Below the pieces are notes generated by a model. It did no database searches, was not told where the DNA came from, and saw only the letters and a program-made list of their open reading frames with translations. A stretch of DNA of 64,000 bases from positions 53,692,001-53,756,000 of the forward strand of contig OZ024741.1 in assembly GCA_964016885.1 (NCBI GenBank), given 5' to 3'. The translations under genes and the position numbers were made by a program. The stretch comes from Eledone cirrhosa (lineage: Eukaryota). Position 1 is the stretch's first letter; the number at the start of each line of letters is the position of its first letter. Shown piece by piece: positions 1 to 64,000 of the stretch.

Positions 1-55
1 TATTATTACAACAATATGACCCTCCCTATGTATATATATATATATATATATATAT

Positions 56-371
56 GGTAAATTTCTTTAAGTCGTTTGGAAGCCTCGACATTGCAAATGG
101 GTAAATCTCCGGGTAACAAGATCCGGTGGTGGAGAGAGAGATGTAAGTGGGTGTACGTTGAGATGCGTGGCGTGTATAAGACGCCTTTTCCTTCATTCCT
201 CTACACGTCTTATACACGCCACGCATCTCAACGTACACCCACTTACATCTCTCTCTCCACCACCGGATCTTGTTACCCGGAGATTTACCCATTTGCATTG
301 TCGAGGCTTCCAAACGACTTAAAGAAATTTACCTTATTATTCAACAATGCTTCAAGCAAACTTCAATACTC

Positions 372-375
<4 letters not shown>
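56..375. mobile_element. Fold-back 3'-end fragment of PLE family A inserted in (TA)n
   Basis: Arms 56-183 and 206-333 are near-perfect reverse complements (128 bp, 22-bp spacer). Sequence matches the 3' UTR of the PLEs at 19906-20090 and 55001-55200. Confidence 0.85.
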
Positions 376-417
<42 letters not shown>

Positions 418-724
418 GTATTTATATATGTAAGTATACAGCCGCGACAGACCAAGATCTTTACGAAACACCATTCACATACACAGACTAACTATCACAC
501 AAAATTACTCAACAAGTTGTATACGCGTGCGCATATATAATTATGTATGTGTATGAATGTACGTATATGTATAGGTATGCCTAAACAATCCACAGACACA
601 CGCACAGAAAAATAAAGCGATTAAATTTTAGGCACACAAATGGCACACAAATATATTCGAGTCGTGAGATAGTTGAGAAAAATGCCACGGTAAATATAGT
701 GAGCACCTCTCTCACTCTATCTCC

Positions 725-1590
<866 letters not shown>

Positions 1591-1934
1591 GTTACTGGAA
1601 GAGCAGAAGAACATTAAGTATGTACGTGTAGTTTATAGGTAAGACAGATACTTAGAATCGATATAGATTATCTATATAATCTCTATAAATATATAGTGGA
1701 ATACGTTCTGTTCATAAATGATTTCAGCAAAGAGAAGAAACAGACGAATTTGAGATTCCTAAAAGACCATTAGAAGAATATGATGATGGAAAACTTATTG
1801 ATTAATGTATTTGTTTTAACAAACAGGAATTATCATTCCATTACTCAAAAGTAGAAATCTGGTGGTCATTACTGAACAATATTTACTACGTATAGAGACC
1901 TGGTCACACAAGAATTTGTATATATATATATATA

Positions 1935-2306
1935 TGAAAATTAGAATTGGTGCTCATACAGTGTATTGCAAAATCACTATATATACATTCATATATATAT
2001 CGCTATATCAGAGCACCAATTCTAATTTTCAATTTCCGCTTGACCGGCAACCGCTCCATATAATCAGTTCCTGATTATTACTAGAATTCTATAAGAATCT
2101 AATATTCATGATTTTCAGCAAACAGGTGGAATAGTTAGCTTTGATAAGCACCAAAAAGTGTGAAACAGAGCTCTGTCAGCTTTATCTCCCCTGTTTGCTG
2201 AAAATTAAAGTAAGTGAGACTGTCACTACTCTAAAACAATAGCGTAAGGTCTTCGAAATGCTTTTAATTAAGCATACAGTGTATTGCAAAATACACTATA
2301 TATACA

Positions 2307-2315
<9 letters not shown>
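1935..2315 (+). mobile_element. Retrozyme-like ~318-bp unit (family B) with terminal redundancy and short 5' inversion
   Basis: CATACAGTGTATTGCAAAA recurs at 1955 and 2273. 1935-1955 is the reverse complement of 2011-2031. Homologous to 13690-14389 and flanked by (TA)n. Confidence 0.75.
2137..2181 (+). ncRNA. Type I hammerhead ribozyme, U3-A8 variant
   Basis: agct-TTGATAA-gcac caaaaa gtgt-GAAA-cagagctct-GTC-agct. Stem III is palindromic. Outer helix 2111-2126/2190-2205. Confidence 0.75.
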
Positions 2316-2369
<54 letters not shown>

Positions 2370-2371
<2 letters not shown>

Positions 2372-3221
2372 GTAACAGGACATTTTCTGCTGTGTGACCT
2401 ATGTGTGGGGTAGGGATTAGCGTGTTTCGTAGCCAAGTGACGTAATATCCAGGGAGTATATAACTGCGATCTCAGCTCTCTGCTTGTATTGTATGTTTTT
2501 TTGGCGTGCATTTGTTAACAGCTACTCACTTTTAGACCGTCGACTGATGGGTAGAGAGCAACAAACCACCCTCAAGTCTCTGGTCCGGCTGGGGAAAACT
2601 GTCAGAAACACTCGGTATACTGCAGCAAGTTACGGAGATAAGACGAAGGCAAAAAACGTTTAAAGAGATGCCAAGATGTGATTCATGACCCCAGCACCGA
2701 GTGGCCTTCAACGAACATGACTTAGGTCAACGTTGAGAACGCGAGGCAGTTGGTGCGTGGCGATTGTTGACTGTTTGACTGATTGCAAGTGAGTTGGGCA
2801 TGAACTGCAACAACGTTTGGAAGTTTAACACCAAATATTTTGGCATGAGGAATATCGCCTGCTCACAAAGTCCTGGGCATACGGCAGTTCCTGGCCGAGA
2901 AGATCCACGCCACACTGGAACAACCTCTTTATTCACCTGATCTTGTTCCGTGTGACGTTTTTTTCTTTTCCAAAAGATCAAGGGGGTCATGAAGGGGACC
3001 AGTTTTGAAGGCGTGAAGGCCATTAAGAGGGCCATAAGAAGGAGCTGAGGGGCATCCCAGAAGAATTCTTCCAGCAGTGCATAGAACCGTGACAGAATGA
3101 TTGAAACGTGCATTAGATTCGAAGGGGATTACTTTGGATGGAGAACCATGTAGCTTCTTGTTTGTAATTGAAATAAATTGTTTGTGAGGCCAGTCCCACT
3201 ACCTTTAGGACATACTTCGTA
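2370..3221 (+). mobile_element. Decayed, internally deleted mariner transposon
   Basis: Broken frames give SLVRLGKT, LIASELGM, QFLAEK, LEQPLYSPDLVPCD (YSPDL motif) and CIRFEGDYF. A 3' TIR-like end ...ggacatacttcgTA is present. Confidence 0.8.
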
Positions 3222-3254
3222 TATATAATATATGTGGACATATAAACATAAGTT

Positions 3255-3730
3255 ACAGGGAGTGAGTATTTGTCATATTACGCATGGGCTACTTTGTTAT
3301 CTCTAAGCCAAGCTGAGTCGTGCGTCTGTCATTGTGTACTTTTCCACGTATCAATATGCTAACCATGCAAGAACTTCTCATGTAACAATGGCACTTCTCC
3401 AAGAACTCTTTACTGATTGGATAATTTCGAAAGAAATTTGGCCACCAAGCTCACCTGACTTGACACCACCAGATAATGTTTTCTGAGATTCAGCTAAAGG
3501 ATCAGTGTATAAGAATCGCCCGAAAACAATTAAGGAATTGAAAGATGCACTCATAACCTTCAAACGGTCCATAGCACGTATACTCTCCAAGATCTGTTTC
3601 AAAAGAAGTGTAAAAGCGTCCTGTTATGTAATGAAAACGAAGGATGACATTTTCATCACCTCATATAAAGTCTTAGAAAGAATTTTATTTCCATTTCATT
3701 TTACATTATTTATTTTAATTTCGAAATAAA
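3255..3730 (+). mobile_element. Decayed Tc1/mariner-superfamily transposase C-terminal remnant
   Basis: IISKEIWPPSSPDLTPPDNVF*DSAKGSVYKNRPKTIKELK resembles the WPxxSPDLTPxDF.LWG..K..VY motif. Confidence 0.7.
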
Positions 3731-3857
3731 ATAATTGCTGCGGAGAGACTTTTGTATCTATACAGATTAATACATTTGCACACATACACACACGCAAACA
3801 CACCCACCCACACCCACCCACACAAGCATGCGCGCGCACACACACTCACACACTCAC

Positions 3858-3943
<86 letters not shown>

Positions 3944-4142
3944 AGTAGAGATCGAGAGAGATCGAGAGGGATAGAGAGAAAGAGAGAAGGGGAAGAGGCA
4001 GAGAGATAGAAAGACACTAAATATATGTATGGTGTTTGTATAATATGATTTGAAATCACTTGAAATACAAATTTAGTTTCTACTTTCATAAAGCGTGACA
4101 AATCCCTGGTGACGAAATAGGAATAATTCTATCTATCTATCT

Positions 4143-7100
4143 ACTGGAATGGTATCCTAGATGCACGCTGGGACTACGTAGGGGCCTGCCCCGATAGAGA
4201 GGGGTGTAATAGCCTCAAAGGGTTAATCGGTCGATTTGACCTGGCCGATAGATATCGACTAGATTTTCCGACTGCGCCAACCTGGACTTGGGCAAATCGT
4301 AGCGGATCATCTAGGTCGTACCTAGATAGGTTCTTAGTTAGAATTAAGGATAAGGACTTTTTAAGTTGTCCAAAAATGCGCATGGTTGGCTATTCAGACC
4401 ACAAATTAGTGACCTGCATGGTCAACCTTGACAGAACTCATAGACAGGGCCCCGGTTACTGGAAGCTCAACTTGTCCTTGCCGGCAAGTAGAGCCTACAG
4501 GAATCGGATTAGTACGTTAGTTAAGGAACGGTTGACTGGAGCGATCGTCAACAGCAGGTGGTGGGTATCTCTAAAGAGAGAGATTAGAGTAGTCTCGATA
4601 GAATTTAGTAAGGTTCTAGCTGCGGATAGGAATAGGAAGGAAAGGGAGCTAATAGATAGAGTAGAAGAGGCAATTAGAAGCGGCGACGTGGCCAGAGTGC
4701 TAGCGTCGAGAACGGCTTTGAGCCAGTTTTTCGACGCGAAGCACGAAGGCTGCGTTGTCCGAAGTAAAATACGTGCTCTAGGGAACGAGGGGACCAAAGC
4801 TGTTAGCTGGGCCCGCGTGACAGAGGCCAACAGTGGAACTAAATCCACCATCCGGTCTTTGCGAGACCTGGATGGACGGGCGATTCTTGAGCCTAAGCAG
4901 ATGTGTGAGGCCTTTCAAAGGCACTTTGCCCGACTGTTCGGGAGGGGCGGGGAGCCGGTTGGGAACGTGGACTTCGGTCCATACCTCGACGGCCTGCCGC
5001 GCCTCTCGGACAGGGAGGCGAAGTCCTGCGAGGAGCCGATTTCGGCCGCTGAGATAGAGGAGGTGCTGAGCCAATGCAGCAAACGCAAATCCCCGGGTCT
5101 CGATGGTCTTCCTTACGAATTATATCTAGCTATGCCGGACTTGTTCCCCGATCTCCTCGAGGCGGTCTACTGCAACTGGCAACAGAACGGGAGAATTCCC
5201 TGTACTGTGACCAAGGGCGTAGTCACGCTAGTGAGGAAGGACGAGAACAAGGGGGACGATATAAATAATTTCAGGCCCATAACTCTGCTAAATACAGAGT
5301 TACAGATTTTGGCCAAGGTGCTAGCAAAGAGGTTGGCGCTTGTCGTGGGCAACCTGGTGGGAGATGCGCATACATGCGCTATCCCGTCCAGGTCCATCCA
5401 TGACAACCTCCACCTCATGCGATAAATCATAGAGAGGGTTGGGAACGAACCCGGCTTTGGTGGGGCTCTGATCAACTTGGATCAATCTAAGGCGTTCGAT
5501 AGGGTCGACCATGGTTATCTGGATGCGGTGCTAGCAGCGGCAGGCTTCGGACCCGTTTTTAGGGGCTGGATCACTGCTATGCACAGCAGCCGCATCTGCT
5601 CTAGTGTCAAGGTGAACGGCTACCTCTCGGAGCCGTTCAAAATCGCGCGGTCCATCCGACAAGGGTGCCCTCTCTCCTCCCTTCTGTATGTGTTGACTCT
5701 CGAGCCACTACTGCGGGAGTTGGAGTTGTTGCAGGGCATCCCTTTGGAACCGGGATTGCGGAAAGCGGTGTCGGCCTACGCCGATGACGTGACAGTAATG
5801 GTGTCGACGGCCTCCGAAATCGAGGCGGTCGGCACCTTACTGGAGCAGTACGAAAAGTTCACAGGGGCTAAGCTGAACCGGGACAAGTCGATCGGTTTGC
5901 AACTCGGCACGTGGAGGGGCAGACCGATGCCCTCCGATGGCGTCGTCGGACGCTGGACGGAGGGCCTGGTGAAGTTGCTCGGGGTCTGGTTCGGACCGGA
6001 CCTCCAGGTGGAGAAAAGCTGGGCGGAGGTTACGAACAGGGTGTTTGCACTGACCCAGAAGTGGGCCAGTTGCAAACTATCCCTGAAAGGTCGGGCGGAG
6101 GTGGCGAACACCTACATAGCGTCCGTCATCTACTACCGTCTGACCGTAGTGCCCTGCCCAATGGAAACCCTCACCAAGATGGAGCGCGCGCTCTTCCAAT
6201 TCCTTTGGAAGAGGCGGGCTCCTATGGTGCGGAGATCCATCTGCTGTCAACACCCTTCGAAAGGAGGGCTGGGGATGCCGTGGCTAATGGTGCGTAAACA
6301 CGCATTAAGGCTACGGCACCTCTACGTATTCCTCACCGGACAACCGGTGTGGGCCTCGTTTGTGAGACGAACCTTTCCCAGACTCGTCTCACTCACCGAG
6401 CTGCAATCCTGGGTCAAGCAAAGACCGAGAAAACTGGGCGCCTGGCACACTGAGTGTGCCCAGGCGCTCACCGCCCTCTGGCAGGCGGATCCGGTTGTCA
6501 GTGGAGACTCCACCGCAACATTCTATAGAGGGCTGGTACGCAGCAGGTGCGACGACGCCCTCGGAGAAGCCCTAGACATGGAGGAGGACGAACTGGCCGG
6601 CCTGTTCGGTAGGACATTCAGCCCGGGACCTATGGACAACTTCCAGAAGTCCCTGGCCTAGCAGTGCTACCGAGGAGCTTTACCCGTTCGAGAAATGCTC
6701 CACAGACACGGGCGCCCGGGTAGGGACCCCGCCAAAAAGATCTGTCCCAGATGCGTGTGCGACGAGGAAACCGTTGCACACGCATTGGTACACTGCTCGG
6801 GCGTAGCCGATCTGTGGGGCTATGTCGAACAACTGCTGTCAAGGGTGGGACCGATCCGGTTGACCACCGAGTCTATTGTAATGATCAAGCCGCCACCCCC
6901 TTCAAAGATGAAGCAGAGGCGGTGTTTCTGTGCGTAATAGCCATGGCGAAAGAGGTTGTATGGTGGACGCGTCTGAAAGGACTGAGGTCTGGCACCTTTC
7001 TCTCTGGCCAACAACTGGTCCGTTTCTTCCGATATCATTTCGGAAGAAGGATCAGGATGGAGAGAGAGGTGCTTCACCCCAGTCGTTTTTATGAAAGGTG

Positions 7101-7477
7101 GGTGAAAGTGGCGAGAATGGCCCGTGTGAATGGGCCTTCTCTTTACATGAGCCTGTAGGTGGAAAAGAGGAAGGAACGAGAGAGCACCCCCCTCTGTGCT
7201 CCTGAGGAAAAGGGTTGCACACTTTTTTCGGGGGTGTGTGCGACCCCCCAAGGCGCCTCCTCTCTATTGAGGATTTTGTTATAAATTTTATTTTTTGTTA
7301 TATTTTATAACAAAATCCTCTATTGAGGATTTTGTTATAATTCTATTTTTTGTTATATTTTATTTTATTTTTATATATTGTTATTGCCTCCTCCCTATTG
7401 AGGACGCCTTGTTTTGTAAACTCCCCCCATTGTACTTGTCCCACTTTTGATGCCCTTGTGGCAAATAAAAGAAACAT
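4143..7477 (+). mobile_element. 5'-truncated Tx1-clade LINE flanked by (TATC)n
   Basis: Colinear with 27523-30771. Short (ATCT)3 immediately upstream, AATAAA followed by long (TATC)n downstream. Confidence 0.92.
4145..7158 (+). pseudogene. Disrupted Tx1 ORF2 (partial APE endonuclease, RT, Cys/His domain)
   Basis: SDHKLV, KSPGLDG, FRPITLLN, LDQSKAFDRVDH, RQGCPLS, YADD, CPRC..ETVAHALVHC. Stops at 5423 and 6659, frameshift near 6900. Confidence 0.92.
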
Positions 7478-7486
7478 ATCTATATA

Positions 7487-7616
<130 letters not shown>

Positions 7617-7712
7617 TTCCGTTTTATAATTCCTCCTATTCTGATTTTTCCATTAACAACTTCAGAAATATTGACAGATTTTATTTTATACTTCCCTGTA
7701 TCTCTGTATATT

Positions 7713-7846
<134 letters not shown>

Positions 7847-7886
7847 AGTATGTATGTATACATATATATATATATAGAGAGAGAGA

Positions 7887-7922
<36 letters not shown>

Positions 7923-8406
7923 GGAGAGAGAGAAAGAGATTGAAAGAGATAGAGCTAGATATATAGAGAGAGATATGCATATGCATGTACGTGTGTGGGT
8001 GTGCCTTATTTGTTTGTTTGAGCTTGTGTTTAGGTATTTATATATGTCAGTGTGTATGTATGCATGTATGTATTCATGCATGATTGTATGTATGTATGCA
8101 GGTATGTGTGCACGTATGTTTGTGCATGAATGTATGTATACATATATGCGCGAATACATCTTAAGAAAAAAAAACATCCCAAGTGCGTCAACTGTCAAAG
8201 AAGAGAGAGAACAGAGCGCATATGCCTAACCAAAGAAGAAAAACATAGAAATGAGAGAAATAGTATAACAGAAGAGAATAATAAGGACTGTAGTCCAGCT
8301 TGCAGAAAGATAAGGACATAGAAATGTTCACATCCAAACATAGATTCCATAGAAATGTCATAGTATTAGAAAATAGAAATTAAGTTGCTAGCAGCTGCTA
8401 CAGGGT

Positions 8407-8454
<48 letters not shown>

Positions 8455-8457
<3 letters not shown>

Positions 8458-8612
8458 ACATTGGAAAATGTTCGAGACTGGACTCCAGAAATAGCCGTCG
8501 AAACGACGTGAGCTCTGCCGTCGGGGTCTTGAACTTTTTACTTTTACCCGCTCTACTACCCTAAGTATTGAGTACTCTCATGCGTTTTGGTCCACCTGGT
8601 ATCTTAAAACAC
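8455..8612 (+). repeat. Family G repeat 3' end with hammerhead-shaped motif
   Basis: CCAGAAATAGCCGTCGAAAC..GAGCTCTGCCGTCGG is shared with 11430, 24537 and 56551(-). Ends ttccttcgt-(TA)n as at 56455(-). Confidence 0.7.
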
Positions 8613-8620
8613 TTCCTTCG

Positions 8621-8701
<81 letters not shown>

Positions 8702-8742
8702 AAAGAGAGAGAAAGAGAGAAAGAGAGAAAGAGAGAAAGAGT

Positions 8743-8830
<88 letters not shown>

Positions 8831-9322
8831 GAACGAGGAGCTTGTTAGGTAGGTTGATACACAAAGGGAAGATATATGCCATGGAAGGAGAATCTCGATG
8901 GTCACTCAACTGGGAGCAATGCCACAACAAATCTTTCAGTAATACCTACACCAGGCCTTTTACAGAAACACTTACATACTGGATATATTATGTGTGAAAG
9001 TTTCGGATCGTTTTGAGCATATATCAGAATTATGGAGTCTGGGCATAGGCAAAAGAACATTAATAAAAACAACAGGAACAACACTGATCATATTTCAGCA
9101 AGATTAAAATCTGTTCGCTGCAATTTGAAACCTTGATGTTGCTATCAAATGTTTCACCTTCCCAGTCTTATATAAGGTTTTAAACAAATTTCATCAAATT
9201 AATATACATATGTATATATATATGGGCTAGGTAGATGCGTGTGTGTATGTCGGGAGTGTCTGTGTGCGCATTTCTTTGTGTTTATGTTTGTGAGTGTATA
9301 TGTCTGTGTGTATACATGTATG

Positions 9323-9390
<68 letters not shown>

Positions 9391-10020
9391 TGAGACAGTA
9401 AACAAAAACAAAAGAAAACAACGTGGAAGCGAAGAGGCAGTACAAATATTAATATTAGTTTCACGCTTGAGAGTATATATATATATATTTATATATATAT
9501 ATATGCATACATACATTCGTATATATGCAACTTTTGTATACGTACATTCATACAAGCACACAAACATACATTAGTGTGTTGAAGAAACACACGTGATGTG
9601 AATAGGGCAAATAATTTTGAAATAAGTTAAACGGTAATTGAACCCGGAAAGACCTTGAACAATTAATGGTTTAGGAAAGAGACGGGAGAGGTGTGCAAAA
9701 ACAACTTAAAGAGAGGGGAGAAATAGCTTTCATTGTTCAATTAGCTTTTACTGTGTCATTGTCTTCTTATTTGTCTTGGCGGCGTCTACCATCTCTCATT
9801 CTGGCTCTCTCAAACTATTTTCCTTTCTCTTCCCATCTCTCTCTCTCTGTATCTATCTATCTATCTATCTTTCTCTCTAAGACGCCGGACGATTTTGGCA
9901 TTTAACTTCCGGTTCATTAACTTATTCGACATAATGGTAATCAGACTTGTAGCCTCAGGTTGATACTGTCCCGAAAATCAATGGGATGTACAGCTTAATA
10001 TATAACAACCAACACATACG

Positions 10021-10075
<55 letters not shown>

Positions 10076-10081
10076 GTCTCT

Positions 10082-10121
<40 letters not shown>

Positions 10122-10168
10122 CTTATAATCTATCTATCCATGTATTTCTATAATTTTCTCTCTCTCTC

Positions 10169-10245
<77 letters not shown>

Positions 10246-10253
10246 ATGTATGT

Positions 10254-10304
<51 letters not shown>

Positions 10305-12038
10305 CATATCACGATAAATTAACGGAGCCATAGATTCTCGCTATTCCCTGTCAATAATGTGCTCAAAGGAGAAGAAATCCTGAGCTCGTTAAAATACAAT
10401 ATGTTGAAAAGGTAACAGACTAGGTAACATACAGTGCGCTATCAATAACATACATATACATACATACAGGCATATATACATACATATGTACATACATACA
10501 TGTGTCCGTGTGAAAGTATATATACGTTTACGGGCTCTTAAGCCTGGATGGGGCTGTAGAAGGCAGTGTAGGTATATAGAGCTTGTTCGAAGCATTTAAA
10601 GTGCGCGGAGCCCATTCCTCACCAGGTTTAAAATCGACCAACTTCTAGTGAAAAGGTGAGAGAAAAACGGGAAAATAAGAGAAAAAAACCAACAAGTATA
10701 CTGGACTACTACATTTTTTGTACGAGCTTTTATGTAGCTTGCACTAGAACTTTTGTATCGTGGCGGCACCCTTAGAGATAGTATTAGTATTCTTAACGGG
10801 ACTCTGAATTATTATTTCGTATTAGTTTACTATTTTGCACTGGGTGGTTGCTGGCCTTGTGCCTGGGGTAGAAACCTTTATTTATTATTTCGTGGTAGTT
10901 TCTTTAGTATTTTGGCCCCTCACTTGTTGACCCGTCACCGTAAAATATACTCGGTTTATTACTTATACCTCTTAAAAGGGTCTCATTATAATTCCGTCCC
11001 ACCTAGCATACTTTTTTTAGCCTAGCAGTACCAGTGAGAGACTTACGTCGTAGTAACCAGAAATTGTTTATTTTTTTTTTTACATTTAATTGCTTTTTAA
11101 CACTCGGTATTTTTCTATATATTTACCCCTTATTGTTCTACTTATTGTTTCGACTTCCTCCCCCTCCCCCTCCCTAGTATCTTCTTTGACCTCATGCCCA
11201 GCTGTAGTCGACACTATCAACGCATGAATGGGTCTCCTCCACCCCCTCTCCCTCTTTCTCCTACTGGCAGGTTTAGCTACCCCTTCCCTCCACAAATTGC
11301 CATCATAGAATTATTGTGTCTCAACAACAAACTTTTGACCAATCCTTGTGACAATCACTTTGACCTTATATGGAATTACCCCTTGAGAAGCTCGGCTATT
11401 CAAATACCAGGATAAAAATGTTCATTTAGTCCAGAATTAGCCGTCGAAACGGCTTGAGCTCAGCCGTCGTGGTCCTACTAGTTCCTATATATATATATAT
11501 ATATATTTATTAAAATAACAGATTAAAGTTTAAGCAAAGAATCGCTGCTTTCACCCTTAACGGGATCTTCTGAAGCTAACAAAGTCAATCTGTAAACGCA
11601 GAAGTGAATATTTCAAAAAAGGTTGCGACCGGGAGAAGACAGGAAGACGATACTTTGGTACGTGGAAACGTTCCCTGGCAAAGAACGGGAAAAAACGAAT
11701 ATAATACGTCATTAATAGGAGCGGTGAAAAACAATTACACGCAAAGACAGAACCTCGTTTTTGGTAAAAATGAAGTTGTAGACTAATATTCTCTTAGGCG
11801 GTTCATAGAGACGTTCTCAGGCAATAAACGAAAAATAACGAAGATAATACGTCATATGTGGAGCGTGGAGAACAATTGCACACAAAGACAAAACCACGTA
11901 AATGGTATAACTGAAGTCTTAGACTAAAATTCTAACTAGGAAACCGAATGATTCTCCGCTTAAGAGTTGAGAATAAAGTAAAGAAATACAGAGGTAATTG
12001 AAATTAAATAAATACATACACGCATCCAAATACGTAAC

Positions 12039-12326
12039 ATGCATACCCATTCTTTTCGTTACCCTCTAAGAAGAAATATGACGTCACTTTCAGATTATAT
12101 CTGGGGTCTAAAACACAACCACACCCAATATAAGTTACACTGGGAGATCCTAACTAGGGCTAGATCTTATAACGGAAATAAAAGACCTCTGCGCCGCTGA
12201 GACCCGGAAATACTCGACGCCACAGACCACATCTTAAACAAAAAATCTGAGGCAATTTCGGCTTGTACACATAAATTGCACAAAACTTTCCTGTATTACA
12301 GCCCCACATTATACCCTAACGAATAG
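12039..12326 (+). pseudogene. PLE GIY-YIG endonuclease C-terminal fragment (not in ORF track)
   Basis: HTHSF..TSLSDYIWGLK..YKLHWEILTRARSYNG / DLCAAE / ILNKKSEAISACTH..TFLYYSP with two frameshifts. Aligns by eye to the 39019-39252 peptide. Confidence 0.8.
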
Positions 12327-13249
12327 TACGATCTATACGCGGATAATTTACGTCTTGATGTGGTAGCTAAGTATATGTTATGTTTATACCATTACTTATT
12401 TGCATAGGTAAGTATATATTACATGTATGTTTTGTGAAGGTACGTATACTTTCTCGTACGTATATTTGATTGTATATGTTATGGTGTATATTTTATATAT
12501 TCTGGTACATATGCTTTTGGTTATGTGTATACCGTGAGTTTTGCGTCTGTGTGAGTATGCGTGTTCGTACGTATGTAGGGTGTGTGTATATGTGTACTTC
12601 GTGTTTTGGTTGACGTACGTCTCCGAACATTTGTGTATTTACATGTAGGTATGTGTGTGCGCTTGTTATATACGTATTTATTTATTTATATACGTTTATT
12701 TAATTATTTGTATACACGCACCCATACACATATTTATATGTGCGTGTATTTGTATACATATAGCAATTGTTTTCGCGTATGCTTGTGTATCTACGTATTT
12801 GGATGCGTGTATGTATTTATTTAATTTCAATTACCTTTGTATTTTTTTACTTTATTCTTAACTCTGAAGCGGAGAATCATTCGGTTTCCTAGTTAGGACT
12901 TTAGTCTAAGACTTCAGTTATACCATTTACGTGGTTTTGTCTTTGTGTGCAATTGTTCTCCACGCTCCACATATGACGTATTATCTTCGTTTTTCCCGTT
13001 CAATGCCAGAGAACGTCTCTATGAACCACCTAAGAGAATATTAGTCTACGACTTCTTTTATACCATAAACGTGGTTCTGTCTTTGCGTGTAATTGCTATT
13101 CAGCGCTCCAATTAATAACGTATTATATTCGTTTTTTCCCGTTCTTTGCCAGGGAACGTTTCCACGAACCAAAGTATCGTCTTCCTGTCTTCCTCCGGTC
13201 GCAACGTTTTTTGAAATAATCACTTCTGCGTTTACAGATTGACTTTGTT

Positions 13250-13300
13250 AGTTTCAGAAGATCACGTTAAGGGTGAAAGCAGCGATTCTTTGCTTAAACT
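13250..13300 (+). ncRNA. Type I hammerhead ribozyme variant (CAGAAGA core, CUU site); copies at 11527-11577(-) and ~13482-13532(+)
   Basis: agttt-CAGAAGA-tcac gttaa gggt-GAA-agca gcgattctt tgct-T-aaact. Outer helix acagatt/aatctgt. Confidence 0.6.
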
Positions 13301-13397
13301 TTAATCTGTTATTTTAATAAATATTTGCTCTACGGTTCTTATATATTTGATATATATTTATCCTTATCGAACCCTCTTTGGATTTTAGTTTTCAAAT

Positions 13398-13480
<83 letters not shown>

Positions 13481-13485
<5 letters not shown>

Positions 13486-13631
13486 TCAGAAGATACCGTT
13501 AAGGGTGAAAGCAGCGATTCTTTGCTTAAACTTTAATTTTAATAAATATTGGCTCTACGGTACTTATATATTTGATATATATTTTCCTTATCGAGCCCTC
13601 TTTGTATTTTAGTCTCCAAATGTATTATTAT

Positions 13632-13636
<5 letters not shown>
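13481..13636 (+). mobile_element. Second short 3' fragment of PLE family C (other fragments at 18933-19040 and 31356-31463)
   Basis: Direct copy of 13250-13410, separated from it by (TA)n. Confidence 0.8.
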
Positions 13637-13687
<51 letters not shown>

Positions 13688-13816
13688 ATAATATATATAT
13701 ATAATGTATTTTGCAATACACTTTATGCTTAATTAAAAGCATTTTGAAGACCGTAAGCTATTGTTTTAAAGTAGTGACAAATTCACTCACTTTGATCTCA
13801 GCAAACAGGGGAGATA

Positions 13817-13860
13817 AGCCGACAAGACTTGTTTCGCTTTGGTTGAAGCTTATCAAGGCC
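13817..13860 (-). ncRNA. Type I hammerhead ribozyme, U3-A8 variant
   Basis: Minus strand: ggcc-TTGATAA-gctt caacca aagc-GAAA-caagtctt-GTC-ggct. Outer helix ctcagcaaacagg/cctgtttgctgag. Confidence 0.75.
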
Positions 13861-14132
13861 AACTACCCAACCTGTTTGCTGAGATCATTGATGTTATATT
13901 CTTATAGAAATCTAGTAAATAATCAGGAGCTGATTATGCAGAGCGGTTGTTGGTCAGGCAGAAATTAAAAATTAGAATTAGAGCTCTGAAATAGCAATAT
14001 ATATATGGATGTATATATAATGTATTTTGCAATACACTTTATGCTTAATTGAAAGCATTTTGAAGACCGTAAGCTATTGTTTTAAAGTAGTGACAAATTC
14101 ACTCACTTTGATCTCAGCAAACAGGGGAGATA

Positions 14133-14176
14133 AGCCGACAAGACTTGTTTCGCTTTGTTTGAAGCTTATCAAGGCC
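14133..14176 (-). ncRNA. Type I hammerhead ribozyme, U3-A8 variant (second tandem unit)
   Basis: Same motif 316 bp away from the first. Confidence 0.72.
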
Positions 14177-14453
14177 AACTGTTTACTGAGATCATTGATG
14201 TTATATTCTTATAGAAATCTAGTAAATAATCAGTTTGCTGAGATGAAAGTGAGTGAATTTGTCACTACTTTAAAACAATAGCTTACGGTCTTCAAAATGC
14301 TTTTAATTAAGCATAAAGTGTATTGCAAAATACATTATATATACATCCATATATATATTGCTATATCAGAGCTCCAATTCTAATTTTTTATATATATATA
14401 TAAATATATATATAATATATATATATATAAATATATATATAAATATATATATA

Positions 14454-14577
<124 letters not shown>

Positions 14578-14649
14578 TAAATTAGTGAGAATCGTATTTC
14601 GGCTATTGGAAATATATATATATATTCTTATATATATATATGCATACAT

Positions 14650-14806
<157 letters not shown>

Positions 14807-14844
14807 GTGTGTGTGTGTGTGAAAAATACAAATCACACCACAAT

Positions 14845-17150
14845 GAATACTCAACATAATTCCAAACAAAACTGTTCTGAGAATGAAATAAACCTTCTAA
14901 TAAACGCATGGTACTGCTTTACCCAAACGGAAAACATATACGCTTCATGCATGTCTGAACGGAATTGCTAAGTGAACAGTTCATCTTTTAAAGTCCCGAT
15001 TAGAACAGCAGATTCAAAACAAAGTAAAACAAATTGAAGTTGCATTTAAATTAATTAACCGACATTCTGATAAACTAAGATGTGTTTTTTTTTCAATCAC
15101 TGTTCAACCAATACAGCAGCACCAACCACCACAACAACACATTCACATACATCAAGTATCTTCAAATATTGCTAACTCCGAACAACAGCTTCAATCACTC
15201 CTCAATTCAACCACAATTGATGACCTACTAAGTGAAACCATCAACCTTTGCATCTGCTCACAGTAGGAAACCGAGACTTCACTTTCTCTAACTACCCCAA
15301 TAATTCAAACAAGTAATCACTTATCATCATTATCATTGTCATCATCTCTGCCTACTACGATCAACCCAATAACAACATCTTTGCTTCCTACTATCTCAAG
15401 GAATGTACCTCCCACAGCTCATACAGGATACCCAAACCTACACAAATTAACATCTATACCGCACACAACACACATTTATACACCCCCTCGAAACCCCCAT
15501 CATTTGCTGCTATTCCTTACGTAATAAGTTATGTACTGCCAGAGACTGAAAATTCACTCATTTACCCAGGACAAATCGCTCAATCTCTATAAACAACAGC
15601 CAACAGCAAAGCACGTATTCAAAAATAACGCCGCCATCACCACCAATAACTTTACCAAGATGCTAAACAAACCTAAATACACACACACATGTAACACGGA
15701 ATCCTAAAATCTGCCGCTATACCCAGCGAGACAGATTAAGTCTGCAGCGTGATTTTCCATTTACCTATCTTCCAGGTACTCGTCGCACAAATAAAAATAA
15801 AAATAAATATCCTAACCAATATAAAACCCATAACTGCAATCACTTACAGTTCTCTAAACAGGAAACCTCTATTTTAGCCATATTCATATGGCAAAAGAAC
15901 TACAAAAACACATTGTAGCCATCACCCAACAAAACCCCCACCTCACCCCACTGCACAAACTCCCATTGCTGCCATTAAAAACATCCCCAAAACAATCAAA
16001 ATCAGCCACCACTTCAGCCTCAACATTTTTTTGCTTAATGCTCAAGGGATCAGCCCTTCCACCAATGCTAACAAATTGAAGATCAAATTTCTTGAGGATT
16101 GTGATGATGACCATCCTAACAACATCCCTTTCTTTGTCAATCCCCTTCACTTGGAAGCCGAAGTGAAAGTGAAGTCGAGGTGAAAGATATCCGTGCAAAT
16201 CGCGCTGGCAGAGAAGAAAGGGCGGGACTGCCATTTTTGTACATGATTCTTTTTCGATAGAGGCTAAGAACATATTTTCCAGTGGAAACTGTGAAGCAGT
16301 CACTGAGTACAGTAAAACCAACAACTTATTAGTAGTTGGGCTCTATAGGACACCACAAACGCCTCTACTATGCTTCAAGGAATGCCTCAGCAGCATAAAG
16401 TGTTTAATCCAACAGTGTCAGCCTAGCAACATCTTAATGGTGGGGGACTTCAACCTCCCCGGTTTTTACTGGTCCACAAACAGCTTGTTACCAGGTTTTT
16501 CCACCTCAAACCATGACAAGGAGGCAGTATAATCGCCTCTTGACTTCATGGATGAGTTTTTCCTGTCCTAACTGGTGCTCGAACAAACAAGGTGCCACAA
16601 AAGTATATTGGACCTAATATTCAGTAACCACACTGACACTATCCACAATAAAGCCTCTACTCTCAAATCATGACATGCTTCTCTGTGATCTGAGATTCCA
16701 CCGTCCAAAAAGCAAACCTAATGATAACTCTCCAGTTCATCCATTTGACACCATGTTTCTTCATACTGCAAACTGTGAAACAATCAATTTTGATCCTGCA
16801 AATGTCGATTTTCTTTCACGCACATTCACACACCCACTAACATAAAAAAATCCTGGCAGACGTTTGTAGACACTGTAACAAATATGTGTGCAAAACATAC
16901 CCCATTAAGATCTGCAAACAAATCTAAGTGCAGAATCCCTAGAAATAGAAGAACACACTTATAAAAGGAATTAAAAGAATTAACAAAACAATCACGCATT
17001 TGAGTGCCATTAGAACAGCATGATTTCCATCATCAATAATAAAAGAGCAGTTGAAGAGGTCTGGGCCATTGAGAAAATCAAACTCAATCCCAAAGTGTTC
17101 TTTTCATTTGCGAAAAAACACAAAGTCACTGTCTCCACTGGCAGAACCTC
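14845..17150 (+). mobile_element. Decayed CR1/L2-group LINE (ORF1 remnant + APE endonuclease, RT missing)
   Basis: From ~16010: LNAQGI, GGTAIFV, VVGLYRTP, MVGDFNLPGFYW, ILDLIFSNH, IKLNPKVFFSFAK. Many stops and frameshifts. The 5' boundary is uncertain. Confidence 0.7.
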
Positions 17151-17442
17151 ACAAAAACTCTATATCTCTATGATGTAGTGTTTTTGCATAATATGCCACG
17201 AAACTACGTAGTCGGGGTCTATAGACGCAGCTTAGGTATGATATATCTTATTACTAATTATATCTAATGATTCTTCTCTCTTCATAATGTATTATATAGC
17301 TCTGATACTGAATCAGTCTAATCCATTCCGATTCGTTTGTCCCAGTTATTCATAGAGCAACATCGGTTGCTCAGGGATATATGTGGATATATTCATGTGT
17401 ATGTGTCCACATGTATCTGTGTGTTTCTCTCTATATATTATT

Positions 17443-17546
<104 letters not shown>

Positions 17547-17730
17547 TATATACATATACATGCATATATATATATATAAATTACAGAATAATCAAAACTA
17601 TGTTCAAAATACGTTATTACTGGCAATCGTATCTTCAAAACTTTCGTTTGGAATCAACGGAGCACTAGCAAAGTTTAGACATATAATTAACTTCCTATTC
17701 GACAGAACAATCAAATATATATATATATAT

Positions 17731-18601
17731 ATAGACACAATATAGACACAACCACATATATATAGTCTATCACAGTTCTTTCGTTGCACATCTGCAACAT
17801 CGTCAGTGGTTAATTATGTTTCCTCCCGTTGTAGTGTATGCCTACGCCATCTTTATTTAGTCTGTTTATTTATTTATTTATTTATATTTTGTCTTCTCTG
17901 CGCATGCGTTTGCGTGTGAGTATAGTGTTTGATGTGTGTTCGTGTTTGGGTGACAGTGTATTGGTTATTGTATTCTATCTTAGTTTACTAGTGTGTGTTT
18001 ATATATTGTTTGTTGTTATTGTGCTTGTGTATGTATTTATATATTTATTTATACTTGTCTAGGTCAGCATTGTTTGTTTGGGTGTTGTTGATATTCCATT
18101 CATTTAAACAAACAATACTGACCTAAGAGAAGTATAAATAAATAAATAAATACATACACAAGCACAATAACAACAAACACATATAAACACGCACTAGTAA
18201 ACTAGGATAGAATACAATAACCAATACACAGTCACCCAAACACGAACACACATCAAACACTATACACACACGCAAACGCATGCGCAGAGAAGACAAAAAA
18301 AAATTAAATAAACAGACTAAATAAAGATGGCGTAGGCATACAATACAACGGGAGGAAACATAATAGCACCACTGACAAGGTTGCAGATGTGCAACGAAAG
18401 AACTTTGTTAGACTATATATATGTGTTTGTGCCTATATTGTATCTGTATTTTTGACCGTTGGTCAGTCAATGGTAACATTGAGGACCGAATAAATTAAAT
18501 TAATTTAACCGATATAAAAGACACAGAAGCGAAAACACACCAAACAGTGAGGGTGTTCTGTTATTAATTCTGGCAATATTATTACACAAATATGATCCTC
18601 C

Positions 18602-18603
<2 letters not shown>
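17731..18603. repeat. Fold-back repeat (arms ~17731-18084 / 18101-18449), probable PLE pseudo-LTR
   Basis: Diverged ~350-bp inverted arms between (TA)n tracts. Its 3' tail (tattattaca..aatatga..ctccc) also occurs at 1-28. Confidence 0.75.
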
Positions 18604-18637
<34 letters not shown>

Positions 18638-18639
<2 letters not shown>

Positions 18640-18908
18640 TATCCAGGAGATTCCAGCCAGAATGGTTGCAATTTTTAAGGGTAGGTTAATAGTTATTTAT
18701 AAAACTGACCTATATTATATTTTATCTGATGAAAGCGCACAAATAGTTTGCTCTGGTGGCCCTTGCAATATGTATAATGAAATAAATATGGTTTTAGAAA
18801 TATAGTTTCCATTTATATTGTATATTTACTCCAATTATTTGTTGAGTGCTTTATATCAGTTATAAAAATATTTTGCTTGTTGTATCCCAACAAATTAAAT
18901 ATAACCTC
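18638..18908 (+). repeat. Family D repeat with CTGATGA...GAAA motif
   Basis: Homologous to 57900-58170 and flanked by (TA)n. Confidence 0.7.
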
Positions 18909-19037
18909 TACATATATATATATATATATATATATTAAAATAACAGATTAAAGTTCAAGCAAAGACTGTAATCTGTTATTTCAATAAAGGTTCCTATATA
19001 TTTGATATATATTTATCCTTATCGAGTTTATTATTAT

Positions 19038-19182
<145 letters not shown>

Positions 19183-19291
19183 TATATGTATAGTAATAAT
19201 AATAAATTTAAAGACTATGTGTGTGTATATATATATATGTATATATATATATATACATATGTATATATATATATATATAAATGCATATATA

Positions 19292-19361
<70 letters not shown>

Positions 19362-19364
19362 TGT

Positions 19365-19435
<71 letters not shown>

Positions 19436-19782
19436 TGTGTGTCTGTGTGTCTGTGTCTGTGTCTGTGTACTAGAGTTTATGTATTGTGACGTTGCTTGAA
19501 ATTAGTCGATTTGCCATTGGAGATTGTGGAGTGTAGTGTTTTGTATACTCTTCCCTCTTAAACTGTTAATTCATCGTTGCAGCTGGTCTGAAATTTGGTA
19601 GGCCTATTCTTACTAGTGATAGCCGAATAAGATTCGGAGTTCGTTTTGTAATAGGCTTAAAGCAACTCAAGTAGTAATGTAAAATGTTCAACTACAATTA
19701 TGGTTTAATAGAGGTTTCTATGAAAGTCAGCTTATATTACTGAAGACATTTTAAGTACCATTGATATAATTACTGGTAGTTG

Positions 19783-21682
<1,900 letters not shown>

Positions 21683-21695
21683 ATATATATATATG

Positions 21696-21846
<151 letters not shown>

Positions 21847-21891
21847 AGGAAAAGCGAAGTAGTTTCAGATGTTCAAGTCCTTTAATAATAA

Positions 21892-21967
21892 TGCTGTGAT
21901 ATATATTTCAATGACGACACTGGTCACACTGTTCTGTGAGCGAGTGTCGTGACATCATCAGACAGCA
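21892..21967 (-). ncRNA. Type I hammerhead ribozyme with extended stem II
   Basis: Minus strand: tgctgt-CTGATGA-[acgacact/agtgtcgt helix]-GAAA-tatat-ATC-acagca. Confidence 0.75.
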
Positions 21968-22070
21968 TGTTACATAATAAGGTTATGTTTCCGAGGCAAT
22001 CCAAATTGAATCGACAGGGGAACGGATTCAATTTGGATTGCCTCGGAAACATAACCTTATTATGTAACAA

Positions 22071-22145
22071 GTTGTCTGATGATGTCACGACACTCGCACA
22101 CAGAACAGTGTGGCCAGTGTCGTCATTGAAATATATATCACAGCA
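22071..22145 (+). ncRNA. Type I hammerhead ribozyme with extended stem II
   Basis: gttgt-CTGATGA-45 nt stem II-GAAA-tatat-ATC-acagc. Confidence 0.75.
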
Positions 22146-22283
22146 TTATTATTAAAGAACTTGAACATCTGAAACTACTTCGCTTTTCCTTATTCGATAT
22201 TTACTCCGTCACTCCTATGTGGAAAAAGTACGTTGAGTGCTTGAATTGAATTGCATCTATGTTTACCCTAATATATATATATA

Positions 22284-22365
<82 letters not shown>

Positions 22366-22366
<1 letters not shown>

Positions 22367-22800
22367 CAGTGGTTACACAACAGTTACTTCACCATACGGA
22401 TAACAATTGTTTCACCTTAGCAGATCCTCAGCTCGTAATGGACATGGTTATACGGAACAGGAAGGACAACCGTACGAACGCGCATGCGCAGAAACCGCTC
22501 ACTTCACACAGGCAATACTAAAATGCGTGCGAGAGGTGTAAGGGAGAAAACTGCGAAAGTCTGAAAAGTTTCTAGTTGATAAGAAAATTATGATGTTGTT
22601 GTAATTCAATCCGGAGCTTTGTGGTTATGCAAGAGGTGTTTCGAGACGTGTGGGCAACGTGTGAAGAATTCATTACTCGTGTTTAGGCAATCACTATTGC
22701 ATAATCTCTTTAGAATATTTATTCGTTCATCAATACATAGTCCACATGACGGATTTCCCCTTGCGTATGGCTTGGAGTTAGTGATGGCTTTCCATTAATA
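22366..22800 (-). mobile_element. PLE 3' fragment (family F, Hydra-type EN) with HHR-like motif at 22392-22441
   Basis: 22794-22606 reads WKAITNSKPYARGNPSCGLCIDERINIL..LNTSNEFFTRCPHVSKH*. Downstream: CTGAGGA-tct gcta aggt-GAAACAATTGTT. Confidence 0.8.
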
Positions 22801-22857
22801 ACCACGACGATAACAAGAGTAACAACAACATGTGTGTGTGGGGGGGGGTGTACATAT

Positions 22858-23020
22858 GGTAAAAGGGTAAAACCCCATTCGGTCACGAATGATAATGGGA
22901 TGTGCGCCTAGAAAGCGCCCCCCCCCCGATGGCACAATCCGGGCAAGGTTGTTTATAGTAGACTAGCAGTCATCAATGAGTACCAGTCTGTTCTCTCCAT
23001 GCCACCAATGTTGTCCACTT
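22858..23020 (-). mobile_element. SINE 3' fragment
   Basis: ggtaaaaccccattcggtca..gggcaaggttgttta resembles an abundant cephalopod SINE tail (from memory). Confidence 0.5.
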
Positions 23021-23720
23021 TTCCTATAATCAGCTGTTTCCCAACCCCTATTTCGCACCCACTCACATACATTTACTACCTTCAGCACTATATGAAGATT
23101 TTTACTAATACACCCACTCACAAGTACATAGCTGCAATACCACACATAGATACATAAAGACATACATTAAGACATCTAATTATTATACAGACAACACCAA
23201 TTAATTATATGAAATTATACTAACTCAAATAATTAATAAAACTAACACTGTGAATTAATTGAAAATGACTACCTAATAAAACTAATACTACTAATTAAGT
23301 AAACTAACCTTAATAATTAATTAAACTGACAGTAATAATTAAATGAATCAACGCAATTTATCAACTAAACTAAAATGATCACGCGCACATACACTCGTGC
23401 AAACACACAAGATACACCATCTCAGCACAAATACAAACAAAACGTCAGAGTGACCCTAACAGCCTCCACAGACCTTCTTGTCCATTGTCACCACACCTTA
23501 ACTCACTCTCCTTGTGAGATACACACAACCCGCTTGGACATTCATAACGGTCTTTCTAAGTGGGATATACACTCACCCAACAATCCACTCTGCCAATAAC
23601 ACAAACAACGACCCCTATACATCATTTCTTCCCATCGAATGCTTTCATCACAAGCTTGGCAAATATATATATATGTGTATGTATATGTGTGTGTGTGGGT
23701 GTGTGTGTGCGTATGTGTGA

Positions 23721-23758
<38 letters not shown>

Positions 23759-24464
23759 CCCTTCTTATTTGGCCCACACACACACGGAGAGAGAGAGAGA
23801 ATAATACAAGCGTATGCACACATACATCCATAAACACATTCACATATATACATTAATAGCAACATAAACGCAACCAAACACACACAAACACACACACACT
23901 CATTCATGCATAAACATAAACACACACACAGACGTATACCCAGGTGCACGTGCAAAAGTATAAAAATCCGACAAACACGTCAATCAACGATACACATAAC
24001 ACGAACACAGATACATACACACATACATACATACACACATACATACATACATACACACATACACACACACCAACGAGCAATAATATCAACGATTCTCACA
24101 CCCTAGAATTGAACTCCGTCTACACATATGTAACAACATCAATGATACACCCGGATATGCCAACTCGGACTACACCTCTCAGACATTTACGAAGTGCTGA
24201 GAGTATAAATATGATATAAAGGGTGTTGTGCTCAAGCCCGCAGTTGTTGTAGAATAGCTTATAAAATATGATGAGGACCCTTATAAATGGGAAAAAAAGT
24301 AGCCATCGGCGGCTACCGCAACTTTTCCTCCGTCTCTAAGGGTCTTCACTATCTTTTATGAGATATTTCATAGCATCTCCGCGCAGAAACACCTTACTCT
24401 TTATATTAAATACACACACACAGACATACAAACAGACAGACACACAGACACACAATCACACAAT

Positions 24465-24502
<38 letters not shown>

Positions 24503-24590
24503 GCTGGTCTGAAATAAAGTAGACCTATTCTTAAGTCCAGAAATAGCCGTCGAAACGGCTCGAGCTCTGCCGTCGGAGTTAAACGTTTCC
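24503..24590 (+). repeat. Family G fragment in (TA)n
   Basis: Contains ttaagtcc-AGAAATA-gccgtc-GAAAC-ggctcgagctctgcc-GTC-ggagttaa. Confidence 0.7.
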
Positions 24591-25283
24591 TATATATATA
24601 TATATATAATCTCATCTTACATAATAATGTATATATTTTTCATATATCTGTAACGACGACTAGTTATCATCTTGTTACTTAGGATTTCGACAGTAATAAA
24701 AGCAGACAAATTTCACCAAACCTCGATTAAAGACGTAATTGATCTCACAAAGTGTGCTGCCGTTACATTGCTGCTTCAGTTGACATAAAACCAAATCTGT
24801 GCGTTTGTATGTGTATATATATATATATTTATATAAATATATATACACACACATACAAACGCACAGATTTGGTTTTATGTCAATATATATATATATATGT
24901 GGGGGGGGGGGGGCATGGGTGTTTGTTCTGAGGAGTTATGTATATTTCGTTTCACGCCTTTAGATTCCTCAACTATTGCCGAATTGCCGATTTGATTATG
25001 AAAACGTTCTAAGCTTCAGCGCACAAACTGTCTACATATCCATCCATCCATCCACCTATATATCTGTCTATCTATCTATCTTGATAGAGTAAGACACGCT
25101 TCACATCGGCTCCGCTATTCCATCGGGATTTACCCTTACTATTGTAAGTACCGGATAAATTTTTCAGTGCAACACATTTGGAACACTAACCCCTGTTTTT
25201 TAGGGAAACATTTTTGCATTTACCCCCTTTTTAGGGGGTAAAATAAATATCTATTTTTGCCGAAAAATTTCTTTCTTGGCAGC

Positions 25284-27103
25284 ATGGCGGAAAAGATGGC
25301 AGACATGTCTGCCATTAGCTCTGCCACGCCCCCCAAGTCTGAAGAACAAAAAATAATTACAACAAAATTAGACAATGAAACAAACAAAGAAAATGAAAAA
25401 ACAAATGTTAAGGAAAATGAGCAAACAGAAAACAAACAAACAGAAAATAATACAAATAACAACAGGGCAACTTTCGCCCAGAAAACAAAACAATCCATTA
25501 CATACACACCAATTGACCTAACTGCCGCCAGAGAAAAACTGGCCGAAGCAAAGAAACACATTGTTTTGGGGGGAGAACGGAATGTTTTTCATTAACTCCC
25601 CCCCAGAATTCAAGAAAGCCAGAGCAGAAAACACAGTTCTCTACAGAACTATACTGAACCAGACAAGAAAGCCAGCACAGCCCAGCCAAATGGAAATAGA
25701 GTTAGTCCTAAAAGACTATATGAAGAATATTCTCTTCATACGAAAGGACCGACTCTATGGCAGCATTTCGGTCCTAACAAGAGACAGGGAAACGGCGGAG
25801 AAGCTTTCCCTAAGCCCACTCTCATCGACAACATATAGCTTCTATCCCTCCTACATGGGTAGAAGAACACAGAGAGTAAAAGTAAAAACAATGCTGCCCA
25901 CAATGGACTTCTGGTGGGCTATTGCTGGCTTCATTGATATGGGCGAAGACACAATGCTGTCAATGGGGAGGGCAACTGGAGATACGTTCCTGGGAATGGG
26001 CCTCGACATACTAGTCCAAATGAGGCCCAAAAGAATAGCACAAATCCCGGATCGCATCTGGCTGGATGACCTTACCCCAATAGACATAATTGTAGAGGGG
26101 AGAAGACCAGCATGCTATTTATGCATGGAAAGGGGACACGTTAAGGCTAACTGCCCGAAACGTATCCCCCAAAAAGGACTATTGCCCACACCCACCACAA
26201 ACAGTACACCAACACCACCCACCTCCAAAAATACACTAATACCACACACAGCAAACAAAATACAGACACCACCAACCACAAACACAACACAAACATCACC
26301 ACCACCAGCACCAAACACAAGCACGACACAAAAATCACCACCACCAACCACAACACAAACACCACCATCACCAACCACAAGCACGACACAAACATTACCA
26401 CCACCACCACAAAACCCATTCCAAACAAATAATTAAAAAAACAGTAACAAATCTACCCCTCCCGCAAAAAAAAACAACCACACAACACGTCCCTCCCACC
26501 TAGCGCTGAAGAGTTTCCCCCAACTTCTGAAGAAGAAGGAGGAGAAGCCTTCAGACAAGTTAAAAGAAAAAAAAGAAAACACACACCCAGCACACCACAA
26601 ATAACCCACACACAAACACCAACTCCAATCAAAAACACCCCACAAACAAAAATAAATCTGCGCCTCCCCTCTCCGAAACATTGACAGCATCACAAAAAAA
26701 GACGTTGCAATACACATATATAAATAAAGAAAACAAAAAACTGGTTAAATTAATAAACAATAACCCTATGGTGCAGACCGAAGGGCCAAACTTTATCTCA
26801 ACAGAGAACTTCACCCATTTAAAAATGATAAAGGTCCCTCTGGACCTTTATCGTTCCTTAAAAGAACAATTTAGACGGGACGTGAGCCCCCCCTGTTTAA
26901 AACCGTTGAATCGCGTCCTCTTGAAAGATTTCCCCATAACCGCCCCTCTCCCTGACACAACTCCAAATACCCCAACCCCACCACACACGTGTACCCCCAC
27001 ACCACCACAAAACATCCCTCCACCCAACACACCTGATGCCATGGAAATTACGCAACCCGGAGAGGTAAGTGCTTTTCTTTCTTCACTTTCAACACCAAAA
27101 TAG
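25284..27103 (+). pseudogene. Tx1 ORF1 (gag-like, CCHC knuckle, Pro/Thr-rich), frameshifted
   Basis: ATG at 25284, IIVEGRRPACYLCMERGHVKANCP, FRQVKRKKRK. Breaks near 25570 and 26430-26680. Confidence 0.8.
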
Positions 27104-30100
27104 ATCAATTGAGAGTTGGCTGTTTGAACGCGCGTGGCCTGGGCTCAGCTTGGAAGCAAGCAAAGCTTCTAAGTGACCTCAGGTCACAAAGTATAGATGT
27201 GATGGTTGTTTGCGAGAGTCGGATCAGCAGCGTGAGACAGCTGGCGCCCGCCTTCGATGACTTTGAGATGCACGCATCTCTCTGTCAACCCGGAGGAGGG
27301 GGGGGGGAAGTGCCGTACTGCTGGATAAACGTCTGACTCTCGACGTACAGATTGTTCACTCGGACCCGGGGGGTCGATTACTGGTGCTGGACGTCGGAGG
27401 CGGTGAAGGCGGGGCTTTCAGACTGGTCGGTCTTTATGCTCCCTTCGGGGCGGAAAGAGCCGACTTCTTCCAGCGTCTGGAGACTTTTCTAGGAACGTCG
27501 CGTTCCCTGCTTTTAGTGGGGGACTGGAATGGAATCCTAGATGCGCGTTGGGACTATGCAGGGGCATGTCCCGATAGAGGGGGGTGTAGCAGCCTCAAGG
27601 GGTTACTCGATCGATTCGACCTGGTCGATAGATTTCGACTAAATTGTCCAACTGCGCCAACCTGGACCTGGGTAAACCGCAGTGGACAATCTAGATCGTA
27701 CCTAGATAGGTTTTTGGTTAGGAGTAAGGATAGGGACGTATTTAGTTGTCCAGAACTGATCATGGTTGGCTATTCAGATCACAAATTAGTGACCTGCGTG
27801 GTCAACCTTGATAGAACGCATAGACAGGGTCCCGGTTACTGGAAGATGAACTTGTCCTTACCGACAAAGAAAGATTACAGAAACCGGATTAGTAGCTTAG
27901 TTAAGATGCGGTTGACGGGAGCGATCGTCAACAGTAGGTGGTGGATATCTCTAAAGAGAGAGATTAGAGTAAGTTCGATAGGTTACAGTAAGGAACTAGC
28001 GGCGAATAGAAATAGGAGGGAAAGGGAGTTAACAGATAAACTAGAAGAGGCGATTAGGAGCGGAGACGTAGCCAGAGTGTTAGCGACGAGAACGGCATTG
28101 AGCCAGTTCTTTGACGCGAAGCACGAAGGCTGCGTTGTCCGAAGTAAAATACGTGCTTTAGGAAACGAGGGGACCAAAGCTGTTAGCTGGGCCCGCGTGA
28201 CAGAAGCCAAGAGTGGGATTAAATCCACCATTAGGTCTTTGCGAGACCAGGATGGACGGGTGATCCTTGGACCTGAGCGAATGTGCGAGACCTTTCAAAG
28301 GCACTTTGCTCGACTGTTCGGAGGTGGCGGGGGGCCGGACGGGGATGTGGACTTCGGTCCATACCTCGACGGTCTACCGTGTCTTTCGAGCGGCGAAGCG
28401 GAGTGCTGCGAAAGGCCAATCACAGCCACTGAAATCGGGGAAGCGCTCAGCCAATGCAGCAGACGCAAATCTCCGGGTCTCGATGGTCTACCATACGAAC
28501 TTTATTTAGCTATGCCGGTCTTGTTCTCCGAACTCCTCGAGGCTGTCTATTGCAACTGGCAACAGAACGGGAGAATTCCCTGTTCTGTGACCAAGGGCGT
28601 GGTCACGCTAGTGAGGAAGGACGAGAGCAAGGGGGACGACTTAAGTAACTTTAGGCCCATAACTCTGCTGAATGCAGAGTTACAGATTTTGGCCAAGGTG
28701 TTGGCGAAGAGGTTGGCGCTTGTGGTGGGTGGTTTGGTGGGAGACGCGCAGACATGCGCTATCCCGTCCAGGTCCATTCACGACAACCCCCACCTCATGC
28801 GATACATCATAGAGAGGGTTGGCTACGAACCCCGCTTTGGTGGGGCCCTGATCAACTTGGATCAATCTAAGGCGTTCGATAGGGTCGACCATGGTTACCT
28901 GGATGCGGTGCTAGCGGCGGCGGGCTTCGGACCCGTTTTCAGGGGCTGGATTTCTGCCATGCACAGTGGCAACATCTACTCTAGGATTAAAGTAAACGGC
29001 TACCTCTCGGAGCCGTTTCAAATCACCCGATCCATCAGACAGGGGTGCTCCCTCTCCTCCCTTCTGTACGTATTGACTCTCGAGCCACTGCTGCGGAAGT
29101 TGGAGTTGCTGCGGGGCATACCCCTGGAACCGGGATTGCACAAAGCGGTCTCGGCCTATGCCGACGACGTAACAGTAATGGTGGCGGACGCCTCGGAAAT
29201 CGGGGCGATCGCCACCCTACTGGAGGAATACGAAAGGCTGACGGGGGCTAAGCTGAACCAGGACAAGTCAGTCGGTTTGCAACTCGGAACGTGGAGGGGC
29301 AAACCGATGCCGTTAGACGGTGTCGTCGGGCGGTGGACGGAGGGCCCGGTGAAGCTGCTCGGGGTCTGGTTCAGACCGGACCTCCAGGTGGAGAAGAATT
29401 GGGGCGAGGTGACGAGCAGGGTGTTTGCGCTGACCCAGAAGTGGGCCAAGTGCAAACTATCACTGAAAGGTCGGGCGGAGGTGACGAACGCTTACATAGC
29501 GTCCGTCATCTACTACCGCCTGACCGTCGTGCCTTGCCCCAAGGAAAAGCTCACCATCATGGAACGCATGCTCTTCCAGTTCCTCTGGAAGAAGCGGCCT
29601 CCCATGGTGAGGAGATCCATCTGCTGCCAGCACCCTTCGAAAGGAGGGCTGGGTATGCCGTGGCTGTTGATGCGTAGGCACGCATTGAGGCTACGGCATC
29701 TACAGGTATTCCTCAACGGTCAGCCGGTGTGGGCCCCGTTTGTGAGGCGAGCCTTCCCACAGCTCGTCTCGCTCACCGAACTGCAATCCTGGGTGAAGCA
29801 AAGACCGAGAAAACTGGGCAACTGGCACACCGAGTGTGCCCAGGCGCTCACGGCTATCTGGCAAGCGGACCCGACTGTCAGTGGAGAATCCACCTCGACA
29901 TTCTATAGAGGGTTGGTGGCTAGCAGGGGCGACGACACCCTTGGAGAGTCGCTAGGCATGGAGGAGGACGAACTGGCCAGCCTGTTCGGTAGAACTTTCG
30001 GCCCAGGACCCATGGACAACTTCCAGAGGTCCCTAGCCTGGCAGTGTTACCGGGGGGCTCTGCCCGTTCGAGAAAAGCTCTACAGACACGGGCGCCCGGG

Positions 30101-30539
30101 CAGGGATCCCGCGAAAAAGATCTGTCCCAGATGCGTGCGCGACGAGGAAACCGTTGCGCATGCACTGGTACACTGCCCGGGCGTTGCCGATCTGTGGGGC
30201 TACGTCGAACGACTGCTGTCGCGTGTGGCGCCGATTCGATTAACCGCCGAGTCTGTGGTGAACATCAAGCCGCCTCCTCCCTTCAGAAATGAAGCAGAGG
30301 CGGTCTTTCTGTGCGTAATAGCCATGATGAAAGAGGTTGTGTGGTGGACGCGCCTGAAAGGTCTGAGGTCGGGTGACTTTCTCTCCGGCCATCACCTGGT
30401 TTACTTCTTCCGATACCTCTTCGGAAGAAGAATCAGGATGGAGAGAGAAGTGCTTGGTCCCAGACAGTTTTATGAAAGGTGGGTGAAAGAAGCGAGAATG
30501 GCCCGTGTAAATGGGCCTTCTCTCTACATTGTTCTGTAG
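27100..30539 (+). CDS. Tx1 ORF2 (APE endonuclease - reverse transcriptase - Cys/His domain); one frameshift in a G run near 27300
   Basis: GCLNARGL, VGDWNG, SYLDRF, SDHKLV, KSPGLDG, DQSKAFD, YADD, CPRC..HALVHC. 1051 codons are open after the frameshift. The start codon is unclear (ATA at 27100). Confidence 0.9.
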
Positions 30540-30770
30540 GTGAAGAAGTGAAGAGGAAAGGGGGAGCGCCTCCTCTCTGGGCTTCCCCCGCGAAAAGAGT
30601 TGCACACTTTTCGGGGGTATGTGCAATCCCCAACACGCCCCCTCCCTTTTGAGGACTTTTTATTGTTATATTATTATTGTTATTCCTTTTTTCTTTACTC
30701 GATTTATGTAAACTCCCCCACTGTGTAAATGTCCCCTTCTTTTGTGCCCTCGTGGCAAATAAATAGAAAT

Positions 30771-30826
<56 letters not shown>

Positions 30827-30891
30827 ATACCAATCTATCTAGCTATCTATCCATTTATTTTTCTATCTATCAAAATATATGCCTGCAAATC

Positions 30892-30941
<50 letters not shown>

Positions 30942-30955
30942 GGGAAAGGTAGAGA

Positions 30956-30999
<44 letters not shown>

Positions 31000-31173
31000 C
31001 ACACAGTTCGATACTTCTTTGTGGCTGCTGGCGAATTTTATGTTTCTCCAGTGATTACAATTTTATTAGTAAATGAATTGCTTTTCATCGTTTCAGAGGC
31101 CAAAATAACAAAATAATTAACAATACGTTTAGTATATTTATATACTGACTAATTGATAGGAAATATTTGTGTG

Positions 31174-31216
<43 letters not shown>

Positions 31217-31225
31217 CAGAGTATG

Positions 31226-31351
31226 ATATCACACAAAAAAAAAGAGAATCAGTGTTGCGACGAATGGATTTTATTGGACATATTACAACGATTGTAATAT
31301 GTCCAATAAATTCCATTCGTCGCAACACTGATTCACTATTTTTTGTGATAT
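31226..31351. repeat. Short fold-back palindrome (~60-bp arms, 3-bp loop)
   Basis: gaatcagtgttgcgacgaatgga..tattacaa cga ttgtaata..tccattcgtcgcaacactgattc. Confidence 0.85.
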
Positions 31352-31464
31352 ATATATATTTATTAAAATAACAGATTTGCTCTACGGTTCTTATATATTT
31401 GATATATATTTATCCTTATCGAGCCCTCTTTGGATTTTAGTCTTCAAATTTATTATTATTACTA

Positions 31465-31625
31465 TACGGACGCCATGCTTTGCAGCACACAGTTACGCCC
31501 CTTTCTGATCTGAGTTCAAATCCTGCCGAGGTTGACTTTGCCTTTCATCCTTACGGGGTCGATAAAATAAAGTACCAGTAATGTACTGGAATAATTACTG
31601 GCCTTGTGCCAAATGTAGAAACAAT

Positions 31626-31630
<5 letters not shown>
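31465..31630 (+). mobile_element. tRNA-derived SINE with MetaSINE-like core
   Basis: B box GAGTTCAAATCC followed by gaggttgactttgcctttcatccttacggggtcgataaaat. Confidence 0.8.
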
Positions 31631-31675
<45 letters not shown>

Positions 31676-31731
31676 CGTTGAAGAGGAGAGGTTTCCGGCA
31701 GTGAGCGGCAGTGAGCGGCAGTGACCATTAG

Positions 31732-31858
31732 GACCAAGTCCAACCTGCCCCAGTGGGAAAACAGCGACTCCGTAATTAAGTGGTTTGAAACTGAGCGAGT
31801 TTGAAATTAGAAATATAAGCTTTCACCGTATTTTTGACTAAAGAAATTTTTACCCTGT
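31732..31858 (+). pseudogene. PLE RT fragment (homologous piece at ~37130-37310)
   Basis: IRTKSNLPQWENSDSVIKWFE, then broken ..FD..E.(F)YP. Nucleotide similarity to 37233-37308. Confidence 0.6.
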
Positions 31859-31865
31859 AATATAT

Positions 31866-31935
31866 ATATATACAAGGGCGGTGCCCCAGCATGGCCTCAG
31901 CCGGATGGCTGAAACAGGTAAAAGAGTAAAAGAAT
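31866..31935 (+). mobile_element. SINE 3' tail
   Basis: ggcggtgccccagcatggcc..tgaaacaggtaaaagagtaaaaga (recognised from memory). Confidence 0.55.
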
Positions 31936-32068
31936 ATATATGTAGCCATTCAATGGCTATCATCGAAATATATAAACCAGTAAATCAGTAAATAAAGGAT
32001 TTTGAGTTCATGCAATTGACTTATGTTTTGTTTCGTCACTATATATATATATATATATATTTAGTTAA

Positions 32069-32335
32069 AGAATGAGATTAACATGGTTGGCTGTACAATA
32101 AGAGCTTTATTTAAAGTACTGACAATCGATTCGTTGATCATGTGGATCTAGAGTTCGCTAATCACTTGATGTTGCGTTATTCGATATCCAATACATTATT
32201 CACCTATGGTTAACACATCAGTGTATGTAGACCCACATGATCAACGAAACAATTGTCAGTACTTTAAATAAAGCCCTTATTGTACAGCCAATCATGTTAA
32301 TCTTCATTCTATAATTATTATTACTCCAAGTATAA
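32069..32335. repeat. Fold-back repeat (family H)
   Basis: Arms 32069-32150 and 32228-32310. Contains GAAACAATTGTC and is homologous to 33060-33172. Confidence 0.75.
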
Positions 32336-32986
32336 TCTGCATAGAAATTACCGCGACCTCGCTGCATAACTATGGAAGCACCTTGTTGAGTAAAAAAAAG
32401 CCGCACGTTAAAACTATCCACGACGCAGAGCACTATATATATATATAAAATATATATATATGGCGATTGTGTTGTTGTTGTTGACGGTGTTGTGTGAGGG
32501 TTGTTTTGCTTTTGTTGATATTAAATACCAGATCATCTGGGGATATAACCCCGATAGAGTAGTAATATATTGAGAATTCTATGTAACTCGACTTCTAGTC
32601 AGAATTTGGAACACATTTCCTGTTCTGATGAAGAACTGAGGTGTCTAGGTTATAATAAACTGTTTATGTCTCTAATGAGATTGTAAACAACAAATATAAT
32701 GCATGTTTCACAATCGCTTTTGCATATTTTAAGTATGGATACGTAACTCCTAATGGAATTGGCGAGACATCGTTGTACCATACAACAAGTGTTGGGTGTT
32801 TTAAACATGGCGTAGCACATCTCCTCTCCAGGTCTAAACACAGTCAATTTCTTCTAGAAAATGAGAGGGAAATCCAAAGTGTACATACACTCTGATGGAA
32901 TACACCAGAATAGTTTTTAAAGAAAATGCATTCCAGTAGTGTCTATCTTATCAATTTTCCACATATAGTACCCCCGGACCATATGT

Positions 32987-33172
32987 ATTACCTAAGTAAT
33001 TCCGATGATTTGATCAGAGACATCCCCTGTATTTAAGGTCGAGTGACGCAACTTCGATTGATTAGCGGCCTTTAGACTCACCTGATCAATGAAACAATTG
33101 TTAATACTGTAAATAAAACCCTTTTTGTACAGGCGACCATGTTATTATTCACTCTGTCATTACCTAAGTAAT
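32987..33172 (+). repeat. 172-bp family H unit with 14-bp terminal redundancy and decayed HHR
   Basis: ATTACCTAAGTAAT at 32987 and 33159. CCGATGA-tttgatcag...ctgatcaat-GAAACAATTGTT-aatac. Confidence 0.65.
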
Positions 33173-33927
33173 ATTTTTTCTTGAAAGAGTGTAGGTTTTG
33201 ATTTGTGCGGGATATTTTGCTGCTATTTCAAGTAAGACCAGCGAGTGAGCGACCGCATAAAGACATCCTCCATTCTTTTATTAGAAGAATGAAAGAGCGC
33301 TCAACTGCACGTCTTGTCTGACTGCGTCATTAAACAAGCTTATTTTCTTTCACGAAAAACCGCTATGTCTCTCTATTTAGCTTCGTGATTTTGCAAACAA
33401 ATGATTGAAAGAAATTCTTCTCAAGAATACAATTATTACCCACCTATCTCCAACCACACACGATTGCTTCTAAACATCCTCTAACCATTCTCCACCTTTC
33501 ACCCAACCTCTATTCATATCTCCCCATTCCGTTCCAATATAGAAGCGTATTGCTCCAACAGGAAGCAGACGGAATGCCTGTCTTAGAGGAAGTTGCTTAA
33601 TACAAGATGTTTGGATGGAAACAACACCCTTTTACCTTGCCAAAAACAAAAAATTCTTTTATATTTGATTAGATAATTCTCGTCATCATAATCATCATCA
33701 TCAACACCATCATCATCATCAGCAGCAGCATCATGATCGACATCAACATCGTCGTCGTCTCATAGAATATAACCATCACCAACAACAGCAACAGCATCAC
33801 CTTCTTCTTCTCCACCACATCCGCCCCTCCTCTTCTGTTCTTTCATTTTCGAGTTTTCTTTCCCGACTTTCCGTTTTGTTAAATAGAAAATGGAAATATA
33901 ACCGAATTTCAAATAATGATATTATGC

Positions 33928-33996
<69 letters not shown>

Positions 33997-34249
33997 GATA
34001 GAGAGAAAGAAAGAGTAAGAACGAGAGAGACATTCTGTAAAATCTAAACGGAAGCTCCTTACAATGCTTAGTCCTGATCGAGATGAATGTCAAGGCTAAC
34101 CTTGACAGGGAAAATATGTATTTCAATTGAATGTCGACAGTATTTGTTAGGAAGAAACTAAATGTGGGGAGACGGTAAGACTGCACAAATCCCGAATTAA
34201 GCTTAAAATCTCAATTTGTTTTAATTCCCTACTATCAAATGATATATCT

Positions 34250-34530
34250 GACTTAGAGGTTACAGTGTTCGGCTCACGATCATAAGGTTGCGAGTTCTAT
34301 TTTCGAACCGAGTAGGGGGTTGTCTTTGAGCAAGTTTGTTTAAGAAGATGATTTAGTTCACGCAGCTCCATGGCAAAAATGCATTTCACTTGTAAATTAT
34401 TGTGTCATGCCGAATCTCCTGAGAACTACATTAAATGTGCAACCATCCATAGCATTCTTAGCCAGTTACATGTTAATTTTACGAGCAGGCAGTTCCTTTG
34501 GTTGAATTAACTGGGGTATTCATTGTTGAA
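34250..34530 (+). mobile_element. Decayed tRNA-derived SINE
   Basis: A/B-box-like head (ttagaggtta..gagttc), gtctttgagcaag core, body ctgagaactac..acgagcaggc. Confidence 0.6.
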
Positions 34531-34897
34531 AATTACACAGGTCCAACAATACGACTTTAAAACTTGAAATGTTGGCTTAAACAACCTTTCTGGTAATAAT
34601 GTTACTTGGAACAAAATTCATCAAAATTAGCGTATATTTTTATGGGTGAAGTTTTGCTATTAGGTTATTCATGTCCTGGGCCAATACTGGCCGAAGCCTA
34701 TCAAAGTTATACCGATTCAAAGGTTCTGAAATTGAAATTGAAAAGCCCTGGTGTATTCTCGTGTGTCGTTTAGCTGTTGTCACATCCCGATGTAAATACA
34801 CGTATCCATTACAGATAAGAAATTTACGAAAAAAAAAACAATATTGCCAAGTAAATACAGGTTATATATATATACATACATACATACATACATACAT

Positions 34898-35045
34898 GAC
34901 TCCCGTAAAGTTTCCGTCAACTAAATTCGTCTCACAAGGTTTCACTCATTTCGAAACTATAGAAGAAGACATTTTCTCTGGCTTCCACACCATGGGATTC
35001 AACCGAAAACACATGGTTGTGATGCGACCTTTTTAAGCTCCTTGC
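34898..35045 (-). mobile_element. Decayed tRNA-derived SINE
   Basis: gtttccgtcaactaaattc..tcacaagg..ctatagaagaagaca..gggattcaacc. Confidence 0.5.
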
Positions 35046-35271
35046 AATGATTGCTCTTATATATATGGGACATGTTTCTCTACAGTTTGTATTTACTATA
35101 TTTCCCATGACCTAATGCTAATTGCTTTGAACAAATTGTGTTATTATTGATGATTGGTTAATGATATGTACACGTCTCATTAGTTAGCAGTAAATTATTA
35201 ATAACTCTCTGTCTTCTCTCTGATATAAAAGGAGAATAAATTTTATTTTTCATCCAGTTAAAGTGACTAAT

Positions 35272-36034
35272 GTATAATACATCTTCTGTATAATACATCT
35301 TCTGTATAATACATCTTATGTATAATACATCTTCTATATAGTACATATTCTGTATAATACATCTTCTGTATGGAACATCTTTATAATACATCTTCTGTAT
35401 AGTACATCTTCTGTATAATATATCTTCTATATAGTACATCTTCTGTATAATACATCTTCTATATAGTACATCTTCTGTATAATACATCTTCTATATAATA
35501 CATCTTCTGTATAATACATCTTCTATATAGTACATCTTCTGTATAATACGTATTCTATATAGTACATCTTCTGTATAATACATCGTCTATATAGTACATC
35601 TTCTGTATAATACATATTCTATATAGTACATCTTCTGTATAATACATCTTCTATACAGTACATCTTCTGTATAATACATCTTCTATATAGTACATCTTCT
35701 GTATAATACATATTCTATATAGTACATCTTCTGTATAATACATCTTCTATATAGTACATCTTCTGTATAATACATCTTCTATATAGTACATCTTCTGTAT
35801 AATACATCTTCTATATAGTACATCTTCTGTATAATACATCTTCTATATAGTACATCTTCTGTATACATATTCTATATAGTACATCTTCTGTATAATACAT
35901 CTTCTATATAGTACATCTTCTGTATAATACATCTTCTATATAGTACATCTTCTGTATAATACATATTCTATATAGTACATCTTCTGTATAATACATCTTC
36001 TATATAGTACATCTTCTGTATAATACATCTTCTG
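35272..36034. repeat. Minisatellite, 32-bp dimer of 16-mers
   Basis: (TATAATACATCTTCTA TATAGTACATCTTCTG)n. Confidence 0.95.
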
Positions 36035-36407
36035 CAATGGAGTTGAAACTTATGTTACATCAATAACGCCTACGTCACTTTCCCTAACACATTGCGCCAT
36101 GTTCCTAACGATTTTTTGTCTAACTCTTTCAACAATTGTAAATTACTACGATAAAACTAGTTCGACATACTTAAATACCTTGAAAGTTTCGTACATATTT
36201 ATATTTTCATGGACTCGCAGCTTTCTAATCAAAAGATACTTAGACAAGTGGAGGAATACATATAAACTAAGCCGTATCGGTTGATCCAGCTTGGGGATCG
36301 ATTTGAAGACAGTTGTTTCTCATAGGGCACTTTAAAAGTGATGTCTAAGGACTCCTATCTAACGACCCTCTCAGCAAAAAGTGGGCGAAGTAGACGACGA
36401 CGACAAC

Positions 36408-36502
36408 GAAGAAGAAGAAGAAGAAGAAGAAGAAGAAGAAGAAGAAGAAGAAGAAGAAGAAGAAGAAGAAGAAGAAGAAGAAGAAGAAGAAGAAGAAGAA
36501 GA
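36408..36502. repeat. (GAA)n microsatellite
   Basis: Pure triplet run preceded by (GAC)n. Confidence 0.95.
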
Positions 36503-37284
36503 CATCGATGGATCTGAAAGATCAAATTATATAAAACTAGTTCGACATACTTAAATCTGAGGTAGGCATACTTTCATTTCAAATCAGACTGTATGAACAG
36601 ATTGATTGATTGTCTGTAACAACCAATTTCTATTTTTATTTTACTATAAAACGGGAAAAAATGTTTAGAGATTTTAATATCAGCATAACTTCATTGTATG
36701 AGACAAGGTGGTGCTATAGATAAGGAACTGTGTCACCCAGAAACGAAATTTGCGTAAAAACTTGAAAACCTATTTCAAAATATTTTAGACAATATATAAG
36801 TGCTAGTAAAAATAGTGAAACTGAAAAACTTTAGGTAAAATTGAATGATTTAATTTTCGTATTTTTCATAAACTACCTCCATAAAATACTATCATTTTAG
36901 AGTAGCTTCATACTCTAGATTCCTTGGCTACTCTGCCTGAAATTTTTTGACCTTTGCGCATTTTCCTGGCAATCTATGGAACTTCAGTTGCAAACCAAAA
37001 GGGTTTCTCAACCTTCGTCGTAAAGACTCAAGAATGGTTGTCTTCATTTGTTCTCAAGCACTGTTGCCCTCGCTGGCTCGTTTTTCCATCGGAGAATAGA
37101 TACTTTTCAGGAGTTTCGTCTGTATATCAGAATGTCATCAGAGAAGAAATGTGATAAACAGGCGAAAATCTAGATTAGGAAGACTTATTATTTAGCCTAA
37201 ATAAAACGAATGTAGATAAAGTAGTAAGTATGTTTGAAACAGCGAGTGAGTTTGAATATAGAAATAAAGCTTTCGCCGTACTTA

Positions 37285-37426
37285 GACTAAAGAAAATTTT
37301 AGCCTGATAGTGGGGTTTAGAACCCTCGAGGAAATGGAAAAAGATTAATATTGACGCCAATACTCATTTTTTTTCCATTTCTTAGAGGGTTTTACAGCCC
37401 ACTATCAGGCTAAATTTTCTTTAGTC
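37285..37426. repeat. Fold-back at the end of a PLE RT fragment
   Basis: Arms 37285-37353 and 37358-37426. Confidence 0.8.
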
Positions 37427-37483
37427 GAATATATATATATAAATTAATAAAAACAAAGAAACAGTTCCTTATATTAAAAATAT

Positions 37484-39252
37484 GATTATTATCCCTCTAT
37501 ATCACCCATACTCCTGAACCAAGCCTTGATATTGGCCAAAAATAGATCAAACTTAACTATTGATGACATTAATATTATCACGCACGTTAGACAAACACTA
37601 TTGGAATTTCAGAAGAAATACTGGACCAGAAATACATATAGTAATCTATTCGACATTACTATTGGCCCTAGTGAGACTGCCTAAATTACCGATCTTGTGG
37701 GCCTCTTTCTTCTATTTAACATAAATGCTTCTTTTCCCCACCTTAAAGGTGGTTTATATCGTAATGACTGTCTTCTTCTTTCCACTAACCTTAGCCTATC
37801 AGAAATTGAAAAAAATAAAAAAAACTTATTAGAACTTTCCTCAAAGACTATTATAGTCTCACTAATACATTTGAAAACACCAGTAAAGTAGTTAATTTCC
37901 TTGATATAACTTTAGACTTATCTACGGGTATCTACCAACCTTACCATAAACCAAACCAAAACTTACATTACATACACTCACAATCCAATCACCCTAGATC
38001 TATCCTTAAAACCTAGCATATAATATCTCACTCAGAATTTCTAACCTTTCATCTAACCAGGATGTATTCGATAAAAATGCGACCTTTTATAACGAAGCTT
38101 TAGCTAGAAGCGGCCTCAAAAACAAATTAGTCTATATACTTTGTAACAATAATACTACAAACATACAACCCAATATAACCAACAAACACCAAATAAAAAA
38201 TACAGACCTAAATGCCACTCACACTATACCCAAAAATGCCAACTAAAAAATTTAATTTCTCTACCTCTTCTCACATACAATATAATAACTTTCAAAAAAC
38301 CATTCATCTTAATACTCCAATATATGTTAATAACATTACTAACAAGATTCCTAATAATCATACTAAAACACCTAAATCAGTGAATTTAACTAAACATATG
38401 TATAATAAATTCATTAATACTAACTCTCTTAGTAAACATCAGGATACATCGTATAAAAATTTAAAAAAACAACATCGAAACCGTAATAGACGAGTTACTT
38501 GGTATAATGCTCCATTTAATCTACAAATTAAAGATAATGTGTTTTACTATCCTAGAGAAATACTTCCCGCCAAACCATAAATACCATCAAATTTTAAATA
38601 GATCAACGACCAAATTCTCCTACTCCACTACCAAAAATATACAACAAAATATAAGTGCCTACAATGCATATAAATGTAAAACAAACCATGAATATACCAC
38701 CAACACATCAAACTAACCATAATACTAAAATAAACCGCAGCAAACCACCATCTCCTTAACATACAACAAGTCGAGTAAATTCCACACCTAATTTGACTAA
38801 CTCCCCTGATATAATATTCACGAATGGTTGTAACTGTAGAAACAAAGCAAATTGCCCATTAAAAGGAAATTGCCTTACTAATAACAGCATATACATGTAA
38901 AATTAGCACTAAGGACTCAACTTATTCATATATAGGAGCTACTTCTAACCAATTTAAAATAAGATTTTATACCCACAAACACAGTTTTTAAAATGCCGCA
39001 TTAGCTAATACAACATCCTTGGCTAAAATAATTAATAATTATAGAAAAAAGAATATCGATTATAACCTGACCTGGAATGTGCTCAAAAGGGCCACCCCTT
39101 ATCAAAATAACAGATATGAATGTAGATTATGTTCCCCGGAACTTTTTGAAATAATGAAATCTAAGAATATCCTATTAAATAAGCGACAAGAATTAATTAT
39201 ATCGTGCAATCATAGAATTAGAAGAACTTTCAAGTATTATAAACCTAATTAA
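37484..39252 (+). pseudogene. PLE RT + GIY-YIG endonuclease, disrupted
   Basis: DYYPSIS, FDITIG, DLVGLFLL, GGLYRND, FLDITL, SNHP, TWYNAPF, CNCRNKANCPLKGNCL, YIGAT..FKIRF..HKHSF, CRLC, LLNKRQEL..CNH. Confidence 0.88.
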
Positions 39253-39954
39253 TATACACTTATATTTTACAAATTATTATAATTATTTTTTTAAAATTTA
39301 GTTAACCTATAATTAGTATTTTACTACTGAGAACTTCATAATTTTATTTCCCTTTTACAGCTATCTTTTCCTAAAATTAATACCTATAAGTATACATATA
39401 AACTATTTTAATTTCATGTTATGAATCTAAATTCCTTGTAGTCTATATAAGTTTGTTATTTCTCACTAATACATGTATCCTCCCCCAATTTTTTTTCCTT
39501 CGTTTTTAACAACATTCTTTAATAACATCTAACTATTTATCACATCTATATGAATTATTATAAATTTATCCCTATAAGTATACCTATCAATTAAATTAAT
39601 TTAACTTCTTTTTATAGATCTAAATTCCTTATGTTTTAAATAAGATTGGTATTTCTCACTCCTAAAATGTTATTCTCCTTCGATTTTAACATTAGCATTA
39701 TTCTTTAATAACATCAAATTTTCGTGTACCTTTCACCGGCTTGACCTCTTTTCATCCCCAAAGTAATCTTTTCATTCAAAGTATTCTTTCCATTCAAAAC
39801 TGAACTCTGCATTCCTCTACCACTAATTTAAATTTCTAATACTACTATTCTATCAACTTAACCACTTACTACTTTTTTATAGGTCAATTCAAAACCTGTT
39901 CCCAAACAGACCTATTATATTAAATCTTTGTTGTTTTTTTTTCAACAAACAAAT

Positions 39955-40088
39955 ATTATTTCTGAAGACAGCATATATATGTGTAGGTATGTATATTCCC
40001 TCTGATAGTTTGTAAAATGTTTACATAGATCTATATGATATACATACCAACACACACATATATATCCTAGAAACGATCGCAAAATGAT
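39955..40088 (+). ncRNA. Decayed type I HHR with 101-nt stem II
   Basis: ttattt-CTGAAGA-[atatatatgtgt/ggtatgtatat helices]-GAAAC-gatc-GCA-aaatga. U16.1 appears mutated to C. Confidence 0.5.
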
Positions 40089-41419
40089 GAATTTTTTAAT
40101 ATAAGGAACTGTTTCTTTGTTTTTATTCATTGTTTTTATTAATTTATCTTGACTCTGTTTTCCTGTGATTTTCATCGAAAAAAGTTTTGAATACATCTTC
40201 TCTTTTCGTGATATTTGGATTACATTGAGTTCTTCATACGGATTGGACACTACCGTATATTTTGGTAGATTTATCTACATATATATATATATATATACAC
40301 ATTTAAATATATTAGTACATTGTTCATTTCATACAATTGTATTGCTGATTCAAGTATAGGAAAGAATTTGAAATGATTTTAATATAGGAATAAATTGATA
40401 TTTAAGGAAGAAAATAGTCTCTGTTTTTCTTTATTAGTCCCAAACGTTCTAAATATTTATAGCTATAACACGTCGTATTTTTATTTGTTCAATATAAATA
40501 AACGATAGGAGACATAGCTGCAGTTTAATGATCCTCACCGGATTTTGTTTCCTCAGAAAAGTTTTCATTATGCATATTTCTCAGTGATACATTTTCAGAA
40601 GTTTACATTGTGTTTATTTCCTTGAAAATATATTATTTTTGTAAGTAATTCCTAGTTGTTGAAATGACAACCGCTCACAAATGAAATTTATAACATTATC
40701 ATGATTCATATTACTCATTATCAATATGAAATTGGAAGACATTAGGAAAAATGTTCGTGATTAATTTTACTCTAACATCAAACACTGATCAAATGTATAC
40801 AGTAATGAAAACATTAACAAATGGATGTGTGCAATAAGGAAAGAACAAAAAGCGAATAAATAAATGAAATAAATAAAATGTTTTATTTTTAATTTCACCA
40901 GAATAACTATGATATACAACTATGAACATTTCATATACAATATCTCATAACGTTTTACTAATAATTTTACAAGAAAAAAAAATGGAGGCGGACAATAAGT
41001 TGTAGTTATACGTGATAGATGATGTATGATAGGCAACATAAAAAATATATAAATCACTCGTCAAAAACATTTGCAGAAATTTTCTTCTGTTTAATTAAAA
41101 TACAAGGGTGTTAAAAGTAATTGGTTGAATTGGTGGCAACTTCTGATAAAGGAAAATAATTCAGTTGGCTTCTATGAAATGCCCTAACGCGAGTAAGCTA
41201 TGCGTGGGCACAGATATTTCTTTAATTAAACTTATATTATACTGTGGATAGATGTATACATTCTTCTATTCTGAAATGTCTGGATACGCCATTTTGAAAA
41301 CATATATGAGGTTTTATACACGCATGCATACACACACTTATACATATAGACACACGTACATAGATACATAATATACAACATATATGTAATTATGTATGTA
41401 TGTATGTATATATATATAG

Positions 41420-41825
41420 GGAGAGATGACCCCTTAGCCTTTGTCAAGGCAGAATTCTAGGAGAAGGAAAACTCTGATATAACACCTGCAACCCTGATGG
41501 TATCCAATGATGTTGACTTGTTCTTCTTTTTGGTAAATATCATCTTGGTTAAGAGAGTGTGACTGGCTTTGTGCCGTGCCTTTGCTCACTATAAAAGCTT
41601 CACGGCACAGGCATTGCTTTATATCTGGAGATCTCTCTGCACTTGTCATCACGGGGTACAATGGGCCCAGCACTATGTGTCAATAATTGTCACAAGTGTA
41701 GTGTTTGTACCAGAGTTTTCAAGTCGCTGGCTGGACTAAAAAGTCACACTCGTTCAGCGCATCATTAGGGGTTCTCCTACATGGATATAAAGTAGTGGCC
41801 GTACTCGAAAACGACTTGGCAGCCA

Positions 41826-41829
<4 letters not shown>
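41420..41829 (+). mobile_element. RTE-derived non-autonomous element
   Basis: Head shared with 46987-47200 and 61345-61550. Tail encodes CSVCTRVFKSLAGLKSHTR (RTE-type C-terminal zinc finger). Confidence 0.6.
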
Positions 41830-41904
<75 letters not shown>

Positions 41905-42092
41905 TATATCCAAAACACGGGGCGCACAGGGTTAAGACATCGGAGATAAATGGGAAAATGCACGGTCCTTTCTAATCATATGTTTGTGTGTATGTTTATA
42001 GGTATGTATGTATATATGGTGAGTTATTCTTTCCTTGCAGCTTTTGCAGCAGTACATACATATATACATACATACATACACGCACGCAAAAC

Positions 42093-42124
<32 letters not shown>

Positions 42125-43159
42125 CATCCTCACTACAGTTACAACACCAAGACAGCAACAGTAAACATATCAGCTCTATATTCTCGTTATATTCTAGCCA
42201 GATCCCCACTACGACCATCACAACAACAAGAAACACATGGTGCTCATAAACTTCTTCACACATAATCCGACTATTAGGAATGTGGTTTTAACAACAAAAA
42301 CAACACATCAACAAAGGCAACGATAAAATATCAGAAACAAAAACGTAATAAAACATAATAACCAATGAAACTAATACAGGAATAATGAGAATAAAAACAT
42401 CGAACATTGATGGATGCAATTTCCGCTCAAAGATTAAAATGTTTCATTTATCGCTTTCTCCCTTTCCTCAGACGTTGTTGTCTCTCATCATTTGTATTTG
42501 TTTATGTTTTCTAATTACGTTAATTCTTTTTATATTTTATTTATTTATTGTGTGGTGGGTGGGGGTGGAGTAGGGTGTTCTTCATTCCATTTATATATTT
42601 CTTAATTTGTATTTTGCATTTATTTTCTTTGTTTGGCAACATCGTGTTTGTTTTTGTTAATTAACACCGCCCTACATGTTGCAAGATAGAATTCGAAGAG
42701 CTTGGTAGTGATCCGTACTGGTTTGTAGTTGTGTTGGTAGTACTGGAGGTGGTGAGTGTGCTGGTGACAGTGGTTATAGTGGTGGTGTGATATTAAAGGT
42801 GGGATTGGGAAGGTAAGGATGGTGGTAGTGGTGGAAGCGTTGGTTGGGTTTGTGGTGCTAGTGATGGTATTGGTATATCGTCTTCTTTCCTATTCTGTTG
42901 AGCTGTTTTATTTTTTTTATATTTCATGCATATACACTAAGGACTTACAAATATACACAGTGCATTGAGAATAGCTCTACTAAACACTGCACATGTTTTA
43001 CAAAGAGTACTCTCTATACAATAGACATGACAGCTTCAGAAACAACACTGCACATAGCCAAGGCGCACAGAACTGTACTGGGCAGTGCAATGATGATAGA
43101 CCATAATATTAATAGTAATAATTCTTATTTCCAACACTATTATTATTATTAATTCTAAC

Positions 43160-43940
43160 GGTGGTAGAACAGCAGTATCAATAGAGCATCGGACAAGATG
43201 CTGTATGGCATAGAGTTACGTCCCATTATGTTCTAATTTGAAATCCCTCCGATGTTGACTTTGCCTTTCCACGATACGGAGTAGATAAATTAATTATTTC
43301 GACCTTTGGCACAAGGCCAGCAATTACCTCGTAAGAATGAAAGGCAAAGTTAACCTCGGTGGGATTTGAACTCAGACTTTAAAGGGACGTAACTCTATGC
43401 TGCAAAGCATGGTGTCCGACCCTCTACCGATACTGCCACTCCACCACAAAATAATGGTTTCTTATATAATCACAAGGCCAGCAATTTTGGGGGAGGGGAA
43501 AGTCGATTAAATCAACCCCAGTGCGTGAGTGGTACTTTATTATATCGACTCCGTAAGGATGAAAGGCAACGTTAACCTCGGCGGGATTTGAACTCAGATC
43601 ATAAAGGGCCGTAACTCTATGTTGCAGAGCATGGCGTCCGACCCTCTACCGATACTGCAATGTACAAGTAACACACTCGGGTCGAGTTAATCCCACCAAA
43701 TTAGTGATTCTGTACCTAAATCAGAAAGCATCATTTCTAACCCTGGCAAAGAGTCAGTAATTTTGAATAGAAGTCGATTGAATCGACAACACTGCATTAC
43801 GACTGGTGCTTTAATTTACCTAACCCCGTAAGGATGAAAGATAAACCTAAAATTGGTTGGATTCGATGTCAGAAAGGGGAGTAAGTAAATACCATAAATG
43901 ATATTGTCTGTTACTCCGACAATTCTGTCAATCCACCATC
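43160..43940. mobile_element. Cluster of at least four tRNA-SINE copies (43160-43295 +; 43302-43447, 43455-43660, 43740-43940 -)
   Basis: Repeated gatgaaaggcaa.gttaacctcgg.gggatttgaactcag. Confidence 0.8.
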
Positions 43941-44455
43941 CTCCTTATATAAGTGAGGATAAATAGAAATAACTAAAAATGGTAGTAAAGATATAAAGCA
44001 GTAAATTTATTTACATTATCTTGGGACAATGTCAATATTCCTCTGTGTAAGAAGCGATAATTCATACTGTCATTAAATGTGTCACATATATTGCATAGTT
44101 TTTATATTTTATTTTATTACAAACGTGTTTACACAACTGGGACAGTGTGAAGGCATGTGTGTCTCTATTATTTGAAGATCTTCACACTAAAAACTAACAA
44201 AAACATGTAATAGAGCAGAATGAAATAATTGCACGCACAATATATGAATATTGCGGAGACATAATTAAGCATATTGTCTTTGGCGGTCAACATAGAATAT
44301 ATTGACAAGCAAGTTGAAGGTGATGCATTCATACAATGGGATTTTGTGAATATTATTTCAATTCATGAAACACCCACAGAAAAGAAATGATATGAACATA
44401 CAAGAGAACATGTCCAAGAGAGATTTTAGTTTGAGATGAGAATACAAAAACACTT

Positions 44456-45870
44456 GTATGTATGTTCTTCTGGTTATATAATTTCACGAATGTTTACCAA
44501 TAGAGAGAGAGACAGTTTCTAACATAGACACAAGACTCTCTCATTGGAATTTACATAACATCAACTAGGTAGATTATGTATGTATGTCAGCATGCATGTT
44601 ATTGTATGTGTGGATATGTATGTTTTGAGTAATATGTGTGCATGTGTATATGCTTTGTATCTGTATATGTGTATATGCAGTTATTAGACGCAACATTTTT
44701 GTAATGTTTTACATATTTTTACTGTTCCATTAATTCTTGTAATTTCCTGTTCCATTAATTCTTGTAATTTCCTAACTAGTTGTGTTCTTTCTGTTCCGGT
44801 GAAGCCTAGCTTCTCAAGATTTGTATTGAGGCAGTTACTAACATACCACAGTGCCCCAATAACTACAGACATAAATCTGAAGGTGTAATCAGGGTGGAGT
44901 ATCTGCAGATTTCTCATCAGTTCTGCATAAATATTCTCCTTTCCGCTAATCTTTAATATTATATTGGCATCTGCTGGGCAGCTAATTTCCACTACTGTGC
45001 ATGCTTTCTTCTCCCTGTCCCATATCATAATATCTGGTCTGTTATGCCTGCATTTTATTGGGGTTTTTACTGGAACATTCCACCAGTACTCTTTCATATT
45101 ATGTATATGTATGTCTTCCACATTGCTGTAGTTTTTAATGTGTTTATTATCGGGGCTAACTTTTCTACGGATTGCATTGTGCTGTGTTTTTCAACTACAA
45201 CATGCTTCATTGGTAGATAGTACCGCGATGACATCTTTGGGCAGCTGCTGATGACATGGGTGACATCTTCGATGTTAATTCTGCAGAGTCTGCACTTGTT
45301 ATCACATCTAGGTGTTTTGCCTGCATCCCTATCTCTTTTGTGAATCAGGTATTTTGTGTTAATTTCCTGTTCTTGGATTTCAAAAGTGTATCATTCAAAG
45401 TGGGAGCCAATATAGAGGTTGTTGGTCCAAGATAGACTACTTTCCTTATCTATATTACTCTCTCTCTGGAGCTTCCTGGCAACATATCCATGCATGATTT
45501 TTTTTGCTGATTAGCATGCAGTTTTTCATCCATCGATTCACTGTGATACTGCTGAGCGGTTTCCATGGGTGTGAGTTTTTGATTATCACACAAGGAATAT
45601 CTCTCGAAGAGTTACTTTCCAGCTCTCATGATCTTATCTGTTTCATGCAGATAGACTTGCTCTAGGGACGGGCTCCTACGCTTCGAGGTTCGTAGATGTT
45701 GTCAGGGGGATATGATGCGACATTTAAATGCTGTCTGGACTGATGTTAGGCCTCTGCCTCCCTGCTTACGTTTCAAGTAAAGGCGGTCTATGTCACTGTT
45801 GATGTGGAAGTTTCCGGTCTTGTTTAGTATTTTTCGAGTTCTAGCATCAACTGCTCGGATTTCATCTATC
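44456..45870 (-). mobile_element. 5'-truncated R4/Dong-like LINE (CCHC + restriction-like endonuclease)
   Basis: DIDRLYLKRKQGGRGL, IQEQEI, CRLCRINIEDVTHVISSC, HNRPDIMIWD..VVEISCP..KENIY..VVIGAL. (ATAC)n at both ends. Confidence 0.85.
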
Positions 45871-45915
45871 GTATGTATGTATGTATGTATGTATGTATGT
45901 ATGTATGTATGTATG

Positions 45916-46025
45916 TTCTTCTGGTTTTATAATTTCACAAAGTTTTATCAATAGAGAGAGAGTCGGTTTCTAATATAAACACAATACTCTCTCATTGGAA
46001 TTTACACAACATCAACTAGGTAGAT
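45916..46025 (-). mobile_element. Second 3' UTR copy of the R4/Dong-like element
   Basis: Similar to 44466-44576 and embedded in (TATG)n. Confidence 0.8.
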
Positions 46026-46110
46026 ATGTATGTATGCATGTATGTACGTATGTATGTATCTATGTATCTATGTATGCATGTATGTATGTATGTATGTATG
46101 TATGTATGTA

Positions 46111-46171
<61 letters not shown>

Positions 46172-46229
46172 ATGTGTGTGTGTATGTATATGTATGTATG
46201 TATGTGTGTGTATGTATTTTTTGTGGAGC

Positions 46230-47200
46230 GAGAGCTTCCTAGTCTTCATTAAGACATGTCTCTGGAAGAAGGTTACACCTGGGACGTTTGTGTCCAATGA
46301 TGAAAACCAGTTCTACTTTTTGTATAATGTATTTGATGTTCAGAGAGTGGGATTGGCCACGAGTAAAGCCTTTCCTCACTTAAATATGCTTCATGCACAG
46401 TCATCACTTGTTATGCGACATTTGTTTTGTGATTCATGGTATTCATGGTCATAAGTAGGTCCCTAGCAGGACTGGTCCTCATGCTTAAGTATCAAGCGTT
46501 GGCATTACTCGAAATCGAGTTGCAGTCATCATGAATGTATGTATGCATGTATGTATGTATGTATGTATGTATGTATGTATGTATGTATGTATGTATGTAT
46601 GTATGTATGTATGTATGTGTGTATGTATGTATATATGTATGTTTCTATATATGTATGAATATCGGGTCACACTTGAGTGCTACTGGTAACATGTAACCCA
46701 ATACAACCTGTCACATGGTCGGTTCGTCGGTGACTAAACCGACAACCTCACCAAGTTTACTTGGTTGTCCAAAATCACTCTCCTCACCAAGTAAACTTGG
46801 TGAGGAGGGTGATTTTGGACACCCCGCAGGACAAAAAATAAAACCTGATAAAGGGCGGAAGAACTCATAAGAGTCAACGGTCATGCAAAAACATGTAAAT
46901 ATGTATATACATGTATACATATGCGCTGGGGCATAGAAATAATTGGGCTGGATACTCGATCGCGCGGTTAAACCACTGGGAGTCAAGGACCCCTAGCCTT
47001 TATCAGGGTATTCTTCTAGGAGAAGGCAACTAAGCAAACTGGGATAACTCCAACATAAAACCTGCGGCTCAGTAGTTACCGATGATGTTGATCTTTCCTT
47101 CTTTTCCGGTTATCGCTACTTTCGCTCAGAGAGTGGGATTGGCTCAGTGCACAGTCTTTCCTCCCCTTAAAAAAAATCTTCATGCACAGGCATTGTATGA
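46230..47200 (+). mobile_element. Two RTE-derived non-autonomous repeats (46230-46535 with (ATGT)n tail; 46660-47200)
   Basis: Shared gagagtgggattggc..cttcatgcacag and actcgaaa.cga.ttg motifs with 41420-41829. Confidence 0.6.
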
Positions 47201-47224
47201 TAGCAGTTATTGATAATTATTAAT

Positions 47225-47410
47225 AATTGTTTCTACTTTTGGCACAAGGCCAGCAATTATCCAGTACATTACTGGTACTTTATTTTATCGACCCCATAAG
47301 GATGAAAGGCAAAGTTAACCTCGGCGGGATTTGAACTCAGAATGGCAAGGGCCGTAACTCTATGCGTCAAAGCATGGCGTCCAACCCTCTACCGATACTG
47401 CCAATTCACC
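47225..47410 (-). mobile_element. tRNA-derived SINE
   Basis: Reverse complement of the 31465/53188 family. Confidence 0.8.
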
Positions 47411-47591
47411 AATGTTACATGGTGCAATGGCCATCATCAGTTATGTATGTATGTATGTATGTATGTATGTATGTATGTATGTATGTGTACATAAAACAAC
47501 TGAAAATGTTAGAGAAGAAGACCATATACCCCACCGCATTGGAGAAATATCATAAAAATATCGACATTTGAAAACAGAAAGAACGCACCAT

Positions 47592-47685
<94 letters not shown>

Positions 47686-47849
47686 TAAATATTAGGAGTA
47701 TTTTGGCCGATAAAATAGATGCAAGCTAATATATAAGTAAGCTTCCCGAACACACTCAATTACACAACGTATATGCAATGTTTCTTCTACACACTAAACA
47801 CATAATACGTAGAATATAGTCAAATTAATACCAAAAGAAAACGCTGCAT

Positions 47850-48610
47850 GCATCCAAGGCACATGGAACTACGCCAGCAGCTCGACCAGCACCGCTTGCT
47901 TGTTTTCGTGCGGCCCCCAAACTCCACAGTGGTGCCTGGCTCCCTGCCCTGCCCTCCTTCTCCACTGGCACGCAGCTAGACAACCATAGCCTGGACAGCC
48001 ATTTCCCTGCGTCTCGGCCTCCGGATCGGCCAGCCACACCAATGTCGCTGCGGTTCCACCGTGGACTCTTTCGGCCCCCACCCGCTTTCCTGTCACCACA
48101 GTGCCGGCCGCATTCCACGCCATACTGCCCTCAACAAGGTCATTAAGCATGGCTTGAACGCAGCAGGCTTCCCTTCCCAGCTCGAGCCGGTGGGGCTGGA
48201 TCGAGGAGACGGTAAAAGGCCAGATGGCATGACCATCTTCCCCTTCCGCAGTGGCAATCCCCTCGTCTGGGATGCCATTTTCACCGACACTTTCTGCAGC
48301 TGCAACCTGGTGCATTCTGCGACTGACCCAGGTTCTGCTGCACGTCGAGCTGAGGGGGCCAAATTCCTCACAATACCGGTCGCTCTCCGACAGGTTTGCG
48401 GTCACATCCCTGGCAGTGGAGACTTCTGGTGTCCTCGGCCCCAGGGCTACCTCCTTACTCACAATCATAGGCGCTGAGCTGGCCAGCCGCAGGTGTGAGC
48501 CCTGCAAATTGGAGTGGCTTTTCCAGGGCGTCTCCCTTGCCGTCCTCCGGAGAAATGCCTTCTCCATTCTGTCGGCCGGGGCTGTGGGTGGGATCCAATG
48601 CGTACCGTTG
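47850..48610 (+). mobile_element. CRE-like LINE 3' fragment (RLE domain), frameshifted
   Basis: SGAWL.ALP, HQCRCGSTVD..G.H.LSC, RH.ALN, DGKRPDGMT, LVWDA, AVETSG, SLAVLRRNA. Confidence 0.85.
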
Positions 48611-49242
48611 TAGTTGTTGTATACAGATATTAACTCATCAATCACAGTTCAATTGAATGTCATTCCAATACAAATATTAGCAGGGTTTCGATACTGAGTA
48701 AATCGTTAGCTTCGACGAATAAATAATCTATTCTACATATATTGAGTACATCTTTCTCTACCGCAGGTAATGCAGTTAAAGCACAATATTATAAGACATT
48801 GAAAATATTAATATAGACATGATGATTGTGTATGTTAGTGGCTCAAACATTTTAATATTCGAAAGCAATTAGTTTTTACCAATTTAAAAGAGCCCCTCTC
48901 CCCATAAGAAAATCAAGAAAACAAATAAAAAGGGATGCAAAGTTGTATTAATGAAATATATATATATGATCGCACAAAAAGGTATGTATTAGTCTAAGTA
49001 TTTGTATATGTATATATACATATATATAGTATTTACGTATCGAGAAAGAGAGAAAAAGGAGGGATAGGTGATACATATAGTTATTTGCCAAGTAGCGTAT
49101 GCCAAAGGTGCTCGATACTAGTGCCGGCAGTATTAAATATTTGAAGTGTTAATATTTACTGGGCTAGAGAGTTAGCAGAGCGTAAGCACGTGGGAAAGTA
49201 AATAATCGGAGAATAGACCGTTAAAACATGTTTATTTAAAAT

Positions 49243-49286
49243 ATCACCTACGTACGTTTCGCCCAGTTGGGCTTCTCAAGGGCATA
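49243..49286 (-). ncRNA. Minimal type I HHR, U3-A8 variant
   Basis: Minus strand: gccc-TTGAGAA-gccc aact gggc-GAAAC-gtac-GTA-ggtg. Stem I is only partly paired. Confidence 0.6.
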
Positions 49287-49669
49287 AATAATCACAAGTG
49301 CTCCTTATATAGTTCGGAAAGAGTTTTGGGGGTTATATCTACATCAAGATTCATTGCTCGCAAAAATATCTTGTTTTGATTTTGCAGCAGGTCAAGGGAG
49401 GTAACTCTGGCCGGTGTTAGGGCAGTCTTTCCCGGATAATTTTTTTTTTTTTTTTTTTTTTTCCCCGCCGCATCGGTTTGTCTGAGGCTGGGTCTGGTGT
49501 GCAAGGATTGTTTTCTGGGTGTTATTTTGCTGCGCCTTCCCGCTGGGGTGTTAAGGCTTGTTGCAGGGAGATCCAGTGTACTATTTCACTCTTCATTCTT
49601 AACCCATCTAAAGAAGGATATTTTTAAGCGATGTGTACAACTTATCGCTGTATACATACGTATACATAC

Positions 49670-50241
<572 letters not shown>

Positions 50242-50372
50242 CGTACTGTAGTATGTATATATATACATACATGCACACATATATATATTGTGTGCATGTA
50301 TGTATATACATATTACTGTACGTCTGTATACATATATGTATGTACGTATACATACATACTCATATATATATT

Positions 50373-50413
<41 letters not shown>

Positions 50414-50570
50414 TCTTTTATAATATTCTACTTACCGCATGCTGATGTACATCTTTAAGGTGATGTAGTTTATCAAATCACCGTCAGTACTTAATTTTTC
50501 AATTTGATACCCTATTAAAAACATGCATACACATGTGCGCTCACACGTAACGCACACATGCATACATACT

Positions 50571-50611
<41 letters not shown>

Positions 50612-50618
50612 GTGTGTA

Positions 50619-50681
<63 letters not shown>

Positions 50682-51039
50682 TCGTGTTTTTCTCAATGTG
50701 CCGGATAGCGTAAAGAAAACATTCTCAGATAATTGAAATTTTCTAAATTATTTGATAACTGAAACCATAATCTGGCGGCAATTTTTCGCTTCAACCAAAG
50801 CAAGTGTAGATCATTTCAGTAATAAAAATTTAATCGCGAAAATATTAACATTCTAAGCGAAAAATTGTATTTTGCAGGTGAAAAGAAGTTATATGCATGT
50901 TTTGATCTCACTGGATTTTATAGAATACACATGGTTGGTTTAAGAAGATATATATAGAGAAATAATCACGAATATCTTTTTGTTCGCATGATTAATATAT
51001 ATAGAGAATTGTCATATTCAAAGGAAATCATGAGGAAAA

Positions 51040-51150
51040 GGCTTTTCCTGAGGATTTCCTCCGAATGAAACAGTTCTAGTCCCCTAGAAGCTATTTCTAT
51101 ATTAAATTTTGCTGTATCACTCTGCATTGAGTACCTTACTAACTGTGTGT
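51040..51150 (+). repeat. Decayed family I copy with HHR remnant
   Basis: CTGAGGAtttcctccgaatGAAACagttctagtc and ttgagtaccttact are shared with 58323-58425. Confidence 0.6.
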
Positions 51151-51729
51151 AAGCCATTTAAGGTCACATATATTCTACACCATATAAACATATCACTTCA
51201 TATCTCAACCATCTGCATATGCGCAGATATTCCTCTCCATATCAAAAAGTTATCCATTTGTGTAGTGTTGTTAATCGAGAAATCTAACGAGTTATATACT
51301 CGCAGTACAAAACCACCGTAGGAAATACTAGAGAAACGTAGAGAAACGTGGAATAATCTACCACATAGGTCTTCCCTTGTCCATATGTTATATGCAATGG
51401 ATAGCATATACGCGATTCCACGGCACAGGTATTAATAAATCTTTAAAAAAAATAACATGATTAAATTCTATTTCTCAAACACAGCGAATGCTGCCCAAAA
51501 CAACGCTGCTTTAAAGTAAGCCAAATACCATAGACATTGATTTACATGAATTAGCGGAAACAAAACTGAAAAAATTTGCACGTACCATATCTGTAACGAC
51601 AGTACATTGAAATATCAATACCTCTCTGAAAAAAATTTACAAGACTGTGATCATTCTTTTGTTTGTTTGTTTTTTATTATTTTTATATATGTGTACGTTT
51701 ATACATATATATATATATATATATATACA

Positions 51730-51855
<126 letters not shown>

Positions 51856-51911
51856 GATTATCGCTAATTGCTGATGTTGGTTAGATTATCAATATTAGTA
51901 GTATTGGGGCA

Positions 51912-52038
51912 CCCACTGATGAATTATAAGAGCCCACTTGAATATATATCTATTGATGGTATACAAGCTCCTACATAAATTGGTATAATTTCACCCAAAT
52001 TGTAGGAATCCTATAATGAAACGAGACGTCCGTCTGGG
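51912..52038 (+). ncRNA. Type I hammerhead ribozyme with 95-nt branched stem II
   Basis: ccca-CTGATGA-attataaga...tcctataat-GAA-acg agacgtc cgt-C-tggg. Confidence 0.78.
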
Positions 52039-52616
52039 AAGAGATATATTAGATATGTCTCATTTGAAATAATACAGCCAATTTTCCACGCAATACTTTT
52101 AGTTAGCACCCCGAACACATAATTGGGAATATAATCACTTATTTCCTAATGTTTGTTGAGTGAGTTGGAATTTGGCCGGAGTATCGCTAAAAAGCTTTCT
52201 CCGATATTGTATTTATTTACTTACTCTTGGCGCAGCAGATTTGAAAAAAAATCCCGGTATAAGGTTAACATTTCTTTGTTTATTTATTATATATGAATAT
52301 TGATTGTTCCTTATATCTCATTCTGTTATTTTGCCCGAGAAAATATCTGTGTGTCATCAAATGTTGTACACACATAGATATTTTTTCAATTTCCAATTGA
52401 GTTCTCAGCACGTGGCCTGAATTCCTTTCAGAGTTCATTGTCACGCGCATGTATTGTTTTTTGGGGCGGTAATTCACTTCCTCATTTTTTTAATCAGTTC
52501 GAGCACTTCATTCAGAACTGCTGGACTGGCAACCTGACAGATACCTCAGGCACAGAAAGTAATTATCGCTAAATGCTGATGTTGGTTAGATTATCAATAT
52601 TAGTAGTATTGGGGCA

Positions 52617-52743
52617 CCCACTGATGAATTATAGGAGCCCACTTGAATATATATCTATTGATGGTATACAAGCTCCTACATAAATTGGTATAATTTCACC
52701 CAAATTGTAGGAATCCTATAATGAAACGAGACGTCCGTCTGGG
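52617..52743 (+). ncRNA. Type I hammerhead ribozyme with 95-nt branched stem II (second copy)
   Basis: Same motif. Stem II base attatagga/tcctataat is perfectly paired. Confidence 0.8.
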
Positions 52744-52914
52744 AAGAGATATATTAGATATATCTCATTTGAAATAATACAGCCAATTTTCAACGCAATA
52801 CTTTTAGTTAGCACCCCGAACACATAATTGGGAATATAATCACTTATTTCCTAATGTTTGTTGAGTGAGTTGGAATTTGGCCGGAGTATCGCTAAAAAGC
52901 TTTCTCCGATATTG

Positions 52915-52982
<68 letters not shown>

Positions 52983-53187
52983 ATAGTGCCAAGAGTTTCC
53001 GAAGAGTAGATCAAAGAGAGAAGTGGCCTATGTAATGTGGAGGTCCAAAATATATTATATTAACGGGATCTCAACACAAATGCATGTGGTAGCTTAGGTT
53101 TCAAACTTCAACCAACATATATCTGCGAGTTTAGTTATGTTCAGACAGAACGCAGATGGCTGAACGTTATTTCATACATAAGAAGGG

Positions 53188-53385
53188 CTGTGGATTGGCA
53201 GTATCGGTAGAGGGTCTGACGCCATGCTTTGCAGTAAAGAGTTACCGCCCTTTATGGTCTGAGTTCAAATCCCGCCGAGGTTAACTTTGCCTTTCATCCT
53301 TACGGGGTCGATAAAATGAAGTACCAGTCACGCACTTTCCCCTTCCCCTAAATTGTTGGCCTTGTGCCTATATAAGAAACCGTTA
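53188..53385 (+). mobile_element. tRNA-derived SINE
   Basis: A box TGGCAGTATCGG, B box GAGTTCAAATCC, core gcctttcatccttacggggtcgataaaat. Confidence 0.85.
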
Positions 53386-54563
53386 TTTCATACATAAGAT
53401 CTCGCCAGGTATAAGGGAGGTAATAATGTGATAATACCTTTGGTAATTTTGTTATAAGTGGAAGCAGCTCATATGCCTGCAAGTTATATATATTGTGTCA
53501 TTATTGTCCCTATGGAGGCGGGTTGCCGTCTAGTTAATCGTATGTATTATTTATGTGTGATTAATGTATGTATCCTATTGCGCTAAATTGTATTTGACTG
53601 TTGTTTGATGCCTCAGACACGTTTCTGAACAAGGACGGTTGTATGATGGTAGGATTTTGTCTGCCTAGGCTTCTCCATGCCGAGAGGAGATTGGATCCCA
53701 CATGATGGCATCCTCTGAATATTTCATGTTTATGTTTTAGATGATTCTCTGAGGACTCCATGCAATATTTTAAGTATTTGCTTAAGTAAAGTAAACACAT
53801 CTGCAACGAATATGCAAAACCAAGTCGACATAATCATACCATTAAAACCAACCACACAGATAACAGCGACAGCGAATGATATGAGAGTATGATAGAAAAC
53901 TAGTTTAGACAGGGGCACTATTCACATGTCACATCATCCAAACATTAGGAAATGAGGACGGTCACGGCCCTGGCACATTGTGTATGAACCCTGGATGATA
54001 AAGGAATACCAATCACGATTAACCGTAAAATTCTGGATACACACAATCTTATATGAAAGGATCAAAGAGGCGTCATTTTTGCTTACGCGAAACATTTACT
54101 ATTTTGTAGAATATTACTACTGATAAGTAGCAGATATTTCTAAGAGGATAGATCACACCAACTATTAATGAACTCCAAGGGATAATCTGACGCCACAACT
54201 GAATATAAATTAGCACACCTTATGTATATATAAGGTTGTGGCAGAGATAACTCAATATATACGAGAATCCACAAGTCTCATGAGCTATTGATTCGGTAGT
54301 GAATAAGCCCGATCGTACATTCAGCTGAGCGATCCTGAAATGCACGTAACGTGTGTCTAAACATAATGATATAAAACTTATTCTTACTTCCTACTTCTCA
54401 ACATTACTATTATTATAACAGTCTAGTTCTTAGGGTTACAGACTACAGTGAAGTACCAAACGTTGAATAGCACATCGGCAGCCGGACCTATATTAGCATT
54501 GAGTGCATAAACTGGTGAAACAATAGTAACTATAAGTTAGACCCACCAATCCCCACACACACA

Positions 54564-54670
<107 letters not shown>

Positions 54671-54680
54671 TATATAGATA

Positions 54681-54718
<38 letters not shown>

Positions 54719-54878
54719 TTTACAAATATATACATATACTCAAATATGTACATATTGAATTTTAAATAGCAAAGCCTGCAACATAATATCTACAGACACT
54801 CTCATACGCACACAAACACATCCAAGCAGACACACAAATATATATATATACACATATACATATGTATGTATATGTATG

Positions 54879-56432
<1,554 letters not shown>

Positions 56433-56454
56433 TATATATATATATATATATATA

Positions 56455-56652
56455 ACGAAGGAATTCTGGTAAGGAACCAGATGGACCATAACGCACCAAA
56501 GTACTCAATACTTAGAGTAGTAGAGTGGGTAATAGGAACAAGTATGACCCCGACGGCAGAGCTCAAGCCGTTTCGACGGCTATTTCTGAACTAAATAAGA
56601 ATTTTTTCAAAAAAATTCTTATTTAGTCCAGAAATAGCCGTCGGGGTCATAC
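56455..56652 (-). repeat. Family G copy with fold-back at its 5' end
   Basis: Reverse complement of 8480-8612. The inverted arm ~56611-56652 has lost the segment between two GCCGTC repeats. Confidence 0.75.
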
Positions 56653-57162
56653 TTTTTCATCTTCCTCACCTTTCACTCACTCATACTTTCTTCCCGTTTG
56701 ACCTGTCCGTAATTCTTTTCTCGCGCGCTCTTGGCCAAGCCGGTATGAATCTTTTCTCTCTCTCTCTCTCGTCTGCGACTTCACAGAACTTATGTTTACC
56801 GAATTCGCAGATCAGACCCCTTCTTCCTCCCGTTAGACCTGTGCGAAATTCCTTCCTTGCTCACATTTCAACCAGGTTTGATTGTCTTTATTCTCTCGTT
56901 CACGATTTCACCGAATGTATATTCATAGAAATCTGGGACTTGTCTCTTTCTTCATCACTTTCTGTTGCTTAAACCATTTTGTTTGTTTACCCTAGCGTCC
57001 CCTTTATTTACGTGTCCCAACGACTTTTTTTAGCCGTTGCTCGCACCAACCTGAGGTATATGGCCTTTAAAGCGATGAAATGCCTATGACGGTTGGAAGG
57101 CCACTGATGAAGGACAAACTTTTTCATATGTAACCCACTTGCAACGCCGCTGCTCCATTATT

Positions 57163-57204
<42 letters not shown>

Positions 57205-57232
57205 TATATATATATATATATATAATATATAC

Positions 57233-57296
<64 letters not shown>

Positions 57297-57311
57297 CTGT
57301 GTCGCTGTATG

Positions 57312-57366
<55 letters not shown>

Positions 57367-57609
57367 GCATACATACATACATACATACTGCGACATAGAC
57401 ACGCGTACACGAATGAAAAATATTTTCTATCGAAAAGAAAATATGAATTTAAAGCCAAGACCACGAATCTTGCAGAGATGAAAAGACTAAGTAAACAACA
57501 ACCTGAATAACAATCACTATAGAAATGACAGCCAAAACAGAAAGACGAACAATAAAACTCAGAAACAACATAGAAATAAACAATATTGACGGAATTCTTC
57601 TTCTCACCT

Positions 57610-57671
<62 letters not shown>

Positions 57672-57727
57672 CAAATTTATACGGGAACAAAACAGAGAGG
57701 CAGATAAATATATATATATAATTATAT

Positions 57728-58170
57728 ATACGATATTAACAAATGGAAACTATATTTATAAAACCATATTTATTTCATTATACATATTTCAAGGACACCG
57801 TGTTAAATTATGGTGTGCTATCATCAGATAATATAGATCAGTTTTATGAATAAATATTGACATACCCTTAAAGAATGCAACCATTGCTGTTGGAAACTCC
57901 CGGATAGTTCCAACAGCAATGGTTGCATTCTTTAAGGGTATGTCAATATTTATTTATAAAACTGATCTATATTATATTTTATCTGATGATAGCACACCAT
58001 AATTTAACACGGTGTCCTTTAAATATGTATAATGAAATAAATATGGTTTTCTAAATATAGTTTCCATTTGTTAATATCGTATTTTTACTCCAAATATTTG
58101 TTGAGTGCTTTATATCAGTTATAAAAATATTTGCTTGTTGTATCCCAACAATTTAAATAGAACTTTTACA
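57728..58170. repeat. Family D fold-back with HHR-like motif
   Basis: Arms 57728-57894 and 57905-58082. CTGATGA at 57983 and GAAA at 58034. Confidence 0.8.
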
Positions 58171-58176
58171 TATAAT

Positions 58177-58256
<80 letters not shown>

Positions 58257-58258
58257 TT

Positions 58259-58452
58259 TTAATATAGATGAGATTCTACAGGACTAGAACTGTTTCATTC
58301 TTTAGAAATCATCAGGAATCTTCTGATGATTTCTAAAGAATGAAACATTTCTAGTCCTGTAGAATCTCATCTATATTAACATTGTTATACTCTGCTATAT
58401 ATTGAGTACCTTACTTACTGTGGTTACCTCCGATTCAACCCGGAATAACTTA

Positions 58453-58455
<3 letters not shown>
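58259..58455. repeat. Family I fold-back
   Basis: Arms 58259-58315 and 58323-58379. Confidence 0.85.
58271..58321 (-). ncRNA. Minimal type I hammerhead ribozyme
   Basis: Minus strand: agattc-CTGATGA-tttc taaa gaat-GAA-acag ttctagtc ctgt-A-gaatct (GUA site). Confidence 0.78.
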
Positions 58456-58548
<93 letters not shown>

Positions 58549-58980
58549 AATATATGTATATATATAGAGAGAGAGAGAGGGAGAGGGAGAGAGATAGATA
58601 GATAGATTTAGATTTAGATATATAAATATATATATATATGCGTGAGTGTATATATATATATATATATACACTCACGCATATTTATATATATATATATATG
58701 TGTTTGTGTGTGTGTATTATTTTATAATTTATATTGCCTGGTGATTCTGTCTAAAACATTGTGAGAATTACAATTACATAGTGTGTGTTCCATGCAATGA
58801 ATACCAAACAGTTGTATTTCGTTGACTTGGAATATATTGTGATATTTCCATTCCTTATTGCTTTCTTTATACATATGTATTGTAAACATGCACACACACA
58901 CAGGTGTATACAAAGATATGTATATATATTTAAGTATATACACATACACCCACGCATTCACACACGGACATACACAAACA

Positions 58981-59021
<41 letters not shown>

Positions 59022-59053
59022 TCATGAGGGTTTTAGATCTGTGAGTTCTTGCA

Positions 59054-59126
<73 letters not shown>

Positions 59127-60401
59127 GTATATTAAATGTGTGTAACTACATTTTTAAAACGTCCCTTTGTCCAGATTGAGTTCTGAAGTAACAAAGAAAT
59201 GGTTTAAAAATAAACGATTTATTATGAAATCTATGCATATATATATGAAGGCTCTCTCTTCACAGCCACTCTCGGACTACTAACATATCGAGGAATTAAA
59301 GAACTGGAAAAGTATTGCATATGAAGCTGATAGAAATGTCGTATAGATGCTAATATTGTGAATAAATGAATGAGTGATGGATTGATTGCGTTGGAAACAA
59401 GTTGAATAAAATGACATTGAATCCCTTCTCCCACCTTAGCTACCTTTGTACGTAAATTAGAAACCACTCTTTACATTTGTATGTAGATATAAAAATATGT
59501 GAATTCAGACATTGTATACATAGCTATTATTGTATAGGCAGGTATTCAGTTATCAATTCTGAAATGTTTAATACCTTCCTTAATGTATTTCTGAGGAAAT
59601 ACAATCTATTTTAATATATGGAGATTTTGGAGGGATTTTCGAAAATTATTAATTATTTCATTGCTAAGACATTATTTTTCAGACAACTTAACAAAAGTTT
59701 CCGATATAAAATTATGTTGGAAGATTTTTAAATGGTTGGTTTCGTTTTATATATCAGAATTGCGTGTGTTGGTATCAAAAGAGTTAAAACTAACTTCAAT
59801 GACTGCCCAAGTTTAAATGTTTCCTCATTTTATGGGGTTCCTCTAAAAACCGGCGGTATTGCTCTAAGCAGTCTAATTTTCACACAATAAAATTACGAGA
59901 AAGCCTCGCCTATTCAGTAAAGAGCTGCATCGGAGGAAGTGTGGGCATCGACTGAATATTACAAATTTGTCACAAACGTCCATATATAAATTCCAGGGGG
60001 AATCGTGTACTATGCTTTAAAACTTCTGCCAAAACACAGTCCTTCCGAAGAAATAATTACATTATTAACAAACAACTTATATTAGATGCTTTGTGTTTGA
60101 AAATTTTAAAATGAATCGTGAAACATATATATGGGAGATTGTGCGTATATAAACACATGTATCCGTATGTGGATATGTGGTCAGAATACATTACAAATAT
60201 ATCAATAACAACATACACACTGATCGTGTCAATGTGACATATATATGTGTGTAAACTCAGGTGTCAGGCGCCTTTCATTTTCTAAGCCAAACACATCTTC
60301 TCTTATTCATCGCACCAGTACACACATTTCTTTCTCGCCTCATATCTCTCTTAATCTCTTTGTAGAAGTCTATTTATCTATCGCATATACATAGAAATAC
60401 C

Positions 60402-60516
<115 letters not shown>

Positions 60517-60959
60517 TATATATGAATATATATGTATATACATATGCATTTATAGAAATATATATACACATATAACCCTAAAAATATATGTCTATAAATT
60601 TTATTTAAATATATGTACACATATACACCTATATATATATATATATATATATATATCCACACACGCACATTTATGTAGATAATATACACATACATATAAA
60701 TCATATATGTCTCTTCTTTTCTATTGAACGTTTTTGGACATTTACCAAATGGACATTTTAAAATAATTGCCCAAGCTATTATACTTTGCCTATTACAATC
60801 ATATATGCATATATGTGAATCTGTGTGTGATTATACGCGCGCGTGTGTGTGTGTGTATGTTTCTGTTCTTATGCTTGTGTATGTGCACGCGCGCGTGTGT
60901 CTAAGAATATATCGGTTGAATTATATTGCATTAGACGTTTGTAGATATATAGAAAATGA

Positions 60960-60995
<36 letters not shown>

Positions 60996-61344
60996 CAGAC
61001 TGTCGTGTAGCCAATCATGTTGCTAAGTAAATAGGGGAGACCTAATAAGATCGAAATATTTCCGTTGTTTTCCCCAAATTGGTTTCTAAACAAGGTGCTC
61101 TCCCTGGATTAGCTAAAACTAAAAGTGTCCTTTGACTAATTCTCTCATTCTGATCAAATCAAACGGGTGTCTTAGTGTTAATATTACGTTGATATTCTCT
61201 GTTGGTTGTAAATTATTTTACCACTCGCTATATTAAAAATACAAGACTCTGCGTGTATGTATTTATGTCTGTATGTATGCATTTATGTATGTATGTATGT
61301 ATGTGTGTGTGTATGTATTTATGTGTGTATGTATGTATGTACAC

Positions 61345-61550
61345 ATTTGTCAGGGCATTCTTCTAGGAGAGGGCAACTCAGGAAACTGGGATAACTCCGA
61401 CATAAAGCCTGCGGCTCAGTAGCTACCGTCGCTACTGTCGGGTTATCGCTACTCTCGCCCAGAGGGTGGGATTGGCTCAGTGCACCGTCTTTCATCACAA
61501 AAAATTCTTCATGTTCAGGCATTGCACGATAGCATTAATTGATAAATATT
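61345..61550 (+). mobile_element. RTE-derived repeat fragment
   Basis: Matches 47000-47215. Confidence 0.65.
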
Positions 61551-61701
61551 AATAATGTTATACCGTGCAATGGCTATACACGATAACGAGAGGGGGGGGG
61601 GGGGCAGGCATCATGTATGCATCATGTATGCATGTATGTATCCATGTATGTAGGTATGTATACATCTGTGTACGTACGTTCTAGTTTTATTACTTTATAA
61701 G

Positions 61702-61920
61702 GGTGGTGGATTGGCAGTATCTGTAGAGCATCAGTCAAAATGTTTTGTGGCATATAGTTATTGTCCTTTACGTTCTGAGTTCAAATCATGTCGAGGTTAG
61801 CTTTGCTTTTCATCCTTACGAGGTTAATAAAATAAAGTACTAGTAACGCACTTGGGTCGATTAAATCGACATTCGCCTCACCCCAAATATTGTTGGCATT
61901 GTGCCTAAATCAGAAACCAT
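61702..61920 (+). mobile_element. tRNA-derived SINE
   Basis: Same family as 53188. Confidence 0.8.
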
Positions 61921-61939
61921 TTTTTATAAATCTTCACCA

Positions 61940-62610
61940 ATAGTGCCAAGACTCATTGGAATTTAGACAACAGCTCGACCAGCACCGTCTTGCCTGTTTT
62001 GGAGCGGCCTCCAAATCCCACAGTGGTGCCTGGCTCCTTGCCCTGCCCTCCTTCTCCACTGGCACGCAGCTAGACACCGTGGACTCTTTCGGCCTCCACG
62101 CGCTTTCCTGTTGCCACAGTGCCGGCCGCCTTCCACGCCATGCTGCCCTCAACGATGTCATAAACCATGGCTTGGACGCTGCAGGCTTCCTTTCCCAGCT
62201 CGAGCTTCTTGGGCTGGACAGAGGGGACGGCGAAAGGCCAGATGGCATGACCATCTTCTCGTTCCGTGGTGGCAAACTCCTCGTCTGGGATGCCACTTGC
62301 ACGGACACTCTCTGCAGCCGTAACCTGGTGCAGTGTGCGACTAACCCAGGTTCTGCTGCACGTCGGGCTGAGGAGGCCAAACTCTTCAAATACCGGTCGC
62401 TCTCCGACAGGTTTGTGGCTGTACCCTTGGCAGCGGAAACTTCTGGTGTCCTCGGCCCTAGGGCTACCTCACTACTCACCACCATAGGCGCTGAGCTGGC
62501 CAGCCGCAGGTGTGAGCCCCGCGAGTTGGAGTGGCTTTTTCAGCGCGTCTCCCTTGCCGTCCTCCGGGGAAACGCCTTCTCTATTCTGTCCGCCGCGGCT
62601 GTGGGGAGAC
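61940..62610 (+). mobile_element. CRE-like LINE 3' fragment (RLE domain)
   Basis: ORF 61956-62642: SGAWLLALP, RHAALND, RPDGMT, LVWDATC, AEEAKLFKY, ETSG, FQRVSLAVLRGNA. Confidence 0.88.
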
Positions 62611-62829
62611 AAGCTGATTATATTAGAAATTGTGTTGAATAGTCTTAAATACAATTTACTGTAGAGCGGCTCACAGATAGCTACATATTGGTAAATATAT
62701 ATGTATATATGTGATTGTGTGTGTGGGTAGGTATGGATGTTATTGCATGTGCGTATCTCTTTTTTTTTACTTTTATATGTACACCTGTATATGTCTCTGT
62801 ATCTATATATATGTATATACAGTTACATG

Positions 62830-63345
62830 AAGCATATCTCAGATGTTTTTTTCATATAGTTACGGTCCCGTTAATAGACTGTACTTGCAACTTACTAACT
62901 AGCCGTGCCCATTCTGGTTCTGTGAAGTCCAGCTTTTTAAGATTGTACTGAGATAATTAGTAACATATCCTAGAGCCCAAATGATCACAGGTAAAAATGT
63001 AAACGCATAGTCAGTGTGGTGTATCTGCAATTTCCTTATTAGACTAGCATAATTGTTCTCTTTTTCGCTAATCTCTGGGTTAACAATTCTACGGAGTGTA
63101 TTGTATTATTTTTTGGTCACGATATCATATCTCTTTAGACAGTTGCCTATGATTAGGGTGACATCTTCGATGTTTATTTCCTAAAGTCTGCATTTGTTTT
63201 CATATCTATTTCCTGTTCTTGTATTGCAAAAGTATATATTTCTAAGTGAGAGCCACCGTACCGGTTGTTGGTCAAAGATAGACAGCTTTGCTTATCTATA
63301 TTGTTCTCAATTTCAAACCTCCTGGCAACATAGCCAAGCATCAGT
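62830..63345 (-). mobile_element. Older, internally deleted R4/Dong-like copy
   Basis: Similar to 44690-44960 and 45250-45495, followed by (TATG)n. Confidence 0.7.
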
Positions 63346-63533
63346 TTTCACATGTATGTATGTGCATATGTATGTATGTATGTATGCATGTATGTATGTA
63401 TTTATCTATGTATATGTATGTACAAATACATGTGTATATATGCATGTATAATTATATTAATACATATACAAATGTGTGTGTATACACGTATATACACATA
63501 TAGACCCTCTCTCTCTCTCACACACACACACAC

Positions 63534-63607
<74 letters not shown>

Positions 63608-64000
63608 CCATACATATGTACATATACACATACACACATATATACTTATATATTTGCGTGAATTGTAATATAGGGAAAAACATATTCAATAGTGTTAAGT
63701 AGAATGGAATAACATATATTGGAATCTCTGTCTGCCTACAGTCATTTTATAAACGTGATACAATGCAATAAGTAATCTACGCTGGCTACATTACGTTGAA
63801 TATATTTTTTTATACTGGCACCCTTTTGCTGTGTCCCTCCACCATTGTGACACACGTCTACCACTCAGAATCCATATAATAATCTCTTATGCAAACTATG
63901 CTACTTTGAGCTTTATTTTCCCTGGCACTAATATTTTTTTAATTTAATCTACATACATTCACACACATACACTCACGAGCACACACACACACAAACACAA

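Follow-up and report, generated by a model that had tools for sequence, protein, structure and literature searches.

A hammerhead retrozyme family of Eledone cirrhosa forming head-to-head arrays in (AT)n, likely copied by Penelope-like element enzymes

The window analysed here, a 64,000-nt stretch of the Eledone cirrhosa genome (contig OZ024741.1, positions 53,692,001 to 53,756,000), contains two insertions of a repeat carrying a hammerhead ribozyme. The larger one (subfamily A, 13690-14391) consists of two arms, of which the left arm (13690-14232, minus strand) holds approximately 1.8 head-to-tail units of 316 bp and stops at its 3′ end within the AT tract of the unit itself, without a tail, continuing into an (AT)n microsatellite (13635-13689). 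The inverted right arm (14233-14391, plus strand) comprises unit positions 15-173 without the ribozyme, lies head-to-head with the left arm, to which it is 96.9% identical over 159 bases, and is the only arm ending in a tail of the type known from Penelope-like elements (PLEs; 14360-14389, plus strand), which reaches about 26-30 bases past the internal AT tract and is followed by a second (AT)n-rich tract (14392-14695). Both 3′ ends point outward into (AT)n, and these two tracts are the putative target. The insertion sits in (TA)n at the end of an unclassified repeat (13000-13635), which was also seen beside many other loci and beside PLE ends in (TA)n. In transcripts reading through both arms, these would pair into a hairpin of 159 bp, on which RNA editing or silencing might act.

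The left arm contains two type I hammerheads on the minus strand, at 13817-13860 (U3 at 13856, predicted cut after C17 at 13821) and at 14133-14176 (U3 at 14172, predicted cut after C17 at 14137). The first has stem I GGCC/GGCU, the core UUGAUAA (with a U3-A8 pair), stem II GCUU/AAGC and a near-palindromic stem III, and is enclosed by a 16-bp outer helix (13794-13886, minus strand, with 13794-13809 pairing with 13871-13886) that covaries across subfamilies, while the second has a 9-base deletion immediately 5′ of stem I. The predicted cuts are 316 nt apart, and together would release one 316-nt monomer. Rfam model Hammerhead_HH9 gave scores of 26.2 and 24.3 bits (E 3e-4 and 1e-3 for a 671-base stretch) against a gathering score of 52, and the unit folds with a z-score of -7.1 relative to shuffled sequences. 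The array was absent from the output of Tandem Repeats Finder, and the 150 matches listed in an Rfam scan of the whole window were discarded as small-RNA matches driven by microsatellites.

The smaller insertion (subfamily B, 1936-2319) has a main arm of 1.2 units with a period of 318 (1955-2319, plus strand), with a tail-less 3′ end running into (AT)n, and a short second arm (1936-1954, minus strand) that is a 19-base inverted stub of tail sequence, also facing (AT)n. Its type I hammerhead (2137-2181, plus strand) has the core UUGAUAA with U3 at 2141, a predicted cut after C17 at 2177, and a stem III of 12 nt that is perfectly palindromic. The initial annotation had described a 316-bp tandem with a diverged relative at 1935-2315; the spacing of the two cut sites bears out the period, but the array comprises only the 1.8 units and an inverted arm lacking the ribozyme, and the relative is indeed 84% identical across 388 columns, but with its own period, little more than one unit and the inverted stub. 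Hammerheads with the UUGAUAA core are present at both loci as it had reported (three type I folds, with U3 at 13856, 14172 and 2141), and all the helices that it quoted for stems I, II and III and the outer helix were located in the sequence, although the G-U pair of its stem II "gcac/gtgt" is a minority form, as the commonest intact parse of subfamily B has GTGC in 13 copies and GTGT in two. It did not include the single-tailed, head-to-head anatomy, the link to PLEs, (AT)n as target or the self-complementarity of stem III.

Several other elements were found in the window. A second head-to-head inverted element (21841-22290) has 354-base arms that are 94% alike, each with a hammerhead-like motif read by eye (CUGAUGA, C3 at 21961, minus strand), in which stem I has 5 bp, stem II is long and bulged, and stem III is a palindrome of A and T only; this motif was present in 10 of the 322 loci examined, several of which overlap. 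At 58277-58315 (minus strand), the sequence again folds as a type I hammerhead, here with a canonical core, and the same motif recurs at two other loci (L296 and L307). Two copies of a non-LTR retrotransposon with endonuclease-reverse transcriptase frames, one of 1090 aa, were seen at 4127-6661 and 25522-30539 (plus strand). Finally, a 5′-truncated PLE (19900-21682, minus strand) encodes a reverse transcriptase (RT) and C-terminal GIY-YIG domain, and belongs to a family with 29,729 candidates in the genome. Members of this family end in (TA)n, may bear a tail of approximately 41 bases, and have a hammerhead-like motif of atypical form in the 3′ end. For a PLE protein of the window, the nearest named homologue is from Octopus bimaculoides (53% identity).

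Searches of the 3.0 Gb genome, with 40 candidates scored per search, identified at least seven subfamilies with units of 311 to about 330 bp. Subfamilies A (316 bp), B (318 bp), F (a single copy) and G (about 330 bp) have the U3-A8 core, subfamily C (317 bp) has CUGAGGA, and subfamilies D (311 bp) and E (315 bp) have CUGAUGA, the canonical core. First-look candidates numbered 743 for A, 2114 for B, 2148 for C, 152 for D, 2737 for E and 502 for G, while the exact 33-base core of subfamily A occurs 537 times genome-wide and the tail junction of the B/C type 1,900 times. Copies are dispersed over the genome, the longest arrays have 26 units, and no ORF of 150 aa was found over the unit. As non-coding units of 311-318 bp in A-E (170-400 nt being typical of the class), with two hammerheads at the subfamily A locus of the window and a dispersed distribution, these repeats show the testable features of non-LTR retrozymes, in agreement with the initial annotation, and the family is a newly found addition to that class. 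A search based solely on CUGANGA would overlook subfamilies A, B, F and G, as had been anticipated, and pipelines that require either CUGANGA or two full tandem units would overlook such loci. Divergence among insertions was 0.21% for D, 1.7% for A, 2.9% for B, 5.2% for C and 5.5% for E. Subfamily D is the youngest and probably still active; at its loci (L181-L194, for example G000:C18:1189500-1198500), up to 25 nearly identical copies of the 311-bp unit make up a head-to-head array. Subfamily A, with its U3-A8 core, expanded in a single past burst.

The hammerheads of the family have the type I core N3-U-G-A-N-N8-A, the GAAA and U16.1-H17 elements, and three helices, and are open at stem I. 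With one natural copy per subfamily, 83/84 cells of the helices and the 3-8 pair were paired, and both sides had changed in 9/12 pairs; the copy used for subfamily G has U-A at pair II.1, where most G copies have C-A, which gives 82/84. In an alignment of 11 rows, in which row D is shifted by one column in stems I and III, the 3-8 pair is U-A in six rows, C-G in five and unpaired in none, and 17/28 pairs were altered on both sides, a number matched by 0/500 shuffles, while sliding the alignment reduced the paired fraction from 93% to 33-47%; both the shuffle and slid controls ignore the relatedness of the rows. A tree from which the long-branch row L256 was omitted requires at least two exchanges between C-G and U-A at the 3-8 pair, and a single U3-A8 clade is rejected (p-AU 0.028). 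The helix covariation proposed from the two window loci thus holds over seven subfamilies, and the proposal that U3-A8 is compensatory is sustained by the finding that the 3-8 pairs at the subfamily level are only U-A or C-G. Its novelty is not, since the U3-A8 core by itself is not new: hammerheads with U3-A8 have been reported from nature, with activity in vitro according to Perreault et al. (2011, PMC3088659), approximately 1,300 U3-A8 matches were described for Schistosoma PLEs (PMC4209133), and U3-A8 cores are also found within autonomous PLEs of the E. cirrhosa genome, in two families with cores including UUGAUAA and UUGAAAA.

These comparisons indicate that the ribozyme fold is under selection between subfamilies. 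Among genomic copies, the core decays in an about neutral manner in B, C and D, and displays a weak deficit of changes in A (1 versus 5.5 expected, P 0.026), which is one of four tests and not robust. The near-neutral decay among copies suggests that selection acts on the templates that spread, rather than on the copies. Each of the seven subfamilies has a self-complementary stem III, which differs in sequence and measures 6-12 nt. This agrees with cleavage in dimeric form, and a dimer model with a palindromic helix III has been put forward for animal hammerheads (PMC4209133). For four natural dimers (with B and E left out), the double-hammerhead fold was favoured over two monomer folds by 3.9-8.6 kcal/mol. 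The active folds lie 1.3-4.5 kcal/mol above the minimum-energy folds, and in the best fold of a linear subfamily A monomer U3-U4-G5 is paired with stem III. Splice-like signals flank the hammerhead (AG before, GTRAGT after) in subfamilies A, B and C, and are missing from D.

The organisation of the insertions was scored for 134 insertions after removal of duplicates (32 of A, 30 of B, 29 of C, 14 of D and 29 of E), a set that contains both window insertions and for which 20 stretches were hand-picked as arrays from match lists. In 90 of these the arms were head-to-head with the 3′ ends outward, one had the reverse arrangement and 43 had a single orientation; an unselected sample, consisting of the first 100 exact matches to the A core on contig C1, gave 17 head-to-head and no reverse insertions in 43 clusters. 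Outer ends are located at two spots: the AT tract of the unit, some 140 bases past the cut site, and a point roughly 26 bases further along. When both ends of an inverted insertion could be classed, one was tailed and the other tail-less in 62/65 cases (P 1e-15), while a further 25 inverted insertions had an end outside both classes; seven of the unclassed ends were later recognised as tail-less, which brings the one-tail rule to 68/72. All 14 insertions of subfamily D follow this rule, and one E insertion (L233) retains part of its tail. AT-rich runs adjoin 77/93 tailed ends, compared with a background of 7-10%. No empty-site allele was seen for the scored insertions. Inverted arms and microsatellite flanks are also what would be expected of a DNA-level repeat, such as a satellite, foldback or MITE-like element with arms inverted by replication or recombination errors at (AT)n, and some of the long single-orientation arrays do behave like satellites. 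However, such errors do not account for a fixed polarity of 90 versus 1, for two discrete outer ends with one per arm, random inner ends and unequal arm lengths, or for a covarying RNA structure on one strand, and we regard this explanation, which is contradicted by the one-tail rule, as largely refuted and hardly credible.

The same anatomy is known from PLEs, whose insertions are described as partial tandems with an inverted truncated copy and a tail of 30-40 bp at one end, with (TA)n as target in some clades (PMC8557442). The purified anole Poseidon protein is reported to cut and extend both strands of AT-rich DNA, and RT to start at two internal sites, with the tail being the stretch between them (PMC11167929). 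Autonomous PLEs of the E. cirrhosa genome likewise have (TA)n ends, optional tails of about 33-60 bases and hammerhead-like motifs. From this agreement in shape we consider that the insertions were very probably made by a PLE enzyme. A candidate for an intact enzyme of this kind is a full-length Neptune-like PLE (L291, G000:C1:145869500-145877000) with a 938-aa open frame and two near-identical pseudo-LTRs (pLTRs), each with a U3-A8 minimal hammerhead. Two single chimeric junctions were found (L045 and L322), in which a unit is joined directly to the 3′ part of a PLE, from a different PLE family in each case. In the first (L045:1843-2266), a subfamily B arm joins the 3′ end of a Neptune-like PLE, carrying its own minimal hammerhead, over approximately 10 bases of microhomology, possibly by a template switch. 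At the second (L311/L322, G000:C1:56074000-56080500), a ribozyme-less 163-bp derivative repeated 3.7 times lies head-to-head with the 3′ half of a PLE, possibly as a single insertion from two templates.

Since the ends resemble those of autonomous PLEs, the units might instead be the 5′-truncated ends of an autonomous PLE, i.e. solo pLTRs, rather than an independent non-autonomous element. The search for a PLE partner covered the abundant PLE of the window, 30 GIY-YIG loci, 30 hammerhead-bearing Neptune-like loci and 20 long-ORF loci, and no sequence common to the unit and an autonomous PLE was found among the loci examined, separate nested insertions aside. This leaves some room for such a parent, as the loci read were 30 of the 150 GIY-YIG matches listed and the 20 long-ORF loci, out of 10,597 candidates. 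Against this stand the period of 311-330, with the unit preceded by another unit or an inverted arm in all subfamilies, and the BLAST searches of PLE proteins against the retrozyme loci, which gave only separate adjacent PLE pieces, making truncated pLTRs a very improbable source of these arrays.

The variation within arrays has a bearing on the form of the RNA template. In subfamily D, arms have up to 16.6 units with only 0.07-0.09% divergence inside an insertion. At four variant columns, all units covering the column in either arm carry the variant (21/21, 18/18, 11/11 and 6/6 units), every other variant is confined to one unit, and no variant of intermediate frequency was seen in 14 insertions. 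Inner ends are spread evenly over the unit (KS p 0.39) and do not cluster at the cut site. Rolling-circle copying would place a mutation of one circle in all units of both arms, and the all-or-none variants of D are therefore as expected if a single circle was copied in this way. The D pattern is best read, with fair but not high probability, as a bottleneck at the monomer stage followed by renewed multimerisation, for which a circle is the simplest form. Two-armed insertions of D have a median length of 11.75 units, versus 1.2-2.75 in the older subfamilies, and as the youngest subfamily has the longest insertions, this is the opposite of gradual growth. Divergence in subfamily A is the same within and between insertions (1.5-1.7%), and for this reason the circle step for A is carried over from D.

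A different template is also conceivable, with PLE enzymes mobilising linear, uncleaved multimers, unequal crossover lengthening the arrays later, and the hammerhead being a legacy of a pLTR and dispensable for copying. Hammerhead cleavage was indeed reported not to be required for PLE insertion in vitro (PMC11167929), local amplification has been proposed in a 2026 preprint (bioRxiv 10.64898/2026.07.22.740005), and a homogeneous source array would likewise yield all-or-none variants. Growth after insertion does occur in the family: variants of intermediate frequency are present in four A arrays (L195, L196, L317 and L318), several arrays of A and B bear marks of later local duplication, old single-orientation arrays reach 14-17 units, and the 163-bp derivative was multiplied without a ribozyme. 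The length of the two-armed insertions in the youngest subfamily and the lack of intermediate-frequency variants in its 14 insertions nevertheless argue against later lengthening, and the repeated compensatory changes of the hammerhead need selection on the fold, so that we regard copying from linear multimers as unlikely.

Weighing these observations, we consider it likely that a non-coding retrozyme was copied into (AT)n by the RT and endonuclease of a PLE, from an RNA of about 316 nt made by the ribozyme and probably circular. In the course of events that we propose, an array would be transcribed into multimeric RNA, in which neighbouring hammerheads are predicted to pair via the self-complementary stem III and to cut as a double hammerhead, with U3-A8 standing in for C3-G8, to give monomers that, as for other animal retrozymes, may be ligated into circles. 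On the basis of the insertion anatomy and published PLE biochemistry, the PLE protein would nick both strands of the AT-rich target, with one internal RT start for each strand, near unit positions 140 and 166 counted from the cut site, a spacing of 26 nt. Each cDNA would then be extended around the circle, for a number of rounds that varies at random, and be joined to the other at their 5′-truncated ends. What is observed is the product, two arrays lying head-to-head in (AT)n with a tail on one of them. We lean slightly towards the more specific reading that the arrays are fossils of rolling-circle target-primed reverse transcription, in which a pair of PLE enzymes used both (AT)n strands and two fixed starts on a ribozyme-made circle, for up to 16 rounds per arm. 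This makes exact predictions: RT would start once on each strand, at sites separated by 26 nt, and a circle of 311-318 nt would yield multimeric cDNA. If true, it would tie the circles of animal retrozymes mechanistically to PLE proteins, subfamily D would be a natural substrate that is still active, and sister subfamilies with C3-G8 and U3-A8 could be compared directly. PLE enzymes able to roll around RNA circles would also be relevant to the birth of satellites and to tools for RNA-templated insertion.

Non-LTR retrozymes have been described for metazoans (Cervera and de la Pena 2020, PMC7229834), and the E. cirrhosa family resembles these in its head-to-tail arrangement of non-coding, low-GC units that measure about 300 bp and each have a single type I hammerhead, in its co-occurrence with PLEs, and in the circular intermediates and PLE mobilisation proposed for them. 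In contrast to these retrozymes, most insertions described here lie in (AT)n and consist of two head-to-head arrays, of which one is tailed, and the circles are predicted from genomic copies. A 2026 preprint (Li, Clavereau and Pollet; bioRxiv 10.64898/2026.07.22.740005) presents retrozymes as non-autonomous derivatives of PLEs based on co-occurrence and pLTR trees, with one of nine Xenopus dimers cleaved in vitro; 24/57 Xenopus retrozyme families have a pLTR homologue, whereas none was found here among the PLE loci examined. Mobilisation by PLEs was thus proposed earlier from co-occurrence and pLTR similarity, and the insertion shape adds a different and unusually direct kind of evidence. The words "tail", "head-to-head" and "target site" are absent from the main text of the preprint, as are "inverted" and "target site" from that of the 2020 paper, and the text available for an octopus repeat-annotation paper (PMC13282606) does not use the word ribozyme; our literature search found no report of such retrozyme anatomy or of a cephalopod retrozyme, a point on which supplements may bear. 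The family does not belong with the LTR retrozymes of plants, characterised by a type III hammerhead in the LTRs and a 4-bp target duplication (bioRxiv 10.64898/2026.07.22.740005), given its type I topology and the absence of an LTR pair.

The U3-A8 variants described by Perreault et al. (PMC3088659) and the minimal hammerheads of Schistosoma Cercyon (PMC4209133) share the compensated 3-8 pair and a palindromic helix III for which a dimer is considered necessary. In the E. cirrhosa family stem III has 6-12 nt rather than being absent, and at least two switches are seen inside one family with C3-G8 sister subfamilies in the same genome. The non-autonomous Chlamys elements, such as MRC1 (PMC8557442), are likewise PLE passengers with multicopy head-to-tail insertions; unlike the E. 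cirrhosa family, they are described as generally sharing 3′ sequence with an autonomous family, in a clade without canonical hammerheads. A correspondence in insertion structure exists with the endonuclease-bearing (EN+) PLEs Neptune, Poseidon and Naiad (Craig et al. 2021, PMC8557442; Frangieh et al. 2024, PMC11167929), which according to these sources also form partial tandems with an inverted 5′-truncated copy and one tailed end, insert into AT-rich or (TA)n targets and have a hammerhead near the 3′ end. Where anole Poseidon starts in an AC-rich stem-loop without homology to the target, the ends of the E. cirrhosa family adjoin AT runs, and this family further differs from EN+ PLEs in having no ORF, a tail of 26 nt rather than 30-40, and arms that may both be long, perfect multimers.
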